The notes below the pieces were generated by a model. The model had not been told where the DNA came from. It made no database searches and saw only the letters and a list, made by a program, of their open reading frames with translations. From the NCBI GenBank assembly GCA_045540675.1, contig JAZQHQ010000001.1, positions 1,401 through 65,400 of the forward strand: a DNA stretch of 64,000 bases, written 5' to 3'. The number at the start of each line of letters is the position of its first letter. Positions within the stretch are counted from its first letter, which is position 1. Below are positions 1 through 64,000 of the stretch, in pieces. The stretch is from Alistipes sp. Lineage in GTDB: Bacteria > Bacteroidota > Bacteroidia > Bacteroidales > Rikenellaceae. A program made the position numbers and the translations under genes.

Positions 1-670
1 CAGGCATTTGCCAACCACCTTCTGATTCTGGAGCCACTATACTAGCGATCTGCTCCATAGCATACTCCTCCGGAGTCTTTGTTGCTGCATCTGCTCTTGT
101 ACTCCAAGGCATGAAATCATCGCTTGGCTCCAAAGCCGACTGACCGAAAGTAAATGCACCCCAAACCATATTCTCGGCGGTAGTGTCAAGAGTAGTAATT
201 GTTGCGGTTGCGCCAACAGGAGTTTTAGCTGACCAAGCAACAGAGAACGATGGAGCTGGCGAAACCTGCGAAGCAGCAACAGTCGCAGGAGCTGCCAAAT
301 TATTGTTGTTGCTATCTACATAGCTAACAACAACCGAAGCCGAACGAGGATTGGTTACTGCGGTAAATGGTGCTGCTTCGAGAACGAGTTGGTTGTCCTC
401 GTTTACAGAAGCACTCAACCAAGTAGCCGAAGACTCTGCTACCACATTTGCACCGATAACATCCTTCGAAAGGGTAACGCTCAATGTTGCAGTGCCACCA
501 TTAGCAGCAAAAGGCTCTGCAAGCTCACCAACGGTGAGGACAACATCATAAGCAGGTTCAGCAGGAGGTGTTGTGCCACCACCATTATCTGCCGGACCAT
601 CGGTCGTACACGACACGCCTACGAACATTGCGCAGGCAAATGTCAACATAAGTGTAAAAATCTTCTTCAT
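1..670 (-). CDS. Surface lipoprotein with BACON-like domain, truncated at window edge
   Basis: Manual translation from ATG at 670: MKKIFTLMLTFACAMFVGVSC (lipobox Cys), Gly/Pro linker, then WLSAS...NPRSASVVVSY BACON-like beta segment; open to position 1. Absent from the ORF track because it has no stop in the window. Confidence 0.8.
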   Translation of the reverse strand, partial: MKKIFTLMLTFACAMFVGVSCTTDGPADNGGGTTPPAEPAYDVVLTVGELAEPFAANGGTATLSVTLSKDVIGANVVAESSATWLSASVNEDNQLVLEAAPFTAVTNPRSASVVVSYVDSNNNNLAAPATVAASQVSPAPSFSVAWSAKTPVGATATITTLDTTAENMVWGAFTFGQSALEPSDDFMPWSTRADAATKTPEEYAMEQIASIVAPESEGGWQMP

Positions 671-904
671 AATTGTAAGAATTTGAAATTAAAAAATAAG
701 TGTTTAGTTACAAATTGTAAGTTTTTCGTTATTTCCTTAAAACGCAAAAAACGGATTTTACCCCGTTTCTGTATTGCAAATTTATATTGTAGAATTTAAT
801 TTTCCAAATATTTTTTACATTTTTTTAATAAATTATGCGATTTTTTTAGAAATAGATTATTGTTTTGTCGTCACGCCTGCTCCGTTCTGCGCCGCCATAT
901 TTTC

Positions 905-1558
905 TTACAGCTTCTCGCCGAAGCACAAATCACCCGCATCGCCCAAGCCCGGAACGATATACTTATGCGGATTGAGAACGGGATCGACAGTTGCCACCCA
1001 CAAATCGACCTCTTCGGGGTTGGTATGCTCCAAGACAAAATCGACTCCCTCGGTACAACCAAGCACCGAAACAATATGTGTATGTGCCGGTTTGCCGCCA
1101 TGAGCGCACAAAACCTCGTATGCTGCCACCATAGATGCGCCCGAAGCGAGCATCGGGTCACAGAGAATCAGTGTTTTCCCCTCCAATGACGGACAAGCGA
1201 TATACTCCACCTTAATCTCGAAATCACTCTCGCTCGAATAGCTGCGATATGCCGACACAAAGGCATTTTCCGCATCATCGAAGTAGTTGAGCAAGCCCTG
1301 ATGCAGTGGCAGGCCCGCACGCAAAATGGTTGCAAGTACCACCTTGTCGGAGATACACTCCACCTCTGCATTGGCAAGTGGGGTAGTGACAGTTTTAGGT
1401 GTATAATGCAACTTTTTCGACAACTCATAGGCGGTACATTCGCCTATGCGCTCCAAGTTACGGCGAAAACGCATCGAATCCTTTTGCACATCAACATTGC
1501 GCAACTCTGCGAGAAATTTATTGATGATGGTGTTCTGTTTGTCAAGAATGTGAAGCAT
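905..1558 (-). CDS. upp: Uracil phosphoribosyltransferase
   Basis: ILRAGL, LILCDPMLASGAS PRPP-binding motif, YIVPGLGDAGD C-terminus. Confidence 0.95.
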   Translation of the reverse strand: MLHILDKQNTIINKFLAELRNVDVQKDSMRFRRNLERIGECTAYELSKKLHYTPKTVTTPLANAEVECISDKVVLATILRAGLPLHQGLLNYFDDAENAFVSAYRSYSSESDFEIKVEYIACPSLEGKTLILCDPMLASGASMVAAYEVLCAHGGKPAHTHIVSVLGCTEGVDFVLEHTNPEEVDLWVATVDPVLNPHKYIVPGLGDAGDLCFGEKL

Positions 1559-1576
1559 ACCTATATATTATATAAA

Positions 1577-1613
1577 TTAAGAATTGAGAATTGAGAATTG
1601 AGAATTAAGAATT
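1577..1613. repeat. Heptamer tandem repeat (AATTRAG)n
   Basis: aaattaagaattgagaattgagaattgagaattaagaatt; related arrays at about 7596, 18136, 25872, 31975, 38115, 38823, 58865 and 60155. Confidence 0.85.
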
Positions 1614-1653
1614 ACTTGATACAGCAAAAATAATTTTAATTTTTAATTGCTTT

Positions 1654-2871
1654 TTAGTATAAAAAATTGTTGAATGGGTAGCGACCGCAGTGGATTTCGC
1701 GCACCATACCGTAGAGATCGGTGCGGAACTTCTCTATATTTATGCGCTCCGCAGCCGAGATAAAGATGCACGGAGTATTCTGCTTCGCAAACCAACTCTG
1801 CTTCAAATCATCGAGCGAGCGATTCTCCTTGGTCGCAGGGGTGAGATCATCTTCTTCCTTCGGAGTGTAGGTGTAGGCATCAATCTTGTTGAATACCAAA
1901 TAGACCGGTTTGTCGCCCGCACCAATATCCTGCAAGGTCTGCTTTACGACATCAATCTGCTCCTCGAATTGAGGGTGCGAGATATCGACAACATGTATCA
2001 ACAAATCCGCCTCGCGCACCTCGTCAAGTGTCGATTTGAACGACTCAATCAACTCGGTAGGCAACTTGCGGATAAAACCTACGGTATCGGACAAGAGGAA
2101 TGGAAGGTTATCGAAAACAACCTTACGCACCGTAGTGTCGAGCGTTGCAAAGAGTTTGTTTTCGGCAAAAACCTCGCTCTTCGAAATTAGGTTCATCAAG
2201 GTAGATTTTCCGACATTGGTATATCCGACCAACGACACACGCACCATACCGCCACGGTTGGAGCGCTGCACCGCCATCTGCTTGTCGATTTTTTTCAAAT
2301 CCTCTTTGAGTTTCGAGATGCGGTTGCGGACAATACGGCGGTCGGTCTCAATCTCGCGCTCACCGGCACCGCCACGAGTTCCCGTACCTCCTCGCTGTCG
2401 TTCGAGGTGAGTCCACATACCCGCCAAGCGAGGCAACATATACTCACACTGCGCCAGCTCGACCTGCGTTTTTGCGTAGGCGGTCTGCGCACGCTGACGG
2501 AAGATATCGAGAATAAGGCGAGTACGGTCGATAACGCGACACGGCATTGACTGCTCGATATTGCGAGTCTGTGATGGCGAGAGTTCGTCATCGAAAATCA
2601 CCACATTTATCTCGTTCTCCTCGCAGTAGGCAGCAATCTCTTCGAGTTTGCCCGGACCTACATAGATGCGTGACGAAGGTTGCGAGAGTCGTTGCGTAAA
2701 GCGGCGCACGGTCTTGATTGCTGCCGTCTCGGCAAGGAACTCCAACTCATCGAGGAACTCCTCCGCCTGACGAGGCTCTTGACCATCGCGAATAACCGCC
2801 ACCAAGACAGCTCGCTCCTCGCGCTGCTCCTCAACAACAACGCTCTTATCTTTTGTTTTTTGCTCCGACAT
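1654..2871 (-). CDS. hflX: GTPase HflX
   Basis: GYTNVGKST P-loop, LFATLDTT, DTVGF, NKID; RTRLILDIF N-terminal domain. Confidence 0.97.
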   Translation of the reverse strand: MSEQKTKDKSVVVEEQREERAVLVAVIRDGQEPRQAEEFLDELEFLAETAAIKTVRRFTQRLSQPSSRIYVGPGKLEEIAAYCEENEINVVIFDDELSPSQTRNIEQSMPCRVIDRTRLILDIFRQRAQTAYAKTQVELAQCEYMLPRLAGMWTHLERQRGGTGTRGGAGEREIETDRRIVRNRISKLKEDLKKIDKQMAVQRSNRGGMVRVSLVGYTNVGKSTLMNLISKSEVFAENKLFATLDTTVRKVVFDNLPFLLSDTVGFIRKLPTELIESFKSTLDEVREADLLIHVVDISHPQFEEQIDVVKQTLQDIGAGDKPVYLVFNKIDAYTYTPKEEDDLTPATKENRSLDDLKQSWFAKQNTPCIFISAAERINIEKFRTDLYGMVREIHCGRYPFNNFLY

Positions 2872-2933
2872 ATATTGCTATTTAATAAAAGCCGAGCGTT
2901 GGCTCGGCTTTTGTGCTATCAGCTTTGTTAAAT

Positions 2934-3617
2934 TTAGTTCTGGATACGGAAATCGATTGGCAATGTGTACTTCACACGCACTGCCTGATTACGCTGCTTG
3001 CCCGGAGTCCACTTTGGCGAGGTCTTCAAGATACGGATAGCCTCGTCAGAAAGCGATGAATCGGGGGTTTGGAGTACCTGAATGTTGGTGAGAGCGCCAT
3101 CCTTCTCGATAACGAACATCAACAATACACGACCCGAAATGTTGTTCTCCTGCGCAATCTGTGGGTAACGAACTTTCGACTGCACCCAGTTACGGAAGGT
3201 CATCAAATCTCCGCCCATAAACGAAGGCATCTGCTCAACCTTTACGAATGGCTGGTCGTCCTCGATGTTCTCCTCCTCGACAGCCACCTGCTGAATAATC
3301 TCAACATCCTCGGCAAACTCGGCGAAATCGACACTTGTCTCGATCTTTTCATCGTTAGTTACGATGTTCAAGATGTCGGTGATAACGGTAATCTCGGTAC
3401 GCTTTGGAGGCTCCGGTGGCTTCTGGTCCTGACGAGTAATCTCGGTAATCTCCTCCTCAACTACGGCTACAACCTGCTCCACCTGCTCAATCTTATACTC
3501 GCGAGGGGTGTAGAGGAATGCTGCAATAACAACAAGCAATGCTACTGCCAATCCGATTTCGAGCAACAAGACGCGCTTGTTCTGAACATCTACTTTGGGG
3601 TTTTTCTTAATCTCCAT
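2934..3617 (-). CDS. Energy transducer TonB
   Basis: Single TM, PPEPPK linker, C-terminal YPQIAQENNISGRV...WTPGKQ...VKYTLPIDF domain; likely start MEIKK at 3617. Confidence 0.9.
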   Translation of the reverse strand: MEIKKNPKVDVQNKRVLLLEIGLAVALLVVIAAFLYTPREYKIEQVEQVVAVVEEEITEITRQDQKPPEPPKRTEITVITDILNIVTNDEKIETSVDFAEFAEDVEIIQQVAVEEENIEDDQPFVKVEQMPSFMGGDLMTFRNWVQSKVRYPQIAQENNISGRVLLMFVIEKDGALTNIQVLQTPDSSLSDEAIRILKTSPKWTPGKQRNQAVRVKYTLPIDFRIQN

Positions 3618-3771
3618 TATCGTGTAATTTTTTAATTTATCGTCTATCTCTGATAGAGGTAGCACTTCACTTACCACCTAATCAACTACAAATATAGATA
3701 TTATTTTTCAAATAAACACATCAATAATCAAAAAATGACAAAATTTTCTCTATTTTTGTAACAAATTAGAG

Positions 3772-4800
3772 ATGCGCAAAGTGGCAAGTAAGGAGTATTT
3801 ATACGGAAAAACATTGTCGGAGTTGCAGGCTGTATGTGCCGAATTGCAACTACCTCGCTTTGTAGCGAAGCAGATTGCCGATTGGCTCTATCGCAAGAGT
3901 GTTCGCACCATAGATGAGATGACTAACCTCTCAAAAGTTGTCCGCGCAACTCTAAAAGAGCGTTTTGAGCTCGGTTTGCATACTCCCGAAGGTGAGCAGA
4001 CCTCCGCTGATGGTACGAAAAAATATCTCTACCGCACTGCCGAAGGAGAGTTTGTGGAGTCGGCATATATCCCTGACCGTGAGCGTGCTACGCTCTGTGT
4101 ATCTTCGCAGGCAGGGTGTCGTATGGGTTGCAAATTTTGTGCAACAGCACGACTTGGTCTGAAACATTCGCTTTCGACCTGCGACATCCTCAATCAGATA
4201 GCCTCGTTGCCCGAGCGTGATAGCCTTACGAATGTGGTATTTATGGGTATGGGCGAGCCATTGGACAATATGGAGAATGTGTTGCGAGCCCTCGAAATTA
4301 TCACTGCGGAGTGGGGATTTGGGTGGTCGCCAACCCGTGTAACCCTCTCCACGGCAGGTGTTGCTCGCGAACTGCGCCGATTTTTAGACTCGACACAGGT
4401 GCATCTTGCAGTATCGCTACACAATCCATTCCACGAGGAGCGCGAGGCGATTATGCCTATCGAACGAGCCTATCCTATTCGCGAGATAGCGGACATTCTG
4501 CGTGAATACGACTTTACTCATCAGCGCCGTGTATCGTTCGAGTATATCGTAATGAGCGATTTGAACGACTCACCGCGACATATTAAGGAGTTGTGCCGAC
4601 TGCTCGATGGCATAAAGTGTCGCATAAACCTTATTCGCTTTCATAAAATTCCCGATTCTCCATACTTCTCGCCTTCTGACGAAAAGATGATAGCATTTCG
4701 CGATGCCCTTACTCAACGCGGCATTATGACCACCATCCGAGCCTCGCGAGGAGAGGATATCAAAGCCGCCTGCGGACTCCTCTCCGCAGAGAGAAAATAG
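3772..4800 (+). CDS. rlmN: 23S rRNA m2A2503 methyltransferase RlmN (radical SAM)
   Basis: CRMGCKFC, FMGMGEP, DIKAACG motifs. Confidence 0.95.
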   Translation: MRKVASKEYLYGKTLSELQAVCAELQLPRFVAKQIADWLYRKSVRTIDEMTNLSKVVRATLKERFELGLHTPEGEQTSADGTKKYLYRTAEGEFVESAYIPDRERATLCVSSQAGCRMGCKFCATARLGLKHSLSTCDILNQIASLPERDSLTNVVFMGMGEPLDNMENVLRALEIITAEWGFGWSPTRVTLSTAGVARELRRFLDSTQVHLAVSLHNPFHEEREAIMPIERAYPIREIADILREYDFTHQRRVSFEYIVMSDLNDSPRHIKELCRLLDGIKCRINLIRFHKIPDSPYFSPSDEKMIAFRDALTQRGIMTTIRASRGEDIKAACGLLSAERK

Positions 4801-4832
4801 TTCTGATGTTTTTTTACGAATAATAAAACAAG

Positions 4833-4863
4833 AACGGAGCAGCCTTGCGAGGCAGCTCCGTTT
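4833..4863. terminator. Hairpin between convergent rlmN and pnp
   Basis: acggagc-a-gcc-ttgcga-ggc-a-gctccgt stem, A/T-rich flanks. Confidence 0.7.
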
Positions 4864-4882
4864 CTATTTGGTGTAATCTGAA

Positions 4883-7123
4883 TTACTCCTTGTGGTGGTC
4901 ACGGCGTGGGCGGCGGTCGCCTCGCTCCTGACGGTCACCGCGTGGTGCGCGTGGCTTACGCTCAGGCTCTACCCAACCCTCTGGTTTAGGAAGAAGTGCT
5001 TTGTGCGAAAGACGGAGCTTGTTGGTCTTTTGGTCGATGCCAATCAACTTAACATCAATCTCATCGCCCTCCTTCAAACCGGTCTCCTCCATTGTCTCGA
5101 AACGCTTGTAGTCAATCTCCGAGATGTGGAGCAACGCCTCCTTACCCGGCAAAATCTCAACGAAAGCGCCGAAATCTACAACCGACTTAACGGTTCCGTG
5201 ATACTCCTCGCCAACCTCAGGCACTGCTACAATACCCTTGATGCGAGCCATTGCTGCATCAATCGATGCCTTATCTACACCGAATACATCAACCAATCCA
5301 GAAGTCTCGGTCTCGGTGATGGTGATAGTTGTGCCGGTAGTCTTCTGAATGTCCTGAATAACCTTGCCACCAGGACCGATAACTGCACCGATAAAGTCCT
5401 TATCGATAACGAGTTGCTCAATACGAGGAACAAATGGCTTGTAGTCCTCGCGAGGCTCTGCGATGCACTCGGTAATCTTGTCGAGAATGTGCAAACGACC
5501 TACGCGTGCCTGCTCCAATGCCTGCGCCAACACCTCATACGAAAGACCATCAACCTTAATATCCATCTGTGTTGCGGTGATACCATCGCGAGTACCTGTA
5601 ACCTTGAAGTCCATATCGCCCAAGTGGTCCTCATCACCCAAGATATCCGACAATACAGCCCAACGACCTGTTGCCGAATCCGAGATAAGTCCCATTGCGA
5701 TACCCGAAACAGGCTTCTTCAACTTAACACCTGCATCCATCAAAGCCATACAGCCTGCGCAAACGGTAGCCATCGAAGATGAGCCGTTCGACTCCAAGAT
5801 ATCCGAAACTACACGCACTGCGTATGGATTCTCCTCGCCCATTGGTACCATAGGCTTCAATGCACGCCAAGCGAGGTGTCCGTGACCAATCTCACGGCGG
5901 CTAACGCCACGCGATGCCTTCGCCTCACCTGTCGAGAATGGAGGGAAGTTGTAGTGGAGTACAAACTGCTCCGAGCCCTGGAACAATACCTCATCGTGCT
6001 GCTTCTCATCGAGCTTTGTGCCGAGAGTTACAGTCGAGAGCGACTGAGTCTCGCCACGGGTAAAGATTGCCGAGCCGTGTGCGCATGGGAGGTAATCAAC
6101 CTCGCACCAGATAGGACGAATCTCGTCTGTACGGCGACCGTCAAGACGCTTGCCCTCATCGAGAATCATATTACGCATAGCCATCTTCTGTACATCATCG
6201 TGGAAGTACTTGTGGATAAGCGGAGCCTTCTCCTCCAACTCCTCCTCGGTGTAGCGCGAAGCGAACTCTGCCTCCAAAGCATCGAATGCCTCCGAACGCT
6301 CATGCTTCATTGTGCCGCTTGTAGCGATAGCGTATGCCTTGTCGTACAACTCCGAGATGATAGTTTGACGCAACTCCTCATCGTTGGTCTCGTGGCAATA
6401 CTCGCGCTTAACATCTTTGCCAAGCTCCTTCATCAACTCAATCTGTGCAGCACAGTGAGTCTTGATAGCCTCGTGAGCATACTTGATAGCGCCGAGCATA
6501 ACCTCCTCGCTAACCTCCTTCATCTCACCCTCAACCATCAAGATATTATCGATAGTACCTCCGACCATAATGTCGAGGTCTACATCCTTCATCTGCGAGA
6601 AAGTTGGGTTAATGCAGTACTCTCCGTTGATTCGCGCTACACGCACCTCCGAAATAGGACCTCCGAACGGAATGTCCGATACAGCCAAAGCTGCCGAAGC
6701 AGCCAGACCTGCGAGGGCATCAGCCTGAATATCCTTGTCTGCCGAGATAAGGTTTACGGTTACATAAACCTCTGCGTGGTAGTCGGCAGGGAACAATGGG
6801 CGGAGCGCACGGTCAATCAAGCGGGCAACCAAAATCTCGTTGTCACCGGCCTTACCCTCACGCTTCATAAAACCACCAGGTATGCGACCTACGGCAGCGA
6901 ACTTCTCCTTATACTCGACCTGCAAAGGCATAAAGTCGGTACCCTCTTTTGCATCTTTGGCAGCCACTACCGTTGCGAGCAACATTGTATCGCCCTGTTT
7001 TACGACAACCGAACCATCAGCCTGCTTTGCCAACTTGCCGGTCTCAATCATAATCTCTCGACCACCTTCCAGCGGGATAAACTTCTGTACAGCATTGTAC
7101 AACTTCTTTTCTTCCATAATCAT
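4883..7123 (-). CDS. pnp: Polyribonucleotide nucleotidyltransferase (PNPase)
   Basis: Two RNase PH domains ([16 protein letters not shown]), KH (VIGPGG), S1. Confidence 0.98.
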
Positions 7124-7183
7124 CTAAATCGTCAAAAAATAAATTTCTCTTTTCTTCATCATCACATCAAAAAACAAAATGAA

Positions 7184-7208
7184 GGCAACTCCCTTGTGGC
7201 GAGTTGCC
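7184..7208 (-). terminator. Intrinsic terminator after rpsO
   Basis: ggcaactc/gagttgcc 8-bp stem, followed on the minus strand by a T-rich tract. Confidence 0.7.
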
Positions 7209-7224
7209 CCATTCTGCTGACCTC

Positions 7225-7497
7225 TTACTTACGAAGGTTCAAAGCCTTAACGATAGCACGATAACGCTCGATATCTACCTCCTTCAAGTACTCCAACAAC
7301 TGACGGCGCTTACCGATCATCTTCAACATCGCACGCTGTGTGCCGAAGTCGTGACGGTTGTTTTTGAGGTGCTCTGTAAGGTGGCTGATACGGTACGAGA
7401 ACAACGCGATCTGGCTCTCTGGGGAACCTGTATCGGTGTTAGACTTGCCGTACTGACCGAAAAGCTCTTGCTTTTTCTCTGCTGTTAAATAAGCCAT
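7225..7497 (-). CDS. rpsO: 30S ribosomal protein S15
   Basis: DTGSPESQIALFS...HLTEHLK...LLEYLK. Confidence 0.98.
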   Translation of the reverse strand: MAYLTAEKKQELFGQYGKSNTDTGSPESQIALFSYRISHLTEHLKNNRHDFGTQRAMLKMIGKRRQLLEYLKEVDIERYRAIVKALNLRK

Positions 7498-7529
7498 AAT
7501 AGTAAAAAATTAAAATTAAGTTATTTAAT

Positions 7530-7589
7530 AGTTTAACACTTCGTGCGCATTCGCCTTACTACGAATCACGCCAAAGCGGTGCAAAGATA
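7530..7589 (-). promoter_or_regulatory. rpsO promoter (TATCTTTG) and hairpin 5' leader, possible S15 autoregulatory element
   Basis: -7 box at 7582-7589 on the minus strand; cgtg-attcg/cgaat-cacg hairpin in the leader. Confidence 0.5.
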
Positions 7590-7723
7590 CAAATAAAATT
7601 AAGAATTAAGAATTAAAAGTTAAGAATTTACACAAAAAATATAAAAATCAGCCGATTATGGCATTTTGAGGAGTGAAACGGGCGCGCTGTTTTGTACGAT
7701 TTTTGAATTATTTTGGTGGCAGA

Positions 7724-7755
7724 TTTGGAAGTTTCGTTTTTTTGCCATACCTTTG
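7724..7755 (+). promoter_or_regulatory. Bacteroidetes sigma70 promoter of the tRNA
   Basis: TTTG (7724-7727), 20-nt spacer, TACCTTTG (7748-7755). Confidence 0.75.
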
Positions 7756-7798
7756 CACTCGCAAAACACAGGAACTCCATTTTAGAGTAAAGATACAT

Positions 7799-7872
7799 CG
7801 CGGGGTGGAGCAGCTGGTTAGCTTGCCGGGCTCATAACCCGGAGGTCGGAGGTTCGAGTCCTCCTCCCGCAA
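7799..7872 (+). tRNA. tRNA-Met(CAT), initiator (fMet) type
   Basis: Cloverleaf: acceptor CGCGGGG/TCCCGCA with C1:A72 mismatch, anticodon arm CCGGG-CTCATAA-CCCGG, T arm GGAGG-TTCGAGT-CCTCC; CCA not encoded. Confidence 0.97.
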
Positions 7873-9436
7873 CTAAACGAGACAAGTCGAAAGATTTGTC
7901 TCTTTTTTTATCTTTTTTATTTTTATAATTCACTGAAATAGTGCGTGTTATATCAAAGAACGAATTGGTGCTATTGGTTAGAAAACTTCTTTTTTCTTTA
8001 TCCCATTCAACACCCTTTGGAAAGACTAATTTTTGTATTTTTTGGCATACATCAAAGTCTTGTTTCTTCCAATAAACACCTAAATTACAAGCAATTACAA
8101 TAGTAGTCTCTATGTATTCGGCAAGGTTAGATAGATTTACGGATACTCTCTCCAACTCTGCCTCCGCTTTATGCTTATTTATCTCCAAATCTCTAATAAC
8201 TTCCAAATAGACATCTTTCTCGATTGCACCAATTGCATAGTTCTTTTTAGCACTCTTTATTTGGGTGGTTAAGGTTGCGATATTCTTCTTGATATTATCT
8301 ATATCGCTGATTTGTGTATGCGTTTTCTCTTCAAATTTCTTTTTTAAAACTATCGTCAATATAGGTAGCAATTCATTAGGTACAGCGAATCCATTGAGCA
8401 ATTCGGCATACTTTGAATGAATTTCCTTCGCTGACACATTTACGCTACCCTCCTTGCCACTATACTTATAATAATCCAAATCCTTCTTTTTAACAGTATA
8501 TCCTGATAGTGTATGCCCTAATGCGTGTATATGGTTTTTCAGCGGGAAACGAGGTGTTTCTGTCGCTTGCTCGTAACCTTTGTTGTTGCCCATAAGAATA
8601 CTTTGCACCTTCTCGAATAGTGCCTCGGAGATAAGAGGTTCTTGCTTCCCTTTTACAATCGCTCCTTTCAGCAGACTATGCTCAATTCTACCACAATAAA
8701 ACTGATTTTGTAGGCAGTTGGATAGTCTTTGTTTGCTAATATCCAGTCCTCTTAATTTTAATCTCTCTACAACCTTTGCTTGGGAAAGATTTGGTTCATT
8801 TGCAATCCATACCCAAGCATTTTTTAATATCTTGCCTTTGTCATTGACTGTTAATTTGTGTTCTTTATTTACCTTCTTGGAGTCATATCCAAGCGGTGGT
8901 TTGCTGTACCACTCGCCTCGGTTCAAACACGACACCATACCTTCGTAGCACTTATGCCTACGCATCGCATTATCAATATCTGCAATGATAAGTAGAATAG
9001 CAGATATTTGCTCTGACAGCACATTGCCCTCATCAATAGGTTGGTTTACAGATTTGATGATAACACCATTGCGTTTTAGTTGCCCTTTATATGTCAATCC
9101 CTCGTACATATTTCTGCTGAATCTATCATAGTCGAAAACAACTATTGTATCCACCTCTGGATCATTCATCACAGCACCTATCATTTCAAGAAAGTGCTCT
9201 CCTGCAACCTTCGCTGATTCAAATGTGCCACCAAAACAGTGCTTTACCTCTTTATTTAACGCTTCGCAGTAACCATTACAAGCGTCCATCTGCGTTTGAA
9301 TGGAGTGGTTCGTCTTAAACTGCTCCTCCGATGATACTCGTGTCCAAATTACTGCCTTGCCTTTACCACTCTTTGAAATAGCGAGTCTCTTTTCTACAAT
9401 CTTCTCAATACGAGTTTTCTTCTGTTTTTTAATCAT
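7832..9436 (-). CDS. Large serine recombinase (integrase); C-terminus runs antisense into the tRNA
   Basis: WTRVSSEEQ catalytic Ser, DRFSR, KPPLGY recombinase domain, NQFYCG, EPLISEALFEKVQ, coiled coil; ends RLVAGGGLEPPTSGL = reverse complement of the tRNA 3' half. Confidence 0.95.
   Translation of the reverse strand: MIKKQKKTRIEKIVEKRLAISKSGKGKAVIWTRVSSEEQFKTNHSIQTQMDACNGYCEALNKEVKHCFGGTFESAKVAGEHFLEMIGAVMNDPEVDTIVVFDYDRFSRNMYEGLTYKGQLKRNGVIIKSVNQPIDEGNVLSEQISAILLIIADIDNAMRRHKCYEGMVSCLNRGEWYSKPPLGYDSKKVNKEHKLTVNDKGKILKNAWVWIANEPNLSQAKVVERLKLRGLDISKQRLSNCLQNQFYCGRIEHSLLKGAIVKGKQEPLISEALFEKVQSILMGNNKGYEQATETPRFPLKNHIHALGHTLSGYTVKKKDLDYYKYSGKEGSVNVSAKEIHSKYAELLNGFAVPNELLPILTIVLKKKFEEKTHTQISDIDNIKKNIATLTTQIKSAKKNYAIGAIEKDVYLEVIRDLEINKHKAEAELERVSVNLSNLAEYIETTIVIACNLGVYWKKQDFDVCQKIQKLVFPKGVEWDKEKRSFLTNSTNSFFDITRTISVNYKNKKDKKRDKSFDLSRLVAGGGLEPPTSGL
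7879..7909 (+). terminator. Element-supplied terminator for the tRNA at attL
   Basis: gagacaagtc-GAAA-gatttgtctc 10-bp stem (one G-U) plus T7. Confidence 0.85.
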
Positions 9437-9599
9437 AAATTTCTTCGGTTTTCACTTTATTATTCTTGTACCACACATATCCGATTTCCGCTATTTCATC
9501 TAATCCATTAAGTATGGTTATTATATCGTCTTCGTTGGTTATCCCCAACTTGTTAAATTCTTCAATGTATCTATTTTCTAAATCATCTTTCAGAAACAT
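9429..9599 (-). CDS. 56-aa acidic protein translationally coupled to the LSR
   Basis: Manual translation MFLKDDLENRYIEEFNKLGITNEDDIITILNGLDEIAEIGYVWYKNNKVKTEEIYD; its stop overlaps the LSR start (ATGATTAA). Confidence 0.7.
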   Translation of the reverse strand: MFLKDDLENRYIEEFNKLGITNEDDIITILNGLDEIAEIGYVWYKNNKVKTEEIYD

Positions 9600-9845
9600 T
9601 ATTAAATTAGAACTTCGTGCTTTCGCACTCCCCTCGTTCTTCTTGATTTTGAGGTTGAGGGGTTATTCGCTTTCGCCTCCTACTCGGTTAATTGGTAGGT
9701 TTTCTGTTCGACAGGGGATATGCGCAAAACCCTTGTACCATATAGGCACAATAATCCTTCTCTATGGACTCATACTATTCTAAAATTTTTAATTGAAATA
9801 GGCGACAGAATCGTCTAACAAGAGCATTTCAACTCTCTTGCTGTG

Positions 9846-9853
9846 CAAATATA
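9846..9853 (-). promoter_or_regulatory. -7 promoter box upstream of the small ORF-LSR operon
   Basis: TATATTTG on the minus strand. Confidence 0.6.
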
Positions 9854-9886
9854 CCAAAAAATTTTGAATTTATAAACAGCTGGCTA

Positions 9887-10513
9887 CTAATTAGATAAAA
9901 TTTTCTGCAATTTTCTCAAAGTATTTACCGATGTTGAGGTTATTGCTTGTACATTTCTTAATGACAGTCCTTTTTTTAGCAACTGAATTTCTTTTTGGTA
10001 GTCTGTCTTCATTTGTTCGACTGATTTACGGTATCCCTCCTTTCTGCCTACCTTACCACCGCACTCTCTAAAATGGTTATAACCCGACTCCATTCTGCAA
10101 CGGATTAGACTTCTTTCCAAACTGTTGAACTGTGCAAGGATACCCATCACCAACTGCGCAATCGGATTGGGCTGTCCACTTGGTAGCAATGTTTCGAGTC
10201 CGTTCTGATGTATGTAAACAGATATTTTGCGATTTGTAAGATAATCTATCACACTCAGGAAGTCCACCGCTCGTCTTGAAAGACGGGAACACTCATAAAT
10301 TAAGACTTTATCTACCTTGTGATTTTCGGTAAAGGCGAGTAGTTTGGTTAATGCTTCACGCTCCTCAACCTTCTTGGCACCGCTTACCTTCTCGGTAAAC
10401 TCCGCCACCACCTCATACTCCATCTTCTGTGCATACTCTCGGAGTTCTGCCACTTGTCTATCAAATTCCTGAGTTTTGGTACTAACTCGTGCATATATCA
10501 CTACCTTTGTCAT
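9887..10513 (-). CDS. Small serine recombinase (resolvase/invertase family)
   Basis: IYARVST, SRLSR, C-terminal HTH (GLSLRNVQAITSTSVNTLRK). Confidence 0.95.
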   Translation of the reverse strand: MTKVVIYARVSTKTQEFDRQVAELREYAQKMEYEVVAEFTEKVSGAKKVEEREALTKLLAFTENHKVDKVLIYECSRLSRRAVDFLSVIDYLTNRKISVYIHQNGLETLLPSGQPNPIAQLVMGILAQFNSLERSLIRCRMESGYNHFRECGGKVGRKEGYRKSVEQMKTDYQKEIQLLKKGLSLRNVQAITSTSVNTLRKLQKILSN

Positions 10514-10654
10514 ATTGGTTATAGTTTAATTTTGTATGACAAAAATAATAATATATTATTAAATAAACAAATTTTATTAATATAATAATATGAATTAATT
10601 TGAATTTATTATGTATATGGTATTAAATAGGCAATTGACTTTTGCACCAACAAA

Positions 10655-10673
10655 AAAGGAGGCGTGTGCCTCC
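10655..10673 (-). terminator. Terminator after the 152-aa gene
   Basis: ggaggc-gtgt-gcctcc hairpin followed by T6 on the minus strand. Confidence 0.7.
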
Positions 10674-10698
10674 ACTTCAATCAAGACTGTGATAATCT

Positions 10699-11157
10699 TT
10701 ATAGTATCCTAAAATCAGGCCGATAACCTCTTTTGTATTCTGTTAGATGCTTAATTATCTCAGCATCTTTAATCATACAAGGAAGATCGTGCGTGAATTC
10801 AAGAATTATATCCTCTTTGGTTATTTGAAATGTCTTTCCTACAAGATAGTTGTGTAAAGGTGATGTAGAGTCTGTTACATTATCAGGAGCAACATCAATT
10901 GCTTTAATATCGTGTTTAGATGGCAATAACCTTATGACTATAAATTTTTCATTCTCTGCATTAAGTTTTGATAACTGACTTGATGCTATATCATACAAAA
11001 CACTAAAATCGTCACTCCTCACAACGCATACTGCATCATACTCAACTCCTTTATGTAATCCATCTTTTAAGATGCTATCCCTATTCTTGGCAGGTGTGAT
11101 ATGATAGAAAGGTAAATTTTTATCGATATATTCTTGTACTGTCATCGCTTTATTCAT
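10699..11157 (-). CDS. Putative ADP-ribosyltransferase-fold protein (Tpt1/KptA/DarT-like)
   Basis: FYHITPAKNRDSILKDGL (H-x-T...N..SIL..GL), AVCVV, FIVIRL, ITKEDII spaced like ART core strands. Confidence 0.6.
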   Translation of the reverse strand: MNKAMTVQEYIDKNLPFYHITPAKNRDSILKDGLHKGVEYDAVCVVRSDDFSVLYDIASSQLSKLNAENEKFIVIRLLPSKHDIKAIDVAPDNVTDSTSPLHNYLVGKTFQITKEDIILEFTHDLPCMIKDAEIIKHLTEYKRGYRPDFRIL

Positions 11158-11407
11158 TCTCTTTGGGTATATATATTAATACAAATACACTTTTTTGTAT
11201 CTCTAATGAACATTTGACATCTTGTTCATTTGTATATTCAATATGGCAATATGCCTGAGATTTTATGTTGTTATTTTCGTCTTTGTAAATTTTGTTGTAC
11301 TCTTTGATAAGATATACTTCCATTGGTAGATTAAAAATTTCGATAATATCTTTCTCAATAGATAGGTATTCATTAGTAGGTTTGCGATAAAATTTTTGTA
11401 GTCCCAT
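11150..11407 (-). CDS. 85-aa hypothetical protein coupled to the ART-like gene
   Basis: ATG start, 8-bp overlap with the next gene (ATGAATAA). Confidence 0.65.
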   Translation of the reverse strand: MGLQKFYRKPTNEYLSIEKDIIEIFNLPMEVYLIKEYNKIYKDENNNIKSQAYCHIEYTNEQDVKCSLEIQKSVFVLIYIPKENE

Positions 11408-11443
11408 AATTGTAAAAGGTTTAGTGGCTAATAAATAATTTTA

Positions 11444-11470
11444 AGGTTGGTGGCGGGAAACCACCAACCT
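11444..11470. other. Perfect 10-bp hairpin downstream of the lectin gene
   Basis: aggttggtgg-cgggaaa-ccaccaacct; no U-tract in the gene direction. Confidence 0.7.
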
Positions 11471-11499
11471 GATTGTTAAATAGATAAATAGTTAAATTG

Positions 11500-14400
11500 T
11501 TAAAAAGCGAGGACAGCACGCACAGATATTTTGTAACCCTTAGTAGCGTAACCGTCTGAAATACCAAAACTGAAATTGACACCGCAAGCGTTGTTGCTAT
11601 TGTATTCAGTAGATGACCAATAATCTTCTGTCCCGAAAGCGGTATATCCATTTGTAGAGAGAATTGAGTTTATGGTTGATTTATTATTGTAAATCGTATA
11701 TAATTCATTAAACGCAGGAAGATACCAATCCGTACCATAATCTGAACACCACTTAAATGCAGGATATTTAGTTTCCCAAGATGATAATGCTTTAATTATT
11801 GCCATATTAGTAGTTCCATTATCACTGTCTATCGCTGAGGTTGTAATCCCTGATGTACTCCACTTCAAAGATGAACCTTCGGCAACAGACACCATCTTGC
11901 CCGCATTATATGGAGTCTTTTCGATATATACAACACCAAGTCCTGTGGTATCAAGTTTCTTTGTAGAAGAAAGGTTTGCATTGAATAACTCTACGCCTTT
12001 AAGTGCTGTATTTGAAGTTAGGTCAATATCGGTAATTGCCAAACCTGATGCAACCAACACTTCAAGCAGTGTATTGTACTTTGTATCAACCACCGAAATT
12101 TCAGCGTTGTTACTTATATTAAGATATGTAAGCGCAGTGTTGTTACGGATATTGAGTGTCAAGAGGAGATTGTTTGCAATATCGAACTCCTGCAAAGCTG
12201 CATTTGCCGTAACATCGATTTTTCGCAGTTGGTTATTGTTGCAGTAGAACTTCACAAGCGAGGCGTTGTCCGATACATCGATAGAGGAGAGTCTATTGTT
12301 GTTTGCATTAATCTCTGTAAGTTTTTTGTTATTGGATAAGTCGAGAGATCTAAGGCGATTAAACGAGCAGTTTAACTTTTCGAGGTTGGTAAAATACTCG
12401 ATACCCGCAAGCGAGGTTGTCTGTGGCATAAGTCCCATAATGTCAATCTCGGTGATGTTCTCTGCCTCTGCCAACGAAATTTCGCTATCAGCATCGGTAT
12501 CAAACTTCTCGACAAGATATGCCTTGAAATTTACATCAGGAATATAGACTGTATTGGTTGTCCAAGGCACCATATTTACATAGTCGGAAGTTAAACAGTT
12601 GTAACCATTCGATACCTCCAAGCGCACATTTGCAGAGATTTCGTTACGGAAGAATCCCTCTTCGAGGTTTGTACCCGTGGCAACTACGGTCAAGATACCA
12701 TCTTTTGCCGATGCGCCCACAACAGTGAGGTTTACAAATTCGCCTACTGCAGCACGGGTTTGAGCATAGACGGCCTTAACGCTCAACGCATCTTCCCAAA
12801 CTTCAACCAACTCCTCGGCAACAGCAGCAGGACGCACCTCATATTTAAGGGTTGCACTGCCTGCGGTGATTGTGCCATTGTTCTCGGTGTAGTACATTGT
12901 TGCCTTGCAATCCGAAAACTCAGGAACAAAACTCAACGACTGAATGCGCTCGATAAGGGCAGCAATCTGCTCCTGCATCTCGGCGATATCTGCTTGCATA
13001 TTGTAAATGGTGAGTTTGATAGTCTTAACCTCTTGTTCCAAAGCTGTAACACGAGCATCGAGAGCATCTATTGTAGCGTTAATAGTTGCCACTTCGTTGT
13101 CTATACGGGTATTGATGGTTGTAACCTCCGTAGCGATAGCATCACGGAGTTGTCCATTCAAGGTGTTGATGGCGGTTTTGATTGCCTCCTTGTATGCTTC
13201 GGTAATCTCAGCAGCGGTGTTGTTGAGTTCACTTCTCAATTGTGCAATAGAGGCGGTGTTTTCGGAAATCGCCTGTGCGTTATTGCCAATAGCGGTTGCA
13301 TTGGCAGAGATAAGGGCAGCATTCTTGGCAATCTCCTCTGCGTTCTTGGCAATGGTGCGAGTGTTGGTATCTACATTTGATTGCAAAGAGGTAATTGCAC
13401 TCTTATTGCTGTTGATAAGAGTCTCGTTTGCCTCGATAAGAGATTTATTCTCGTCAATCTTTTGGCTGTTGCCCTCTATGTCTTCGCTATTCTCTGCAAT
13501 TGCCTGCGCATTGGCAGTTATCTTGGTGGCATTGTTTGAAATCTGCTCTGCATTATCCGCAATGGCGAGTTTATGTGTTGCAATTTCGCCCTGTGCTGAT
13601 GATAAATCTTCACGCAAAGCATCTATCAACTCCTTGTTGTCTGAGATATTCTTGGTGAGTTGCTCCGAGAGTTCGCTGATAAGATTTTCAAGATATGCCT
13701 TCTGTGCTTCGAGTTTGCTATTGAACTCCTGCATAATGTCGGCAAGCATCTGATTAACCTCCTGCATAGTGTAGTAACCTGCGAGTTGGTTATTAACCCA
13801 CTGTTGCATCTTTGTCTCCGAAGCGGAAATAGCATCTTTGATTGCTTGTGTATATGCTGCCTCAACCTCCTCCTTTGCTGCCGATATAGCATCTGTATAT
13901 GCTTTGGTAATCTCTGTTACCTTCTGTTGGATATTCTTGTTCAAGGTTGATACTGCCGCCTCGATATCCTCCTTAATTTTGGTGTTAAGGCGAGTTTCAA
14001 GGGCGGTAAGACTCTTGTTGATTGACTCTATCTGCGTCTTGATACTTGCGACTTCTGCTGACAATTCATTATGTTTTTCGAGAGTTGCAAAGGTTTGAGA
14101 CACCCAATCCTTTGTACTCTGAATTTCGCCATTGACATAACTCTCCAAATCGTTGATTTTATCCTCCAATGCCCTGTCCTTATTCTGTAAAGAGGTGATA
14201 GCATCGTTGATTTGTGCTAACTCGCCCTCCAATTCCGACTTTACAGATGCAAGTTGTGCCAACACATCAGATTTTGCAGTTGAAATGTTGTTTTTCAACT
14301 CCTTCTCAATACTTTCAATCTCTTTGTTTGTCAGTTCGATTGATTTTTGAAGATTACTTGCAGTGGACTGCAAATTCTCGATGTACCCTTTCAACTCCTT

Positions 14401-14583
14401 GTCTGTTTTTTTCAATTCGGGCAAAGTAGCATTGATTGCATTTACCTGCTCTTGGAGCGATGCGATTTGGGTGTTTTCAATCTCGTCAAGACGATTGTTG
14501 ATATCATCAATCGCCTCTTCAAACTTTTTGCAACTTGGCAACATCATTGCCACGACTGCAACTAACAAAAATAGTTTCTTCAT
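11500..14583 (-). CDS. Surface lipoprotein: long coiled coil, beta domain with TRA motif, LRR, C-terminal DUF1566/C-type-lectin-like domain
   Basis: MKKLFLLVAVVAMMLPSC lipobox; heptad repeats; FDTDADSEISLAEA cap then LxxLxCxxNxLxxLDLS repeats; WYLPAFNEL and YWSSTE...VRAVLAF. Confidence 0.85.
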   Translation of the reverse strand: MKKLFLLVAVVAMMLPSCKKFEEAIDDINNRLDEIENTQIASLQEQVNAINATLPELKKTDKELKGYIENLQSTASNLQKSIELTNKEIESIEKELKNNISTAKSDVLAQLASVKSELEGELAQINDAITSLQNKDRALEDKINDLESYVNGEIQSTKDWVSQTFATLEKHNELSAEVASIKTQIESINKSLTALETRLNTKIKEDIEAAVSTLNKNIQQKVTEITKAYTDAISAAKEEVEAAYTQAIKDAISASETKMQQWVNNQLAGYYTMQEVNQMLADIMQEFNSKLEAQKAYLENLISELSEQLTKNISDNKELIDALREDLSSAQGEIATHKLAIADNAEQISNNATKITANAQAIAENSEDIEGNSQKIDENKSLIEANETLINSNKSAITSLQSNVDTNTRTIAKNAEEIAKNAALISANATAIGNNAQAISENTASIAQLRSELNNTAAEITEAYKEAIKTAINTLNGQLRDAIATEVTTINTRIDNEVATINATIDALDARVTALEQEVKTIKLTIYNMQADIAEMQEQIAALIERIQSLSFVPEFSDCKATMYYTENNGTITAGSATLKYEVRPAAVAEELVEVWEDALSVKAVYAQTRAAVGEFVNLTVVGASAKDGILTVVATGTNLEEGFFRNEISANVRLEVSNGYNCLTSDYVNMVPWTTNTVYIPDVNFKAYLVEKFDTDADSEISLAEAENITEIDIMGLMPQTTSLAGIEYFTNLEKLNCSFNRLRSLDLSNNKKLTEINANNNRLSSIDVSDNASLVKFYCNNNQLRKIDVTANAALQEFDIANNLLLTLNIRNNTALTYLNISNNAEISVVDTKYNTLLEVLVASGLAITDIDLTSNTALKGVELFNANLSSTKKLDTTGLGVVYIEKTPYNAGKMVSVAEGSSLKWSTSGITTSAIDSDNGTTNMAIIKALSSWETKYPAFKWCSDYGTDWYLPAFNELYTIYNNKSTINSILSTNGYTAFGTEDYWSSTEYNSNNACGVNFSFGISDGYATKGYKISVRAVLAF

Positions 14584-14673
14584 AACAGTAAAGTATTAAA
14601 AATTAAACAATTATTAAAATGTTCGTTCTGTTATGACAATAAAGAAAGTGTGGAGAAACACTGTTCGTCTATC

Positions 14674-14894
14674 AATCTGATGGTTCTGACAAAACCTTGA
14701 CAACAATAAACGATGCGATACCCCACACCCGTAATATGCAGAATAGGGTTGCAGAATGCTCCCAACCATACATATACAAGAAATGAGTGCTATTCGTTGT
14801 CCTGTTGTCGTAAAAACTGTCAGATTTTCAGATTAGGACTGCAAAAAACACTTTCAATATGTCCGTCAATCTATTGATTGACAAGGCAAATATA
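14674..14894 (-). promoter_or_regulatory. Promoter (TATATTTG at 14887-14894) and long structured 5' leader of the lipoprotein gene
   Basis: Interrupted inverted repeat 14674-14834 (blocks aatctga, tctgaca, gacaaca, aacga) plus gtcaatc-tatt-gattgac hairpin. Confidence 0.6.
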
Positions 14895-14983
14895 AGCATT
14901 TTTTGTTTCAATGTTCTCTAAAAGAGAAACTTTTTGAATAGCACTCTGTGAAGTATCGCTCTAAATGATACAAAAAGTGAAGG

Positions 14984-15313
14984 TTAAAACACCTTCACAA
15001 TTGACTCCCAACGGAAACTACGCCACGCTGATTTTTCAATGTCAAAATAGGCGGTGGTGGAGTAAATTTCACGACTAACACCCCTACCGTTGGTATATTT
15101 GTAGGCAAGAGTGGCATTTGTTGTTCCCCACGCCTCACGGATCTCTCCGTTCTTCTTGATGTAAAGGAAGTGTCCCACACCTGTACGAAGTTTATGCTTC
15201 AAATTCTCAATCATCATCGCCTTTGCCCCTGCAACAAGGAGATTTTGAGTGCGCTGAGCAATTACATTCATTCGTACTGCTGTTGTGTCTGTTATAATCA
15301 ATGCGTTTGTCAT
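14984..15313 (-). CDS. SH3 beta-barrel / WYL_2 (DUF2693)-like protein
   Basis: FLYIKKNGEIREAWGT...YFDIEKSAWRSF pattern; likely start MTNAL at 15313. Confidence 0.75.
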   Translation of the reverse strand: MTNALIITDTTAVRMNVIAQRTQNLLVAGAKAMMIENLKHKLRTGVGHFLYIKKNGEIREAWGTTNATLAYKYTNGRGVSREIYSTTAYFDIEKSAWRSFRWESIVKVF

Positions 15314-15354
15314 AGTGTAAGATTTTTTATTACAGTTAGTTAAAATTTTAATTC

Positions 15355-15519
15355 TTAATACCAAGTTGAAGGTTTAGTCCAACCCTCCAATTCATACCAA
15401 GCATCGAGCGCTGCATATCTGCTGCGACCAAAACTTGCAACCTTATTGCCCGTTGCAATCTCCCATACGCCCCAACCACTGCCTGAGCAACCAATCTGAT
15501 ATTTTCTCTCTCGTGCCAT
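15355..15519 (-). CDS. 54-aa Trp/Gly-rich small protein
   Basis: Manual translation MARERKYQIGCSGSGWGVWEIATGNKVASFGRSRYAALDAWYELEGWTKPSTWY; -7 box at 15553-15560. Confidence 0.7.
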   Translation of the reverse strand: MARERKYQIGCSGSGWGVWEIATGNKVASFGRSRYAALDAWYELEGWTKPSTWY

Positions 15520-15552
15520 ATTTTATTAATATCATATCCATTATTTCTACTA

Positions 15553-15652
15553 CAAAGATAAAACTTTATTATTAATAATCCAAATTATTTTAACATTTTA
15601 TTTTAATTTTATCTAAATAATTTAACATTCTGATATTTATTTTCTATCTTTG
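15553..15652. promoter_or_regulatory. Divergent promoter pair
   Basis: TATCTTTG on the minus strand (15553-15560) and plus strand (15645-15652); repeated tttaacatt between them. Confidence 0.7.
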
Positions 15653-15671
15653 TCTAAAATTTTGGGATAGT

Positions 15672-15965
15672 ATGGCAAAACTACGAGTAAAGCAGATTGT
15701 AAAGGAGAAGGGTTTAACATTGGCAAAAGTGGCTGAGATGTTGGAAATCCACCCTGTAAATTTAAGTACCACCCTCAACGGTAATCCAACCATCGCAACA
15801 TTGGAGAAGATTGCAAATGTATTGGGAGTAGATGTTACCGACTTAATTGAAACCGAGAACAAACCTATTGTAAGTGGTTTTGTAAAGGTTGATGGAGAGG
15901 TTATTGAAATCACTTCTGTTGCCGATTTGGAACAGGCATTGAATAAGGCAAAGGAGTTGAAGTAA
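15672..15965 (+). CDS. XRE-family helix-turn-helix regulator
   Basis: KGLTLAKVAEMLEIHPVNLSTTLNGNPTIATLEKIANVLGV. Confidence 0.92.
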   Translation: MAKLRVKQIVKEKGLTLAKVAEMLEIHPVNLSTTLNGNPTIATLEKIANVLGVDVTDLIETENKPIVSGFVKVDGEVIEITSVADLEQALNKAKELK

Positions 15966-16184
15966 TGCCCTTCAATTTTTGATACTTTTTAGGTATCAAT
16001 TTTTGAAATAATTAACTGATAGTTTTTAATCATTTTTTGATTAAATTCTGTCAGTTTTTTTGTTTTTAACATTACTGATAATACTCTACTTTTCTTTGAA
16101 AAATAATTGCACCATATTTCAATATCTATCTTTTTATTTTTCAGTTTGATAGTCTTAAAATATATGCAGTGATAAGGGTGGTTA

Positions 16185-17033
16185 CTATCTTATGCTACCA
16201 CTACACAATATATCTTTCCAAAGTAGTCGCTTTCTACCTCTTCGAAATCTTATTACCCTACTAAGAGCATCGTGGAAAATATCTGTTAGGACTTCTCTGT
16301 TGAATAGTAAATTTGATTCATCTTCGCTTTCAAACCGTTTGAGATAATCGTAATTCAACCGAACTTCAAGACGGTGCAAAGATTTGGGACTGCCGTAGAA
16401 CTCTGTTACATAAGATTTGTGCGAACTCTCCTTTATCTCTGCCAACTTGTTGTATGCACATACATATATCCCATTCCTCTTATTTTGCACTGCTTCTCTC
16501 TGACAGCAGTAGAAAGTAGGATCCTTTAACCTATCAAGAGTAACCTTGTATGTGATATGCAGTTCAGGAATACTCTTTTTTCTATCGTATATCTCTTTAC
16601 CATTGACGATAGTTGCGACACTCTTATCCTTGTATAACTTGCGAATGGTGTATACAAAGTTCTTTTTACTATCCGTTGCCAAGTCTAACGATGTGATATT
16701 GTTGTAGGTTAGATTTAAGGTGCTTTTTAACTCTCTTAATATATCTGCCAAGTTGCTCTCATATAGCAATCTGTTATCAATCTTTAACCAAATATAACTA
16801 CTGTCATCATCTCCATATCGCCCAAAATAAATATGCCCACAATCCTTGTCATATAACAATACACGGAAATAGTATTGAAAGTGCAACCCCGATATTCTAA
16901 TTATAGAAAATTCTCCAACCTCAATCCGCTCGCCAATGCCGACACAGCGAAGTGCTTCTAATGTTTCAGGTTGTGCTATGTAACACAACCTTACTCCATC
17001 AATAATCACCTTACCCAACTTTTCATTGCTCAT
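16185..17033 (-). CDS. Rep_trans-like rolling-circle initiator / MOB_T-type relaxase
   Basis: ITSLDLATD, YNKLAE and RLEVRL motifs in Rep_trans order; likely start MSNEK at 17033 overlapping the upstream ORF. Confidence 0.65.
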   Translation of the reverse strand: MSNEKLGKVIIDGVRLCYIAQPETLEALRCVGIGERIEVGEFSIIRISGLHFQYYFRVLLYDKDCGHIYFGRYGDDDSSYIWLKIDNRLLYESNLADILRELKSTLNLTYNNITSLDLATDSKKNFVYTIRKLYKDKSVATIVNGKEIYDRKKSIPELHITYKVTLDRLKDPTFYCCQREAVQNKRNGIYVCAYNKLAEIKESSHKSYVTEFYGSPKSLHRLEVRLNYDYLKRFESEDESNLLFNREVLTDIFHDALSRVIRFRRGRKRLLWKDILCSGSIR

Positions 17034-17223
17034 CACTTTTAGAAGATTTGACACTATTATTGTCATTCCCATATTTGGAAGGGATTGAGTCCCACACACG
17101 CTTTAATGATTGGGATAGGTGCTGACGATGCCAATAACTTTTTTTCTTACCTTTAAGACTTTGACTGATTTTCATCTTTACAGAGTCATCAAGTTCTCTG
17201 TATTTGCGTTTATATTCACTCAT
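17023..17223 (-). CDS. 66-aa basic protein with NUMOD3-like repeats
   Basis: SVKMKISQSLKGKKKSYWHRQHLSQSLK. Confidence 0.7.
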   Translation of the reverse strand: MSEYKRKYRELDDSVKMKISQSLKGKKKSYWHRQHLSQSLKRVWDSIPSKYGNDNNSVKSSKSDEQ

Positions 17224-17567
17224 AATTTTATAAAGCAGGGATTTTTATTTCCTGTCATATATAAATATGGTAGCAAAAGTAAAAAAGTAAAGTATAGTAG
17301 AAACTTTTTGAAAAAATAGTTACTTAAATTTTTAGTAACAGACAACAAGTTCTTACTATTCCTCCTACTTTACCCATTAATTTTAAGGCGGGATACGCCT
17401 GAGTAACTAATTGATAGATAGTCCTATATCATAGGTAGATATTAGTCTATTTTTGAAAATAAACTTTGTCAAACAAAGTGGGATAAATTGGGTAAAAGAA
17501 GGGAAAATCTGTTTTTATAGACAATGCTCGAATAAAAGATAATCTTTTAAGTTAAAATAGTACAGGC

Positions 17568-17591
17568 AGAGGGAGGTTTTCGCCTCCCTCT
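17568..17591. other. 9-bp perfect hairpin near the right end of the element
   Basis: agagggagg-ttttcg-cctccctct. Confidence 0.65.
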
Positions 17592-17633
17592 ATTGATTAA
17601 AAAGTACGATAATTAAATTGATACATCAACGCC

Positions 17634-17720
17634 TTATTCAATCTTATTGTACCACTTCCAAAAGGCAATTACTAAGTCGTAATCAATTAAGAAACGGTTA
17701 GATAAGTTGATTGTTTGTTC
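17634..17720 (-). other. Detached alternative 3' end of the LSR gene (attP arm)
   Basis: In frame with the LSR across the shared core: EQTINLSNRFLIDYDLVIAFWKWYNKIE*. Confidence 0.75.
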
Positions 17721-18080
17721 AACTAAAAGAGAATAGTCGCCTATTCTCTTTTTTTGTTGCGCTCGGAGGCTCGGTCAGTCGGTGGCGTCTCGGCAAACTT
17801 GTCTGCGAGTTATGCGATAGTAGTTGTTGCTACGCAACTACGATAACAGATTAAAAATCAATAGTTCAAATAAATTTGACTACTGCTTTTCAATCTATTC
17901 TCGAAACTTTCAGTTTAACTCCTATCGCATATCTCTCCGGTCTGCTCTCAACTGCTGCGACCGTTCGAGTCCAATTTACAATGAAATGGTTAGACAGGTT
18001 GTTTGTTCAACTAAAAGGGGTTAATCGAATGATTGTCTCTCTTTTTTTGTTGCGTTCGGAGGCTCGGTCAGTCGGTGGCG
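17691..18080 (+). repeat. Two imperfect ~95-bp direct repeats (attR-like), 288 bp apart
   Basis: gaaa(c/t)ggttaga...gtttgttcaactaaaa...tttttttgttgcg(c/t)tcggaggctcggtcagtcggtggc at about 17691-17785 and 17983-18078. Confidence 0.85.
17728..17755 (+). terminator. Terminator right of attR (probable pre-insertion tRNA terminator)
   Basis: agagaatag-tcgc-ctattctct plus T-run. Confidence 0.8.
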
Positions 18081-18207
18081 GTGTGGCAGAGTTGTCTTTG
18101 CTATTGGCTAACTAAAAACGCTTGCGCCGAAAATAATTCTTAATTTTTAATTCTTAATTCTTAATTATATTTGTATTTTTGCAAAAAATATAAATAAAGG
18201 TATAGCA

Positions 18208-18792
18208 ATGTTTTTGGAGAATTGTACACAGAAGGGTTGGATTGAGGTTGTTTGCGGCTCGATGTTTTCGGGCAAGACCGAGGAGTTGATTCGCCGCTTG
18301 CGCCGTGCGGAGTTCGCACATCAGCGCGTTGAGATTTTTAAGCCACAGATTGATGTGCGCTATTCGGAGGACGAGGTGGTTTCGCACAACCACTCTTCGA
18401 TTCGCTCTACGCCCGTAGAGTCACCACAGCAGATTTTGTTGATGTCCTCGGAGGTCGATGTTGTGGGTGTCGATGAGGCGCAGTTCTTCGATGATAGCAT
18501 TATCGATGTCTGTCGCGAGTTGGCAAATCGTGGCGTGCGTGTTATCGTTGCCGGTCTTGATATGGACTTCCTCGGCAAGCCGTTCGGTCCGATGCCTGCA
18601 TTGATGGCTATTGCGGAGTATGTCGATAAGGTACACGCCATCTGCGTACACTGCGGAAACCCTGCGCAACACTCGCACCGCTTGGCAAAGAGCGAGAAGT
18701 TGGTGATGCTCGGCGAGAAGGATACCTACGAGCCCGTATGCCGTCACTGCTTCCTTCGTCTGCGCAAGGAGCAGGAGGAGCAAGCACAATAA
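18208..18792 (+). CDS. tdk: Thymidine kinase
   Basis: [13 protein letters not shown], Zn-binding CxxC motifs. Confidence 0.97.
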
Positions 18793-18844
18793 ACATGAAA
18801 ACATTGCGTTAAGTTATTACGACAAAAATTAACCGAAAAGAGAT

Positions 18845-19846
18845 ATGAGTGATAACATTATCAACATCAAAGAGTTGAACGAGCGCATCGAGCGTGAGAG
18901 CCTCTTTGTGGATACTCTGCGTACAGAGATGGGTAAGGTGATTGTCGGTCAGCAACACCTTGTCGATACACTTTTGATTGGTCTTTTGTCCAACGGACAC
19001 ATCTTGTTGGAGGGTGTTCCGGGTTTGGCAAAGACTTTGGCTATCACAACCTTGGCAAAGGCTGTCGATGCCGACTTCTCGCGTATTCAGTTTACGCCTG
19101 ATTTGCTCCCTGCCGATATTGTGGGTACTCTGATTTACTCGCAGAAGGCGGAGGATTTTACCGTTAAGAAGGGACCTGTATTTGCGAACTTCGTATTGGC
19201 AGATGAGATTAACCGTTCCCCTGCAAAGGTGCAGTCGGCTCTCTTGGAGGCTATGCAGGAGCGACAGGTTACCATTGGCGACAACACCTACAAGTTGCCT
19301 GAACCATTCCTCGTTCTCGCTACCCAAAACCCATTGGAGCAGGAGGGTACATACCCACTCCCAGAGGCGCAAGTAGACCGTTTTATGTTGAAGGCGAAAA
19401 TCTCCTATCCGAAGCGTGAGGAGGAGCGCGATATTGTTCGTATGAACCTCTCGGGTGCGGGTATGCCACAGCCGAATAGGGTTATTACGCCAGAGGATAT
19501 TGTGAAGGCTCGCAAGGTGGTTGAGGATGTATATATGGACGAGAAGATTGAGAAGTATATCGTAGATATCATCTTCGCAACTCGTGAGCCGGCAGCCTAC
19601 AACCTCGAAAAGTTACAGTCGTTGATTGCCTACGGAGGCTCACCGCGTGCAAGTATCTCGTTGGCAAAGGCAGCGCGCGCTTACGCCTTTATCCGCCGCC
19701 GTGGATATGTTATTCCTGAGGATGTTCGTGCGGTGTGCCACGATGTTTTGCGTCACCGTATTGGCTTGACCTACGAGGCAGAGGCGGAAAATATCACTTC
19801 GGAGGATATTATCACCGAGATTTTGAATAATGTAATCGTGCCTTAA
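18845..19846 (+). CDS. moxR: MoxR-family AAA+ ATPase
   Basis: LEGVPGLAKT, RIQFTPDLLPAD, DEINR, ATQNP. Confidence 0.93.
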   Translation: MSDNIINIKELNERIERESLFVDTLRTEMGKVIVGQQHLVDTLLIGLLSNGHILLEGVPGLAKTLAITTLAKAVDADFSRIQFTPDLLPADIVGTLIYSQKAEDFTVKKGPVFANFVLADEINRSPAKVQSALLEAMQERQVTIGDNTYKLPEPFLVLATQNPLEQEGTYPLPEAQVDRFMLKAKISYPKREEERDIVRMNLSGAGMPQPNRVITPEDIVKARKVVEDVYMDEKIEKYIVDIIFATREPAAYNLEKLQSLIAYGGSPRASISLAKAARAYAFIRRRGYVIPEDVRAVCHDVLRHRIGLTYEAEAENITSEDIITEILNNVIVP

Positions 19847-19863
19847 AACGCACCTGTCGTAGC

Positions 19864-20748
19864 GTGGAGCAGACCGAGAACGATATCTTGAAGCGTGTCC
19901 GAAAAATTGAGATTAAGACACGAGGTTTGTCGAATGAGATTTTCGCAGGAAAGTACCATACGGCATTCAAAGGGCGTGGTATGTCCTTTGCCGAGGTGCG
20001 CGAATATCGCATTGGCGATGATGTACGCGATATCGATTGGAATGTTACGGCTCGCTCACGCAAACCGCACATTAAAGTCTATGAGGAGGAGCGCGAGCTG
20101 ACAATGATGTTGATGGTCGATGTCAGCGGCTCGCGAATGTTCGGCACAACGGACTATCTCAAAAAGAATATCATCACCGAGTTGGCGGCTGTCTTGGCGT
20201 TTTCTGCTTCGCAGACGGGCGATAAGGTGGGTTGCATCTTCTTCTCGGACAGGGTTGAGAAGTTTATCCCACCGAAGAAGGGACGCAGCCATATTCTGAT
20301 GATTATCCGCGAGTTGGTGGGCTTTGTGCCAGAGTCGAACGGCACGGCTATCTCGGAGGCGGTGCGCTACCTTACGGGGGTAAATAAAAAGCGTTGCACG
20401 GCATTTTTACTCTCTGACTTTTTGAACTCGAAGCGAGATGACGAGGCGTTGAACGATGCCTTGAAAATCGCCTCTGCACGACACGATATTATCGCCTTGA
20501 AGGTGTCGGACCCTCGCGAGAGGGAGATGCCCGATGTGGGTATTGTGGAGTTGCAAGATGCCGAAACGGCTCGCAAGGTGTGGGTAGATACTGCATCGCA
20601 GGCGGTGCGCGACCACTACGCCAAAGCGTGGACAGAGCGAGAGGATAAGACACGCGAACTACTTCTGCACAATCGTATAGATATAGCCGATATCTCAACC
20701 GATTCGGACTATGTTGCTGAACTGATAAAATTGTTCAAACAGCGATGA
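19864..20748 (+). CDS. DUF58 / VWA-like MoxR partner
   Basis: GRGMSFAEVREY..GDDVRDIDWNVTAR; GTG start. Confidence 0.9.
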   Translation: MEQTENDILKRVRKIEIKTRGLSNEIFAGKYHTAFKGRGMSFAEVREYRIGDDVRDIDWNVTARSRKPHIKVYEEERELTMMLMVDVSGSRMFGTTDYLKKNIITELAAVLAFSASQTGDKVGCIFFSDRVEKFIPPKKGRSHILMIIRELVGFVPESNGTAISEAVRYLTGVNKKRCTAFLLSDFLNSKRDDEALNDALKIASARHDIIALKVSDPREREMPDVGIVELQDAETARKVWVDTASQAVRDHYAKAWTEREDKTRELLLHNRIDIADISTDSDYVAELIKLFKQR

Positions 20749-21770
20749 AACTTTTGCGCTATATAATAATATATGTATCGGCACTTTTGGTGGGCAGTAT
20801 GGCGGTGGCACAATCGACACCGACTATCACCTCGCATATCTCTGCCGATACGGTTATGATTGGCGATAGGGTAACCCTCACTATCGAGGTCGATGCCGAT
20901 GTGATGCAACACATCGTATTCCCGACCTTCGATTTTACCCAAAATGCACCCGAAGGGGCAGAGCAACAAGAACCGAGCATTGAGGTTATTCGCGACTTTG
21001 CTCCCGACACAATCCGACAGGAGGGGCGCAGAGTTCGCCTTTGCAAACGCTACGAGATGGCTGTCTATGATGAGGGTATCTACAAGTTAGGCAGGGCGCA
21101 GGCGTTATATGTTGATAAAAATATAGTCGATACGCTCTTTGCCGAGCGAGAGGAGGAGTTATTTGTCAAGACCTTCCAGATTGACTCCACAATGACCACC
21201 GTGCGCGATTTGAAACCGCAGAAGACTCTGAAATTGCGCTTTGCAGAGTTTGGAGGTTATCTCGGTATTGCATTGGCGGTGGCTCTGTTGTTGGCAGGTG
21301 TTATTTACCTGCTGGTGCGCTATCTGCATAAGCGAGGCAAGCACCTCTCGGATCTGTTCAAACCGGCACCTCCCGTACCTGCGCATATTGTGGCTATCGA
21401 AGCACTCGAAAAGTTGCGCAACGAAAAGTTATGGCAGAACAATAAACATAAGCAGTACTATTCGGGGTTGAGCGATATTTTGCGTACCTATCTCGCAGGT
21501 CGCTTCGAGGTGGGAGCGATGGAGATGACCACCGATGAGATTGCCGAGGCGTTGCAAGAGGTCGATATCGAGCATAAGTCGAAGATGGACTTGCTCTCGG
21601 TGTTGCGCGATGCTGACCTTGTGAAGTTTGCAAAGGCAACTCCCGAGGCGAACGATAACGAACTCGCCTACGACAAAGCCTTCTACTTTGTGGAGAACAC
21701 CAAGCCTGTGGAGGTTATCGCAGAGGAGGAAGACGAGCCAACCAAAAACGAGAAGGAGGAGCAAAAATGA
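20745..21770 (+). CDS. Conserved Bat-locus membrane protein
   Basis: Signal peptide, Ig-like region, TM, ALEMTTDE...ADLVKFAK motif; operon context. Confidence 0.75.
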   Translation: MKLLRYIIIYVSALLVGSMAVAQSTPTITSHISADTVMIGDRVTLTIEVDADVMQHIVFPTFDFTQNAPEGAEQQEPSIEVIRDFAPDTIRQEGRRVRLCKRYEMAVYDEGIYKLGRAQALYVDKNIVDTLFAEREEELFVKTFQIDSTMTTVRDLKPQKTLKLRFAEFGGYLGIALAVALLLAGVIYLLVRYLHKRGKHLSDLFKPAPPVPAHIVAIEALEKLRNEKLWQNNKHKQYYSGLSDILRTYLAGRFEVGAMEMTTDEIAEALQEVDIEHKSKMDLLSVLRDADLVKFAKATPEANDNELAYDKAFYFVENTKPVEVIAEEEDEPTKNEKEEQK

Positions 21771-22513
21771 ATGGTGTAGCAAAATATATCGTTGTTGCAC
21801 TTTTGACTCTTTTCGTTTGTGGCGAGGTGTCGGCACAGCAGATGAAGGAGCGCGGTTTGGTGCGCAAGGGTAACCGCCAATTCAAGCGCGAGCAGTTTGA
21901 GAAGAGTGTCGATAGTTATCAGAGAGCATTGCAGCACGACTCGACCTCTTTTGAAGCGAAGTATGACCTTGCCTCGGCGCTCTATCGCACCGAGCGATAC
22001 GAAAAGGCAGAAAAGACCTTGTTGGGTATAGTGAACGACACAACTCGCACCGAGTTGGAGCGTGGCGAGGTGGCGTACAACTTGGGAAATACGCAGTTTG
22101 CACAGCAGAAATATAAGGAGGCATTGTCCTCGTATCGTCAGGCGATGCGTTGTAACCCTAACGATGAAGATGCGAAGTTCAACTACGCCTTCACCAAGCG
22201 ATTGATTCAGCAGCAGGAGCAACAGCAGCAGAATCAAGACCAAAATCAGGACAATAAGGAGCAAAATCAAGATAAGCAAGACCAGCAAAATAATCAAAAT
22301 CAGCAGGGAGAGGATAAGCAAAACCAACAGCAACAACCTCAAAGCCAAGATGGCAAAGAGGAGCAACAGCAGGGTGAGCAACGCTCGGAGGGTGCTATGA
22401 CTCCGGAGCAGCAGGAGGCGCTATTGCAGGCTATTCAGGCGGAGGAGGATAAGACGCAGGATAAACTGAAAGAGAAGGCGGGGGTGCTTATTCGTGGTAG
22501 TAAAAATTGGTAG
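21767..22513 (+). CDS. batC: BatC-like TPR protein
   Basis: TPRs (YNLGNTQF...DEDAKFNY), Gln-rich linker, KNW terminus. Confidence 0.8.
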   Translation: MNGVAKYIVVALLTLFVCGEVSAQQMKERGLVRKGNRQFKREQFEKSVDSYQRALQHDSTSFEAKYDLASALYRTERYEKAEKTLLGIVNDTTRTELERGEVAYNLGNTQFAQQKYKEALSSYRQAMRCNPNDEDAKFNYAFTKRLIQQQEQQQQNQDQNQDNKEQNQDKQDQQNNQNQQGEDKQNQQQQPQSQDGKEEQQQGEQRSEGAMTPEQQEALLQAIQAEEDKTQDKLKEKAGVLIRGSKNW

Positions 22514-22527
22514 AACAGAGGTAGAGT

Positions 22528-23517
22528 ATGGAGTTTGCAAATCCTAAAATATTGTGGCTTTTGGTGGTAGTGCCGTTGTGGGTTGCCTACTATGTGTGGC
22601 GCTCATTGCAAGGCGGAGCATCGATTGTCATATCCTCTGCCGATTCGTTGCGACAGGCTCCTCGTACCATTCGCTACTACCTGCGCCATTTGCCTGCCAT
22701 ATTGCGCACGGCTGCACTTACGCTGATTATTATCGCTTCGGCACGACCTCAATCCGTAGAGCACGAAACCAAGACCGAAACCGATGGTATCGACATCGTC
22801 TTGGCGGTCGATATTTCGGGTTCTATGTTGGCTCGCGATTTCCAACCCGACCGCCTAACTGCGGCAAAGGAGGTGGCATCGCAGTTTGTTGCCAATCGTC
22901 AGGGCGACCGCATCGGTTTAGTGGTTTTTGCGGGCGAGGCATTTACCCAAACCCCTCTCACGACCGACCAATCATCGTTGCAGACACTGCTCGGTCGCTT
23001 GCGTAGTGGAGTGGTGGAAGATGGTACAGCGATAGGTAACGGCTTGGCTACGGCTGTCAATCGCTTGCGCGAGAGCGACTCGAAGTCGAAGGTTATCATT
23101 CTCTTGACCGATGGTGTGAATAACCGAGGACAGATTGCTCCGCTTACAGTTGCCGATATTGCCAAGGAGCAGAATATAAAGGTCTATACCATCGGTGTAG
23201 GTCGCAACGGCACAGCCCCTTATCCCGTATTTGACGAGCGAGGTCGCGAGGTCTATACTGTGGATATGAAGGTCGAAATAGACGAGAAGATGCTTCGCGA
23301 GATAGCCGAAAAGACGGGCGGAGAGTACTTCCGTGCTACGGATAAACTCTCGTTGGAGCGTATCTACGAGCAGATTGACAAGATGGAGAAGTCGAAGGTC
23401 GAGAAGTTCGATATTACCCATGTTCACGAGGAGTATCTGCTCTATGTTTTGGTGGCTATTGCTCTGCTCGTCTTGGAGTTTTTGGTTAAGTATATAGTAT
23501 TAAAACGCATACCGTAA
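22528..23517 (+). CDS. batA: BatA VWA-domain protein
   Basis: MEFANP N-terminus, DISGSM MIDAS, LLTDG. Confidence 0.88.
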   Translation: MEFANPKILWLLVVVPLWVAYYVWRSLQGGASIVISSADSLRQAPRTIRYYLRHLPAILRTAALTLIIIASARPQSVEHETKTETDGIDIVLAVDISGSMLARDFQPDRLTAAKEVASQFVANRQGDRIGLVVFAGEAFTQTPLTTDQSSLQTLLGRLRSGVVEDGTAIGNGLATAVNRLRESDSKSKVIILLTDGVNNRGQIAPLTVADIAKEQNIKVYTIGVGRNGTAPYPVFDERGREVYTVDMKVEIDEKMLREIAEKTGGEYFRATDKLSLERIYEQIDKMEKSKVEKFDITHVHEEYLLYVLVAIALLVLEFLVKYIVLKRIP

Positions 23518-24533
23518 TGTTCAGATTTGCCAACCCGCATCTATTGTGGCTCCTTGCCTTGGTGCCTGTGATGATTGTCGCTTTTGCGGTGGTCTTGCAA
23601 CTGCGTAGGCGCAATCTGAGCCGTTTCGGTAATATCGCAACCGTCAAATCGCTTCTGCGCGATGTCTCTTCGTGGCGTGTGCATACCAAATTTATACTCT
23701 TCGCTACCGCCTTTACAGCCCTTGTCTTTGCTGCGGCACGACCTCAATTCGGCGCAAAATTGCGTGAGGAGAAGGCAGAGGGTGTGGAGATGATGTTTGT
23801 GATAGATGTGTCTAACTCGATGTTGGCGGAGGACTTTACTCCTAACCGCTTGGATAGGACTCGCTACGCTATCGATAAACTATTCTCGCAGATGAAGCAG
23901 GACCGAGTAGGCGTTGTTGTATTTGCAGGCGAGGCAAAGGTGCAGCTGCCTATCACGACCGACTATCGAATGGCTCGCAGTTTTGCAAAACGACTATCGC
24001 CGGAGTTGGTCAGCGTGCAGGGTACTGATGTGTCTGACGCAATAGACCTCGCTTCACTCTCCTACTCGCAGCGTGAGGGGGCAAGCCGAGTGATGATTCT
24101 TATCACCGATGGTGAGGCACACGACTCTGACGCCTTGGCTGCTGCCGAGCGTGCTGCCGAGCGCGGAATACGCATATTTACGATAGGTATCGGCTCTCCG
24201 GAGGGTGCGCCAATTCAGATTGGTGGCGAGTTTATCAAAGATGAAAAGGGCGAAATGGTTGTTTCGCGCCTTAACGAGGAACTTCTGCAACAGATAGCCG
24301 AGAAGGGTAATGGTGGATATATTCGCGCCTCGAATGCCGAATTTGGCTTGTCGGAGATTGTCAGTGAGATTGAGAAGATGGAGAAGTCGGAACTCTCAAC
24401 GCTCCGCTTTGATGAATATAACGAGCAGTTCTATTGGATATTGTGGATTGTTCTCGGTCTGCTACTGCTCGAAGGTCTGTTGCTCGATAGGCGCAATCCT
24501 CGATTGCGGAGGTTTAATATCTTTGAGAAATAA
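23517..24533 (+). CDS. batB: BatB VWA-domain protein
   Basis: MFRFANP, DVSNSM, ITDGE. Confidence 0.85.
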   Translation: MFRFANPHLLWLLALVPVMIVAFAVVLQLRRRNLSRFGNIATVKSLLRDVSSWRVHTKFILFATAFTALVFAAARPQFGAKLREEKAEGVEMMFVIDVSNSMLAEDFTPNRLDRTRYAIDKLFSQMKQDRVGVVVFAGEAKVQLPITTDYRMARSFAKRLSPELVSVQGTDVSDAIDLASLSYSQREGASRVMILITDGEAHDSDALAAAERAAERGIRIFTIGIGSPEGAPIQIGGEFIKDEKGEMVVSRLNEELLQQIAEKGNGGYIRASNAEFGLSEIVSEIEKMEKSELSTLRFDEYNEQFYWILWIVLGLLLLEGLLLDRRNPRLRRFNIFEK

Positions 24534-24565
24534 AACGATGTTAGTCCCCAACTAACATCGTTTTA
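24531..24565. terminator. Bidirectional terminator
   Basis: taaaacgatgttag...ctaacatcgtttta inverted repeat between convergent genes. Confidence 0.8.
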
Positions 24566-24571
24566 TTTTAA

Positions 24572-25855
24572 CTACTCTTTCGAGGTCATTATTTCGAGAA
24601 TAAGTCTATCCGTTTCGCTCATTCCGCTACGACCAATTTTGGTGAGGTTGTGTATGCAGTTATCGACATTATCCTCGATAATACCCTCCAACGAGGTTGT
24701 TACGCGATTATTCATCGCGAGTGTTGCCGAGAGAACAGCTGTTGCCACGCCACTTGTGACCTTCAATGAGCATGAAGGCTTCGCGCCATCGCAAATCATT
24801 CCCGTAAGGTTGGCAACCATATTCTTTACTGCACCCGAAACCTCCTCGAAGCCTCCGCCCATCAACCGAGTAATGCCGCATGCCGAGCCTGTTGCTGCAA
24901 CCACGCAACCACACAAAGCCGACAAGCGACCAAGGCTCTGCTTGATGTAGATGACAGTGAGGTGGCTCAATACCAAGGCTCGCAACATCTTCTCGCGCTC
25001 GACATCGTTGGCGAGTGCGAATATTGCCACCGGAACAGTTGCCGAGATGCCCTGATTTCCACTTCCCGAATTGCTCATTACGGGTACCATTGCACCACTC
25101 ATTCGTGCATCGCACGCACCGCTGGTGTGTGCCAAGATGTTGGTAAAAAGTGTATCGCCAAAGATATTTTTTGCCACTCCGCTATGGAGCATTGCTCCCA
25201 AGCCGTGACCATAGTCACCCGTAAATGATAACTCCGCAGCCGCTACATTGCGCTGTGCTGCCTCGCCGATAAACTCAATCTTTTCGAGAGGTACCTCCTC
25301 GGCAAAATCATAGACTTTGCGCAACGACAACTCCACCTCTTCATCGGTTGCAATTTCGCCCTTTGTTGCCTCATTTGAAGCGACCTCTTCGCCATTTCGG
25401 CGTATCGATGAGAAGTTGGTGTGAGAGCCCGAAATAATCGCTTCGGCAGAGTCTTTGCCCGCCTCCACGCAGACCTTTATATAGAGAATATCATCGCTCT
25501 CGTCAGTGACAAAAATCGAAGGTTTTGCCTCCTCCAAAAACACCTTCGCTCGCTCTACGGCTGCGCTATCAACATCGCGCAGCACCTCCAAGCCGTACTC
25601 CGAGCGCCCTGCCACAACGCCGAGTGCTACGGCAATCGGCAAACCGGTCATTCCGCTGTTCGGAATACCCACGCCCATAGCATTTTTGAAGATATTGGCA
25701 CTCAATGCCACAGAGATACGCTCCGGCTTCGAGCCGAGTGTTTCGCACGCCTTTGCAACGCATAGCGATACAGCCATAGGCTCGGTGCAACCTATCGAAA
25801 GGACCACCTCTCGCTTGATAAGGTCGATGATTTTGTCGTGTTCTTGTGCTGTCAT
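24572..25855 (-). CDS. cyuA: L-cysteine desulfidase / serine dehydratase-alpha family (UPF0597, YhaM-like)
   Basis: GCTEP, MSNSGSGNQG, CDGAKPSC motifs. Confidence 0.8.
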   Translation of the reverse strand: MTAQEHDKIIDLIKREVVLSIGCTEPMAVSLCVAKACETLGSKPERISVALSANIFKNAMGVGIPNSGMTGLPIAVALGVVAGRSEYGLEVLRDVDSAAVERAKVFLEEAKPSIFVTDESDDILYIKVCVEAGKDSAEAIISGSHTNFSSIRRNGEEVASNEATKGEIATDEEVELSLRKVYDFAEEVPLEKIEFIGEAAQRNVAAAELSFTGDYGHGLGAMLHSGVAKNIFGDTLFTNILAHTSGACDARMSGAMVPVMSNSGSGNQGISATVPVAIFALANDVEREKMLRALVLSHLTVIYIKQSLGRLSALCGCVVAATGSACGITRLMGGGFEEVSGAVKNMVANLTGMICDGAKPSCSLKVTSGVATAVLSATLAMNNRVTTSLEGIIEDNVDNCIHNLTKIGRSGMSETDRLILEIMTSKE

Positions 25856-25955
25856 ACCGCAAATATAGTCAAAAATTAAAAATTAAAAATTAAAAATTGA
25901 AAGTTTTTATTATCTTTGTAGACTAGAACGGATTGAACAATTTGATTGATACGAT

Positions 25956-28433
25956 ATGAAAAAACTCTACGCTTTTGTCGTTGTGATGCTCCTTGTACCT
26001 TTGATGGCTATGGGTACAGCAAAGGACTCTACTGTGGCAACTTTCGAAGTTCAGTCGTTGCGCCAAGTACCATTCAATAAGGTAGCGTTCAGCGATAACT
26101 TCTGGCTGCCTCGTCTGAAGATTCAGAAGGAGGTGCTAGTGCCATTCTCGCTTGAGAAGACCGCCTTTTCGGTGGAGAACTTCCGTCGTGTAGGAGCATA
26201 TCTGCGAGGCGAAAAGGTTACCGAGCGATTCAAAGGTCGCTACTACTCCGCCTCCGACCTCTTCAAGGTTATGGAGGGCGTAGCCTATCTGCTGATGTTG
26301 GAGAAGGACCCTGCGCTCGAGGCGAAGATGGACGAGATAATTGATGTTATCGCTGCGGCACAAAAGCCCGATGGCTACCTCTATGAGCACCATATTTTGC
26401 CTGAACATCTGCGCAATGAGAGCAATAACTCTCGTGCGGGCGAAAAGCCCTACTCGATGGTTATAGCATCGCACGAGTTGTATAATATGGGCCATATGTA
26501 CGAGGCGGCGATTGCCTACTATCAAGCGACCGGCAAGCGCAAGTGGCTCGATATTTCGGAGAAGAATGCTCGACACATAAACAAAGTCTTTTTCGAGGGC
26601 GACCCAAACTACAATGATGGCAAGCCTGTGATGGAGGCTCCGGGTCATCAGGAGATTGAGCTGGCGTTGGTGAAGATGTATCAGATCACTGGCGAGCGAC
26701 TCTATCTCGATATGGCACAGCGATTTGTCGATTTGAGTGGCTCGAAGCGCAACAAAGCGGATATGCGTCGAGTACAACATATCCCAGTACGCGAATTTAC
26801 CGAGGCGTTCGGTCACGCCGTGCGTGCCACCTATCTATACTCGGGTATGGCCGATTTGGTGGCTGTGAATGGCGACAAGACGCTGATACCGGTGCTGAAT
26901 ATCGTCTGGAACGATATTGTAAATAAGAAGATGCATATCACGGGCGGTCTGGGTGCAGTGCCTGGCATCGAGGGTTTTGGTCCTGCCTACATGTTGCCTA
27001 ATCGCGATACCTACAACGAGACTTGCTCGGCTATTGGTAATCTGCTGTTTAATTATCGTATGTTTTTGATGTCGGCAGATGCAAAGTATGTCGATGTTGC
27101 CGAGGTGTCGCTCTATAATAACATCTTGGCAGGTGTAAATCTCAAGGGTGATAAGTTCTTCTATGTTAATCCGTTGCAGGCGAATAAGTATAAGGCTTTC
27201 AACCACGGTAATGCAGGTCGTTCGCCTTGGTTTGGAACGGCGTGTTGCCCGTCGAATTTAGCACGACTTATTCCGCAAATTTCGGGTATGGTTTACTCTG
27301 TAACTGATGACGATATCTACTGCTCGTTCTATGTCGGAACATCGGCAGATGTGGCTTTGAAGGGTGGTAAAGTGAAGTTGCAACAGAAGACCGACTATCC
27401 TTTTGATGGCAAAATATCGATAGCGGTTGAACCAAACGATAAGAGCGAGAAATTTACCCTTTGGGTGCGTATTCCTTCGTGGCTGAACGATAGGTTTGTA
27501 CCTGGCGAACTCTACTCGTATGCCGATGGCAAGCAGGTGAACTACGTCTTGACTGTCAATGGCGAAAAGGTTGAGTCGGAGACCGTTAAGGGCTTTGTCC
27601 CAATCTCTCGCAAGTGGCGCAAGGGCGATGTTGTGGAGCTCGATTTGCCGATGTCGGTACGCTACTCGAAGGCGATAGAGAAGGTCGAGGCAGACCGCAA
27701 TCGCATCTGTGTTACGCGTGGTCCAGTTGTGTTCTGCGCCGAGGAGGTGGATAATAATCACGATGTTATCACCGCATTTATTGCAGATGCAAATATGGGC
27801 AAGGCTTCGGTCAATCACTTCACTTCGGGTGTAATGGCTGGAGTTCCGCATATCGAGCAGCAGTGCAATACTTTGACGAGCCAGCAACCACAGATACTCA
27901 AAATGGTGCCATACTATGCGTGGAACAACCGTGGTGACTATATGGCTATGAATGTATGGTTTGCGCGCGATAAGGCTACCGCCGAGGCGGGAGGTGAGCG
28001 CGTTGCGGAGAATATCCAATCAGTAAAGACGAAGTTTGCACATAATGGCGACTATGAATTTGCAATTATCGATGGTGTATATCCTAAATCATCTCGCGAT
28101 AAATCTATTTTGCGCTGGACCTCCTACGGACGACAGGGCGAGGAGCAAACCATCGAGATAAAACTCAAGAAGGAGCAACCTATAGAGAGTATTATGGTCT
28201 ATTGGTATGAGGACGGCAGGGGTGTTATGCGTCCCGAGAAGTGGCACGCCGAGTATCTGTACAATGGCGAGTGGCACGAGTATAAGCCATATATTACCGA
28301 CCATTTTGGTGCGCTTCTCGACCAATTCAATATGGTGCACCCCGACAAGGAGATTAAGGCGGAGGCGATACGACTTGTCGTAACACCACAGCAGGGAAAA
28401 GCCGTGGGAATTTTGGAGGCAATAGTGGAGTAG
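25956..28433 (+). CDS. GH127 beta-L-arabinofuranosidase-like hydrolase with C-terminal accessory domain
   Basis: HELYNMGH, GHQEIE, GHAVRA, ETCS, ACCP motifs; signal peptide. Confidence 0.9.
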   Translation: MKKLYAFVVVMLLVPLMAMGTAKDSTVATFEVQSLRQVPFNKVAFSDNFWLPRLKIQKEVLVPFSLEKTAFSVENFRRVGAYLRGEKVTERFKGRYYSASDLFKVMEGVAYLLMLEKDPALEAKMDEIIDVIAAAQKPDGYLYEHHILPEHLRNESNNSRAGEKPYSMVIASHELYNMGHMYEAAIAYYQATGKRKWLDISEKNARHINKVFFEGDPNYNDGKPVMEAPGHQEIELALVKMYQITGERLYLDMAQRFVDLSGSKRNKADMRRVQHIPVREFTEAFGHAVRATYLYSGMADLVAVNGDKTLIPVLNIVWNDIVNKKMHITGGLGAVPGIEGFGPAYMLPNRDTYNETCSAIGNLLFNYRMFLMSADAKYVDVAEVSLYNNILAGVNLKGDKFFYVNPLQANKYKAFNHGNAGRSPWFGTACCPSNLARLIPQISGMVYSVTDDDIYCSFYVGTSADVALKGGKVKLQQKTDYPFDGKISIAVEPNDKSEKFTLWVRIPSWLNDRFVPGELYSYADGKQVNYVLTVNGEKVESETVKGFVPISRKWRKGDVVELDLPMSVRYSKAIEKVEADRNRICVTRGPVVFCAEEVDNNHDVITAFIADANMGKASVNHFTSGVMAGVPHIEQQCNTLTSQQPQILKMVPYYAWNNRGDYMAMNVWFARDKATAEAGGERVAENIQSVKTKFAHNGDYEFAIIDGVYPKSSRDKSILRWTSYGRQGEEQTIEIKLKKEQPIESIMVYWYEDGRGVMRPEKWHAEYLYNGEWHEYKPYITDHFGALLDQFNMVHPDKEIKAEAIRLVVTPQQGKAVGILEAIVE

Positions 28434-28577
28434 GGAGCTATTTCGGAACTATTTTAGCAATTATTTGCTATGAAATAGCATTATCCCGAAAAAATCGTTA
28501 CCTTTGTAGGTTGGAAAGAGCTAATGGCTAAAATGTCCAAGGGTTAAAAGCAAAGAAAAATCAAAAAAAATATAGAT

Positions 28578-29957
28578 ATGAGAATTGCTCAATTATTGAA
28601 ATCTACCGACTATGGTACAAAGGTTACCGTAAAGGGTTGGGTGCGCACAAAGCGTGGAAATAAGAATGTTGCCTTCCTCGCATTGAACGATGGCTCGTGC
28701 GTGGCAAACATTCAGATTGTTGCCGACCTTGCGAAAATCTCGGAGGAGGAGTTGAAACCCGTAACCACGGGTGCTTGTGTGGCAGTTGAGGGTACCCTTG
28801 TTGAGTCGCTTGGCGCAGGTCAGGGCGTTGAGGTGCAGGCGGACTCTATTGAGGTCTATGGCACTGCCGATCCTGCAACCTACCCATTGCAGAAGAAGGG
28901 ACACTCATTGGAGTTCCTTCGTGAGATTGCCTACCTTCGTCCTCGTACCAACACCTTCGGTGCTATATTGCGTATCCGTCACGCTATGGCGTACGCTATT
29001 CATAAGTACTTCAATGACAAGGGCTTCTACTACTTGCACACTCCGCTTATCACCGCATCGGACTGTGAGGGCGCAGGCGAGATGTTCCAGGTTACAACCC
29101 TCGACTTGAACGATATGCCTCGTACCGAGGAGGGGGCAATCGACTTCTCGCAAGACTTCTTCGGCAAGCCTTGCAGCCTTACCGTATCGGGACAGTTGGA
29201 GGGCGAGTTGGGCGCATTGTCTATGGGACAGATTTACACTTTCGGTCCTACTTTCCGTGCCGAGCACTCAAACACTCCACGCCACTTGGCAGAGTTCTGG
29301 ATGATTGAGCCTGAGGTTGCATTCTTCGATTTGCAGGACAATATGGATATGGCGGAGGAGTTTTTGAAATACCTTATCCGCTACGCACTCGACAACTGCA
29401 AGGAGGATCTCGAATTTATGAATAAGATGTGGGATAACGAGTTGCTCGACCGCCTCAACTTCGTATTGGAGAACGACTTTGTTCGCCTCGACTACACCGA
29501 GGGTATCGAGATTTTGAAGGCTTCGGGCAAGAAGTTCGAGTTCCCTTGCGAGTGGGGTAGTGACTTGCAGAGTGAGCACGAGCGTTACCTCGTAGAGGAG
29601 CACTTCAAGAAGCCGGTTATCCTTATCAACTATCCGAAGGATATCAAGGCATTCTATATGAAGCAGAATGAGGACGGCAAGACCGTTCGCGCTATGGATG
29701 TCCTCTTCCCGAAAATCGGCGAGATTATAGGCGGATCGGAGCGTGAGGCAGACTATGGCAAACTATCTGCAAGAATCAAGGAGTTGAACATTCCAGAGAA
29801 GGATATGTGGTGGTACCTTGACACACGCCGTTGGGGCTCTGCGCCTCACTCGGGCTTCGGACTCGGTTTCGAGAGATTGTTGCTCTTCGTAACAGGTATG
29901 AGCAATATTCGCGATGTGATACCGTTCCCTCGTACCTTGAAAAACGCAGAATTTTAG
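28578..29957 (+). CDS. asnS: Asparagine--tRNA ligase
   Basis: [29 protein letters not shown]. Confidence 0.97.
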
Positions 29958-30083
29958 GAAAATTGTTCTGAGCGGTAAATTTTGCACTGCTCTTCGGATA
30001 GTGAGTTCCTCACATACGCCTGAGTATGCTGCGGACTCACTACCTTGTTTAGTACAAAATTTCCTCGCTCATAAGTAATTTTC
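29958..30083. repeat. Long palindromic intergenic element, family A copy 1
   Basis: 126-bp imperfect palindrome with core ctcacatacgcctgagtatgctgcgg. Confidence 0.85.
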
Positions 30084-30169
30084 GGAACAGGGAAAAGTTT
30101 TCCGCTTTCCGTTTTCCGTTTATAAATGAAGAGGCGATAAAAAGGTTGCAGTTGAACTTTTTGACCGCT

Positions 30170-31588
30170 ATGAAATTATCAAATGCACAACTGCTCTTGC
30201 AGCAGCAGAAACTCTCACCACAGCAGATTCAGATGATTAAACTTCTGGAACTGCCTATCGTTATGCTCGAACAGCGCATAAAGGAGGAGATTGAGGAGAA
30301 TGTCGTTCTCGAAGAGGAACACTCTGCCGAGAGCGAGGAGGAGCCTCAGCAAATCTCTGTCGAGGAGTATCTGCGCGAGGACGATACACCTGCCTACAAG
30401 AGCCGACTAAATCACTACTCGAAAGATGATCAGCCCCGAAATATCCAAATCTCGGGCGGTCGCTCGTTGCAGGAGTCGCTTATTGAGCAGTTGGGTTATA
30501 AAAACCTCTCGGAGTTCGAGATGCAACTCGCGACCTTCCTTGTCGGGAGTATTGACGAAGATGGCTATCTTCGCCGCGATTTGGAGTCGCTCGCTGACGA
30601 TATAGCCTTCTCGCTCGGTATCGAAACGACAAGTGAGCAGTTGGAGCGATTACTCTCGATAATACACCGCTTGGAGCCTGTGGGCGTTGGAGCGCGAGAT
30701 TTGCGTGAGTCGTTGCTGTTGCAGATGGAGGCTCAACCCCTCGACACTCCCGAGCGTGAGTTGGCGCATAAAATCCTGCAAAACCACTTCGAGGAGTTTG
30801 TCAAAAAGCATTACGAGCGACTTATGGCACGCCTTTCGGTTACGGAGGAGGAGTTCCGTGATGCGGTGCAGGAGATTCAGCACCTCTCGCCAAAGCCCGG
30901 AAATCTCTTCTCGGAGGGTGGCTCGGAGGCTGCACCATATATTATTCCCGACTTTCTGCTCGACTACCACGATGGGCAGTTCGACCTCTCGCTAAATTCC
31001 TACAATATCCCCGAACTGCGTATCAATCGCCACTATGTCGAGATGATTCGCGATATGGCAACACAGAAGGGCGAAAAGAGCGATAGCGACAAGGAGGCGA
31101 TACAGTTTATAAAGAGTAAAATCGACTCGGCAAAGTGGTTTATGTCGGCGATAAAGCAGCGTCACGATACGCTGATGCGTACGATGCAGACCATTCTCGA
31201 TTATCAGCGCGAATACTTCCGCGATGGCGATAGGAGCAAGTTGCGCCCGATGATTTTGAAGGATATTGCCGACCGCACAGGGCTCGATGTTTCGACCATA
31301 TCTCGTGTGGTAAATAGCAAATATGTCCAGACGCAATTCGGTATTATATTATTAAAATCACTCTTCTCGGAGGCTATGCAGACGCAGAGTGGCGAGGAGG
31401 TGTCATCATACGAGGTGAAAAATATCTTGCAGGAGGCTATCGCATCGGAGAACAAGCGCAAACCTCTGACCGATGAGCAGTTGATGAATATCCTCAACGA
31501 CAAAGGCTACTGCATTGCCCGCCGAACGGTTGCGAAGTACCGAGAGATGCTGGATATTCCGGTTGCTCGCTTACGCAAACAAATATAA
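30170..31588 (+). CDS. rpoN: RNA polymerase sigma-54 factor
   Basis: Gln-rich region I, HTH (LDVSTISRV), RpoN box ARRTVAKYRE. Confidence 0.97.
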   Translation: MKLSNAQLLLQQQKLSPQQIQMIKLLELPIVMLEQRIKEEIEENVVLEEEHSAESEEEPQQISVEEYLREDDTPAYKSRLNHYSKDDQPRNIQISGGRSLQESLIEQLGYKNLSEFEMQLATFLVGSIDEDGYLRRDLESLADDIAFSLGIETTSEQLERLLSIIHRLEPVGVGARDLRESLLLQMEAQPLDTPERELAHKILQNHFEEFVKKHYERLMARLSVTEEEFRDAVQEIQHLSPKPGNLFSEGGSEAAPYIIPDFLLDYHDGQFDLSLNSYNIPELRINRHYVEMIRDMATQKGEKSDSDKEAIQFIKSKIDSAKWFMSAIKQRHDTLMRTMQTILDYQREYFRDGDRSKLRPMILKDIADRTGLDVSTISRVVNSKYVQTQFGIILLKSLFSEAMQTQSGEEVSSYEVKNILQEAIASENKRKPLTDEQLMNILNDKGYCIARRTVAKYREMLDIPVARLRKQI

Positions 31589-31714
31589 AAAAAGTCCTAT
31601 GGCACGCCTCTTTTTGCACGAATCTGCGGTCGTTGAGTTCCTCACATACGCCTAAGTATGCTCCGGACTCACCGCCTTGCTTCGCACAAAAATAGACATA
31701 CCCTAGAACTTTTT
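31589..31714. repeat. Long palindromic intergenic element, family A copy 2
   Basis: Core ctcacatacgcctaagtatgctccgg; 34-bp imperfect arms. Confidence 0.85.
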
Positions 31715-31829
31715 GGGCGTTGTTGAATGGCACAAAAATAATCTCATCATTTACGATTTTTAACATTTTATACCATGGCTCTTTTTTAGTGGGCGAAAAA
31801 TTGCTAAATTTGCAAATAGAAAAACATTC

Positions 31830-31928
31830 CGTCATTGCGAGAGCCACTAGGCTCGTGGCAATCTCCCGCTTTTTCTTTAATAACAATAAGGGAGATTCCC
31901 ACGCTCATTTCATTCGCTCGGAATGACG
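31830..31928. repeat. REP/MITE-like nested palindrome, family B
   Basis: cgtcattgcgag...gtggcaatctccc / gggagattcccac...ctcggaatgacg. Confidence 0.8.
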
Positions 31929-31991
31929 ATTATTAAAAAAAGCTAATGGCTAATGGCTAAAAGCTAAAAGTATAATTTTGAATTTTGCATT

Positions 31992-33086
31992 TTGAATTCT
32001 GCATTCAAATATGACCTTCTCGTTGTCGGTGCCGGACTCTACGGTGCTGTCGTGGCGCATCGTGCCCGTAAGGCGGGTAAGCGAGTGCTTGTGATTGACC
32101 GCCGCAGCCATACGGGCGGAAATTGCTACTGCGAAAATAACGGCAATATCTTCGTTCACAAATACGGTGCGCATATCTTCCACACATCAAACAAAGAGGT
32201 TTGGGACTTTGTAAATCAATTCGTTGAGTTTAAGCCATTTATCCACTCGCCACTCGCAAATTATAAGGGCGAGATTTACCCTATGCCGTTTAACCTAAAC
32301 ACCTTCGATGCGTTGTGGGGCGTCAAGAGTGCAGAGGAGGCGAAGGCGAAAATCGAAGAGCAACGACTACACCTCGACCACGAGCCTGCAAATTTGGAAG
32401 AGCAGGCGTTGTCGTTGGTCGGCAAAGATATATTCGAGAAACTTATCAAGGGCTACACCGAGAAGCAGTGGGGGCGCAGTTGCGAGGAGTTGCCGGCGTG
32501 GATAATTCGCCGCCTGCCACTCCGCTTTGAGCGCAACAACAACTACTTCAACGATACCTACCAAGGTATCCCTGTCGGTGGTTATAATCCGCTGATTGAA
32601 GGGTTGTTAGAGGGCGTTGAGGTACGACTCGATACCGACTACTTCGACCATCGTGAGGAGTTTGATGCGATGGCGGAAAAGGTGCTATATACGGGCGAGT
32701 TGGACCGCTTCTACGACTACCGCTTCGGTAAGTTGGAGTATCGCTCATTGCGCTTCGAGGAGGAGCAGTTGCAACAAAAAGATTTTCAGGGTGCTGCGGT
32801 GGTAAATTATACCGACCGTGAAACCACATTTACGCGCATTATCGAGCATAAACACTTCGAGGATAGAGGGGCAGAGCATACCGTAATTACTCGCGAATAT
32901 CCAATGGAGTGGAGCGAGGGTGCCGAGCCGTATTACCCTATAAATAATGAGCGCAACACCTCGCTATATGCCAAGTATCGCGCTCTTGCCGATGCCGAAA
33001 CAAAGTACCTCTTTGGTGGTCGCCTTGCCGATTACCGCTACTACGATATGCACCAAGTTATAGAAAAAGCACTGAAATCGTTCTGA
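31992..33086 (+). CDS. glf: UDP-galactopyranose mutase
   Basis: VVGAGLYG, HKYGAHIFHT, EPYYP, GRLADYRYYDM; only a TTG start is available in frame. Confidence 0.95.
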   Translation: MNSAFKYDLLVVGAGLYGAVVAHRARKAGKRVLVIDRRSHTGGNCYCENNGNIFVHKYGAHIFHTSNKEVWDFVNQFVEFKPFIHSPLANYKGEIYPMPFNLNTFDALWGVKSAEEAKAKIEEQRLHLDHEPANLEEQALSLVGKDIFEKLIKGYTEKQWGRSCEELPAWIIRRLPLRFERNNNYFNDTYQGIPVGGYNPLIEGLLEGVEVRLDTDYFDHREEFDAMAEKVLYTGELDRFYDYRFGKLEYRSLRFEEEQLQQKDFQGAAVVNYTDRETTFTRIIEHKHFEDRGAEHTVITREYPMEWSEGAEPYYPINNERNTSLYAKYRALADAETKYLFGGRLADYRYYDMHQVIEKALKSF

Positions 33087-33127
33087 TTGGTAAATTGCAA
33101 TCTTACCTGTTATATAATTTTTGACAA

Positions 33128-33168
33128 AATGGGTGTGTCTAAAAAACTTGTTAGACACACCCATTTCC
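33128..33168. terminator. Bidirectional terminator between glf and valS
   Basis: aaatgggtgtgtctaa...ttagacacacccattt 16-bp stem. Confidence 0.85.
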
Positions 33169-33179
33169 TCTTCAAATCT

Positions 33180-35807
33180 CTATTTCAACGCTGCAAGTTG
33201 CGCCTCAATAGCAGCAATCTTCGCCTCCGCATCACGCTTCTTATTCTGCTCGTTAGCAACCACTTGTGCAGGTGCTGATGACACGAAACGCTCGTTAGAC
33301 AACTTCTTCATTACGGTCGCGAGGAAGCCCTGCTGATATGCCAAATCCTTCTCCAACTTCGCAATCTCCGCCTCCTTGTCGATATTGTCGCCCATAGGTA
33401 CGAAATACTGCGTAGTCTTAACGATAAAGGCTGCGTCCATAGGGTTCTTCTCGGTTACAAATGTCACCGCCGAGAGGTTTGCCATCTTCACGATAACTGC
33501 CTCATACTCCGCAGGATAGTTTTCATCACGAACAACCTTTAACTCCAATGCCTCTTTCTGCGGTAAGTTCTTCTGCTTGCGGATATTACGCACTGCCGAC
33601 ACAATCTCTTGTACCAAAGTAAAACGAGCCAAAGCCACCTCGTCTGCACTCTCTGCCTTTGGCATCGAAGCAACGCAGATAGACTCTCCCTCCTTGCGCA
33701 CGGCGAGGTCCTGCCAAATCTCCTCGGTTACGAACGGCATAAACGGATGCAATAGTAGCATCAACTGCTCAAACATCTTCTTTGTAGCCTCCATTGTCGC
33801 AGCATCGCAAGGTGAGCCGTAAGCAGGCTTAATCATCTCCAAATACCAACCACTGAAATCGTCCCAGAACAACTTGTAGGCAACCATCAACGCCTCCGAG
33901 ATGCGGTAGTTCTTGAAATTCTCCTCAATCTCCGCCAATGCTGCATTGAAGCGGTTTGTAAACCATGCCACAGCCTGCTTCGAGCAGTCGCTCTGTGCAA
34001 GGTTCTCATCCACCTGCCAGCCGTTGATAAGGCGGTAGGCGTTCCAAATCTTATTTCCGAAGTTACGACCTTGCTCGCAGAGAGCATTGTCGAACATAAG
34101 GTCGTTACCAGCTGACGAGCAGAGCATCATCGCTACACGCACACCATCGGCACCATACTCGGCAATCAGGTCGAGCGGGTCGGGCGAGTTACCCAACTGC
34201 TTCGACATCTTACGACCAATCTTATCGCGCACGATACCTGTGAAATAGACATTTCCAAATGGCTTCTCGCCACGATACTCATATCCCGCCATAATCATAC
34301 GAGCCACCCAGAAGAAGATGATATCCGGACCTGTTACGAGGTCGTTGGTTGGGTAGTAGTACTTAATCTGCTCGTTGTCAGGGTTGCGAATACCATCGAA
34401 TACCGAGATAGGCCACAACCACGACGAGAACCAAGTATCAAGCACATCATCATCTTGGCGCAAGTCAGCCAAAGTGAGTGATGTATCGCCAGTCTTTTCG
34501 TGAGCCAAAGCCAACGCCTTCTCTGCGGTCTCGGCTACAACATAGCCACCCTTTGGAAGGTAGTAAGCAGGAATACGCTGTCCCCACCACAACTGACGCG
34601 AGATACACCAATCCTTGATATTCTCCATCCAGTGGCGGTAGGTATTCTTATACTTTTCAGGTACAAAGCGGATAATATCCTCCAAAACGGCCTTTGTGGC
34701 AGGTTCGGCAATCTCCTTCATCGCCATAAACCACTGCATCGACAACTTCGGTTCGATAGCTACGCCTGTACGCTCCGAGTAGCCGACATTGTTGGTGTAA
34801 GCCTCGGTCTTTTCGAGCAGGTCGGCATCTGCCAAATCCTTCTCAATCTGCTTGCGGCAGTCGAAGCGGTCCATACCGACATACATACCAACCTTGTCGT
34901 TGATTGTGCCGTCATCGTTGAAGATATCGATAGTTTCGAGGTTGTACTTCTCGCCGAGCATATAGTCATTGACATCGTGTGCAGGGGTAACCTTCAAAGC
35001 TCCCGTTCCGAACTCGATATCGACATACTCATCGCGAATAATCGGAATCGAACGACCTACGAGAGGTACAATAACACGCGCACCCTCCGGAACATCGGCA
35101 TAGCGAGGGTCGTTAGGGTTAAGGCAGACAGCCGTATCACCCAAGATAGTCTCGGGGCGGGTTGTAGCAACGATAATGTTGCGGTCTGTACCCTCCAACT
35201 TGTAACGCAAGTAGTAGAGCTTGCCCTGCGACTCCTTGTATATTACCTCCTCGTCAGACAAAGCGGTCTTTGCCGATGGGTCCCAATGCACCATGCGCAC
35301 ACCGCGATAGATTTTACCCTTGCGGTAGAGGTCACAGAACACCGAAATCACGCTCTCGGTACGCTCCGGGTCCATTGTAAAACAAGTTCTATCCCAATCG
35401 CACGATGCGCCCAACTTGCGCAACTGCTTCAAGATAATGCCGCCGTGCTTCTCCTTCCACTCCCAAGCGTGAGCAAGAAACTCCTCACGGGTCAAGGTCG
35501 ATTTGTCGATACCCTCAGCCTTCAACTTCGCCACAACCTTTGCCTCGGTCGCAATCGAAGCGTGGTCGGTGCCGGGTACCCAGCAGGCATTCTTGCCGAG
35601 CATACGGGCACGGCGTACCAAAACATCTTGCAGGGTGTTATTGAGCATGTGTCCCATGTGCAACATACCCGTAACATTTGGTGGCGGAATAACGATAGTG
35701 TAGGGCTCACGAGCATCAGGCTCCGAGTGGAAAAGATTCTTTTCAATCCAGTAGTCGTACCACTTTTGTTCAATCTCTTGTGGTAAATACTTGTCTGCAA
35801 TTGCCAT
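33180..35807 (-). CDS. valS: Valine--tRNA ligase
   Basis: PPPNVTG..HMGH, KMSK, C-terminal coiled coil. Confidence 0.98.
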
Positions 35808-35917
35808 AACTTATTTTGTTTTTATCTTGTAATCTTGTCAATCAATCGGCAAAATTAACAAAAATAATTAACAATTAGCAATTGATGGCTGATAATTAGG
35901 GGTATTTTTGATTTTAT

Positions 35918-36670
35918 CTACCTCCTCAACCACTCTTTGAAGTCGTGAACACGCGCCTTCGGAATGATAATGCGCTCGGGAGTATCGATAGTGAGGTTTG
36001 CAGATAGGCGACTACCAAACCAAACCGAAATATCCTTCACCGCTTTGCGCGAGATGATAAATTGACGATTGGCACGGAAGAACTCATCTTTCGATACTTT
36101 CGATTGTAAGGCTTCGAGTGTGAAGTCTATCTGATGCTTGTCACCATTGTAACAATAGGCTGTTACGCGCTCCTCGAAGGTGTGGAAGAAGGCAATATCT
36201 TCGGTTTTTAGCGGAATAATTTTGTCGCGGAAATGGACAAGAAATACCTGTTGCTCCTTTTTTTGAGATTTAGCTACGCTATTGATACGCGAAGCATAAT
36301 CCTTTTGCTCGTAGGTAGTTAGGCGTTGCCACTTATCGATGGCGCGTTTGATATCCGCCTCGTTTATCGGTTTAAGCAGATAGTCGATGCTATTCACCTT
36401 GAAAGCCTCAATTGCATATTGGTCGTAAGCGGTAGTGAAGATAATAGGAATGTTAATCTCTACACTGTCGAAGATGCGAAACGAAGCACCATCAGCCAAG
36501 TGAATATCCATAAATACAAGATCGAGTGCAGGCGTAGTGCGGAAAAACTCTACACTATCCTCTACGGTATCAATCGTTGTGACTATTTCAATATCGGGGC
36601 AAACCTTTCTTAATATGGATGTAAGGTTTTGCGCTGCCGCAGTTTCATCTTCGATAATTACTACACGCAT
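35918..36670 (-). CDS. LytTR-family response regulator
   Basis: IIEDE, FMDIHL receiver; FFRANRQFII LytTR domain. Confidence 0.95.
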   Translation of the reverse strand: MRVVIIEDETAAAQNLTSILRKVCPDIEIVTTIDTVEDSVEFFRTTPALDLVFMDIHLADGASFRIFDSVEINIPIIFTTAYDQYAIEAFKVNSIDYLLKPINEADIKRAIDKWQRLTTYEQKDYASRINSVAKSQKKEQQVFLVHFRDKIIPLKTEDIAFFHTFEERVTAYCYNGDKHQIDFTLEALQSKVSKDEFFRANRQFIISRKAVKDISVWFGSRLSANLTIDTPERIIIPKARVHDFKEWLRR

Positions 36671-36675
36671 AGGCT

Positions 36676-37995
36676 CTATTCGTTAGGCTTTTCGAGTGGC
36701 AGTCGCACTGCAAACTCCTTTTCGTTGTCTATAATCTCTATCTCGCGGTTGAGCAATAACTGATAGCGGCTATTAAGGTTTGATAGACCTAATCCTGTGC
36801 CCGGATTAGGTTCGAGCATTGGTCGTCTTTCGTTCGATACAACCAGATAGCCTTCCTCGGTGTATATGCGTACGCGGAATAACTTTTTACTACTTATGGT
36901 GTTGTGTTTTACGGCATTACCTATGAGTGGTTGCAACGAAATAGGCGGTAACTTGTAATCAAGATACCTCTCCTCAATATCGAAGTCGAACCGTATCTTA
37001 TCAGCATAGCGTATTTTGAAGAGGTAACAATAAGCTTCGGCAAACTGAATCTCCTCGCGCAGCGCTACAAATGTCGAATTGGAGCCATTCTGCGACAGGT
37101 AGCGGAATGTGTAGGAGAGTTGGTCGATGTAGTTCAAAGCACGCTCTTCATCTTTCTCGCGTACCAACATAGAGAGCGATGATAGCGAGTTGAAGAGGAA
37201 GTGCGGGTTTATCTGGCTTGCCAACATATTGTACTTGGTGGTGAGATTTTCGTTGCGGAGCATCTCGTTTTCGAGCGAAATCTGTTGTTCGCGATAGATA
37301 AGGGTGTAGATACGCGAGTAGAGGATAACTACTGCCAGCATAAAACACGCCTTCAATACCACCACAAACTCCACAATCTGTCGGCTCTTATAGACAGGTA
37401 TCACCTCTCCCGAGTGCATCAATGGTACGGGCGAGATAAAGTATGAGGCAAAAACTATCAGCGCACATATTGCCGAACGAAGCAAAAATCGTTGCCACGA
37501 TATGTCGCGACCTTGTGCATTCATCACCACAAGTAATATGAACGAGAGTATGAAATAGAATATAAATTGATATAGGACAACATGCCACTGTTCCGAGCCA
37601 CGATAGAGAGCTCCGTAATCGAAATCCTCTCCATTGCGCTCCAATACACGCCTCATAATCAGGTGCTGCGCCTCTATATACTTCTGCTCCGAAGCCTCTA
37701 TGTGAAGGTCGTCATTTTGTTCAAGATTGAGCCAATGAATCTTCTGTCTATCAACATAGATACTATCTCCCGCCTCGGTTATGATGTATCCGAAACCATC
37801 GCCCGATATTGAGAGCGTGCCACTAACCTCCACTATCGTGCGATTGTCGCGAACTCGCGCATTGCGGCGTTGTCCCGAATCGTACTGATTGGCTACGAGT
37901 AGTAGTAAGTACGAAAAGTTACAAACAAGACTGACAACTATCGCTACAAATATATAACCCACATAGGGTGAACGACTTTTTAATCTCTTTATCAT
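36676..37995 (-). CDS. LytS-type sensor histidine kinase with OB-fold-like extracytoplasmic domain
   Basis: About 4 TM segments; SQINPHFLFNSL H-box; QPLIGNAVKHN; GTGLGLSNL. Confidence 0.92.
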   Translation of the reverse strand: MIKRLKSRSPYVGYIFVAIVVSLVCNFSYLLLLVANQYDSGQRRNARVRDNRTIVEVSGTLSISGDGFGYIITEAGDSIYVDRQKIHWLNLEQNDDLHIEASEQKYIEAQHLIMRRVLERNGEDFDYGALYRGSEQWHVVLYQFIFYFILSFILLVVMNAQGRDISWQRFLLRSAICALIVFASYFISPVPLMHSGEVIPVYKSRQIVEFVVVLKACFMLAVVILYSRIYTLIYREQQISLENEMLRNENLTTKYNMLASQINPHFLFNSLSSLSMLVREKDEERALNYIDQLSYTFRYLSQNGSNSTFVALREEIQFAEAYCYLFKIRYADKIRFDFDIEERYLDYKLPPISLQPLIGNAVKHNTISSKKLFRVRIYTEEGYLVVSNERRPMLEPNPGTGLGLSNLNSRYQLLLNREIEIIDNEKEFAVRLPLEKPNE

Positions 37996-38146
37996 ATCAG
38001 ACTTTTAGCTATTAGCTTTTTTGGTTGTGGGGACTCTAAAAGTGTTCAAGGCGCAGGCGAATTAACGGATAGTAAGGGCGAGTAACGGCTATTAATGGTG
38101 CGCTTTCGCTTTTTCAATCCTCAATTCTCAATCCTCAATTTGAAAC

Positions 38147-38674
38147 CTACTCCTCGTACCACGAAGCGTAGAGGCGGTAGTCGTTGGCAATGCGCTTGAT
38201 AATCTGTTCGCGCTGCTCGGGGGTTACCTCCTTAACTTTCTTGGCAGGGACACCGGCATAAACCGAGTTTGGCTCTAACTTGGAGTTTGAGAGAACAAGT
38301 GCATTTGCAGCAATGATACAACCCGATGCCACTACGGCATTGTCGAGAATTGTTGAGCCCATTCCGATAAGGCAGTTATCCTCGATTATTGCGCCATGAA
38401 TTGTGGCGTTGTGTCCTACCGACACATCGTTGCCGATATGCGTCTGCGAAGGTTTTGGCGACTTGTCGTAGAGGGTGTGGATTACCGTTCCATCTTGGAT
38501 ATTTGTGCGGTCGCCAATGGTGATTTTGTTTACATCGCCACGCAACACCACATTGTACCAAATCGAAGAGTCCTTACCGACCGTAACATCTCCAATCAAT
38601 ACAGCCGTTTCGGCTACAAATGTACCCTCGCCAACCTCTGGCGTATGATTTCTCACAGATTTAATGTATGCCAT
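38147..38674 (-). CDS. Gamma carbonic anhydrase family hexapeptide-repeat protein
   Basis: IWYNVVLRGDVN, NIQDGTVIH, VGHNATIHG; likely start MAYIK at 38674. Confidence 0.93.
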   Translation of the reverse strand: MAYIKSVRNHTPEVGEGTFVAETAVLIGDVTVGKDSSIWYNVVLRGDVNKITIGDRTNIQDGTVIHTLYDKSPKPSQTHIGNDVSVGHNATIHGAIIEDNCLIGMGSTILDNAVVASGCIIAANALVLSNSKLEPNSVYAGVPAKKVKEVTPEQREQIIKRIANDYRLYASWYEE

Positions 38675-38690
38675 AATTTCTAATTTTGCA

Positions 38691-38810
38691 AAATCGTTCT
38701 GATTGCCTCTTTTTGCACCTTGCTTGCGCTGTAAATGCTCACATACGCCAAGTATGCTCCGCTTTCCAGCACTGCGCAACGCACAAAAATAGACTAATCA
38801 TTTACGATTT
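38691..38810. repeat. Long palindromic intergenic element, family A copy 3
   Basis: Core ctcacatacgccaagtatgctccg; arm segments gcctctttttgcac/gcacaaaaatagac shared with copy 2. Confidence 0.85.
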
Positions 38811-38873
38811 CCACTTTTGGGAAATTCTAATTCTTAATTCTCAATTCTTAATTTTTAATTAGCAATAGCCATG

Positions 38874-39641
38874 CTATTGCTTTGCTTCTTGCCAATACTG
38901 CTCCATTTCGTCAAGTGATGCCTCGCTTACCATCTTGCCTTGCTCGGCTACGCGCTTTTCGAGGTGGTTGAAACGCTCGATAAACTTCTTGTTTGTGCGC
39001 TCCAAGGCATTTTCAGGGTCGATGCCACTCTTACGACAAGCGTTGATAAGTGCAAAGAACAAATCGCCGAACTCTGCTTCCAACAAATCTTTATTGCCAC
39101 TCCGCATCTCGGCTTCAACCTCGCGCATCTCCTCATTTACCTTATCCCACACCTCGCTTGCCGAATTCCAGTCGAAACCTACGGCTGCTGCTTTCTCACT
39201 TATGCGGAATGCCTTGACCATTGCGGGCAGAGAGCGCGGAACACCGCCGAGGACACCACTTTTGCGAGCCTTTTTACGGAGTTTTAGAGCCTCCCAATTC
39301 TGCTTTACCTCCTCGGGCGACTCGGCAAGTACATCGCCATATACATGCGGGTGACGGTAGATGAGTTTGTCGCATACTCCGTTTGCCACATCTGCAAGGT
39401 CGAATGCTCCTTGCTCCTCGGCAATCTTCGAATAGAATACAATGTGCAGAAAGAGGTCGCCCAACTCCTCTTTGATACCCTCCATATCGTTGGCGGTGAT
39501 TGCATCAGCCAACTCGAAGGTCTCCTCGATGGTGTTGTTGCGCAACGAGTGAATGGTCTGCTCTCTATCCCATGGGCACTCCACACGCAGGCGGTTCATT
39601 ACCTCTATAAGTCGTGCCGTACCCTCCAATTTCTTCTCCAT
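38874..39641 (-). CDS. mazG: Nucleoside triphosphate pyrophosphohydrolase MazG
   Basis: CPWDREQT, EELGDL, tandem MazG domains. Confidence 0.95.
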   Translation of the reverse strand: MEKKLEGTARLIEVMNRLRVECPWDREQTIHSLRNNTIEETFELADAITANDMEGIKEELGDLFLHIVFYSKIAEEQGAFDLADVANGVCDKLIYRHPHVYGDVLAESPEEVKQNWEALKLRKKARKSGVLGGVPRSLPAMVKAFRISEKAAAVGFDWNSASEVWDKVNEEMREVEAEMRSGNKDLLEAEFGDLFFALINACRKSGIDPENALERTNKKFIERFNHLEKRVAEQGKMVSEASLDEMEQYWQEAKQ

Positions 39642-39678
39642 AACCGATGAATTTTCGGCAAAGATACAAAAAGATATT

Positions 39679-41898
39679 CTACTTTATAACCAAAGGTTGA
39701 ATAATTACCTTCTCCTCGGCATCGCTTATGTGGTCAGCAACGATGCGTATGGCGTGTATCTGTTGGTTCTTTTTTGGTCGTAGAACGAATAATCCTCTGT
39801 TGAAATTGCCTACACGAACGAACTTTTCGCCATCGTAGCACACTTCGATATGTCCTTTGTAGATAAGGCATCGATGCAGATGCTCATATCCGTTTCTGAT
39901 TTGGATATATGAAGCCTTTATCGGCTCATCGAAGCGGAATTCAAACCAATCTCCCTCTTTCGCACAACGAGTCGTATATGCAGCTTTTTGGTAGGAGGCG
40001 CATATTTCGGCCGGTCGCCGTTTGCTGAAAGGCATTGAGGAAGTGAGGGTTACTTTTGGCTTTTGATGAATGTAATATGGCGGTGCGCCAACATTATTAC
40101 TGTAACCTGTCATCAATTCGCTACGGAAAGTGATAAATGGGGCTAATTCGGCATTAATAGGTGCTTTGTATGGTTGTGTTCTATTATTGCGAATATCGGT
40201 AAAATATATTTTTGAGCCATCAGTAGTTGAAGCGAAGATCTTACCGTTCTCGACCTTGATGGTAGGCGATTCGAGTCGGAAAGTCGCACTCATCGAATGC
40301 AACTTGTGATAGAAGTTGCTTTGCAACACCCTCATCATCTCATCGTAGGAACGGCGATTCTTGCTCCACGCAATCTCCGAAACTGCAAATATACGCGGGA
40401 AAATCATATACTCTAAATAGTCTGAAAAATGACGCTTCGAAGTGATATTTTCGAGATAAATCTCACTCCAAAATGCCCCTTCAATGCCGGCGATGTATTT
40501 GCGTTGCTCGGTGGAGAAGCCTGCATTCTCAAACGAGAAATCGCAGATTGCTTTGAGGTGCAGTCCTGTTGAAATGCGGTGTCCGCGCTCATTTGGCGAC
40601 TGCCTCTTATCGAGGTAGAAAACACTCGAAGGCATTATGATTGTAGGGTAGCCATTGGCGGTGGAATGAAGACACTTTCTTACACTCCTCCAACCCGTTA
40701 CCATGGTTGTTTTTGGCAGAAGTCCACCATCTACCGCCTCATCCCATACTACCGCCTTACGGTTGTATTTTGTGAGAATCTTGCTGACGCGGTTAAGAAA
40801 GTATTGTTCGAGTTGTTCCCCATTTTTTAACCCCTTTTCGCTCATCAATTTTTGACAGTCGGGGCATTTGTTCCACTGCGAGAAATCCACCTCATCCCCG
40901 CCTATGTGAAGATACTCCGATGGAAAGATATCTACCAGCTCCTTGACAATATCCTCTATGAGGGCATAATTGGACTCCTTTGCAACGCACCACACATTGC
41001 GAATGTCAATGCCATTCGTATCGGAAGTATCGGGTTTGTAGTTGCAAAAGATGTCGGGATATACCACACCGAGAGCCTTGCTGTGTCCGGGCATATCAAT
41101 TTCCGGTATAACCTCGATATTTCGCGCAGCAGCATACGCCACAATATCTCGCAACTCTGCTTGGGTGTAGTAACCGCCATATCGTTGATTAAATCGGTCG
41201 TAGATGGGGTGAAGTGGGGAATCTCCACCTCTAAAACCACCAATCTCTGCAAATTGAGGATACTTTTTTATCTCGATGCGCCACGCAGGATTATCAACAA
41301 GATGAAAATGGAGTTTGTTCAACTTGCAGTATGCCATGTAGTCCAATACCCGCTTAATCTCATGTACAGGCTGAAATGTGCGAGCTACATCGAGCAGGAA
41401 ACCTCGAAAGTGGTACTGTGGAGCATCTTTAACTTCGATATATGTAACCTCCATCGGCAGTTGGGCAGTTTTTGAGTAGACAGCGTGCGGAAGAAGTTGT
41501 AGCAGCGATTGAATACCATTGAATACACCTCCATAATCGCCTCCGCGAATCTCCACACCCTTTTTACCTATTGACAATGAGTACTCCTCTTTGCCCAACT
41601 TTTTGTCGAGCAGTAGTCGTATAGAGTTCTCTTTCTTCCCCTTTGTGCGTTCCAGAGGGAGGTAGATGCGCAGATAATCGGCTGCTTTTGCAACCTCTTT
41701 GTCGCAGATGATGGCGGTGCGCTCATTGATGGTGAAACGCCCCTCGCCTTTTATGAGTGAGCGCGGTTGAGGAATGATATCGGAATGGAGGGGAACGAGT
41801 ATTGTTTTTGTGGAATCGACCTTTTCTCTCGATTTCGTGTCGGCACTGCAATTTGTCTGAATAAAAAGCAGTAGTAGGGATAAAAGTAGTAGTTTCAT
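39679..41898 (-). CDS. GH20 beta-N-acetylhexosaminidase
   Basis: RGFLLDVAR, PEIDMPGH, HIGGDEV. Confidence 0.93.
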   Translation of the reverse strand: MKLLLLSLLLLFIQTNCSADTKSREKVDSTKTILVPLHSDIIPQPRSLIKGEGRFTINERTAIICDKEVAKAADYLRIYLPLERTKGKKENSIRLLLDKKLGKEEYSLSIGKKGVEIRGGDYGGVFNGIQSLLQLLPHAVYSKTAQLPMEVTYIEVKDAPQYHFRGFLLDVARTFQPVHEIKRVLDYMAYCKLNKLHFHLVDNPAWRIEIKKYPQFAEIGGFRGGDSPLHPIYDRFNQRYGGYYTQAELRDIVAYAAARNIEVIPEIDMPGHSKALGVVYPDIFCNYKPDTSDTNGIDIRNVWCVAKESNYALIEDIVKELVDIFPSEYLHIGGDEVDFSQWNKCPDCQKLMSEKGLKNGEQLEQYFLNRVSKILTKYNRKAVVWDEAVDGGLLPKTTMVTGWRSVRKCLHSTANGYPTIIMPSSVFYLDKRQSPNERGHRISTGLHLKAICDFSFENAGFSTEQRKYIAGIEGAFWSEIYLENITSKRHFSDYLEYMIFPRIFAVSEIAWSKNRRSYDEMMRVLQSNFYHKLHSMSATFRLESPTIKVENGKIFASTTDGSKIYFTDIRNNRTQPYKAPINAELAPFITFRSELMTGYSNNVGAPPYYIHQKPKVTLTSSMPFSKRRPAEICASYQKAAYTTRCAKEGDWFEFRFDEPIKASYIQIRNGYEHLHRCLIYKGHIEVCYDGEKFVRVGNFNRGLFVLRPKKNQQIHAIRIVADHISDAEEKVIIQPLVIK

Positions 41899-42001
41899 CG
41901 GTTTGTTGTGTAGTTTATCGCAAAGTTAATGAAAAAAATTTATTTTTCAATTTTCAATTATATTCTTATCTTTGCGCCCACAAGTATATATACCCGAAAA
42001 G

Positions 42002-42838
42002 ATGAAAGCAGTTTCAACAGTCAAGGCTTTGCGCGAGGAGCTCTCGGCATGCCAAGGTAAAAAGATAGGATTTGTCCCTACAATGGGCGCACTGCACGAA
42101 GGACACATTTCGCTTGTTACCCGTGCTCGCAAGGAGTGCGATGTAGTGGTAGCGAGTGTATTCGTAAACCCAACTCAATTCAACGACAAGAACGACCTGC
42201 GCAACTATCCTCGTACCCCCGAGGCTGATGCAGCGATGCTCGAAGCGGCAGGAGTAGATTTGGTACTCTTCCCTTCGGTTGAGGAGATTTATCCTGAGCC
42301 GGATACCCGACAGTTCGACTTCGGTCAGATTGACAAGGTTATGGAGGGTGCAACACGCCCCGGACACTTCAACGGCGTGGCACAGGTGGTTTCACGCCTC
42401 TTTGCGATTGTCGAGCCTACTTGCGCCTACTTCGGAGAGAAGGATTTTCAGCAGATTGCAGTAATTCGTGCAATGGTCAAGCAACTCGGCTTGAAGGTTG
42501 AGATTATCGACTGCCCAATCGTGCGCGATACTGACGGCTTGGCTCGTTCATCGCGCAACCTCTTGCTCACCCCTGCGCATCGTGCCGCAGCACCTCATAT
42601 CTACGAGGTATTGAGCGCAGCGCAAGCGAAGGTTGGCGAGATGTCGCCCGCAGAATTGACCGCTTGGGTTACCGCCGAGGTGGAGAAGAACGAACTTCTG
42701 AAAGTGATATATTTCGCAGCAGTCGATGCACTCTCGATGCAGACTATCGAGGAGTGGAGCGACTCGGAGCGTGTGCAGGGTTGCATAGCAGTTCAGGCCG
42801 GCGAAATCAGATTGATTGATAATATAAAACTTAAATAA
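42002..42838 (+). CDS. panC: Pantoate--beta-alanine ligase
   Basis: [32 protein letters not shown]. Confidence 0.97.
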
Positions 42839-42842
42839 GACG

Positions 42843-43196
42843 ATGTATATTGAGGTAATGAAGTCGAAGATTCACCGTGTAACGGTGACTCAGGCGAATG
42901 TCGATTATGTCGGCAGTATTACTATTGACTCGGCATTGATGAAGGCTGCGAACTTGATTCGTGGCGAGAAGGTACAGGTGGTAAATGTCACCAATGGAGA
43001 GCGTCTCGAAACCTACGCCATTCCGGGCGAGGCTGGTAGTGGCGTAATCTGCCTAAATGGTGCCGCAGCACACAAGGCAAATGTGGGAGATATAGTTATC
43101 ATAATCTCCTACGCTTCGATGGATTTCGAGGAGGCAAAAACCTTTGAGCCGAGTGTGATTTTCCCCGTTACCGAAACTAACCAACTCGTAAAGTAG
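42843..43196 (+). CDS. panD: Aspartate 1-decarboxylase
   Basis: [19 protein letters not shown]. Confidence 0.97.
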
Positions 43197-43197
43197 A

Positions 43198-43686
43198 ATG
43201 GATACTTTATTGTCGATACTTGCCGTATTGTTCGGCGTAGTGGGTTGTGTGGGTTGTATTGCTCCCGTACTGCCGGGCGTGGCACTTGCATACGTAGGCT
43301 ACTTGTGCCTATACTTCTGCTCATACTCCGAAATATCTGTCGCTTGGCTTGTAGTTTTTGGAGTTCTCACACTTATTGTATCGGTACTCGACTATCTGTT
43401 GCCTTCGTATATGACCAAGAAGTTCGGCGGCTCGAAGGCGGGCGAGCGCGGAGCAATGGCGGGTGTTTTGGGCGGATTCCTCTTTGGACCTATCGGCATT
43501 ATCGTAGGACCATTTGTGGGCGCAGTGCTTGGAGAGTTGATTTTTGACAACAGCGATAAGCAACGTGCATTACGGAGTGGCTTTGGCTCGTTCCTCTCGT
43601 TTTTTGTCGGCACAGGCATAAAACTCGCACTCTCGCTGTGGCTTACGGTGGAGATTTGTATCGATGTGTTCAAAAATGCCTTTTAG
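43198..43686 (+). CDS. DUF456 family membrane protein
   Basis: PVLPG, KKFGGSKAG, GPFVGAVLGEL. Confidence 0.85.
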   Translation: MDTLLSILAVLFGVVGCVGCIAPVLPGVALAYVGYLCLYFCSYSEISVAWLVVFGVLTLIVSVLDYLLPSYMTKKFGGSKAGERGAMAGVLGGFLFGPIGIIVGPFVGAVLGELIFDNSDKQRALRSGFGSFLSFFVGTGIKLALSLWLTVEICIDVFKNAF

Positions 43687-43715
43687 ACGAGATAATAATT
43701 AAATAATTCTCAGTT

Positions 43716-46616
43716 ATGAAGCGATTTTATTGGATTTTGATTTTGGTGGCGATGGTTGCCGTTTCGTGCGGTTATCGCTACGAGAGCGTAGAGGGCGATA
43801 AGTCTGCTACACGCATATATACACTCAAAAACGGATTGAAGGTCTATATGTCGGTAAACAAGGAGCAACCTCGCTTGCAGACGATGATTGCCGTGCGTGT
43901 AGGCTCGAAGAATGACCCTGCCGAGACGACAGGTTTGGCGCACTACTTTGAGCATTTGATGTTCAAGGGTACCGACAAGTTCGGAACTCAGAACTACGAG
44001 GCTGAGAAGCCTCTGCTCGATGAGATTGAGCGTCTGTTCGAAGTCTATCGTGTAACCACTGACGAGGCGGAGCGCAAAGCGATATATGCAAAGATTGACA
44101 GCGTATCGCAGGAGGCTTCGAAGTATGCCATTCCTAACGAGTACGACAAGTTGATGCAGGCAATTGGTGCTGACGGCACAAATGCTTGGACCTCGTATGA
44201 CGAAACAAACTATGTGGAGGATATCCCATCGAACCAGATTGAGAATTGGGCAAAGATTCAGGCGGAGCGATTCGAGAATGCTGTAATTCGTGGTTTTCAC
44301 ACCGAACTCGAAACGGTTTACGAGGAGTACAACATGGGGCTTACGAACGATAACAGCAAACTCATTGACAAGATTTTGTCAATGACATTCCCTGACCACC
44401 CATACGGAACGCAGTCCCCAATCGGTAAGCAGGAGCATCTGAAAAATCCGTCAATCACAAATATCAAGAACTACTACAAGACCTACTATGTGCCAAACAA
44501 TATGGCAATATGTATGGCGGGAGATTTCAACCCTGACGAGGCGATTGTGATTATTGACAAGTACTTCGGAAAACTCAAACCAAATCGCAAACTCCCGAAG
44601 GTCAAGGAGTATAAGCCTGCTCGTATGACCGAAGTTAAGGAGGCGGAGGTTTACGGCTTGGAGAGTGAGAGCGTGGCTATCGCTTGGCCTATCGAGGGTG
44701 CAAAGAGCGAAGGTCGCCTTGTAGGAGCATTACTCTCATCGGTCCTCTCGAATGGCGGAAATTGCGGTCTGCTCGACACCAACCTTTTGCAGGAGCAGAA
44801 GGTTCTCGATGCTTGGGGCGGTGTGGAGTATCTTACCGATGCAGGTATCGTAACCCTAATGGGCGAGCCAAAGCAGGGGCAGTCGCTCGAAGAGGTGCGA
44901 GATTTGTTACTTGCCGAGGCTGCAAAGTTGCGCAACGGAGAGTTTGACTCCGACCTCTTGAAAGCGATTATTGCCAACTATCGCCGTGGCGAGATGGCAG
45001 ATTTGGAGAACAACTTTGTCCGTGCCTACAAGATGGAGGCGGCATTTGTCAATGGCTTGGATTGGGCAAGTGTTGCAACCGAGATTGACCGTGCAGCCGA
45101 TATTACCAAAGATGATGTCGTTGCATGGGCAAACAAGAATATGCCTGCCGAGGGCTACTGCGTAGTCTATAAGCGTCAGGGCGAGGATAAGTCGCAGAAG
45201 AAAATCGACAAACCTTCGATAACCCCTATCTCGGCAAATCGTGATGCACAGAGCGACTATCTCGTTGCCACCCAGCAGTCGGAGGTAGCACCTATTGCTC
45301 CACAATTTATCGACTACGAGCGCGATATGGGACAGGCTAAATTGGAGAGTGGATTGGAGGTACTCTACAAGCGTAACGAAACAAACGAGCTATTCTCGCT
45401 TATCTATCTCTACGATTTTGGCACTACAACCGTAAAGTCTATGGCTTTGGCTGCCGACTATATGGAGTTGCTCGGTACAACAGAGAAGAGCGCAGAGGAT
45501 ATTAAGCGAGAGCTATATGACCTTGCTTGCTCATTCAACATTACCGTAACGGGCGATAAGACCTACCTTATAATAAGTGGTCTTTCCGAGAATATGGAGC
45601 GTGCAATGACCGTTATTGAGGATTACATTGCAAATGTTGAGGGCAATGAGGATATTTTGAAGGGCGTAAAGAGCGACTTCGCACAACAACGCATAAATGC
45701 CAAGGCTTCGCAACAGGAGAACTTCCTCCGTTTACAGAACTACTGCCTCTATGGTGGCGACTACATTCGCACGCGCACAATGTCAAACAAGGAGTTGCAG
45801 AGAATTTCATCGAAGGAGTTGCTCAACAATATCAAGCAGTTGTCGCAGGTAAAGCATCGTATAATGTACTATGGACCACATCATCTCAACAATGTTGTGG
45901 AGATGCTATATACTACACACAAAACGAGCGATGACCTCCTCGACTTGAAGTCGGAGCTTGTGCCTACACAACCGGTTAAGAGATCGAATGTACTCTTTGC
46001 ACAGTACGATGCAAAGCAGGTATATTATATGCAGTATTCGTGTCGTGAGGGGGATAAGTGGAATCTCGACTATTCGCCTGTGGGCAATCTCTACAACAAC
46101 TACTTCTCCGGCGGTATGAACGCCATTGTTTTTCAGGAGATGCGCGAAGCACGAGGTTTGGCATACTCGGCATACTCCTATCTTGCAAAAGGTCGTGTTC
46201 CGCACCACCCATACTACTTCTACGCCTTTATTGCTACACAGAACGACAAAGTGCAGCAGGCAGTCGAAGCGTTTGACGAAATTATAGAAAATATGCCTCG
46301 TTCGGAGCAGGCATTTGAGTTGGCAAAGAGTGGCATATTGGCAAATATCGAGAGTAAGCGCACTACCAAGATGGATATATTGTGGAGCTATCTCGAACAG
46401 GAGAAGTTCGGGCTTAAAGAGGATATCAACAAGACTCTCTACGAGGGTATTCAGTCGCTTACACTCGATGACGTGGTGAAGTTCCAGCAGGAGTTTATCA
46501 AGGGCAGAGCCTACACCTACTGCATCTTGGGTGACAAGCACGACCTCGATATGAAGTATATCGGTACACTCGGCAAGATAAAGTATCTCTCGCAGGAGGA
46601 GATTTTTGGATACTAA
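43716..46616 (+). CDS. M16 (insulinase-family) zinc protease lipoprotein
   Basis: HYFEH inverted Zn motif, NAWTSYDET, REARGLAYS. Confidence 0.93.
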   Translation: MKRFYWILILVAMVAVSCGYRYESVEGDKSATRIYTLKNGLKVYMSVNKEQPRLQTMIAVRVGSKNDPAETTGLAHYFEHLMFKGTDKFGTQNYEAEKPLLDEIERLFEVYRVTTDEAERKAIYAKIDSVSQEASKYAIPNEYDKLMQAIGADGTNAWTSYDETNYVEDIPSNQIENWAKIQAERFENAVIRGFHTELETVYEEYNMGLTNDNSKLIDKILSMTFPDHPYGTQSPIGKQEHLKNPSITNIKNYYKTYYVPNNMAICMAGDFNPDEAIVIIDKYFGKLKPNRKLPKVKEYKPARMTEVKEAEVYGLESESVAIAWPIEGAKSEGRLVGALLSSVLSNGGNCGLLDTNLLQEQKVLDAWGGVEYLTDAGIVTLMGEPKQGQSLEEVRDLLLAEAAKLRNGEFDSDLLKAIIANYRRGEMADLENNFVRAYKMEAAFVNGLDWASVATEIDRAADITKDDVVAWANKNMPAEGYCVVYKRQGEDKSQKKIDKPSITPISANRDAQSDYLVATQQSEVAPIAPQFIDYERDMGQAKLESGLEVLYKRNETNELFSLIYLYDFGTTTVKSMALAADYMELLGTTEKSAEDIKRELYDLACSFNITVTGDKTYLIISGLSENMERAMTVIEDYIANVEGNEDILKGVKSDFAQQRINAKASQQENFLRLQNYCLYGGDYIRTRTMSNKELQRISSKELLNNIKQLSQVKHRIMYYGPHHLNNVVEMLYTTHKTSDDLLDLKSELVPTQPVKRSNVLFAQYDAKQVYYMQYSCREGDKWNLDYSPVGNLYNNYFSGGMNAIVFQEMREARGLAYSAYSYLAKGRVPHHPYYFYAFIATQNDKVQQAVEAFDEIIENMPRSEQAFELAKSGILANIESKRTTKMDILWSYLEQEKFGLKEDINKTLYEGIQSLTLDDVVKFQQEFIKGRAYTYCILGDKHDLDMKYIGTLGKIKYLSQEEIFGY

Positions 46617-46627
46617 CGGAAAGCGGA

Positions 46628-46712
46628 ACCGACGACAAGCAGAGCGCAGAGGCTGCTTGCAGACTATGCCGAGGCGCGAAGGAGGAAAAGCCTGCGAAGC
46701 AGGGTTAAAGCG
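46628..46712. repeat. REP-like multi-hairpin intergenic element
   Basis: agcag...ctgct and cctgc-gaa-gcagg hairpins around actatgccgagg; single copy in the window. Confidence 0.45.
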
Positions 46713-46864
46713 GGAAAACGGAAAACTTTTTTAAGCTGGGAGCTTAAAACTTAAAGCGCACCCTATAATCCCTATTACCCCTATCATCGCTTGCGCCGTG
46801 ACAAGGGCAGGAGTCCAGACGAGAGATAAAAAAGAACACAACACTTAAATAAATATATGTAATT

Positions 46865-48865
46865 ATGAAAAAAATCGTTTTTGTAACAATGGGAATTATT
46901 GCAATGGCACTTACCTCGTGTAAGGAGAAGGCTGAGCAGCCTTGGATTGTTGACCGCTTTGACGATGTCAAGATTATCCGCTACGAGGTGCCTGAGTTTG
47001 AGAATCAGTCGCTCAACGACAAACTCTTAATCTACTACTTGGCAGAGTCTGCGAAGTGTGGTCGTGATATCTTATTCGACCAGAACTTCAAGTACAACCT
47101 TACAATCCGCCGTGCGTTGGAGAAGATTTACACCTCGTACGATGGCAACAAGGAGTGTCCTGAGTTCAAGGCTATGGAGAAGTATTTGAAGAAGGTTTGG
47201 TTGGCTAACGGTATCCACCACCACTACTCGAATGACAAGTTCGCACCTGAGTTCTCGCGTGAGTGGTTCTCGGCACAGTGGGATAAGTACAGCGTTGAGT
47301 CGCCTGTCGAGAAGGAGGTTATCTTGGAGGCTATCTTCAACCCTGCACTCTATGCTACCCGCCTCAATCAGGCGAAGGGCGATGATGTAATCGCAACTTC
47401 GGCAGGCAACTACTACGAGGGCTTGACTCAGAAGGAGGTTGAGAAGTTCTACAACAAGATGATTAAGAAGGCAGGCAACGACCCACGCCCTATTTCGTAT
47501 GGTTTGAACTCGAAACTCGTAAAGAAGAACGGCAAAATCTACGAGCAGACCTACAAGATTGGCGGTATGTACACCGAGGCTTTGGAGCAGGTTGTATATT
47601 GGTTGGAGAAGGCACAAGAGGTTGCTGCCGAGCCTACCAAGAGCATCATCGCAAAGCTTATCAAGTACTACAAGTCGGGCGACTTGCGTGATTTTGACGA
47701 GTTCAATGTTGCTTGGGTACAGGACACCGAGTCGAATGTCGATTTCGTAAATGGTTTCACCGAGGTTTATGGTGACCCACTCGGATATAAGGCTTCGTGG
47801 GAGTCGGTGGTAAACTTCCGCGACAAGAAGGCTTGCGAGCGTACACAGATTATCTCGGACAATGCACAGTGGTTCGAGGACCACTCGCCAATCAACCCTG
47901 CATACCGCAAGAAGGAGGTTAAGGGAGTATCGGCAAAGGTTATCACCGTTGCAATGCTCGGTGGCGACTGCTATCCTACAACCCCTATCGGTATCAACCT
48001 TCCAAATGCCGATTGGATTCGTAAGGAGCATGGCTCGAAGTCGGTAACTATCGACAATATCACCTACGCATATAAGAAGGCTGCACAGGGTGGTGGCTTC
48101 GCAGAGGAGTTCGTACTTCGTGAGGAGGATCGCGCTCGTATGAAGGAGCATGGCAAACTCTCTGACGACCTTCACACCGACCTTCACGAGTGTCTTGGTC
48201 ACGGCTCGGGACAGTTGGCTCCGGGCACAACAGGCACAGAGTTGGGCGTCTATTCTTCGGCTCTCGAAGAGACTCGTGCCGACCTCTTTGCGCTCTATTA
48301 CCTCGGTGACGAGAAGATGATTGAGATAGGCTTGATTCCTTCGCTCGATGTTGCAAAGGCTCAATATGCTTCGTATGTGATGAATGGTGCAATGACACAA
48401 TTCTCGCGTATCGAGTTGGGTAAAGATGTTGAGCAGGCTCACATGCGTAACCGCAAACTTATCTCGGAGTGGGCAATCGACCTCGGCAAGGCAGAGAATG
48501 TTATCGAGTGGGTTATGAAAGATGGCAAGCGTTATCTTGTTGTAAACGATTTCGATAAGTTGCGCACAATATTCGGTGAGCAGTTGCGTGAGATTCAGCG
48601 CATCAAGTCGGAGGGTGACTTCGAGGCAGGTAAGGCGTTGATTGAGAAGTATGCAGTGAAGATTGACCAAGAGCTTCACAAGGAGGTACGCGAGCGTTAC
48701 TACGCTCTCAATATCGAGCCTTACGGAGGATTCGTAAACCCTGAATATGAGTTGGTTAAGGAGGGAGAGCAGATTGTGGATGTAAAGGTTTTGTACCCTG
48801 CAAACTACATCGAGCAGAATTTGCACTACTCGAAAGACTACTCGTTCCTTCCAAGTCTTAACTAA
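46865..48865 (+). CDS. Dipeptidyl peptidase III (M49) lipoprotein
   Basis: HECLGH hexapeptide motif, EETRAD; lipobox LTSC. Confidence 0.93.
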   Translation: MKKIVFVTMGIIAMALTSCKEKAEQPWIVDRFDDVKIIRYEVPEFENQSLNDKLLIYYLAESAKCGRDILFDQNFKYNLTIRRALEKIYTSYDGNKECPEFKAMEKYLKKVWLANGIHHHYSNDKFAPEFSREWFSAQWDKYSVESPVEKEVILEAIFNPALYATRLNQAKGDDVIATSAGNYYEGLTQKEVEKFYNKMIKKAGNDPRPISYGLNSKLVKKNGKIYEQTYKIGGMYTEALEQVVYWLEKAQEVAAEPTKSIIAKLIKYYKSGDLRDFDEFNVAWVQDTESNVDFVNGFTEVYGDPLGYKASWESVVNFRDKKACERTQIISDNAQWFEDHSPINPAYRKKEVKGVSAKVITVAMLGGDCYPTTPIGINLPNADWIRKEHGSKSVTIDNITYAYKKAAQGGGFAEEFVLREEDRARMKEHGKLSDDLHTDLHECLGHGSGQLAPGTTGTELGVYSSALEETRADLFALYYLGDEKMIEIGLIPSLDVAKAQYASYVMNGAMTQFSRIELGKDVEQAHMRNRKLISEWAIDLGKAENVIEWVMKDGKRYLVVNDFDKLRTIFGEQLREIQRIKSEGDFEAGKALIEKYAVKIDQELHKEVRERYYALNIEPYGGFVNPEYELVKEGEQIVDVKVLYPANYIEQNLHYSKDYSFLPSLN

Positions 48866-48880
48866 TTAAGGTTGGGAACA

Positions 48881-48919
48881 AACAATAAACGAGGGCTTTT
48901 ATGACCCTCGTTTATTGTT
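48881..48919. terminator. Bidirectional terminator
   Basis: aacaataaacgaggg...ccctcgtttattgtt inverted repeat. Confidence 0.8.
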
Positions 48920-48930
48920 TTAGTTTTATA

Positions 48931-50070
48931 TTAACAATACCTCGCAATATCTTCGGTAGTGATGGTCGTATCGCTCAATACCACCAATCGCTCTATAACA
49001 TTGCGCAGTTCGCGGATATTGCCACTCCAATGCTTCTGCGAAAGTTGTGCTACTGCCTCTGCCTCAATATCCTTTGTCGGGATATTATACTCTCGACAAA
49101 TACTCTCCAAAAAGTGCTTTACAAGTATCGCTACATCGCCTTTGCGCTCGCGCAAGGGTGGCACTTTTATCAGAATAACACCAATACGATGATAGAGATC
49201 TTCGCGGAAATTCCCGTTGCGAATCTCCTGCTTGATATCTTTGTTTGTGGCGGCAATAACGCGAACATCAACCTCAATATCGCGGTCACTACCCACGCGC
49301 GATATTTTGCGCTCTTGTAACGCTCGCAACACCTTCGCTTGTGCCGAGAGTGACATATCGCCAATCTCGTCCATAAAGAGTGTGCCCCCATCTGCCTGCT
49401 CGAACTTTCCTTTGCGTTGCTTTATGGCAGAGGTGAAAGCTCCGCGTTCGTGACCGAACAACTCGCTCTCGATAAGCTCCGAAGGTATAGCAGCGCAATT
49501 AACCTCCACAAAGGGAGCATCAGCGCGACTGCTTTTATGGTGCAGCCATTTTGCTACCAACTCCTTGCCTGTGCCGTTTTCGCCCGTAATCAACACTCGC
49601 GCTTCGCTTCGTGCCACCTTATCTACAAGTTCGCGTACCCTTACAATCGCTTCCGACTCTCCGACAATCGCCTCAATGATGGGGTGTTCGGAGGTGTTGC
49701 GGGGGTGAGGGTGTTTTGTTCGGGGTGCAGAGGAGCAATCGTGTTGAGGTGAGGATATAACTTTGCGAATAGATTTCAGCAGACGATTCATATCGATAGG
49801 CTTGGTCAAAAAATCGACTGCTCCGTGTCGTACAGCCTCAACTGCGGAGTCGATATCGTTGTTGCGCGAGAGTATTATAAAGGGTAGATTTGTTTCGGCA
49901 AGCCCCTCGGCAGTGTCGGTAAGGATAAGGTCGAAGGCGATATTCTCGCACATCTTTCGAGCGAGTGAAGCGCTCTCTGCACCTTCGGTCGAAAAACCCT
50001 CAAATTCCAATCTCTCGCGCAGATTATTGCGCACGCTTTTTGATTGTTCCAAAATTAAAACTTTTGCCAT
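48931..50070 (-). CDS. Sigma-54-dependent response regulator (NtrC/NtrX-like), no obvious C-terminal HTH
   Basis: Receiver domain, GENGTGKE, GAFTSA, LFMDEI, WSGNIREL. Confidence 0.9.
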   Translation of the reverse strand: MAKVLILEQSKSVRNNLRERLEFEGFSTEGAESASLARKMCENIAFDLILTDTAEGLAETNLPFIILSRNNDIDSAVEAVRHGAVDFLTKPIDMNRLLKSIRKVISSPQHDCSSAPRTKHPHPRNTSEHPIIEAIVGESEAIVRVRELVDKVARSEARVLITGENGTGKELVAKWLHHKSSRADAPFVEVNCAAIPSELIESELFGHERGAFTSAIKQRKGKFEQADGGTLFMDEIGDMSLSAQAKVLRALQERKISRVGSDRDIEVDVRVIAATNKDIKQEIRNGNFREDLYHRIGVILIKVPPLRERKGDVAILVKHFLESICREYNIPTKDIEAEAVAQLSQKHWSGNIRELRNVIERLVVLSDTTITTEDIARYC

Positions 50071-50281
50071 TTTGCTATTCTCTAAAAAATGTATATTTTT
50101 GCATTCGGATAGTGCATCAAAGGTAGGCTTTTCGCCCGATACAACCTAATGTTGTTGCGGGGGTGAGTCGGGTAGAGAGAGTTGCCCGTATATTCTATTG
50201 CCGAGAGCCGAATATATTGCAAATTGCGCCATTTGAGTTGCGCGCGCAGTACCATATTTTTGAATGTTTAATGTTCCCTAT

Positions 50282-50929
50282 ATGAATAAGAACTATAACT
50301 ATTTACGCCGCCGTTTGATGATACCGGAGTATGGTCGTCATATACAGGAGATGATAGACTCGTTGCTCGAAATCGAGGATAGAGAGGAGCGTACTCGTCA
50401 GGCAAAGGCGGTAATTGCCGTTATGGGAAATCTGAATCCGCTGTTGCGCGATACGGCAGATTTTACCCATAAATTGTGGGACCATCTCTTTATTATGTCG
50501 GACTTCCGCCTCGATGTGGATAGCCCTTATCCGTTGCCTACGCGCGAGGATTTGGAGGTTAAGCCCGAGCGATTGGAGTATCCGCAGAGCGATATTTCAC
50601 ACAAACACTACGGCAAAAATATAGTACGGATGTTAAATCGTTTGAAGTTCGAGGAGCTCTCCTCTGCGGAGCATGAACTCGCCAATGTGGTGTGCTATAT
50701 GCGAAATAAGAGTTCGGAGTATAATCAGGAGTTCCCGAATAACGAGGTGTTGCTAAATGATATAAAAGTTTTGTCCGAAGGTGGTATAGATTTGAATGAA
50801 GAGTGGCTCAAAAAGGTTGAAACGGAGCATAAAACAGCCTTTTCACACCAAAAAAACAATAAGCGACAGCAGCGCCCGCAGCAGAAAAATGGTCGCAAAA
50901 ACGGACAGCGACACAATAGCGCAAAATAG
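50282..50929 (+). CDS. DUF4290 family protein
   Basis: IPEYGRHIQEMID, HKLWDHL, HYGKNI. Confidence 0.85.
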   Translation: MNKNYNYLRRRLMIPEYGRHIQEMIDSLLEIEDREERTRQAKAVIAVMGNLNPLLRDTADFTHKLWDHLFIMSDFRLDVDSPYPLPTREDLEVKPERLEYPQSDISHKHYGKNIVRMLNRLKFEELSSAEHELANVVCYMRNKSSEYNQEFPNNEVLLNDIKVLSEGGIDLNEEWLKKVETEHKTAFSHQKNNKRQQRPQQKNGRKNGQRHNSAK

Positions 50930-50974
50930 GAGAGCGTTATTGGCGTATAGAGGAGAAATCGAAAGCCAAAGAGT

Positions 50975-52114
50975 ATGAAGAGACTATTTCTTAAAATATC
51001 GGTAGCGGTTATTGCAGTGGCAGTTTTTGTGGCGTGCCACAATAAGGATGTCGAGATTTCGGGACGATTTGTCGGTCTGAATTTCGATACGATATATCTC
51101 GAACAGACCACGGCTACGGGGCAGAGTGTCATCGATTCGGTGAAACTCGACAACGATGGCGGTTACCGATTTGTCGTGAAAGATGTTGAAAATACCCCTT
51201 CGCTCTACAATATCATCTACGGTGGCGACCGTATTCCGTTGTTGCTGTCGCGTGGCGAGAGAGTAGAGGTCGGAGCATTGGGTAGTGCGTTGGCCAACTA
51301 TACAGTTACAGGTTCGCCCGAATCGGAGATGTTGCGTAAGTTCAACAAGGAGTATATCGAGGGACAAATCGAGTTGAACAAAACGGCACAAAGTTACTAT
51401 TCGACAGATGACGATGCGCATAAGAAAGAGCTGGCACAACGCTACACCTCAGTCTATAATTCGATAAAACGCAAGCAGATATCTTTCATTATTGAGAACA
51501 AGGAGAGCCTCGCATCGGTTTATGCGCTCTATCAGCGACTCCCGGGAGAACAACATCTTTCGGGTCCGGATAGCGATTTGATATACTACCGTACCGTTTC
51601 GGATGCGGTATCGAAGCGATACCCGACCTCTCCGTTTCTTATCTCGTTAAGTAACGATATAGCCCGTATGGAGGCGCGTATATCGTTGTTGAACTCAATT
51701 GAGTTCCGCAATAGTCCCGAGTTGAAAGGAAAGGATATGTATGGCAACGAAGTGACACTGTCGTCACTTAATGGTAATGTTGTCTTGGTCGATTTCTGGT
51801 CGGCAGAGGCGGGAAACAGCAACGCTCTGAATGCTGAGTTGAAGGAGATATACGAAAAGTTCCATTCGGAGGGATTTTGCGTCTATCAGGTCTCGGCAGA
51901 CAAGTCGAAAGCAGCGTGGATTACGGCAGTGCAGGAGCAACGCCTTCCGTGGGTATCGGTATGTGATTTCCAAGGCGAAAACTCACCTATGTTGCGAGCA
52001 TACAATGTGCGCAAACTGCCATCGAACTTCCTCATCGATAGAGATGGAAATATCATAGCCAAGGATTTGTATAGCGATGCATTGGCAAAACGACTGACCG
52101 AAATTTTCAAGTAG
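50975..52114 (+). CDS. TlpA/redoxin-family lipoprotein with DUF4369-like N-terminus; CxxC motif degenerate
   Basis: Lipobox, VVLVDFWSAEAG in place of FWASWC, YNVRKLPSNFLID. Confidence 0.8.
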   Translation: MKRLFLKISVAVIAVAVFVACHNKDVEISGRFVGLNFDTIYLEQTTATGQSVIDSVKLDNDGGYRFVVKDVENTPSLYNIIYGGDRIPLLLSRGERVEVGALGSALANYTVTGSPESEMLRKFNKEYIEGQIELNKTAQSYYSTDDDAHKKELAQRYTSVYNSIKRKQISFIIENKESLASVYALYQRLPGEQHLSGPDSDLIYYRTVSDAVSKRYPTSPFLISLSNDIARMEARISLLNSIEFRNSPELKGKDMYGNEVTLSSLNGNVVLVDFWSAEAGNSNALNAELKEIYEKFHSEGFCVYQVSADKSKAAWITAVQEQRLPWVSVCDFQGENSPMLRAYNVRKLPSNFLIDRDGNIIAKDLYSDALAKRLTEIFK

Positions 52115-52128
52115 AAACAGATTGTAGT

Positions 52129-52854
52129 ATGCACTATTTCGTATCGGACATACATCTTGGTTCGGGCGATGCAGCCGAACAACGCCGAGTAGAACGCAAC
52201 TTCCTTAATTTTCTTACGAAGATAGAGGATAGTGCCGAAACCCTCTTTTTGGTAGGTGATATCTTCGACTTCTGGTTCGAGTATAAGAGGGTAGTACCGA
52301 AAGGTTTTGTGCGCGTGCTTGGTCGTTTGGCAGAGTTGAGCGATAGGGGTGTGCGTATCGTGATGCTTACGGGCAATCACGATATGTGGGTAGGCGACTA
52401 CTTGACGCAGGAGTGTGGTATTGAACTATACACTACACCTCAAACCTTCTCGCTTGCCGGTAAAACACTATTTGTGGCACATGGCGACAATATGAATATT
52501 CAGGGGCAGCCCGTTTTGCGAGCAATGAACAGAATGTTCCGTTCGCAGGGGTTGCGTAAGGTGGCTTCATGGCTTATACATCCCGATCACTTCCTGCGCT
52601 TCGGTAAGTGGTGGAGTGGTAAGTCGCGCAAGTCGCACGGAGGGGAGCAGAGTGCTTCGGTATTGAATCCGTTGATTGATTATGCCATCGAGTATGGCAA
52701 GAACCATAAGGTGGACTATTTTATCTTTGGCCATCTTCATTATGCTGCCGATATTGCAGGTGCGCAACGCATACTCTTTATGGGCGATTGGCACACCCGA
52801 CCAAACTATATTATCCTTGATGAACAAGGGAACATAGAGTTAGTTAAAAGTTGA
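52129..52854 (+). CDS. lpxH: UDP-2,3-diacylglucosamine diphosphatase
   Basis: SDIHLG, GDIFD, GNHD, HGD, GHLH metallophosphoesterase motifs. Confidence 0.85.
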   Translation: MHYFVSDIHLGSGDAAEQRRVERNFLNFLTKIEDSAETLFLVGDIFDFWFEYKRVVPKGFVRVLGRLAELSDRGVRIVMLTGNHDMWVGDYLTQECGIELYTTPQTFSLAGKTLFVAHGDNMNIQGQPVLRAMNRMFRSQGLRKVASWLIHPDHFLRFGKWWSGKSRKSHGGEQSASVLNPLIDYAIEYGKNHKVDYFIFGHLHYAADIAGAQRILFMGDWHTRPNYIILDEQGNIELVKS

Positions 52855-52998
52855 AAAAAATAGAAACTTTCAGCGCACCCTATTAAGCGAACAGAGTGAG
52901 CGCTCCCTAGTAAGGGCAGAACGCCCGCCCCAGTAACCCCCAGAAAGGTTGCGCCTTGACAAGCGACAGAGAACGGAAAACTTAAAAACAACAATTGT

Positions 52999-53898
52999 AT
53001 GAAACAATATCTCGATTTATTAACCCGAATTAAGACGGAGGGCATTGTAAAGAGCGACCGCACGGGAACAGGTACAAAGTCTGTTTTCGGACACCAGATG
53101 CGCTTTGACCTTTCGCAAGGATTTCCGCTTTTGACCACCAAGAAGGTCTTTTTGAAGGGAATTATCCACGAACTGTTGTGGTTCCTCAATGGCGATACCA
53201 ATATCAAATATCTCGTTGATAACGGCGTACATATCTGGGATAATGATGCCTATCGCTACTACAACGAGTTGTGCGTAAAGGAGGGTGTTTTGCCTGTTAC
53301 GATGGAGGAGTTTTTGCGTGCTGCACAAGAGGGCATCGACTCCCCGATTGAGGGCTACAAATTTGGCGATTTGAACCATGTTTACGGCTATCAGTGGCGC
53401 TCATGGCCACGCCCGAATGGCGAGGCTATCGACCAGATACAACAAGCGGTAGAGTTGATAAAGAATAATCCTGACTCGCGCCGTATTATTGTTTCGGCAT
53501 GGAATGTTGCCGATGTCGAGAAGATGGCTTTGCCACCGTGCCATACGCTTTTCCAATTCTATGTTGCCGATGGCAAGTTGTCGTGTATGCTCTACCAGCG
53601 CAGTGCCGATACATTCCTCGGCGTACCGTTCAATATCGCTTCGTATGCACTGCTTACGATGATGATGGCGCAGGTTTGTGGCTTGGAGGCTGGCGAGTTT
53701 GTTCACACCTTGGGCGATACTCATCTCTACCTTAATCACATGGAGCAGGTCGATGAGCAGTTGTCGCGTACTCCGCGAGCATTGCCTAAGATGCGTATCA
53801 ATCCCGATGTAAAGTCGATTTTCGACTTCAAGTATGAGGACTTTACGCTCGAAGGATATAATCCGCACCCTGTTATAAAGGCCCCAATGTCATTTTAA
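52999..53898 (+). CDS. thyA: Thymidylate synthase (long small-domain variant)
   Basis: DRTGTGT, LPPCH, YQRSAD..LGVPFN. Confidence 0.97.
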
Positions 53899-53933
53899 TT
53901 CAAACAAAAAACCAATGGCTAAAAGCTAAATTT

Positions 53934-54413
53934 ATGGTTTCAATTATTGTAGCAATCGCCGAGAATGGCGTGATAGGCGATAAGAACGCCTTGCTTTGGA
54001 ATATCAAAGAGGATATGCGCCGTTTCCGTACCACAACTACGGGACACCCCGTAGTAATGGGGCGCAAGACCTTTGAGTCGATAGGTCGCCCACTGCCAAA
54101 GCGCACGAATGTAGTTATTACACGCAGAGATAGCACATTTGAGGGTTGCGAGGTGGCTCACTCGTTGGAGGAGGCAATTGCGATGTTCTCTGCCGAAGAG
54201 GAGGTGTTTATTATCGGCGGAGCGCAGATATATGCGCAGGCGTTACCGTTGGCAGATAAGTTGTATCTTACCATTGTGCATCGCGACTACGAAGGTGATA
54301 CCTCATTTCCCGAAATTGATTACTCCGAGTGGAGAGAGCTCTCTCGCGAGGATTTCGAGCATGGCGAGGAGTACGATGGAGCCTTCTCGTTTATAGATTT
54401 GGAGCGAAAGTAG
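53934..54413 (+). CDS. folA: Dihydrofolate reductase
   Basis: MGRKTFESI..PLPKR, IIGGAQIY, GDTSFP. Confidence 0.95.
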   Translation: MVSIIVAIAENGVIGDKNALLWNIKEDMRRFRTTTTGHPVVMGRKTFESIGRPLPKRTNVVITRRDSTFEGCEVAHSLEEAIAMFSAEEEVFIIGGAQIYAQALPLADKLYLTIVHRDYEGDTSFPEIDYSEWRELSREDFEHGEEYDGAFSFIDLERK

Positions 54414-54422
54414 ATATATTCG

Positions 54423-55436
54423 CTACAAGAAACCCTTCAATTCGTTGAGGGGTATTTTTTTGTCCTCCACCGAGCCGATAGCGGTCGGAAAGATAAGGTG
54501 TAAAGAGTCGCCATTGCGCTTCTTGTCGCCCTCAATCGCCTTTAACAAATCTTTATGCTCTACGGGCAACTCTGTGTCGAAGCCATATTTTTGCAGAATA
54601 GCCAAAATGCGCGAGGTATCCTCTTGCGAAATCATCTTATGCGACAATGCCGATTGGGTAATGTGGTGCAGTCCGATAGCAACAGCCTCACCATGCGAGA
54701 ATTTTGATGATGTCTTTTCGATAGCGTGAGCCAGCGTATGTCCGAGGTTGAGAATACGGCGGCGACCGCCCTCGCGCTCATCTTCGGCTACAACTCCTGC
54801 CTTGACGCGCACACAGCGATTGATAATATCTTCGAGTAATTTATTGTCGGTGCGAAGTTCCTCAAACGAAGATTTTTCTAAAATCTCAAACAACTCTTTG
54901 TCGCCTAAAACAGCAGTTTTAATAACCTCTGCCAAACCGGCGCGAAATTCGCGGTCTGGGAGCGAATTAAGAAGTGTAGCATCGCAAATCACAAATCGCG
55001 GTTGCGAGAATACTCCTACCATATTCTTAAAACCACCAACATTTACACCATTCTTTCCTCCTACCGAGGCATCTACCGCGCCGAGCAGGGTGGTGGTGAC
55101 AAAACCGAACTCCACACCCCGCATATAGGTCGATGCCACAAAACCTGCAATATCGGTTACAATACCGCCACCAATGCCGAGAATAAAGGTCGAACGGTCG
55201 GCTCCCATCTCGATAAGGTGTTTGTAGATATCCTCCAATGTAGCGAGGCTCTTCGCCTGTTCACCCTGTCCGATAAGGATATGCTCGTATGGTGTGATAA
55301 GGTCGTGGTGGGTGCGGTCGATATTGCTATCCGAGATAACTATCACGCGTTTTTTTGGCAAAATATCGCCTAACAACTCCTTTGCAGATGCCATATATAC
55401 ACAACTGCCCCCGGTAACCTCAATCTGCTTTGTCAT
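54423..55436 (-). CDS. aroB: 3-dehydroquinate synthase
   Basis: GGGIVTD, DASVGGKNG, LNLGHT, HGEAVA. Confidence 0.95.
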   Translation of the reverse strand: MTKQIEVTGGSCVYMASAKELLGDILPKKRVIVISDSNIDRTHHDLITPYEHILIGQGEQAKSLATLEDIYKHLIEMGADRSTFILGIGGGIVTDIAGFVASTYMRGVEFGFVTTTLLGAVDASVGGKNGVNVGGFKNMVGVFSQPRFVICDATLLNSLPDREFRAGLAEVIKTAVLGDKELFEILEKSSFEELRTDNKLLEDIINRCVRVKAGVVAEDEREGGRRRILNLGHTLAHAIEKTSSKFSHGEAVAIGLHHITQSALSHKMISQEDTSRILAILQKYGFDTELPVEHKDLLKAIEGDKKRNGDSLHLIFPTAIGSVEDKKIPLNELKGFL

Positions 55437-55528
55437 AAATTTCCTAACGATTAGTTCGACAAATTTAGTAATTTTCCGATTAAATTTAGTAATTTTGCGC
55501 GTTATTTGAGAAAAAACAGCAAAGCAAT

Positions 55529-57328
55529 ATGCAAAAATTACGCAATATAGCCATCATCGCCCATGTGGACCATGGAAAGACTACTTTGGTCGATAAGATG
55601 ATTTTGGCAGGCAATCTGCTCCGTGAGCCATCAAAGACGGGCGACCTCGTACTCGATAATAACGACTTGGAGCGTGAGCGAGGCATTACTATTTTGTCGA
55701 AAAATGTTTCGGTTGTATATAAGGATTACAAAATCAATATCATCGATACCCCGGGCCACGCCGACTTCGGTGGCGAGGTGGAGCGCGTGCTGAATATGTG
55801 CGATGGAGTGCTATTGTTGGTTGATGCCTTCGAGGGCACAATGCCACAGACTCGCTTTGTGTTACAGAAGGCACTCTCGCTTGGCAAGAAGCCTATTGTT
55901 GTAATCAACAAGGTCGATAAGCCGAATTGTCGCCCCGAGGTTGTGAATGAGCAGGTTTTCGACCTGATGTTCACTCTCGATGCAACAGAGGAACAACTCG
56001 ATTATAAAACCATCTACGGCTCGGCAAAGCAGGGGTGGATGTCGCACAAATGGAACGAAAAGACCGATAGTATTGTGCCACTGCTTGACGCTATTATTGA
56101 CGAAATTCCTGCGCCGGCAGTCAGCGAAGGTACTCCGCAGTTGTTGGTAACTTCGCTCGAATACTCTTCGTATATCGGTCGTATCGCTGTCGGAAAACTT
56201 ACCCGTGGAACGCTTGTAAATGGTCAGAATGTAACCCTCGCAAAGCGTGACGGCGTAACCAAAATCAAGACTAAAATTAAAGATTTGATGGTCTTTGATG
56301 GCTTGGGCAAGAAGAAGGTCGAGAAGGTGGAGTGTGGCGAGATTTGCGCCTTGGTGGGTATCGAAGGCTTTGAGATTGGCGATACAATCTGCGACTTCGA
56401 AAATCCTGAACCACTGCCACCAATCAAGATTGACGAGCCTACGATGTCGATGCTCTTCACGATTAACAACTCCCCATTCTTCGGTAAAGATGGTAAGTTC
56501 GTAACCTCGCGCCATATCAAGGAACGCCTTGACAGCGAGTTGGAGCGCAACTTGGCGTTGCGTGTCGAACCGGGACAGAATGCCGATTCGTTTATCGTCT
56601 ATGGTCGTGGCGTATTGCACCTCTCGGTGTTGGTAGAGACTATGCGCCGTGAGGGCTACGAGTTGCAGGTAGGTCAGCCAAAGGTTATTATCAAGGAGAT
56701 TGATGGCGTAAAGTGCGAGCCTGTCGAGGAGATGACTATCGACTGTCCTGATGAGGTTGCTGGTACGGTAATCGAGCTCACCACTCGTCGCAAGGGTACG
56801 CTTACAAATATGGAGTCGTCAAATGGTCGCACACGCCTCGAGTTCGATATTCCTTCGCGTGGTATTATCGGCTTGCGCTCGAATATGCTCACCGCTACTG
56901 CGGGCGAGGCTATTATGTCGCACCGCCTGCGTGCTTTTGAGCCATATATGGGCGATATAGATATGCGCACCAACGGCTCTATCATTGCATCAGAAACGGG
57001 TATGGCGTATGCCTATTCGATTGATAAACTGCAAGATAGAGGTCGCTTCTTTATCTCGCCAATGGAGGAGGTCTATATGGGACAGGTTATCGGCGAGCAT
57101 ACCCGCAGCAACGATATTACCGTAAATGTCTGCAAGGCGAAGCAACTTACCAATATGCGAGCTTCGGGCTCTGACGATAAGGCTGTGATTGTTCCGCCAA
57201 AAATCTTCTCGTTGGAGGAGGCGTTGGAGTATATCAAGGAGGACGAGTATGTTGAGGTGACTCCTCACTCGATGCGATTGCGCAAAATTCTTCTTAACGA
57301 AATTGATAGAAAAAGGGCGTCAAAATAA
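55529..57328 (+). CDS. typA: Translational GTPase TypA/BipA
   Basis: [43 protein letters not shown]. Confidence 0.97.
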
Positions 57329-57344
57329 AAAATCGTTTTCGTGT

Positions 57345-57911
57345 ATGAAGTTGCTTAAAGAGCGTATTTTGAAAGAGGGAAAGTGTTTTCCCGGGGGAAT
57401 TTTGAAGGTTGATAACTTTATTAACCATCAGATGGACCCTATGCTTATGCGCGAAATGTCAAAAGAGCTTGCAAGACGATTTGCAGAGCATAAAATTAAC
57501 AAGGTGATGACCATCGAGGCGAGTGGTATCGCTCCGGCTATTATGGTTGGCGACTATCTGAATGTGCCTGTGCTATTTGCAAAGAAGAAGGTGCCAAGCA
57601 CAATGGAGAATATGTTGGTAACCGAGGTGTTCTCTTTTACGAAGAATCGCTCTTATTCGGTCTGTGTAAGTAGCGACTATCTGACCAAAGATGATAGGGT
57701 GTTATTTATTGATGATTTCCTTGCAAATGGCAATGCCGCTTTGGGTATTATCGACTTGGTTGAGCAGGCAGGTGCCAAATTAGAGGGCATGGGATTCCTT
57801 ATCGAGAAGGGCTTTCAGAGTGGAGGCGAAGAGTTGCGAGGCAGAGGCATACATGTCGAATCCCTTGCCATTATAGAGAGTTTGGACAACTGTACAATAG
57901 TGTTAAAATAG
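57345..57911 (+). CDS. xpt: Xanthine phosphoribosyltransferase
   Basis: [27 protein letters not shown]. Confidence 0.93.
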
Positions 57912-57940
57912 TGGCATAAATCTGCCCAAATAGCAAAATG

Positions 57941-57972
57941 CCCCGAAAAACTCATTTTTCGGGGCATTTTTG
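57941..57972. terminator. Bidirectional terminator between xpt and rpiB
   Basis: aaaatgccccgaaaaa...tttttcggggcatttt. Confidence 0.85.
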
Positions 57973-57990
57973 TTGGTCAGCTTATCGGAG

Positions 57991-58416
57991 TTAAATCTTT
58001 GCAACTCGACGCTCATGGCGACCACCCTCGAATTCGGTGTTGAGCCATTCGTCTAGTATGGCAATAGCCTCCTCGTTAGAGATGAAGCGAGCTGGCAATA
58101 CAAGCACATTGCTGTCGTTGTGAAGTCGTGTCATGTGTGCGATTTCGGGAATCCAGCAGAGTGAGGCGCGTATTTTTGCATGTTTATTCAGCGTCATAGC
58201 CATGCCTTCGCCCGAGCCGCAAATGCCTATGGCTCGTGGGAACTCCCCATTTTCGAGAGCCTCGGCCATAGGGTGAGCATAGTCTGGATAGTCGCAACTC
58301 TCCTCCGAGTGACAACCAAAATCGAACACCTCAAAACCCTTTGCCGAGAGGTAGCCGGTCAAAAACTCTTTCATGTCGTAGCCTGCATGGTCGCAAGCGA
58401 TACCAATTTTTCCCAT
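57991..58416 (-). CDS. rpiB: Ribose-5-phosphate isomerase B
   Basis: DHAG, ICGSGEG, HNDSNVL, GGRHERR. Confidence 0.95.
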   Translation of the reverse strand: MGKIGIACDHAGYDMKEFLTGYLSAKGFEVFDFGCHSEESCDYPDYAHPMAEALENGEFPRAIGICGSGEGMAMTLNKHAKIRASLCWIPEIAHMTRLHNDSNVLVLPARFISNEEAIAILDEWLNTEFEGGRHERRVAKI

Positions 58417-58489
58417 ATTGTTCTATTTTATATTTGATTAGTCACTTTTAACACACAAATATACAAATAATTTGTATTTTTGCGTCACG

Positions 58490-58861
58490 ATGAAGATATT
58501 TTTAATAATTGTTGGTTGCATATCACTTGCACTTGGTGTTACCGGAATGTTTCTTCCGATGCTGCCAACCACGCCATTTCTGCTACTCTCGGCAGCGGTA
58601 TGGGTTAAGGCTTCGCCTGCACTATACGAGTGGTTGCTTAATCATAAAGTATTTGGCGAGTATATCCGTAATTTTCGCGAACATCGTGCCATACCGTTAC
58701 GAGTAAAGATAATATCCGTGTCGATGGTGTGGATTACAATAGGTTACTGCATCTTTGCAGTGGTCAGTAAATGGTGGTGGGCGCAGGTGTTGATGTTTCT
58801 GCTTGCAGCTGCTATTTCGTGGCACATACTCTCTTTTGCGACTCTAAAAAGAAAGAGTTGA
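58490..58861 (+). CDS. YbaN/DUF454 family membrane protein
   Basis: LPMLPTTPFLLL, WLLNHKVFG. Confidence 0.88.
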   Translation: MKIFLIIVGCISLALGVTGMFLPMLPTTPFLLLSAAVWVKASPALYEWLLNHKVFGEYIRNFREHRAIPLRVKIISVSMVWITIGYCIFAVVSKWWWAQVLMFLLAAAISWHILSFATLKRKS

Positions 58862-58898
58862 GAACTTTCACTCTCAACTCTCAATTCTTAATTCTTAA

Positions 58899-60041
58899 CT
58901 ATATCTTGGTATCTACCGGATTGGCGTATATTCCAAGATAGACTTTTCGAGCAGTTTTCAGGTCAAGACCATACTCCAAGAAACGCGCTTCGGCATAAGC
59001 CATACGCCCCTTGAACTTCTTGACTGCCGCAGGGGTATAGTAGTCGGCATATTGCTTGCTACGATGCAGAATATCGTGTGCTATATAGTTGGTATCGTGC
59101 AACTTATAGTTTTTGTAGATGCGGTTGTCAATAATCTCTTTGAGCATCTTGTAGGCCTCTGCCTTTGGCAACTCTCCACACGCCTTCAACTCCTCGTGAG
59201 TGATAGGCTCGCAGATAGTGATATTTACATCGCCCTTTGGCATACGAATACCGTAAAGAATACTGTTCATATCCTCGTTTTTGCCTTTCTGGTATGTGCC
59301 TCCCATCATATTTACGGTGGTCTCAATAGCTTTCTTTATATCGCACGACTCATATTGGTAGGATATGGCAATAGGAGCGATGTTTATCTCGCTGAAATTC
59401 TCTACAAAGTCACTAGGACCACTTAAACTCAACATCTTTAACACTCCTTGGTCGGTAGCGTCAATGCCATCTTTGGTGCGACCGTTACGCTGTGAAATCC
59501 ACATCGATTTATTCTGCGACAAGTACCAACGAATATACTCGGCAAGGTGTTGTGAATTTTGCAAAAATTCGCGAGGCGAAATCTCGTCTGTCTTGCGAAT
59601 TACTCGCACAGCGCGGTTAATACGGCAGATATCTATCACAAATTGCGAGCGCAACAGATTGTCACCCAAAGTTGTTGCGGTAGTTGATAATCCGTGAGTG
59701 AAAAGAGTGTATTGCAACAACAACGAATCGAGTGTGATATCGCGGTGATTCGATATGTAGAGATATCCCTTGTTTTTGTCGATATGCTCAATGCCGGATG
59801 ATGTAAAATTCTCGATGGTAGCATCTATGATGCGCTTGATGATGCTCAACATTACGCGCTCCTGCATCTGATCTACTGTTTTGCAGGTGCGGACAACTTC
59901 GGCAATGCGCTCCATGTCTGCATCGGGGAAGGCGAAATTTACAGCCGGAACGAATGCCGGGTCATTCACTATACGCTCCAAAGCGGCGGGAATTTCGTCA
60001 TCGTTGTAGGGGCGTATATCGCTATATAAATCCTCTTTCAT
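58899..60041 (-). CDS. Glycerol-3-phosphate/PlsC-type acyltransferase
   Basis: SNHRDITLD (HxxxxD), WISQRNGRTKDG; likely start MKEDL at 60041. Confidence 0.88.
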   Translation of the reverse strand: MKEDLYSDIRPYNDDEIPAALERIVNDPAFVPAVNFAFPDADMERIAEVVRTCKTVDQMQERVMLSIIKRIIDATIENFTSSGIEHIDKNKGYLYISNHRDITLDSLLLQYTLFTHGLSTTATTLGDNLLRSQFVIDICRINRAVRVIRKTDEISPREFLQNSQHLAEYIRWYLSQNKSMWISQRNGRTKDGIDATDQGVLKMLSLSGPSDFVENFSEINIAPIAISYQYESCDIKKAIETTVNMMGGTYQKGKNEDMNSILYGIRMPKGDVNITICEPITHEELKACGELPKAEAYKMLKEIIDNRIYKNYKLHDTNYIAHDILHRSKQYADYYTPAAVKKFKGRMAYAEARFLEYGLDLKTARKVYLGIYANPVDTKI

Positions 60042-60215
60042 AACTTTCGTGAGTGAGAATGTTTTCACAAAGATAAGCAAAATTCCCCGAAAGAACAAAT
60101 TTTTTAATTTTTAATACAATGAGTAGTGAGTGGTGAAGAGTTGGTAGGAAAATAATTCTTAATACTCAATTTTTAATTTTTTAATTTTAATTAAAATTAC
60201 TATCTTTGCCCCGCT

Positions 60216-63173
60216 ATGATAAGAAGACATTTTTATTCATTACTAACCGGCTTGCTCCTCGCATGCGTCATGATGCCGAATTTGGCATTTGCGCAGGGCG
60301 GTACGGTCGTTACCGTGAGCGGTGTTGTAACCTCTGCCGAGGATAAACTGCCGCTGATAGGAGTTGCAGTTGTTACCGAGAAGATGCAAGGTACAACAAC
60401 TGCACTTGATGGAACCTACTCCATCAAAGTTGAAGCGGGTACAAAACTTTCATTTTCGTATTTGGGCTATCGCCAAGTGGATTGGGTTGTGCCGACAGGC
60501 AATGCCAATGTAACACACAATCTCGTTATGCAGAGCGACACCGAGTCTATCGATGATGTTGTGGTTATTGCGTACGGTGTTCGTAAGAAGGGTACTGTGG
60601 CAGGCTCCGTTTCGGCTGTCGAGATGGAGAATATCACCGATACCCCGACCGCAGCATTCGACCAAGCGTTGCAAGGACAGGTGGCAGGTTTGTCGGTTAT
60701 GTCCTCAACAGGAGAGCCGAGTGCTTCGGCGCAGTTGATGATTCGAGGCGTGAACTCCATCAATTCGGGTACAGCTCCACTCTACATCTTGGATGGTGTA
60801 CCTATCGAGAGTAGCGATTTCAACGCTATCAACCCTGCCGATATCGAGTCGTTGTCGGTCTTGAAGGATGCCGCTTCTACCTCTATCTATGGTGCGCGTG
60901 CAGCGAATGGTGTTATCGTTATCACTACCAAGCGTGGTGCAAAGGCTGACCGCCCTCGCATCGAGTATCGTATGCAACTCGGATTTTCGCAGATTGCAGG
61001 CGATAATTGGGATTTGATGAACACCGAGCAGCGTATTCAGTACGAGAAGGAGGTGGGGCTGACCGAAGGCAAGGATTATGATTTGTTGAGCAAGACCGAT
61101 GTCCGTTGGTTGGACGAAGTCTATAATAAGGCGGCTCTGTTGCAAAACTACGAACTTTCGATTTCGGGCGCAGACGATAAAACATCGTACTACATCTCGG
61201 GTGGTTACTACAATCAGGAGGGTACGGCTCTCGGCTCAGGATTTGCCCGTTTCTCGTTCCGTGCCAATTTGGAGCGTAAGGCTGCCAAATGGCTCAAAGT
61301 AGGAACAAATACAATGTTCAACTATCAGCAGATTCAGCAAGCTGATGAGGGTGCATATACTCTTGTTACCCCAATCTCGGCAGCTCGATTTATGTTGCCA
61401 TACTACTCGCCATATAAGGCAGACGGCTCGTTGGCATCTGTGAATGATGGCTCGTGGAAGGGTATCAAAGAGAATCCGCTCGAATGGATTAAGAATAATC
61501 CCGTAAACTTCAAAAAATATAAGTTGCTCTCGACATTCTTTGCCGAGGCTACACCTATTGAGGGTTTGTCGTTGCGCTCGCAGTTGGCGGTGGACTATTC
61601 GCACACTACGGGCTTCGGTATGTCGTATCCGAGCTACTTGCCAAATCAAGGACAAGGCTCGGCATCGCGCTCTTCAACCGATGGAGGCTCGCTGACAGTT
61701 ACCAATACGATAAACTATCGCTTCTCGAAGGATTATAAGCATAATTTCAATTTCCTCGTTGGTCAGGAGGGAATATCCTACCATTATGAAGCATTCAGCC
61801 TCTTGGCGCAAGGTCAGAATAACGACTTGCTGACAAATATATCTGCGGGAACGCGAGTAAGTTCGTGGAACGATACCACCGACTCGGACTATGGCTTCTT
61901 GTCATTCTTCGGTCGTGCAGAGTACAACTACGATAATCGCTACTTTGCCGAGATTGCGGCGCGTGCCGATGGCTCTTCGCGTTTCGGAAAGAATAACCGC
62001 TGGGCAGGTTTCTGGTCGTTGGGCTTTATGTGGAGTCTGCGTGACGAAGCATTTATGGAGTCTTCGCGCCGTTGGTTGACACACGCACAGATTTCGCTCT
62101 CGACAGGTACTTCGGGTAACTCTTCCATTCCAAACTATGAGCATTTGGCTCTCGTAGGCGGAGGTGTTAACTACGGAGGCGATGCAGGTATGGTCTTGCT
62201 GCAACCCGGTAACGATTCGCTCTCGTGGGAGAAACCTTGGACCTCGAACTTTGCTCTGCATTTCGGTTTCTGGCATCGTTTGACGGTCGATGTCGAGTTG
62301 TACTATAAGCGTACAACCGATATGCTGATGCAGGTGCCACTGCCATACTCGACTTCGGGCTTCGGATACAGATGGGATAATGTTGGTGCGATGGTGAATA
62401 AGGGAGTTGAGGTAAATCTCAACGGAACACTTATTCAGGCAAAGGATTTTGTTTGGAGTGTAAATGCCAACTTCTCGTACAATAATAACCGTATCACCGA
62501 ACTCTACAATGGTGTACAGGAGTATGAGTTGGCAAATACCAACACGAAGCTCGTGGTTGGTCACCCACTCGGTGAGTTCTACATCAACCGCTACGCAGGT
62601 GTAAACCCTGCCAACGGAGATGCTTTGTGGTACACCAAAGATGGCGAGATTACAAACAAGTTGCGCGATGAGGATAAGGTGCTTATAGGTAAGAGTTACT
62701 TTGCACCTTGGCAGGGAGGTTTCGGAACGGCTTTGTCGTGGAAGGGGCTCTCGTTTAGTGCGCAGTTTGCATGGGTAGCAGATCGCTGGATGATAAACAA
62801 CGACCGCTACTTCGATGAGTCGAATGGTCGCTTTATGTCGTACAACCAATCTGCTCGTCTGCTCGACCGCTGGAAGAAACCGGGCGATATTACCGATATC
62901 CCGCGTCACGGAGTATATACCGAGTTCGATAGTCGCTTGTTGGAGGATGCATCATTCCTTCGTTTGAAGAATGTAATGCTCTCGTATTCGTTCCCACAGG
63001 CATTGTTGCGCAAGAGCAAGGTATTCCAAGGCTTGCGTGTCTATGCACAGATACAAAATCCTCTAACCTTCACGAAATTCTCGGGATTAGATCCGGAAGG
63101 TACATCGAACATCTATCAGGCGCAGTACCCGATGGCTCGTCAATACACTTTCGGACTTGATATAACATTCTAA
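60216..63173 (+). CDS. SusC/RagA-family TonB-dependent outer membrane transporter
   Basis: LYILDGVP, VLKDAASTSIYGARAANGVIVITTKRG, terminal Phe. Confidence 0.97.
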   Translation: MIRRHFYSLLTGLLLACVMMPNLAFAQGGTVVTVSGVVTSAEDKLPLIGVAVVTEKMQGTTTALDGTYSIKVEAGTKLSFSYLGYRQVDWVVPTGNANVTHNLVMQSDTESIDDVVVIAYGVRKKGTVAGSVSAVEMENITDTPTAAFDQALQGQVAGLSVMSSTGEPSASAQLMIRGVNSINSGTAPLYILDGVPIESSDFNAINPADIESLSVLKDAASTSIYGARAANGVIVITTKRGAKADRPRIEYRMQLGFSQIAGDNWDLMNTEQRIQYEKEVGLTEGKDYDLLSKTDVRWLDEVYNKAALLQNYELSISGADDKTSYYISGGYYNQEGTALGSGFARFSFRANLERKAAKWLKVGTNTMFNYQQIQQADEGAYTLVTPISAARFMLPYYSPYKADGSLASVNDGSWKGIKENPLEWIKNNPVNFKKYKLLSTFFAEATPIEGLSLRSQLAVDYSHTTGFGMSYPSYLPNQGQGSASRSSTDGGSLTVTNTINYRFSKDYKHNFNFLVGQEGISYHYEAFSLLAQGQNNDLLTNISAGTRVSSWNDTTDSDYGFLSFFGRAEYNYDNRYFAEIAARADGSSRFGKNNRWAGFWSLGFMWSLRDEAFMESSRRWLTHAQISLSTGTSGNSSIPNYEHLALVGGGVNYGGDAGMVLLQPGNDSLSWEKPWTSNFALHFGFWHRLTVDVELYYKRTTDMLMQVPLPYSTSGFGYRWDNVGAMVNKGVEVNLNGTLIQAKDFVWSVNANFSYNNNRITELYNGVQEYELANTNTKLVVGHPLGEFYINRYAGVNPANGDALWYTKDGEITNKLRDEDKVLIGKSYFAPWQGGFGTALSWKGLSFSAQFAWVADRWMINNDRYFDESNGRFMSYNQSARLLDRWKKPGDITDIPRHGVYTEFDSRLLEDASFLRLKNVMLSYSFPQALLRKSKVFQGLRVYAQIQNPLTFTKFSGLDPEGTSNIYQAQYPMARQYTFGLDITF

Positions 63174-63178
63174 CGGCT

Positions 63179-64000
63179 ATGATGAAGAGTATAAGACAAA
63201 ATATCAAAGTATGCGCTGTTGCGATTGTTGCACTTTTGATGGCGACATCGTGTTTGGATAAGTATCCGGGTAGCGCGATACAGACCGAAAAGTCGATGAA
63301 AACATATAATGATGCTATTCAAATCAATACGGGAATCTACGCATTGTTGAAGAGCTCATCTCTCTACACGGGCTATCTTACATTGTTGCCCGATATCCAG
63401 ACCGATTTGGTGTATGCGATAGACGGATACAGCAATCAGATGGGAACATTCTGGTTGTGGCAAATACGCTCGACCACTTCGGAGTCGGAGGCGGTATATG
63501 CAGCACTCTACAATGTGATTTCCAACTGTAACTTCTTCCTCGAAAACATCGATGAGGTTAAGGCTAATACGATAGACGATAGGCAGCTCTCCGACCTTGA
63601 CTATTTTACGGGCGAGGTCTATGTGGTGAGAGCGTTGGCATACTCGGAGTTGATAAAGTTGTATTGTAAGGCGTACGACCCAGCTACTGCAAAGAGCGAG
63701 ATGGGCGTTGTGCTGCGTAAGTATTATTCGCAGGTTGAAGAGGCAAAACGCGCTTCGCTCTACGATTCGTATCAGTTCGTATTGGGCGATTTGGAGAAAG
63801 CAGAGGAGTTACTCGATAGCGAGTACGATGGCTATGGAAGTATCTACGCTACCAAGGCATTGGCAGAGGCGTTGCATGCACGCGTTGCACTTTATATGCA
63901 GGATTGGAAGACAGCAATCGACTATTCGACAAACCTTATCGAGAGCGATAGGTTTGCACTCTCTTCGGTTAATACCATGATATCGAGTACCGCATCTCAC
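63179..64000 (+). CDS. SusD/RagB-family lipoprotein, truncated at window edge
   Basis: Manual translation MMKSIRQ...ATSCLDKYP lipobox; LYNVISNCNFFLE and GEVYVVRALAYSELIKLY TPR-like SusD pattern; open to the window end. Confidence 0.9.
   Translation, partial: MMKSIRQNIKVCAVAIVALLMATSCLDKYPGSAIQTEKSMKTYNDAIQINTGIYALLKSSSLYTGYLTLLPDIQTDLVYAIDGYSNQMGTFWLWQIRSTTSESEAVYAALYNVISNCNFFLENIDEVKANTIDDRQLSDLDYFTGEVYVVRALAYSELIKLYCKAYDPATAKSEMGVVLRKYYSQVEEAKRASLYDSYQFVLGDLEKAEELLDSEYDGYGSIYATKALAEALHARVALYMQDWKTAIDYSTNLIESDRFALSSVNTMISSTASH

Follow-up and report, generated by a model that had tools for sequence, protein, structure and literature searches.

Mobile elements that integrate at tRNA genes classically do so by means of tyrosine integrases. 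Tyrosine integrases are also used by the SSV1 fusellovirus and by mycobacteriophages of the BPs type, in which the attachment site lies within one of the element's own genes and integration alters the product: in SSV1 the integrase gene itself is split, while in BPs-type phages, whose immunity is integration-dependent, attP lies in the repressor gene. In Bacteroidales, NBU1 and NBU2 are ~10 kb elements that insert at the 3' ends of tRNA genes and depend on functions supplied in trans; they encode tyrosine integrases, a MobP relaxase and a primase (PMC5704250). Serine-recombinase integrative mobilizable elements (IMEs) are described as integrating into dispensable protein genes (PMC5704250); those of Firmicutes, such as Tn4451 and the streptococcal elements, disrupt such genes and are small, with a single large serine recombinase (LSR), very short terminal direct repeats and no transfer machinery of their own (PMC5704250). 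The serine-integrase elements of Bacteroidota have been counted, not described (PMC6907783).

Within the 64,000 nucleotides of DNA from a gut Alistipes analysed here (the window), the block at 7878–17727 (9,850 bp, ~9.85 kb) is a foreign element that has integrated at the 3' end of initiator tRNA-Met. The family that it represents departs both from the habit of serine-recombinase IMEs of targeting protein genes and from the use of tyrosine integrases at tRNA genes. It resembles the Firmicutes IMEs in its small size, single LSR, very short terminal repeats and lack of transfer machinery, and differs from them in its target, the terminus of an essential tRNA gene that is rebuilt on insertion, in its Bacteroidota hosts, and in having a Rep_trans-fold gene, a small resolvase as a second recombinase and an LSR gene with attP inside it. 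With the NBUs it shares Bacteroidales hosts, a size of ~10 kb, insertion at a tRNA 3' end and, we infer, dependence on in-trans functions; its integrase, unlike theirs, is an LSR, and it encodes a Rep_trans-fold protein. Among genomes assembled from animal gut and faecal samples, those of Rikenellaceae and other Bacteroidales commonly contain members of the family, which was not found in literature searches.

The tRNA-Met(CAT) gene (7799–7873, + strand; ARAGORN; Rfam tRNA, 58.9 bits), which supplies the attachment site with its B arm, shows the marks of an initiator when read by eye, namely the C1xA72 mismatch and an anticodon stem with GGG/CCC. GC content is ~0.50 in the flanks and 0.29–0.46 across roughly 7.5–17.8 kb, and the low-GC block is flanked by two copies of CAACTAAA, the attL core at 7870–7877 and the attR core, which is the right boundary of the intact element, at 17720–17727 (both + strand). 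Nucleotides 1–4 of the core are the tRNA 3' end, so that the tRNA sequence is unchanged by insertion. Two related species have tRNA-Met directly beside tdk, demonstrating that an empty-site allele exists. In one (G020, flank 92% identical) the order is tRNA-Met-CAACTAAA-hairpin-tdk, with the same core after the tRNA and a hairpin matching that downstream of attR; in the other (G001) tRNA-Met lies ~45 nt from the tdk promoter, without an element. The 8-bp core is common to both element ends and the G020 empty site, as is expected by sequence of the short shared attachment bases of an LSR. On its own the 8-mer is not significant, as 2.4 copies are expected in the window and four occur; the boundaries are defined by the empty sites of relatives and by the conserved arm beside the right-hand core. 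The core at both ends, the low GC content and the relatives' empty sites agree with the original prediction, which had placed the element at initiator tRNA-Met; the empty site that it had anticipated was found in G020 as cccgCAACTAAAaagagaatag, one base off the predicted sequence.

Inside the left core, the P' arm (7878–7909, + strand) is an element-borne hairpin and T-run that replaces the tRNA terminator and whose opposite strand codes for LSR residues ...KKRDKSFDLSRLV. An equivalent hairpin and T-run lies 3' of the tRNA in 48 of 48 related loci, and insertion brings tRNA-Met a new terminator hairpin. The P arm, at the other end of the element (17670–17719, + strand), carries the motif GGTTAGAnAnnTnGAT, which is also present at the right ends of four relatives (L034, L068, L070, L072).

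In the integrated state the LSR gene (7832–9436, − strand) encodes 534 aa, of which the final 12 (AGGGLEPPTSGL) are read from antisense tRNA. Resolvase (PF00239, 8.6e-15, residues 28–174) and Recombinase (PF07508, 1.7e-7) domains were detected with Pfam and an integrase with PHROGs (phrog_95, 1.3e-41), and the catalytic domain has its nucleophilic serine in WTRVS (S35, invariant in 17 relatives). As to the zinc-ribbon/coiled-coil C-terminal part that follows the Recombinase domain in LSRs, PF13408, though recorded for some homologues, has no match in this protein, whose length fits that of LSRs. At least 197 homologues were found, nearly all ending in LVAGGGLEPPTSGL or a variant. Because attP lies inside the LSR gene, a free circle would code for a conserved tail of ~27 aa instead of the 12 tRNA-derived residues: in the predicted junction of the joined ends, gtttgttCAACTAAAcgagacaag, the P arm would lengthen the LSR ORF by EQTINLSNRFLIDYDLVIAFWKWYNKIE. 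The circular-form tail is open in six elements and conserved as protein across divergent relatives (LV-x3-I/L-x-L/I-S-N-x-F...), and such tails occur in metagenome proteins P0043, P0048 and P0052, the last of these on a contig that has a P-core-P' junction; no protein with this element's own circular-form tail was present among 5.8 billion.

As in SSV1 and BPs, the integrated and free states of the Alistipes element would encode different proteins; in contrast to those systems, the serine integrase retains its whole catalytic body and swaps only a short C-terminal tail. We tentatively suggest that this tail swap is a built-in state sensor, common to the whole LSR clade at initiator tRNA, in which a free form of 550 aa with a conserved amphipathic tail and an integrated form of 534 aa with a tRNA-derived end would differ in stability, activity or response to a 56-aa partner, so that the location of the gene would partly set the direction of recombination. 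That the C-terminus could tell an integrase whether its own gene is integrated is a testable idea.

The search for the element in other Bacteroidales that the original prediction had proposed yielded related loci in Alistipes, Tidjanibacter and other Bacteroidales, and in 42 of 47 of these the LSR gene ends antisense inside tRNA-Met. An LSR at a tRNA gene had been regarded as atypical; within this clade of LSRs, tRNA genes are the normal target. The element appears to belong to a widespread Bacteroidales family that inserts by LSR at the 3' end of initiator tRNA-Met; right ends located for five relatives delimit elements of 6.0–9.1 kb. Of 151 genomes of the genus, no more than 10 carry a close LSR. 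In another species, the block of resolvase, 56-aa gene, LSR and tRNA is 94.5% identical over 3 kb, while the flanks there are only 80–83% identical; such identity across species indicates recent transfer of the recombination block. The natural attP/attB pairs of the family can be read from genomes, and offer a tool for a conserved essential site in hosts without good genetic tools.

At the opposite end of the element from the LSR gene lies the gene for a protein like rolling-circle initiators of the Rep_trans fold (16185–17099, − strand), with a likely start near 17033 that would give ~282 aa. The original prediction of a Rep_trans-like initiator stands as to fold and falls short as to family score: the Pfam match (PF02486, E 0.0046) reaches 17.0 bits against a gathering cut-off of 29.6, and a similarly weak match was found in 8 of 16 relatives, whereas the AF2 model (pLDDT 79) matches only Rep_trans initiators in Foldseek, namely those of the pT181 family, RepD/RepDE and RepSTK1 (top three matches, PDB 4cij, E 2.9e-7; 4cwc, 4.5e-5; 4cwe, 3.9e-4; all prob 1.0), with modest TM-scores of 0.38–0.51. 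A sequence-profile search against solved structures gave nothing meaningful. In contrast to the pT181-family initiators, to which it is 11–16% identical, this protein is encoded in a chromosomally integrated element and is coupled to a basic protein of 66 aa (17023–17223, − strand; in 14 related loci). Invariant in the family are HRLE-R-N and Y216, K218 and E221, which form a Y-x-K-x-x-E (YNKxxE) stretch; this resembles the active-site tyrosine region of RepC/RepD, and Y216 is a candidate catalytic tyrosine for nicking. Among 5.8 billion proteins, the homologues form only 22 clusters. A distant homologue is carried by a circular plasmid of 4.1 kb (pRGF00029), and the same Rep core occurs in relatives that have a tyrosine integrase at tRNA-Ser (L023–L025); the 66-aa protein is 53% identical to a 67-aa gene product preceding Rep in the tyrosine-integrase relatives. 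A candidate replication origin lies at 17536–17590, where a 10-bp GC hairpin, the strongest fold of the non-coding arm, is accompanied by a conserved block, TACTATTTTAACTTAAAAGATTAT; origin function is suggested by this structure and by 87% conservation of the block in L028, which has a Rep at 47% identity.

The remaining genes of the element are concerned with recombination and regulation or are probable cargo. An acidic protein of 56 aa (9429–9599, − strand), whose gene overlaps the LSR start by 8 nt and in 41 of 48 related loci directly precedes the LSR gene, has no match in Pfam, PHROGs or NCBIfam; its position and conservation make it, at a guess, a directionality factor or LSR partner. 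A small serine recombinase of the resolvase/invertase type (208 aa; 9887–10513, − strand; Pfam Resolvase, 7.7e-32) is present in 33 related loci and is 45% identical in the tyrosine-integrase relatives. A WYL_2 (Sm-like SH3) protein (14984–15364, − strand; Pfam WYL_2, 9.1e-22; 21 related loci) is preceded by a 54-aa ORF (15355–15519), and divergent from this operon is an XRE/Cro-type HTH regulator (15672–15965, + strand; Pfam HTH_26/HTH_3; 14 related loci). No conjugation or phage structural gene was matched in the element with Pfam, PHROGs, NCBIfam or PADLOC, and no oriT, canonical relaxase, coupling protein or packaging gene was identified in it. The gene content originally predicted, an LSR integrase with a separate resolvase and an XRE regulator, and no T4SS, coupling or phage structural genes, is confirmed.

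The largest gene encodes a surface lipoprotein of 1027 aa (11500–14583, − strand) in which Pfam and NCBIfam comparison placed a lipobox, a coiled-coil stalk, LRR and an Lcl_C-like end. Its relatives, at 47–64% identity, are found in five other elements (L030, L035, L036, L046, L054); it is probable cargo that recurs in the family, and the element would move large surface lipoproteins between species. An invertible promoter upstream of this gene, flipped by the resolvase, was considered and dropped, only weak inverted repeats being seen. The lipoprotein C-terminus as the target of a diversity-generating retroelement (DGR) was rejected for this genome, which is 90% complete and gave no RVT_1 match (reverse transcriptase) and no template-like copy of 11460–11760. 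The ART-like character originally predicted for a gene pair has weak support, from one member: the 152-aa protein (10699–11157, − strand; 62 homologue clusters) matched DarT (E 0.014) and KptA (E 0.067) weakly in profile comparison with the PDB, and its AF2 model (pLDDT 87.5) gave Tpt1/KptA as the top Foldseek matches (prob 0.8–0.9, E at least 0.035, TM 0.34–0.43). H19 is invariant in its family, and R47 and Y104 are nearly so. Its 85-aa partner (11150–11407, − strand; 8-nt overlap with the 152-aa gene) has no family match in Pfam, PHROGs, NCBIfam or PADLOC; it was absent from related loci, and the 152-aa gene was not found in the other related elements compared.

We consider it likely that the block is the integrated copy of a small site-specific mobile element of Bacteroidales, which inserts by its LSR at the 3' end of initiator tRNA-Met and would be capable of excision, Rep-driven replication as a circle and transfer in trans. 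The LSR would excise the element together with the 56-aa protein as directionality factor; the Rep_trans-fold protein would copy the circle from an origin in the 500-bp arm beside attP; the small resolvase would separate multimers; and XRE and WYL_2 would set the switch, with the lipoprotein and the ART-like pair as cargo. As the element lacks transfer machinery, its passage from cell to cell is proposed to rely on machinery provided in trans.

A possible but doubtful alternative is that of a classical IME, in which the Rep_trans-fold protein is mainly a MobT-type relaxase that nicks an oriT in the attP-adjacent arm, a Bacteroidales conjugative element carries the strand and replication is secondary. 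The element indeed has its own integration module, the LSR, and no mating-pore or other transfer genes, and a count in gut Bacteroidetes gave 12 clusters of serine-integrase IMEs (PMC6907783). Judging from its modelled fold, the Rep protein could act as a relaxase: in the Tn916/ICEBs1 family, MobT proteins, which are related to Rep_trans, act both as relaxases and as initiators of replication (PMC5704250). Descriptions of MobT relaxases and of the T4SSs that partner them are, however, confined to Firmicutes (PMC5704250), the nearest free-living relative of Rep is on a 4-kb plasmid typed as non-mobilizable, and no TraJ or coupling protein, and no conjugative helper, was found in the host genome, a 90%-complete MAG of a kind from which such elements can drop out.

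That the element is a phage satellite, excised on the trigger of a helper phage, amplified by Rep and packaged in helper capsids, appears improbable. Its small size and its layout of integrase, XRE switch, replication module and cargo are satellite-like, the host genome carries one terminase, and two IMG/VR contigs encode LSRs 54–55% identical to that of the element. Nevertheless, no capsid-remodelling, small-terminase, portal or pac/cos-related match was found in PHROGs, and the IMG/VR contig, where inspected, encodes recombinases, a methylase and a primase, with no virion genes. Neither 50,697 phage records nor IMG/VR contains the Rep family, which tells against interpreting the element as viral.

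That the block is a fixed, immobile island, a remnant retained for its cargo with att-like repeats left from the past, is equally hard to credit: the absence of this copy's circular-form tail from the proteins searched and a neighbouring decayed junction, which shows that such elements die at this site, speak for it, yet the core ORFs are all intact, the P arm still yields the full conserved tail and the recombination block was recently transferred.

The decayed junction lies outside the element, at 17985–18015 (+ strand), where a relic P arm with a 4-nt deletion precedes a third CAACTAAA (18008–18015). An LSR tail read through this arm would be truncated, as EQTTCLTISL*. G020 lacks the 288 bp (17728–18015) that separate the second core from the third. 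An LSR-mobilised mini-circle, a tandem duplication and the relic of an earlier element were each considered for this unit, and none fits every detail; we regard it as a decayed relic junction of uncertain history. A structured repeat without an Rfam match adjoins the third core, and the G020 empty site resembles a hybrid of the two copies.

The analysis establishes the site, boundaries, family and gene order of the element and the two reading frames of its large serine recombinase (LSR), and we rate the LSR element at the initiator tRNA-Met as real and well bounded. The target is a tRNA-Met(CAT) gene on the + strand (7799–7873; ARAGORN and Rfam), which starts CGCGGGG and ends CCCGCAAC, so that C at position 1 lies opposite A at position 72; inspection by eye also shows GGG/CCC in the anticodon stem. 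A mismatched 1:72 pair (C1, A72) and a GGG/CCC anticodon stem are the marks of bacterial initiator tRNAs. Two further CAT tRNAs in the assembly differ from this one in sequence. The core, CAACTAAA, occurs at 7870–7877, where its first four bases are the end of the tRNA, and at 17720–17727; between the two cores G+C drops from about 0.50 to 0.29–0.46. The window holds four copies of this 8-mer against 2.4 expected, a count that is uninformative alone. In G020, the nearest of the species in the genome set (92% identical over the flank with the chromosomal gene tdk), tRNA-Met is followed by CAACTAAA, a hairpin (aagagaatag-gtcg-ctattctct), a T-run, ∼100 nt and tdk, while in a second species (G001) ∼45 nt separate the tRNA from the tdk promoter. 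The empty-site sequence to expect without the element contains cctcccgCAACTAAAagagaatagtcg; G020 carries the originally predicted empty site with one extra A. The original prediction was staked on such alleles existing; because they are found in both G020 and G001, we conclude that the block at 7878–17727 (9,850 bp) is an insertion, and it is these empty sites, not the 8-mer repeat, that bear out the predicted boundaries of the 9.85-kb element.

A relic junction lies to the right: a copy of the P arm (one of the element ends) that has lost 4 nt stands before a third CAACTAAA (18008–18015), and after it come a broken hairpin and a ∼60-nt repeat. When this third core was taken as the element end in silico, the LSR tail was truncated. 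G020 lacks the 288 bp that separate the second core from the third, and most of this stretch (17768–17973) is one copy of a ∼205-nt repeat that has six full copies in the genome. The other five (C82:47562–47754, C79:27546–27750, C65:42612–42800, C33:44586–44774 and C19:4070–4260) lie ∼45 nt downstream of other such genes: tRNA-Ser, tRNA-Leu (two), tmRNA and, at the end of a contig, a partial tRNA. The copy at tRNA-Met obeys the same spacing rule once the element is removed, which supports 17727 as the true right boundary.

Every element gene except that for the XRE regulator lies on the − strand. They encode the 534-aa LSR, which has Resolvase and Recombinase domains and matches the phrog_95 integrase; p56, from a 56-aa ORF with an 8-nt overlap with the LSR start; a second recombinase, 208 aa long and of the resolvase type; two proteins of 152 and 85 aa whose genes overlap; a lipoprotein of 1027 aa that combines a long coiled coil with leucine-rich repeats and an Lcl_C-like end; a WYL_2 protein, preceded by a 54-aa ORF; the divergent XRE regulator (+ strand); Rep, a 304-aa ORF with a weak Rep_trans match; and, upstream of Rep and overlapping its ORF, a 66-aa basic protein, p66. 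No element gene matched a conjugation, packaging or virion family, in agreement with the claim that the element carries no T4SS, coupling protein or phage structural genes.

At least 197 LSR homologues were counted at a score of <1e-30, nearly all of them 531–540 aa long with a C-terminus of LVAGGGLEPPTSGL, or a close variant, that is antisense tRNA. When one genome was scanned for each prokaryote species, 47 LSR loci were found, in Alistipes, Tidjanibacter, other Rikenellaceae, Candidatus Coprenecus, Candidatus Cryptobacteroides and unnamed Bacteroidales; where record titles give a source, it is animal gut or faeces (rectum, colon, caecum or faeces; cattle, buffalo, yak, deer or horse). Of the 47, 42 have their last LSR codons overlapping an opposite-strand tRNA-Met(CAT), with the register seen in the window; tRNA-Arg, tRNA-Ala and tRNA-Pro are targeted once each. 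Most target tRNAs begin CGCGG and have a mismatched 1:72 pair, and those at loci L053 and L055 look like elongator tRNA-Met. A hairpin and T-run directly follow the core at every LSR locus, and the element always supplies its target tRNA with a new terminator. A relative of the LSR (577 aa, its end not in a tRNA) is encoded by L080 (IMG/VR UViG_3300045988_124822, classed viral), which also has genes for a small resolvase, an XRE regulator, a tyrosine integrase, a primase and a DNA methylase; the 13.6 kb read contain no virion genes.

With their right ends located, five related elements measure 6.0, 7.4, 7.6, 9.0 and 9.1 kb. Among 48 other LSR loci, many of them incomplete, p56 is present in 41, the small resolvase in 33, WYL_2 in 21, XRE and p66 in 14 each and a Rep of the type described here in five. 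A second Rep type, which keeps the motifs IYDKxxE and RFExNLN, is found in an attP-form contig (L029) and in the L070 element. Five other elements have the big lipoprotein, and the 152/85 pair is restricted to the window element. A close LSR is carried by 10 of 151 genomes within the genus. In another species (locus L030), 3 kb spanning resolvase, p56, LSR and tRNA are 94.5% identical to the window, as against 80–83% for the chromosomal flank; because, in addition, the neighbourhood and the remainder of the element differ, we conclude that these sequences record recent horizontal movement of a mosaic element.

In silico joining of the element ends, as in the attP of a free circle, leaves the LSR frame open across the core: the junction contains gattgtttgttCAACTAAAcgagacaagtcg, and the tail EQTINLSNRFLIDYDLVIAFWKWYNKIE replaces AGGGLEPPTSGL, giving an LSR of 550 aa. 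The five delimited relatives, treated likewise, yield open tails of 26–28 aa with a common pattern (L-V, three residues, I/L-x-L/I-S-N-x-F and a hydrophobic repeat). Circular-form tails of that pattern occur in metagenome proteins P0043, P0048 and P0052, and the P0052 contig has P arm, core and P′ hairpin consecutively, then a Rep gene; this is the joined form. Relatives thus do occur in excised form, with the tail kept as coding sequence. There is good evidence that the LSR has two isoforms, one integrated and one free; no protein on record has the circular-form tail of the window element itself.

The proposed label of Rep_trans-like initiator can be accepted for the fold; it does not extend to membership of the Pfam family. 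Rep scores 17 bits against Pfam Rep_trans (cut-off 29.6), an equally weak match is seen in eight of 16 Rep relatives, and a profile search of PDB sequences found nothing; nevertheless, the AlphaFold model built from the alignment is confident (pLDDT 79, pTM 0.79), and its only significant structural matches are 4cij, 4cwc and 4cwe (prob 1.0 each, best E 2.9e-7, TM 0.38–0.51), the three solved Rep_trans rolling-circle initiators. The family is rare, with 22 clusters among 5.8 billion proteins, none annotated. Its invariant residues are Y216, K218 and E221 (YNKxxE) and H242-R-L-E-x-R-x-N; the YNKxxE stretch resembles the active-site tyrosine region of RepC/RepD. Because homologues begin MSNEKLG, the real Rep start is probably near 17033, overlapping the p66 gene. 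Among the three genes of pRGF00029, a circular 4.1-kb plasmid from an uncultured bacterium, is a distant homologue with 27% identity.

Rep also led to metagenome contigs L023–L027, whose elements of about 4.5 kb adjoin tRNA-Ser(TGA) and encode, in order, a tyrosine integrase, a 67-aa gene (53% identical to p66), Rep (37%), two unrelated small genes and a 210-aa resolvase (45%), followed by chromosomal genes. Since the p66–Rep–resolvase core here stands beside a tyrosine integrase, this core moves with either kind of integrase, and the integrase module has been exchanged within one element family.

The closest described systems are the serine-recombinase IMEs of Firmicutes, although those disrupt dispensable genes (PMC5704250); a gut-wide survey counted, without description, 12 serine-integrase IME clusters in Bacteroidetes (PMC6907783). 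NBU-type Bacteroides elements come next, lying at tRNA genes but using tyrosine integrases, and Rep_trans plasmids and the MobT relaxases of Tn916/ICEBs1 are third. In the literature searched, which is incomplete and so offers only absence of evidence, neither serine integrases targeting the initiator tRNA nor a serine integrase gene spanning attP were described.

We infer that the LSR acts by joining attP to the site in the tRNA. For excision a directionality factor would be needed, and p56, conserved and coupled to the LSR, is the best-placed candidate. Rep would copy the excised circle, probably from the arm between p66 and attP, which holds a 10-bp GC hairpin (17563–17590) beside a 25-nt block; this block is conserved in another element, although the Rep there shows only 47% identity. 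The small resolvase would resolve multimers, and XRE and WYL_2 would act as regulators. Transfer would depend on machinery from outside the element. The genome, a 90%-complete MAG and so a poor witness, yielded neither TraJ nor a coupling protein, and one phage terminase. Of two possible routes, we consider conjugative mobilization, in which Rep would act as a MobT-like relaxase, likelier than phage packaging.

The 152-aa protein, half of the predicted ART-like pair, has 62 homologue clusters. Its profile weakly matches DarT and RNA 2′-phosphotransferase in the PDB, and the top structural match of its confident model (pLDDT 87.5) is Tpt1/KptA (E 0.035 or worse, TM 0.34–0.43); because these matches are weak, the ART-like label is plausible, not established. 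Defence-system models did not match the 152/85-aa pair. The lectin-like C-terminus of the lipoprotein (11500–11640) was rejected as a DGR target, the genome having neither a reverse transcriptase match nor a template-like repeat. A paralogue of this C-terminus is on C69, and a chromosomal paralogue of the coiled-coil lipoprotein lies at C24:13570–15651 (70% DNA identity across 2.1 kb). The ∼350-nt leader 5′ of the lipoprotein gene (14540–14894) has eleven other genomic copies at ∼70–75% identity, in both orientations, on C69, C82, C78, C22, C29, C44 and C52; it has no significant Rfam match and may be a regulatory leader common to a surface-protein family.

The consensus fold of the ∼205-nt repeat has 37 pairs, with 92.7% of cells paired and compensatory changes at 19 pairs; none of 500 shuffles reached the observed value, and slid controls gave at most eight compensatory pairs. 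In five of the six copies its 3′ end, GTTCGAnnCC, matches the T-loop of the tRNA beside it, and the unusual variants GACCCC and GACTCTCG are matched too. The repeat has no match in Rfam; it is also present in genomes G001 and G005, but none of the other loci with LSR elements has it. It may be an RNA gene or a small mobile element. Its 5′ boxes (GGTCAG..GTGGCG..GGCAGAnTTGTCT) also occur solo, at 18061–18105 in the window, C82:46015–46054, L021:1245–1278 and L003:2188–2234; one follows the relic junction, one an ndk gene, and one lies within the empty site of G020. A 49-nt AT-rich motif (TGCAAAGATACAAATAAAATTAAGAATTAAGAATT...) flanks the tRNA locus in inverted orientation (7580–7628 and 18135–18183, 94% complementary); with dozens of occurrences here and in related genomes, it resembles a common promoter-region repeat.

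Follow-up and report, generated by a model that had tools for sequence, protein, structure and literature searches.

A large serine recombinase (LSR) gene that carries attP inside its own 3′ end, and whose C-terminal tail is exchanged by integration, is in our judgement a highly probable overall explanation for the DNA analysed here, and the architecture itself (attP within the LSR gene, with a tail swap) can be held with still greater confidence. Within the window, a stretch of 64,000 nt, positions 7878-17727 are an integrative element of 9.85 kb in a gut bacterium of the Alistipes/Rikenellaceae type. A true regulatory role for the tail swap, as in Mx8, is suggested by analogy and is a tentative, somewhat doubtful proposal.

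The element was inserted by its own LSR directly 3′ of the discriminator base of an initiator tRNA-Met gene (Table 1). An 8-bp core, CAACTAAA, is present in three copies, at attL, at attR and at 18008-18015, and the attL copy is made up of the final 3 tRNA nucleotides and 5 nt of trailer. The empty site is found in a close relative, G020, where a contig matches window positions 7393-7877 at 98.4% and resumes at 17720; the break falls exactly at the core, and the overlap is the 8-bp core alone. The attL of a further genome, G005, is the same as that of this element, and searches of G005 and G072 for the attR of the same or a related element returned chance matches only, the MAG contigs stopping inside the element. 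The hairpin of the B′ arm (fold z = -5.9) also lies 3′ of the tRNA in the G020 empty site. The 8-bp shared core and the exact empty site are the att features seen; symmetry suggests a crossover centre near the C-T step of the core, and the 2-bp crossover is putative. A 49-nt inverted repeat (7580-7628 / 18135-18183) was considered as the element ends and rejected, since this AATTCTTAATT-type repeat recurs throughout the genome, in approximately 40 copies adjoining promoters.

Table 1. Features of the integrative element and its tRNA target, in window coordinates.
Feature	Position	Strand	Basis
tRNA-Met(CAT), initiator-type; B arm of attB/attL	7799..7872/3	+	ARAGORN; Rfam RF00005, 58.9 bits
LSR, integrated isoform, 534 aa	7832..9436	-	Pfam Resolvase and Recombinase domains
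attL core CAACTAAA	7870..7877		G020 empty-site alignment stops at 7877
P′ arm: 10-bp hairpin and T7 (plus strand)	7879..7909	+	Fold -14.6 kcal/mol, z = -4.5
56-aa ORF overlapping LSR start	9429..9599	-	L067 homologue lies in the same place (46% identity, E 3e-10)
Small serine recombinase, 208 aa, upstream of LSR	9887..10513	-	Pfam Resolvase 7.7e-32
Cargo genes: 152-aa and 85-aa pair, 1027-aa protein, 126-aa protein, 89-aa ORF	10699..15913	-	Pfam
Far-end genes: 304-aa protein (16185-17099), 66-aa ORF (17023-17223)	16185..17223	-	
9-bp G+C-rich hairpin, ~45 nt past excised-form LSR stop	17569..17592	-	Fold z = -3.3
P arm of attP: 28 native-tail codons EQTINLSNRFLIDYDLVIAFWKWYNKIE and stop (17634-17636)	17634..17720	-	Scripted join; homologous tails in 13 other junctions
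attR core CAACTAAA	17720..17727		G020 alignment picks up again at 17720
B′ arm: original host tRNA terminator hairpin and T run, moved to attR	17725..17756	+	Terminator scan
Relic unit, absent from G020: repeat module, P-arm relic, third core	17757..18015	+	

The target tRNA, in which CCA is not encoded, has the initiator features of a C1xA72 mismatch and a GGG/CCC anticodon stem; of the three CAT tRNAs in the assembly it is the only one with these features, and an Rfam scan gave no match besides the tRNA. Once the element is integrated, the hairpin and T7 of the P′ arm would act as the terminator of this tRNA. On its minus strand the same arm codes for LSR residues KKRDKSFDLSR, part of a D-K-S-x-D-L-S-x-L-V block that is kept across the LSR family.

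The integrated LSR ends in ...DLSRLV-AGGGLEPPTSGL and a stop, its ORF crossing attL and closing 12 codons inside tRNA-fMet. These closing 12 codons run antisense through the tRNA, as a preliminary description of this DNA had read them for the 534-aa protein; the stop, TGA, is U33-C34-A35 of the anticodon loop read antisense. The PF00239 catalytic domain covers residues 28-174 (E 8.6e-15), with R33-V34-S35, the serine nucleophile region, invariant in 62 relatives, and the PF07508 Recombinase domain covers residues 216-282 (31.8 bits, cut-off 21.1). Foldseek with a structure model of the homologue P0022 returned the SPbeta (9y66, 9dxd), phiC31 (9tep), Bxb1 (9iu2) and LI (4kis) integrases at E 1e-15 to 1e-9. 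In that model, helices 354-401 and 407-432 correspond to the coiled-coil insert of the ribbon domain and beta strands at 303-335 to the region equivalent to the zinc ribbon, while the tail helix has a pLDDT of only ~50. The ribbon region of the present LSR contains no Cys (FPLKNHIHALGHTL...), and remoter relatives retain C...C-x4-C, some of them matching PF13408. Domain content and modelled overall fold together identify the protein as a large serine recombinase. Among annotated plasmids and phages no LSR homologue exceeded ~31% identity, and none exceeded 24% over most of the protein.

When 9436..7878, the core and 17719.. are joined by script, an in-frame ORF of 550 aa results, with the 28-aa tail EQTINLSNRFLIDYDLVIAFWKWYNKIE and the stop listed in Table 1. 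The join agrees with the tail, length and stop that had been predicted from core joining, and together with the G020 empty site it bears out that the junction is in frame with this core. The hairpin downstream of the restored stop is a possible terminator of the full-length LSR gene, with the classic U run absent. A protein search directed at the tail (region 470-550 of the 550-aa ORF) yielded just the two nearest integrated forms. That the tail mimics the internal ..SVNLSNLAEYIE.. segment at the coiled-coil end was rejected, hhalign having given no match when the tail profile was compared with the family.

In the 120 best homologue clusters (48-99% identity), almost every full-length member closes with antisense tRNA-fMet of the A[GE]xGLEPxTSGL type, and the clusters that end in the tRNA-antisense peptide number more than 100. 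Four clusters with an intact LSR (P0022, P0027, P0031 and P0099) have homologous native tails directly after ..LV. Two loci place such tailed genes beside genes from the far end of the element: L067 runs from a small resolvase through a 47-aa ORF and the tailed LSR into a homologue of the 304-aa protein (E 8e-10), and in L066 the tailed LSR is followed directly by a homologue of the 66-aa ORF (E 2e-17). Both are, judged by gene order, circular permutations of this island, and because they run into far-end gene homologues their junctions are of the attP type. Such junctions carry EQT/GH-I-E/N-I/L-S-N-x-F-like tails, as had been foreseen for free-type homologues. L072 contains the P-core-P′ junction predicted for this element, identical over the core, the 25-nt hairpin and 85 nt of P arm. 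Many junction-bearing loci are dead relics, and tandem arrays, instead of free circles, could be the source of the attP-type contigs; a circle junction of this exact element was not seen among the contigs, nor was the junction pattern found in viral contigs. In the wider clade, ~92 of 122 full-length representatives at 50% identity end in tRNA-antisense peptides, and a few have ..(I/L)SN(F/L)xxD(F/Y).. tails with S-N equally far from the junction. The layout spans the clade down to ~27% identity and many tRNA targets; in a sister family at tRNA-Leu the LSR also reads into the tRNA. Databases hold almost solely the chimeric integrated isoform, which calls for a warning in annotation.

Of the other genes of the element, the 56-aa ORF is a candidate partner or directionality factor; L080 likewise has a 56-aa gene upstream of its LSR. 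In the cargo, the 1027-aa protein is of coiled-coil/LRR/Lcl_C type and the 126-aa protein is WYL_2. The 304-aa far-end protein gave a weak Rep_trans match (17 bits, below the Pfam cut-off).

Whether the tail is a protein segment at all, or owes its conservation solely to a DNA binding site, the P arm of attP, with a frame left open by chance, was weighed on 13-14 tail sequences. The DNA-only explanation draws on the IEISN and DKSxDLS codons, which fall on half-site-like motifs, inverted and lying 12-27 nt from the centre, and on the fixed distance of S-N from the junction across the clade. Tail codons 4-8 (IEISN) do overlap the likely LSR half-site GGTTAGAAATTTCGAT, and conservation is therefore partly at the DNA level. 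Against it, codon differences by position are 740/626/1184, an excess at third positions, 24 of 24 of which vary, and dN/dS is ~0.25-0.26 when the tails are read in the LSR frame, against 1.3-1.5 out of frame. Taken alone, codons 10-22 (28-66 nt from the junction, past a typical LSR half-site) give 0.24 vs 1.5; the coding signature persists outside the likely att half-site. No junction sequence interrupts the LSR frame before the stop of its own tail (at least 22 codons), whereas the other frames have 1-3 stops in nearly all. These substitution patterns show the tail to be under purifying selection as coding sequence, and a tail that is DNA alone is very improbable. The conserved portion is internal, its conserved tail residues being F10, D13, Y14, V17, F20 and W23, and the native tails end variously in ..NKIE, ..GFEV, ..NRGL, ..RSIL or ..ETVY. 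The preliminary description had instead argued for coding selection from a second copy of the tail, in the relic unit. That unit contains a tRNA-linked repeat module of ~210 nt (17756-17972), a P arm (17976-18007) that has decayed and carries a 4-nt deletion, and the third core. Tail-like sequence is indeed present there, but the frame is broken: in frame from its own core the arm reads LVEQTTCLTISL and a stop, with NLSNHF only in a shifted frame. The copy is a decayed relic rather than an intact second tail, and because of its broken frame the argument built on it is weak; selection on the tail stands on the independent dN/dS evidence. The same relic bears on the right end, which would be the third core if the element were 7878-18015 and excision gave a 532-aa protein ending in ...LVEQTTCLTISL. 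P-arm-like sequence, core and hairpin do recur at that position, and the 288-bp unit is also absent from G020. Yet the G020 empty site retains the hairpin of 17728 and not that of 18016, the junction in L072 was made with the 17720 arm, the arm at 18008 has the broken frame, and G020 can be derived via recombination between two 60-nt repeats, which leaves this right end with very little probability.

With attP placed in the 3′ part of the LSR gene, where the P′ arm codes for ...KKRDKSFDLSRLV and the P arm for the last 28 residues, integration would cut the gene at the crossover. Once in the chromosome, the gene would give the 534-aa protein, its last 12 residues and stop read antisense via the tRNA, and excision or a tandem junction would restore the 550-aa gene. 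We infer that the full-length, tailed enzyme is the form that integrates the free element (attP x attB), that the tail-less chromosomal isoform serves excision, probably with a small partner protein, and that the state of the DNA sets which isoform is made (compare Mx8 IntP/IntX). The preliminary description had proposed that the exchange could govern LSR directionality, activity or stability. The swap might even be a built-in state sensor of a serine integrase, which we consider rather unlikely. The 550-aa isoform would then come solely from the free or tandem attP form, and its C-terminal amphipathic helix would license attP x attB integration or confine the enzyme to it. The 534-aa isoform, lacking the helix, would be excision-competent or locked until the small partner acts, and directionality control would be partly written in the gene's own rearrangement across the tRNA-targeting LSR clade. 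To a reading in which the swap is real and has no regulatory meaning we assign a probability a little short of even; here the tail would be an ordinary structural end, the integrated isoform would be tolerated or partly crippled, and directionality would come wholly from the coiled-coil/RDF mechanism, as in other LSRs. Purifying selection shows only a role for the tail in the free form. In the integrated form the tail is set by the tRNA and cannot be tuned, and a conserved small ORF, a possible RDF, is present; the tail profile is unlike any other part of the protein, and the model has low confidence in the tail. However, a layout kept over such a divergent clade and so many tRNA targets is hard to see as an accident, and excision still relies on the tail-less isoform. 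Since the element must excise with that isoform, the two isoforms face different tasks.

Serine integrases are major genome-engineering tools. We know of no explanation for their one-way behaviour so far other than coiled-coil contacts and separate directionality factors. Here a large natural clade appears to have its integrase gene itself rewritten on integration, at tRNA genes. If true, this would define a new LSR class with predictable, universally conserved targets, add a second, testable layer of directionality or dosage control, and explain the stacked att relics by tRNA-fMet in many Alistipes genomes. If the isoforms are equivalent, the locus is still a clean case of dual-coded DNA, with an att site, a tRNA terminator and a protein in one stretch.

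A survey from 2014 knew only tyrosine integrases, not serine ones, to target tDNAs (PMC4383910), and our literature searches brought up neither an LSR gene that spans attP nor LSRs that target tRNA genes. Islander-type tDNA islands have a tyrosine integrase, a copy of the tRNA 3′ end in the island and, at its far end, a tRNA fragment that has been displaced; this element has only 3 tRNA nt in the core, no tRNA fragment at attR and a serine integrase. In SSV-type fusellovirus integrases, as cited in PMC4383910, attP also lies in the integrase gene at a tRNA target, but the enzyme is an archaeal tyrosine recombinase and the gene is split into two large parts with no exchange of a short tail. Integration-dependent immunity in the mycobacteriophages BPs, Brujita and Charlie and the corynephage CyranoPS (PMC9262239; 10.64898/2026.10.29.762952) likewise places attP in a coding gene by a tRNA target, and integration alters the C-terminus and behaviour of the protein. 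There, however, a repressor is cut by way of a tyrosine integrase and an ssrA-like degradation tag is removed, whereas the native tails here are without a conserved -LAA-like end. The canonical LSRs (phiC31, Bxb1, Listeria A118/U153/LI, SPbeta SprA and TP901-1) share the domain order of resolvase, recombinase and ribbon with coiled-coil insert, the overall fold, short att sites and a probable small partner protein. They differ in that their attP lies outside the int ORF, where here the gene spans it, and that their targets are protein genes or intergenic sites rather than tRNA genes; identity to them is only ~23-27%, and the ribbon cysteines are lost here. Closest in logic is Mx8, for which the conversion of IntP to IntX was reportedly described by Magrini et al. 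in 1999. Like the present element, it has attP within the integrase ORF and a tRNA gene as target; integration swaps the C-terminus and the DNA state picks the isoform (IntP to IntX; Tojo et al., 1996, as cited in PMC4383910). In Mx8 the recombinase is of the tyrosine type and the shared core is long, in contrast to the LSR and 8-bp core here, where the new tail is read antisense via the tRNA and the layout is common to a whole clade. Because the protein is a serine recombinase, with serine chemistry, it is an analogue of the Mx8 system and not a member of it.

In the integrated state the large serine recombinase (LSR) ends ...KKRDKSFDLSRLV-AGGGLEPPTSGL*, and its stop codon, TGA, lies antisense to U33-C34-A35 of the overlapping tRNA. 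The C1xA72 mismatch and GGG/CCC anticodon stem of this tRNA are initiator features, shown by neither of the other two CAT tRNAs in the 90%-complete assembly. A scripted join of the element ends (9436..7878, core, 17719..) gave a 550-aa ORF with a 28-aa tail, EQTINLSNRFLIDYDLVIAFWKWYNKIE, and a stop at 17634-17636. Script and ORF checks reproduced all figures of the preliminary description (core positions, 12-aa and 28-aa ends, 534 versus 550 aa, and the stop), and the in-frame junction that it had proposed at this core is supported both by the join and by a vacant site in G020, the closest relative among the genomes compared.

Coordinates of features of the element and its surroundings (window positions unless a contig or locus is named)
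Feature	Position	Strand	Remarks
LSR ORF	7832-9436	minus	534 aa; Pfam Resolvase and Recombinase domains
tRNA-Met(CAT)	7799-7872	plus	reverse complement supplies the final 12 LSR codons
Octamer CAACTAAA	7870-7877, 17720-17727, 18008-18015		three copies in the window
56-aa ORF	9429-9599		overlaps LSR start; conserved; 47-aa homologue in L067
66-aa ORF	17023-17223		first gene past the junction; basic, KISxSxKGK motif; 64-aa homologue in L066
~210-nt module	17756-17972; G000 C79:27547-27761, C82:47565-47768, C19:4058-4260		same strand as adjoining RNA gene
~210-nt module, further copies	G000 C33:44586-44793, C65:42613-42816; L033 in G068		

The G020 contig matches window 7393-7877 at 98.4%, resumes at 17720 (89%) and continues over 18036-19524 (92.7%), with an overlap of the 8-bp core only; the element therefore comprises 7878-17719 plus one core copy, ~9.85 kb. 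The hairpin of window 17728-17752 directly follows the tRNA in G020 and is therefore the original host terminator, displaced to attR. In G005 the same element has the same attL, on a contig that stops inside the LSR. A 49-nt inverted repeat flanking the tRNA and island (7580-7628 / 18135-18183, 94% complementary) was rejected as the element ends, being a genome-wide repeat of AATTCTTAATT type with ~40 copies adjoining Bacteroidota-type promoters.

On the minus strand the element encodes, in order, a 66-aa ORF, a 304-aa protein (weak, sub-threshold Rep_trans match), an 89-aa ORF, a WYL_2 protein, a 1027-aa coiled-coil/LRR/Lcl_C protein, an 85-aa and 152-aa pair, a small serine recombinase, a 56-aa ORF and the LSR. 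Either the 56-aa or the 66-aa ORF could be a directionality factor. The ribbon-domain cysteines are all gone in the LSR subfamily (window 8420-8560, residues ~293-340); C...C-x4-C is retained in relatives at ~54% identity.

In 5.8 billion proteins, a word-indexed search identified 197 relatives at E <= 1e-20. In the best 120 of these clusters, at 48-99% identity, full-length members nearly all finish A[GE]xGLEPxTSGL, the antisense of tRNA-fMet of various hosts; in a few homologues the tRNA is read in another frame following a homopolymer shift. Four clusters with an intact LSR have a different tail immediately past ..LV: P0099 (EQTIEISNQFIGDYERVLGFEV), P0022 (GLHIEISNRFICDLERINLFIKWLKNRGL), P0031 (GLCINLSDLYLAHYRCVIAFYKWLL...) and P0027 (GFALDCTNDFVYWFKRIKSFKF), bearing out the expectation that homologues at attP-type junctions would carry a native-type tail. 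On one contig (L067) a small resolvase, a 47-aa ORF, the tailed LSR, 470 bp and a homologue of the 304-aa far-end protein follow one another; on another (L066) the tailed LSR precedes a homologue of the 66-aa far-end ORF. Judged by gene order, both contigs are circular permutations of the island, and such attP-type contigs could represent tandem junctions instead of circles. A degenerate DNA pattern of the junction found seven further loci in Alistipes/Rikenellaceae MAGs, four in a metagenome scan (three with a family-type tail) and none in viral contigs. Most are relics with the final 20-100 LSR codons only, often directly adjoining tRNA-fMet; one (L072) keeps the element's own predicted junction, with the 85-nt P arm, core and 25-nt P' hairpin all identical. 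A related element at the tRNA-fMet of G072 (L059, G072:C1:45200-48971) has an LSR shortened to 473 aa by a homopolymer-run frameshift, with the codons past it and the attL junction otherwise in register.

Across 13-14 distinct junctions the first 24 tail codons contain no indels, and pairwise differences at codon positions 1/2/3 number 740/626/1184, with every one of the 24 third positions variable, compared with 17-19 first and second positions. The dN/dS ratio is 0.26 in the LSR frame versus 1.3-1.4 in the two other frames, which hold 1-3 stops in nearly all junction sequences. Codons 4-8 (IEISN) overlap a likely att half-site, GGTTAGAAATTTCGAT, mirroring ATCGCAAGATTTGTCC of the P' arm about a symmetry centre near the C-T boundary of the core. 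In codons 10-22, 28-66 nt from the junction, the signature is as strong (371/281/619; dN/dS 0.24 versus 1.5). On these patterns the tail is a coding extension under selection, as the preliminary description had supposed, with the consensus x-x-x-I-E-I-S-N-x-F-(L/I)-x-D-(Y/F)-E-x-V-I-x-F-x-(K/E)-W.

The second tail copy, which had been described as keeping NLSN(R/H)F, is present as a P-arm-like repeat (17976-18007), and its frame is broken by a 4-nt deletion: read from its own core it gives LVEQTTCLTISL*, and NLSNHFIVNW requires a shifted frame. It belongs to a 288-bp unit absent from G020 that also contains a ~210-nt repeat module. Window 17976-18048 comprises the relic P arm, the third core, a hairpin like the element's P' hairpin and copy 2 of the 60-nt stretch 17745-17804, and we read the second copy as a probable decayed attR of an earlier related element. 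Similar stacked relics lie beside tRNA-fMet in many Alistipes genomes (L069, L070, L073, L075). Such stacking suggests repeated integration into attL-like sites. The P' hairpin closely resembles native tRNA-fMet terminators; this likeness may keep attL usable, and an attL still acting as target would explain the stacked relics. Copies of the ~210-nt module follow tRNA-Leu (twice), tRNA-Ser, tmRNA and tRNA-fMet genes at a distance of 30-45 nt and share their strand in every case. Each begins with an inverted copy of the adjoining gene's own 3' end and finishes ..CTGC(G/C)(A/G)CCGTTCGA plus 4-6 nt copying that gene's T loop. The module has no Rfam match, and may be either a tRNA-linked RNA or what is left of elements that targeted T loops.

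The layout extends beyond close relatives. Within the same genus, relatives with 35% identity lie inside tRNA-Leu genes, their ORFs ending 2-3 codons into the tRNA. This sister family (~500 aa; L010, L011 and L013 in G005, G022 and G012) includes longer variants that continue through other tRNAs (..RDSNPHASRHQILSLARLPITP..). HMMER, run exhaustively against 1.84 billion cluster representatives, gave 350 matches at E <= 1e-30; ~92 of the 122 best full-length matches end in antisense T-arm-type peptides (G[LFIV]EP, R[IL]EL and similar). A few of these 122 end ..(I/L)SN(F/L)xxD(F/Y).., with S and N at residues seven and eight past the junction, as in the window LSR. The layout thus characterises a large clade of LSRs that target tRNA genes. 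Among annotated phages and plasmids, none exceeded ~31% identity to the LSR, or 24% across most of the protein.

An AlphaFold2 model of the P0022 homologue (mean pLDDT 81) matches as a whole the solved SPbeta, phiC31, Bxb1 and LI integrases. Its helix 519-548 runs on through the tail, where pLDDT is only ~50; in this model the AGGGLEPP of the integrated isoform would break the tail helix. Profile comparison found no likeness between the tail and the coiled-coil segment, and no conserved degradation-tag-like end was found among native tails.

At the level of sequence, integration and excision swap 28 selected LSR residues for 12 tRNA-dictated residues and back. Full-length LSR from the free element would perform integration, and the tail-less LSR would be the enzyme on hand for excision of the integrated element, its partner probably the conserved 56-aa ORF. 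The literature searched contains no account of LSRs that target tRNA genes, nor of one whose gene spans attP, and PMC4383910 gives tDNA targeting as known for tyrosine integrases only. Mx8 IntP/IntX and the SSV integrases are the closest precedents there, both being tyrosine enzymes, whereas the window enzyme is a serine recombinase. A further close precedent is integration-dependent immunity (PMC9262239; CyranoPS preprint), in which attP likewise lies inside a gene; there that gene encodes the repressor, whereas here it is the LSR gene itself.

Follow-up and report, generated by a model that had tools for sequence, protein, structure and literature searches.

A predicted minimal ART-fold protein and its coupled 85-aa gene on an Alistipes island: candidate conflict effector or toxin–antitoxin module?

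Two small, tightly coupled genes on a contig of a gut Alistipes sp. raise the question of what an apparently minimal protein of the ADP-ribosyltransferase (ART) fold does there, and whether the 85-aa product encoded directly upstream of it (p85) is its partner. A sequence-only reading had proposed a new toxin–antitoxin (TA) or anti-phage module. ART enzymes (DarT, CmdT, AcrIF11, T4 Alt/Mod) are recurring weapons in phage–bacterium conflicts; to our knowledge, each new conflict ART family has so far revealed new target chemistry. The phage defences of gut Bacteroidales are poorly charted. The window referred to below is the whole stretch of DNA that was analysed, 64,000 nt in length.

The gene pair and its island

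The features of the locus are the following.

~7800..18100: low-GC integrated island of ~10 kb at tRNA-Met (GC 0.30–0.40 vs ~0.50 in the flanks)
7799..7873, plus strand: tRNA-Met, the starting point of the island
7832..9436, minus strand: large serine recombinase gene, with its 3' end overlapping tRNA-Met; integration end of the island
9887..10513, minus strand: small serine recombinase (resolvase/invertase) gene of the island
10658..10673, minus strand: terminator-like hairpin GGAGGCACACGCCTCC followed by T6, of the intrinsic type, 25 nt past the ART stop
10699..11157, minus strand: minimal ART-fold gene, a 152-aa ORF from the ATG at 11157
11150..11407, minus strand: p85 gene, 85 aa, directly 5' of the ART gene
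11445..11469, minus strand: hairpin with a 9-bp stem, GGTTGGTGG-TTTCCCG-CCACCAACC, between the lipoprotein gene and p85, read from the sequence
11500..14583, minus strand: 1027-aa lipoprotein gene (coiled coil, LRR, Lcl_C/DUF1566 tip)
14984..15364, minus strand: WYL_2 gene, island cargo
15672..15965, plus strand: XRE-type HTH gene, island cargo
16185..17099, minus strand: 304-aa ORF, island cargo

The pair had been described as AT-rich cargo on a mobile element, and the low GC content, the tRNA-Met end and the serine recombinases bear this out. Over the p85–ART region (10.4–11.8 kb) GC falls to 0.29–0.32, vs ~0.50 in the flanks. An Alistipes MAG has the ART gene too, at 97% identity. The gene of the 1027-aa lipoprotein lies upstream of p85–ART in the same direction, and it is the commonest neighbour of close ART homologs. 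The tip of this lipoprotein is DGR-like; p85 or the ART protein as an accessory of such a DGR was considered and rejected, as an RT and an Avd-like helical basic protein are both lacking.

Each of the two ORFs is a genuine gene. The ART gene has 15 close homologs and 62 representatives (clustered at 50% identity), and p85 shows a dN/dS of 0.23 against its counterpart in locus L001 and solely synonymous changes against that in locus L024. The coordinates of the two ORFs and their 8-nt overlap (ATGAATAA), as previously given, were confirmed. Concerning the start of the ART gene, ~44 of the 62 family representatives begin at the residue equivalent to Met5 (MTVQEY), so the start is probably at 11145 and the product 148 aa long; a 4-nt spacer then separates the p85 stop from the ART start. 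The two genes are tightly coupled whichever ART start is used.

The operon structure of p85–ART was read from sequence features alone. The hairpin GGAGGCACACGCCTCC with its T6 is the likely end of the operon. The hairpin at 11445..11469 was not called by the terminator scan; it opens a block which is 99–100% identical to L024. The sigma-70 promoter scan gave 16 matches against 15.4 expected from shuffles, no better than chance, and no Bacteroidetes-type -7 motif was seen between this hairpin and p85.

Fold and putative active site of the ART protein

Scans of the ART protein and p85 against Pfam, NCBIfam, PADLOC and PHROGs gave nothing above noise. The AF2 model of the ART protein, built on the family alignment, has a pLDDT of 88.9 and a pTM of 0.85. 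Its strands are at residues 17–22, 42–46, 71–77, 89–91, 102–106 and 117–122 and its helices at 23–32 and 51–62, which matches the order of the ART core (split sheet, β1-α-β2-α-β3-β4-β5-β6). In the Foldseek comparison with PDB the best 50 matches are all ART-fold proteins, led by Tpt1/KptA (probabilities of 0.96, 0.92 and 0.95 at ranks 1, 2 and 3; E 0.016). Further matches are cholera and heat-labile toxins, exotoxin A (ExoA), tankyrases, PARP14, DarT and pertussis toxin. In absolute terms the scores are modest (E 0.016, TM 0.35–0.42), but the ART-fold claim stands because the match list is uniform. The top matches in BFVD are small phage proteins, several of them annotated as DarT, RNA 2'-phosphotransferase or ART (E from 3e-4).

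The comparison of the family profile (50 sequences) with PDB sequences places DarT1 (E 1.6e-3) and KptA (5e-3) on top. Both matches run through the N-terminal FYHITp..N..SIL..GL, i.e. β1-α1, and in hhalign against Tpt1 the FYHIT..SIL..GL is aligned with FHGT..SI..GL. The sequence-only reading had pointed to a YHIT...N..SIL..GL start and a Tpt1/KptA/DarT-like fold, and the AF2 model, Foldseek and the profile matches agree with it: the predicted structure is ART-like, with Tpt1/KptA first. On the basis of the model, the assignment of the 152-aa protein to a predicted minimal ART fold, with Tpt1/KptA and DarT as its nearest kin, holds.

Looking at single residues, those conserved over the 50 sequences are F17, H19, T21, I29, G33, L34, I43, C44, R47, P79, D92 and Y104; H102 and N103 are also common in the same alignment. 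Further conserved positions are S48, which follows R47, and L138-T139-x-Y141. H19 and T21, which belong to the YHIT motif at 19–21, are nearly invariant and align with the HGT of Tpt1 and the HFT of DarT1. HxS/T is the conserved NAD+ ribose-contact motif of the H-H-h ARTs (PMC8120803), and this β1 motif of the ART superfamily is present in the window protein as H19-x-T21. R47-S48 come after β2, D92 lies in the loop before β5 and H102-N103-Y104 stand at the start of β5. The pattern of H, R, D and H-N (H19, R47, D92, N103/Y104) persists in the most distant clade, that of the 167-aa proteins.

Concerning catalysis, there is no canonical Glu at the β5 position of the ART protein, where HNY stands. 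HNYL occupies 102–105 and HNY opens the predicted β-strand of the canonical Glu, in line with the earlier remark that a DarT-style catalytic Glu is missing from its likely site. The nearly invariant Asp92, which had been overlooked, is a plausible candidate for the catalytic acid. No second His or Tyr is identifiable in β2 and no Glu in β5, so that the protein could be a non-catalytic binder of NAD or ADPr. When the 26-column hhalign with Tpt1 is extended, Val46 falls at the second-His position (CVVRS vs HVHLS), a placement that is sequence-based and not structure-based.

The upstream gene and the partner question

The p85 protein is acidic (pI 5.2), with a predicted helix and three-stranded sheet, and its homologs form four clusters (65–99% identity). 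Its model is of low to medium confidence (pLDDT 66) and the Foldseek matches are heterogeneous (LOV/PAS, epimerases; RMSD ~10 Å), so no fold was assigned. Neither the library scans nor the structure search gave a known antitoxin, DNA-binding (HTH, RHH) or ADP-ribose-hydrolase fold for it.

We sampled ~20 distinct ART locus types for upstream partners. p85 is found in four of them (the window, L008, L024 and L001-3), and all four carry the gene of a giant coiled-coil/LRR lipoprotein directly upstream; in L008 the trio giant lipoprotein–p85–ART alone is inserted between core genes. A second family of small partners, p74, precedes ARTs of two different subclades (L054, L055, L062). Elsewhere the upstream ORF is an unrelated one of 59, 103 or 111 aa, or there is none. 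Altogether, ~10 of the ~20 locus types have a small, mostly acidic upstream ORF (p85, p74, p59, p103, p111) that ends no more than 70 nt before the ART gene; such ORFs fall into at least four families unrelated to one another. No homology of p85 to p74, p59, p103, the 85-aa ORF of L019 or the N-terminal extension in L010 was detected by blastp or hhalign. On the maximum-likelihood tree, which covered 23 ARTs, those linked to p85 fall into two separate supported clades. The clade of the window ART is sister (98/98) to L004/L022 (66% identity), where His19 is kept and there is no small upstream gene.

The comparison with L024 separates the two genes further: the p85 proteins are 100% identical, the ARTs 53%. 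The locus is divided as follows.

11112..11471, minus strand: conserved anchor with the hairpin, p85 and ~45 nt at the 5' end of the ART gene (97.5–100% identity to L024 per 40-nt bin)
10638..11111, minus strand: ART gene body (about 55–60% identity to L024)
10505..10637: downstream AT-rich intergenic anchor (92–100% identity to L024)

The breakpoint of identity ~45 nt into the ART gene is sharp, and the downstream anchor reaches as far as the start codon of the following recombinase gene, which is the resolvase in the window and a tyrosine-recombinase fragment in L024. Since the flanks are near-identical and the ART body is divergent, the body has been exchanged as a cassette between the anchors, independently of p85. 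This allele exchange is a clean example of the modular evolution of mobile-element cargo.

These data bear on the reading in which p85–ART is a two-gene TA or abortive-infection module, with the ART as a growth-arresting toxin that p85 binds and neutralises until, on infection, p85 is released or degraded. The tight coupling and the antitoxin-first order agree with it, and the layout of adjacent, co-oriented and coupled small genes (8-nt overlap or 4-nt spacer) is that of type II TA systems, whose superfamilies typically mix and match partners, as the unrelated small upstream ORFs would. P0011 (L005-7), the sole clearly partner-less close copy, has H19Y, and the ~85%-similar P0082, with a 103-aa upstream gene, keeps His19, which is a single contrast. 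No Macro, ARH or NADAR domain is found anywhere in the 90%-complete host genome, so control would have to be by binding. Against this reading stand the 53% identity of the ARTs beside an unchanged p85 in L024, the two clades of p85-linked ARTs with the partner-less sister L004/L022, the 167-aa clade without a small partner, the constant company of the giant lipoprotein and the lack of an antitoxin-like fold in p85. Co-occurrence and co-evolution, a further TA trait, are thus not seen in the pair, and we regard the two-gene module as unlikely.

The proposal of a dedicated partner or antitoxin role for the 85-aa gene is accordingly not upheld. By sequence comparison, p85 appears as a separate cargo gene, co-transcribed and translationally coupled, which travels with the giant lipoprotein and is not a co-evolving cognate antitoxin. 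Small acidic ORFs upstream in about half of the loci could nevertheless point to a need for a neutralising partner, and p85 may modulate the ART as a loose, mix-and-match neutraliser.

Family contexts, candidate roles and known relatives

The ART family is small and sporadic, with 62 clusters at 50% identity. A solid copy is found in 2 of 401 genomes of the order, and no relatives are found in 50,697 phage records, 72,556 plasmids or IMG/VR. In Bacteroidales the ART is typically the last or near-last gene after genes of surface or envelope proteins: the giant lipoprotein (6 locus types), arrays of PEGA-domain lipoproteins and a Band_7/GYF/DUF6175 cluster. The loci are often on elements with recombinase, WYL_2, HTH or transposase genes. 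Known defence genes were not seen beside ARTs of the window's own clade, where the neighbours are envelope or surface lipoproteins and recombinases.

The distant members are secure (profile E 1e-21 to 1e-36), and all four of the contexts sampled for them, a small number, are defence loci.

L064: hsdM-hsdS-ART, type I R-M context
L063: hsdS-ART followed by a 1242-aa SF1 helicase, type I R-M context
L046: end of a DruE-like gene, ART, ZacA-ZacB-ZacC (PADLOC E 1e-107 to 1e-255)
L044: SoFic, a 298-aa two-domain protein ending in ART, DRT2

The 167-aa clade is the hsdS-linked one. The ART domain is also found in fusions: in P0043 it is C-terminal to an R-S-E ART-like domain with FRG, STS and EDE motifs, in P0032 a weakly REase-like N-terminus precedes it, and in P0048, P0064 and P0085 it follows an 'LYHFS' domain. 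The anti-phage part of the sequence-only reading is thus favoured by the four distant members in defence loci, and the window's own clade, without defence neighbours, does not share in that support.

The distant defence loci, the fusions and the allele swapping support, at the level of sequence, a putative role as conflict effector, as do the sporadic distribution and the mobile-element setting. Our best reading, to which we give about an even chance, is that the protein belongs to a new ART family and acts as a conflict effector in defence or abortive infection, borne by the island as exchangeable cargo. In the mechanism we propose, the protein would bind NAD+ via H19/T21 and the β2 R47-S48 region, and D92 and H102/N103 would activate the transfer of ADP-ribose to a macromolecular target; alternatively, it might hydrolyse NAD+ in response to such a target. 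A nucleic-acid target is favoured because the structural kin Tpt1 and DarT modify nucleic acids. As the host has no known ADP-ribose-removing enzyme, the activity would need gating by a trigger or a bound guard. The guard may be p85 or p74 and, in the hsdS-linked clade, the R-M complex, in a PrrC-like manner. In this island the ART gene would form the 3' end of the lipoprotein operon, as cargo that can be exchanged, and would serve in defence.

A more specific form of this reading is a new class of single-gene anti-phage effectors, with a bare ART core, a non-canonical H...D...H-N-Y active site, silencing by unrelated, exchangeable guards (the type I R-M complex in some lineages, p85, p74 or similar small acidic proteins in others), infection-triggered ADP-ribosylation and a cassette-swapped body. 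On infection a nucleic-acid or translation target would be ADP-ribosylated, and in gut Bacteroidales the swapping of bodies between intergenic anchors would give element-borne allelic diversity. We put this class forward tentatively, as a possible but doubtful one.

ARTs also serve the other side of such conflicts: AcrIF11 acts on Cas8f and T4 Alt/Mod on RNA polymerase. A small ART might likewise modify an immune or housekeeping protein of the host and help the island to establish. The gene is mobile-element cargo near the recombinase end, anti-defence hot spots, too, typically show alleles replaced between conserved anchors, and the structural neighbours include many small phage ART-like proteins. 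In size the protein, a small ART of one domain, is also close to AcrIF11, whose motif is a non-canonical H-H-D (PMC8120803, PMC12421852). However, the distant members are inside chromosomal R-M or defence operons, at the position of a defence effector, the phage, plasmid and IMG/VR collections hold no homologs, the family profile has no match to AcrIF11 (6KYF) at E<=10, and the ART gene is co-oriented at the end of the lipoprotein operon rather than in a leading-region-like block. An anti-defence or host-takeover enzyme is therefore improbable in our view.

The protein may instead be a catalytically inert ART-fold module, a sensor of NAD+ or ADP-ribose or an adaptor, comparable to the inactive ART domains at the N-terminus of binary toxins. 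None of the canonical triads (H-Y-E, R-S-E, H-H-h) is identifiable, the domain sits C-terminal to a canonical-looking R-S-E ART in P0043 or to the 'LYHFS' domain in three other proteins, and many loci tolerate it with no partner at all. Yet strong conservation of the polar H19, R47, D92, H102 and N103 is seen among sequences that have diverged by >50%, and active ARTs with odd triads exist, namely ParT (R-Y-N) and AcrIF11 (H-H-D) (PMC8120803); we consider an inert module very improbable. That the protein is a cytoplasmic modifying enzyme of the co-transcribed surface lipoprotein, comparable to the adhesin-modifying enzymes encoded beside adhesins, is hardly credible: close homologs do lie downstream of, and co-oriented with, large surface lipoprotein genes in most Bacteroidales loci (the giant coiled-coil/LRR protein, PEGA lipoproteins, the DUF6175 cluster) and the L008 insert holds the trio only, but the upstream surface proteins are from unrelated families, no surface protein is encoded beside the distant ART members, the swapping of ART alleles does not follow the lipoprotein, and a precedent for ADP-ribosylated lipoproteins was not found.

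A conflict effector of the ART family, as preferred here, would be of interest for several reasons. No model in Pfam, NCBIfam, PADLOC or PHROGs covers the family, which is near the minimal ART size, has an unusual set of conserved residues and spans both classical defence loci and small mobile islands of gut Bacteroidales. A protein of ~150 aa is also tractable for biochemistry.

Among known families, Tpt1/KptA (PF01885; PDB 9LD4, 8TG4, 6E3A; C-terminal NAD+ lobe) is the best structural match, with a Foldseek probability of up to 0.96. Common to both are the β1-α1 motif (Y/F)H(G/I)T...SI...GL, the HxT ribose-contact motif and a Ser ending β2 (HVHLS in Tpt1, CVVRS in the window ART). In contrast to Tpt1/KptA, the window ART lacks the N-terminal winged-helix RNA lobe (only 16 residues precede β1 in the 152-aa protein) and the R-H-R-R catalytic tetrad; the second His of H-H-h is apparently not conserved in its family, which has D92 and HNY motifs of its own. 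The window protein has no match to PF01885 in Pfam, and hhalign of the family against Tpt1 covers 26 columns of the C-lobe only (probability 42%). Against Tpt1 and DarT alignments derived from Bacteroidales, hhalign matched the β1-α1 motif alone, so membership in either family was rejected. No Tpt1 or DarT genes were found in the host genome.

DarT (PF14487; PDB 8BAQ, 7OMX) is a bacterial toxin and defence effector which ADP-ribosylates ssDNA. It shares the ART fold, and DarT1 is the top profile-to-PDB match through the N-terminal motif. The window ART is ~60 aa shorter and has no identifiable ARTT Glu; DarT models of Pfam and PADLOC do not match it, and its relatives gave sub-threshold N-terminal matches only. 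The upstream p85 is unrelated to DarG. The sequence-only reading had noted the lack of a macrodomain DarG neighbour, and indeed no Macro domain is on the island and PF01661 is absent from the 90%-complete genome.

CC0527/DUF952 and AcrIF11 are likewise stand-alone ART cores (~110–135 aa) with non-canonical triads, H-H-h and H-H-D, respectively (PMC8120803). They show no sequence similarity to the window family (there is no DUF952 match in Pfam, and 6KYF and 2O0Q are absent from the profile–PDB and Foldseek matches), and their conserved residues differ from its own. AcrIF11 is also mobile-element cargo, phage- and plasmid-borne, whereas searches of phage and plasmid collections gave no member of the window family.

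PrrC is an abortive-infection effector inside a type I R-M operon, and in the prr locus it sits directly after hsdS. The 167-aa ART clade occupies this same position in L063 and L064; the window copy is not beside an R-M system. CmdT of CmdTAC, an mRNA ART, is an example of an ART acting as a toxin against phage (PMC11618068). Neither PrrC nor CmdT is homologous to the window family, which has no SecB-like chaperone or CmdA-like antitoxin. In PADLOC 2.0, 0 families matched at meaningful E-values when the ART and p85 were scanned along with six relatives and four alternative partners, and no name for the family was found in the library models or in the literature searched. This is a new family inside a well-known superfamily and theme, that of ARTs in conflict systems.

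Sequence anchors and variable segments

The locus L024, which carries a p85 gene (encoding the 85-aa acidic protein) 100% identical to that of the window and an ART (the minimal ADP-ribosyltransferase-fold protein) 53% identical to it, was used for the DNA comparison of the two elements. The AT-rich intergenic stretch at 10505-10637 of the window is 92-100% identical to L024 5110-5243, and both stretches stop precisely at the initiation codon of the gene that follows. That gene encodes a serine resolvase in the window and is a tyrosine-recombinase fragment in L024. Intergenic junctions seem to be recombination anchors for the exchange of whole gene bodies. The initial 2 kb of the giant lipoprotein gene is 92% identical to L024, whereas its tip-encoding 3' end (window 11472-11751) reaches just 57-75%; thus, p85 is flanked by two hypervariable segments. 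The far junction of the low-GC island is duplicated:

17711-17804 and 17999-18097, far junction of the island in two copies (repeat families D2 and D4)

The second copy lies 288-293 bp downstream, and the D2 and D4 repeats have 86-88% identity.

Two-domain relatives

Some homologous proteins contain two domains. In P0048, P0064 and P0085 (L044 2074-2970), the N-terminal ~150 aa begins with M(K)LYHFS(D/N)(K/R)Y, a further HxS-type beta1-like motif; this N-domain had no match in Pfam. All three may be tandem ART-fold proteins. The N-terminal domain of P0043 (327 aa) contains FRG, LSTSSS and EDE motifs, with a weak ADPrib_exo_Tox match (E 3e-4), and is joined to a complete copy of the window-ART family domain, so that two distinct ART types are found in one protein.

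The beta1 His and the upstream small ORF

The only close homolog clearly lacking an upstream small ORF is P0011 (L005-L007). Its relative P0082 (L025/L026), ~85% similar to it, retains the beta1 His (H19 of the window ART) and has a 103-aa gene upstream. At the beta1 His position P0011 has Tyr (FYYITP). In a water-buffalo Alistipes MAG (L010 5755-6474), the ART ORF extends 82 in-frame, stop-free codons upstream; either a small gene upstream has become fused to the ART gene, or the leader is exceptionally long. No similarity was found between the extension and p85.

Neighbourhoods of the relatives

In three metagenome contigs (L050, L051 and L054) there are extended arrays of paired PEGA-domain lipoprotein genes; scattered through these arrays are the ART gene and genes for several families of unannotated cytoplasmic proteins (about 187 and 226-248 aa). 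The family's 167-aa clade (L063 707-1210; L064 2782-3285) is located 3-6 nt past hsdS in type I R-M operons, and in L063 the gene of a 1242-aa RecD2/UvrD-like helicase begins 3 nt beyond the ART gene. The position after hsdS in a type I R-M operon is that of PrrC-like abortive-infection genes, whose placement the 167-aa clade shares.

Follow-up and report, generated by a model that had tools for sequence, protein, structure and literature searches.

The window is a stretch of 64,000 nucleotides from the genome of Alistipes sp. (NCBI GenBank assembly GCA_045540675.1, contig JAZQHQ010000001.1, positions 1,401 to 65,400 of the forward strand), and the features at the locus are listed in Table 1, together with the basis on which each was assigned. 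The central feature is the open reading frame (ORF) of a predicted lipoprotein, which runs in order through a lipobox signal peptide (MKKLFLLVAVVAMMLPSC), a coiled-coil stalk of ~520 aa, a beta domain and leucine-rich repeats (LRR) to a C-terminal DUF1566/Lcl_C head, and whose C-terminal residues before the stop codon are YWSSTEYNSNNACGVNFSFGISDGYATKGYKISVRAVLAF. We infer that this protein is a lipid-anchored fibre, exposed at the cell surface, with a ligand-binding head. The last 39 codons of the gene, at the end of the DUF1566/Lcl_C domain, make up a hypervariable patch.

Table 1. Features of the locus, with positions in the window.
Feature	Position	Strand	Basis
tRNA-Met, island integration site	7799..7873	+	ARAGORN
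Large serine recombinase, 3' end overlapping the tRNA	7832..9436	-	Pfam Resolvase and Recombinase
Low-GC integrated island, 10.28 kb, with the lipoprotein gene as cargo	7883..18164	.	GC profile; empty site in G001 (L163)
Small serine recombinase, resolvase/invertase type	9887..10513	-	Pfam Resolvase, 110.8 bits
Terminator-like hairpin GGTTGGTGG-N7-CCACCAACC, then a T/A run	11445..11469	-	Kept at the orthologous position in L001, L006, L120, L121 and G117
AT-rich motif past the stop codon, CAATTTAACTATTTATCTATTTAACAAT	11472..11499	-	Flank comparison
Predicted surface lipoprotein gene, intact 1027-aa ORF	11500..14583	-	ORF list; Pfam LRR_4, Lcl_C and coiled-coil families
Conserved 21-mer GTGCGTGCTGTCCTCGCTTTT (VRAVLAF), IMH-like 3' end	11503..11523	-	Comparison with DGR TRs, paralogues and relatives
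DGR-type variable-region homologue, W989-F1027, 39 codons	11503..11619	-	Alignment with TRs and VRs of the G262 and G043 DGRs
Predicted C-type-lectin-like DUF1566/Lcl_C domain, about aa 895-1027	11503..11901	-	Pfam, family alignment, AF2 and Foldseek

Lectin-like head and mobile island

The Pfam match to Lcl_C/DUF1566, at aa 947-1024, scored 34.2 bits, just under the cut-off of 34.9. A family alignment of 33 sequences, in which the scaffold KYPAFKWC...WYLP...YWSSTE was invariant, was used as the input for an AlphaFold (AF2) model of aa 872-1027, and a mean pLDDT of 88 was obtained. When this model was searched with Foldseek, the top PDB match was 8q4e, the C-terminal domain of Legionella Lcl (E 2.7e-5), followed by the Bacteroides fimbrial tip protein 4eps and then by many C-type lectin-like proteins; a PDB sequence search gave one weak match alone, again 4eps (E 0.089), and the fold search told more. 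The C-terminal domain is thus modelled as C-type-lectin-like (DUF1566/Lcl_C) and ends in the variable patch. An earlier reading of the locus made from the sequence alone (the sequence-only reading) had placed the YWSSTE...VRAVLAF end on a C-type-lectin scaffold, and Pfam, the AF2 model and Foldseek all agree with that placement.

In the closest relative (G001, locus L163), the positions equivalent to 7882 and 18165 of the window are joined with 37 nt between them. Because this relative has an empty site, the intervening segment is a 10.28-kb insertion directly 3' of tRNA-Met, and it has a serine recombinase at the end next to the tRNA. Carriage of the gene on a mobile element, which the sequence-only reading had assumed, is borne out by this comparison. 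Besides the recombinases and the lipoprotein gene, the island encodes a WYL_2 protein and has two further short ORFs of 152 aa and 85 aa. An invertase-driven shufflon, an idea that came from the adjacent small serine recombinase, was rejected, as no inverted copies of the 3' cassette were found within the island.

Complete retroelements in the genus and their likeness to the patch

[quoted passage not shown] The 78 loci encoding relatives of the protein were scanned for repeat pairs with mismatches confined to one base, and one clean pair was obtained, in a locus (L008) of the Alistipes MAG JAZOND01 (G262, contig G262:C23), where 115-nt repeats lie at 1444-1558 (the template repeat, TR) and at 763-877 (the variable region, VR, at the gene end). 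This cis VR differed from the TR at 21-22 positions, 21 of which were TR adenines. The cassette consists of a DUF1566 target ending in WSSSEGSSNGAYGVDFSDGSDDSYYKSINSAVRAVLALD, a 114-aa ORF assigned by its position in the cassette as the putative Avd, the TR, which encodes WSSSENNNNNAYNINFSNGNDNNNNKNNNNAVRAVLAF, and an RT (L008, 1332-2729) with an ORF that continues through the TR. Two other contigs of this MAG have gene ends that also fit this TR, with 17/17 and 21/21 mismatches at adenines, respectively, and the DGR clade therefore uses remote targets. A fourth copy, the paralogue L014, showed 22 adenine and 9 non-adenine mismatches to the TR, and decayed or non-cognate paralogues thus stand beside active ones in G262. 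A second complete DGR was found in G043 (G043:C57, L122/L132), in which a target and an Avd homologue of 120 aa accompany the RT and a TR that encodes WSSTENNSNNAYKLNFSNGNSNNNNKNNTNNVRAILAF, and here all of the mismatches between the cis VR and the TR (18/18) were at adenines.

The TRs and VRs of both DGRs can be aligned with the patch of the window along some 117 nt, which makes the patch homologous to a bona fide VR/TR family. Compared with the nearest TR (that of G043), the patch was changed at 22/44 adenine sites and at 11/70 other sites (Fisher p=1.2e-4, odds ratio 5.4), and it has one extra codon. At 50%, the share of altered adenine sites resembles that of the true cis VRs (18/44 and 21/43), and the codons of the window that face AAY codons in the G043 TR alignment were NNY in 14 of 15 cases. 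The patch has 28 A in its 117 nt, an adenine content that sets it with the true cis VRs and apart from the TRs. Its non-adenine mismatches are explained by divergence between TRs, since the G262 and G043 TRs themselves differ at 8/64 sites that are non-A in both. Taken against G262 and G043 together, the patch shows 11-16 non-adenine differences plus one codon, and has no cassette. On these alignments it very probably arose by mutagenic retrohoming, from a template of the same clade other than the two TRs sampled.

The codon bias within the patch was recounted at codons 994-1020 (YNSNNACGVNFSFGISDGYATKGYKIS), and T or C at the third position (Y3) was found in 23/27 codons, the number that the sequence-only reading had given. 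The corresponding background was 54% in the remaining gene and 56% genome-wide, and the binomial p value of 23/27 against the gene background was 7e-4. From the amino acids alone, 19.5/27 would be expected, and given the amino acids the p value rose to about 0.04. Most of the excess therefore follows from amino-acid composition, because codons for N, Y, F, D and C and the AGY codons for Ser must end in T or C, and such an ending is forced by the encoded amino acid in about half of the 27 codons. The Y3 bias is real, but it is mainly a composition skewed to N, Y, S, F, D and C, which is what an AAY-rich template would itself produce.

The 21-mer at the 3' end of the patch was identical in the 3' end of the G262 TR and in a paralogue of the own genome (on C69), matched at 20/21 nt in the G262 cis VR and was nearly identical in the G043 DGR. 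The VRAV codons differ at synonymous sites among 62 family members, and the exact 21-mer is therefore the mark of a subgroup, not of the whole family. That it is kept perfectly despite such variation could mean that selection on it as a homing site persists. The AT-rich motif past the stop codon is also present at the cis targets of both complete DGRs and at many orphan paralogues, and it was ruled out as a required DGR recognition element, since a working remote VR (L013) is without it.

These observations bear on a very unlikely alternative, according to which no DGR ever diversified the patch. It would then be a ligand-binding loop, hypervariable by nature, in a large family of DUF1566 paralogues, and both its conserved VRAVLAF end and its richness in N/Y/S/G would have come from the family ancestor and have been shaped by selection and by recombination between paralogues. 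The homology to TRs at the nucleotide level, where the changes cluster at TR adenines, the NNY pattern of the AAY-aligned codons, the adenine count and the identity of the 21-mer with that of a working TR all speak against this alternative, while the very large size of the family in Alistipes, where most members have no nearby DGR, and the reduced Y3 excess once amino acids are conditioned on speak for it. Selection on ligand-binding loops could also yield part of the signal without a DGR, because the adenine-site bias overlaps the positions of hypervariable residues. On balance, the assignment of a DGR-type variable region by the sequence-only reading is well supported by the homology to the TRs and VRs of two complete DGRs, by the 21-nt 3' end and by the combined adenine-site and NNY signature.

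Search for a cognate template, RT and Avd

The own genome is a MAG of 1.9 Mb in 92 contigs, about 90% complete. The sequence-only reading had reported no RT, Avd or TR in the window; this holds and extends to the whole assembly. With Pfam RVT_1 (PF00078), 0 matches were obtained in the own MAG while control genomes scored; a tblastn search with the RT and the Avd of L008 gave no match in the own genome; and a protein search for the RT core gave matches in 69/376 genus genomes and 0 in the own genome. By short-word BLAST of the patch against the own genome, no TR-like repeat was detected, and the matches were confined to conserved 3' ends, those of the paralogues on C69 and C24.

An exact IUPAC pattern, in which each position was either the VR base or A, was used as the representation of the hypothesis that the TR equals the VR except where the TR has A; the cognate TR of the patch would thus take the form WRRWMAWMWAMWRAAWAM...GTGCGTGCTGTCCTCGCTTT. 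In the own genome, the sole match to this pattern was the patch itself. No match was obtained with a 68-nt version in IMG/VR and the GTDB species representatives, or with one of 41 nt in the JGI metagenomes and the GTDB representatives. Across the 376 genus genomes no cognate TR was found, and the nearest TR had 11 non-A mismatches plus a codon indel. The search of genomes and metagenomes for a TR differing at adenines only, which the sequence-only reading had proposed as a check, therefore returned none from the own MAG, the genus genomes, the GTDB representatives, IMG/VR or the JGI metagenomes.

For the comparison of template lengths, 30 genus RT loci and the 18 closest RT proteins of a large collection were inspected, and homologous TRs were found in the G262 and G043 types alone, neither of which is cognate. 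Of 12 TR peptides (10 from the closest RT proteins, together with those of G262 and G043), 11 place 6 codons between a conserved G and K, against 7 in the window, and P0051, the remaining one, is spaced differently again. A TR peptide of the window's length was thus found in 0/12 cases, every sampled TR differing by one codon or more. The gene ends of closest homology, in G081, G095 and G043, are likewise one codon shorter than that of the window. No DGR-type RT was detected in the six genomes with the closest relatives of the gene (G376, G377, G378, G081, G095 and G117), the RT search in G376 giving a 33-bit partial match at most, and a DNA match to the patch or to its end occurs in 18 further genomes of the genus, of which G043 and G262 alone carry an RT of this clade. 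The own genome has four C-termini of the family (C1, C24, C68 and C69), whose variable parts differ in length and sequence, so that a single TR could not serve all four.

DGR cassettes assemble and bin poorly. For this reason, and because the MAG is about 90% complete and in 92 contigs, absence of an RT and a TR from the assembly is not proof of their absence from the cell. An unlikely alternative to a frozen patch is accordingly that the patch is an active remote target, still being rewritten in trans by a cognate DGR of the same cell that is missing from the MAG, whether unbinned, unassembled or carried on a co-resident phage or integrative element (ICE). Incompleteness of the MAG would allow for this, the gene is intact, a working TR ends in the identical 21-mer, and remote targets on other contigs were demonstrated for the clade in G262 and are known from elsewhere (PMC5758913). 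What weighs on the other side is that the cognate TR was in none of the collections searched, that the length of the patch is unlike that of every sampled TR and that the six related genomes with homologous genes are also without an RT; in addition, the gene was assembled cleanly within a 66-kb contig, which argues weakly against strong heterogeneity within the sample.

The sequence-only reading had left open whether the patch is a remote target borrowing a DGR in trans or an orphan frozen variant. The evidence leans to the orphan and makes the remote target less likely, on four grounds: the collections searched yielded no cognate TR, none of the sampled TRs has the length of the patch, an RT is lacking in the six genomes with the closest gene relatives, and one TR could not account for all four C-termini of the own genome. 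The intact ORF counts against a frozen orphan. With this point weighed, we regard it as probable, short of strongly so, that the patch is an orphan, frozen, DGR-written variable tip on a mobile island.

Head exchange among relatives and the likely history of the patch

Among the relatives of the island, variation was found to consist in the exchange of the whole LRR-lectin head, not in change limited to the VR. The first 2309 nt of the gene are 93% and 92% identical between the window and L001 and L002, respectively, with the high-identity block of L001 extending upstream to 16006, and the C-terminal part is 69-76% identical to that of these two loci. L001 and L002 themselves share 92% identity over the first 3915 nt and 68% in the lectin domain. 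G117 is 96% identical to the window over 879 nt downstream of the gene (10648-11523), 70.6% identical with indels in the head and 81% identical in the N-terminal part. The high-identity block of G117 begins exactly at GTGCGTGCTGTCCTCGC, and the conserved 21-mer is therefore also a recombination junction, the 3' breakpoint of a head swap. One and the same 21-mer is thus the end of the G262 TR and a breakpoint of recombination between paralogues, and its role as a homing site is putative. In a collection of 15 billion proteins there was no near-identical allele, the full protein being a singleton 90% cluster, and the best match to the last 330 aa was 63% identical. Exchange of whole heads among island alleles, with no change limited to the VR, is also what would be expected if the patch had never been DGR-diversified, and it is to be set against the adenine-site evidence given above.

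A frozen orphan would have the following history. In the past, a TR of the Alistipes 'WSSTENNSNNAYKLNFSNGN...NNVRAVLAF' clade would have been copied into cDNA in which template adenines gave rise to random bases, and by mutagenic retrohoming this cDNA would have overwritten the patch as far as the conserved 21 nt at its 3' end. The gene would have travelled as cargo of the 10.3-kb island, for whose integration at tRNA-Met a serine recombinase would be responsible. As the assembled genome holds no cognate template, RT or Avd, the patch is now most likely a frozen orphan that would evolve by ordinary mutation, while related islands would vary through recombinational exchange of the entire LRR-lectin head. 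Retrohoming in the past and inactivity at present are in this way our inference from the alignments and the searches.

A further reading, quite unlikely in our estimate, is that the lipoprotein is kept as a retrohoming-competent 'docking' target. Any DGR of the clade that entered the cell could then overwrite the head, the same end would anchor head swaps between islands, and target and diversifier, each mobile on its own, would meet only transiently. This reading is suggested by the retention of both the exact 21-nt TR-type 3' end and the 5' WSSTE homology of the Alistipes DGR clade, and a transient meeting would explain why targets occur without an RT in most genomes.

As an immediate result, a VR of a known class without its machinery is ordinary; it is mildly unusual that the target alone is mobile and that an end resembling a homing site doubles as the breakpoint of head swaps. 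To our knowledge, DGR surveys count VRs only with a cognate TR. With the present case there is further evidence that many genes of gut Bacteroidota resemble DGR targets whose diversifier is absent. If such orphans stay homeable, the spread of a DGR between strains could instantly reprogramme existing adhesins; if they are no longer homeable, they are fossils by which past DGR activity could be dated.

Among the known systems, VRs of category 'd' (CLec2) overlap DUF1566, DUF823 or Fib_succ_major and account for 14% of DGRs, the Legionella lipoprotein LdtA being an example, and non-adjacent or remote targets are documented and are defined by adenine-only differences from the TR (Wu et al. 2018, PMC5758913). 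The patch of the window has the fold and the homology of CLec2, but it lacks the cognate TR and the RT in the genome by which a target is assigned; it works as a CLec2 DGR target would and very probably descends from one, but cannot be filed under any known DGR.

LdtA of Legionella pneumophila is alike in being a surface lipoprotein with a DUF1566-type lectin fold whose last ~40 codons are the VR, and in the logic of an N-rich TR with a VRAV-type end. It adjoins its own TR, Avd and RT, whereas none was found in the genome of the window gene, whose protein is much larger (with its coiled-coil stalk and LRR) and which rides a serine-recombinase island. The DGR of Treponema denticola (TvpA) is the precedent for one TR with dispersed targets in trans, a behaviour shown above for the Alistipes G262 DGR too; the remote targets of Treponema fit their TR except at adenines, whereas the patch fits no sampled TR in this way, and the fold of TvpA is an FGE-type lectin where the head of the window is of the DUF1566 type. 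The G262 and G043 DGRs share with the window the genus, the VR/TR family, the KYPAFKWC...WYLP...YWSSTE scaffold and a similar AT-rich motif after the stop codon. The DGR-diversified tip adhesins of Bacteroides type V pili (bioRxiv 10.1101/2024.11.15.621889) are alike in coming from gut Bacteroidota, in having a lectin-like adhesive tip and in their link to mobile elements, and the fold match of the window head to Bacteroides fimbrial 4eps points to the same likeness with pilus tips. In the Bacteroides case the whole DGR and its target are carried on an ICE, whereas in the window the target alone is carried on the island.

RT matches and the complete DGR of a yak-gut Alistipes MAG

RT matches at E<=1e-10 were found in 69 of the 376 genus genomes, and strong DGR-type matches in roughly 50 of the 376. 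Among the RT-matching genomes, an RT clade with a TR homologous to the variable patch of the window lipoprotein was found in only two. A complete DGR was located in a yak-gut Alistipes MAG (G262), where at least three VRs, spread over three contigs, are served by a single TR, and the mismatches between this TR and these VRs are confined to adenines. A fourth VR copy is decayed. The TR is read in frame by the RT ORF, and therefore the TR peptide stands at the N-terminus of the predicted RT proteins.

Head exchange and sequences 3' of the lipoprotein gene

Comparison with L001, L002 and L166 (G117:C15) shows that related islands exchange the lipoprotein's entire LRR-lectin head (window 11503-12303). 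The 5' breakpoints fall near window 12275-12303, while the conserved 21-mer encoding VRAVLAF marks the exact 3' breakpoint. The interval from stalk to head is about 1.4 kb longer in the relatives than in the window lipoprotein. Downstream of the lipoprotein gene are two small ORFs, overlapping by 8 nt, and a Pfam search of them (window 10648-11499 region) returned no match for either. G117 DNA is 96% identical over both ORFs, the adjacent lipoprotein head being far less conserved.

An AT-rich motif, TTAACTATTTA(A/T)C(T/G/A)ATTTAA, lies 3' of the stop codon in many members of the lipoprotein family, and the cis target of each complete DGR (G262 and G043) is among them; the working remote VR at L013 is without it.

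Coordinates of the features
Feature	Location	Remark
Complete DGR	L008 1-2729	G262:C23
G262 DGR repeat copy	L012 6047-6157	
G262 DGR repeat copy	L013 1483-1597	
G262 DGR repeat copy	L014 9440-9554	decayed VR
Small ORF	window 10699-11157	152 aa
Small ORF	window 11150-11407	85 aa
AT-rich motif	window 11472-11499	
AT-rich motif	L008 880-915	
AT-rich motif	L122 about 1690-1725	
AT-rich motif	own C69	paralogue contig
Tandem duplicate	window 17711-17804; 17999-18097	unit ~90 nt
Inverted repeat	window 7580-7628; 18135-18183	49 nt

Repeats at the island ends

The island's right end carries a tandem duplicate, with copies that are 86-88% identical and spaced 288-293 nt; this duplicate may represent a second att-like junction. 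The arms of the inverted repeat, built from AATTAAGAATT-type units, are 94% complementary; the left arm lies outside the island, about 170 nt upstream of tRNA-Met, and the right arm spans the right junction (18164/18165).
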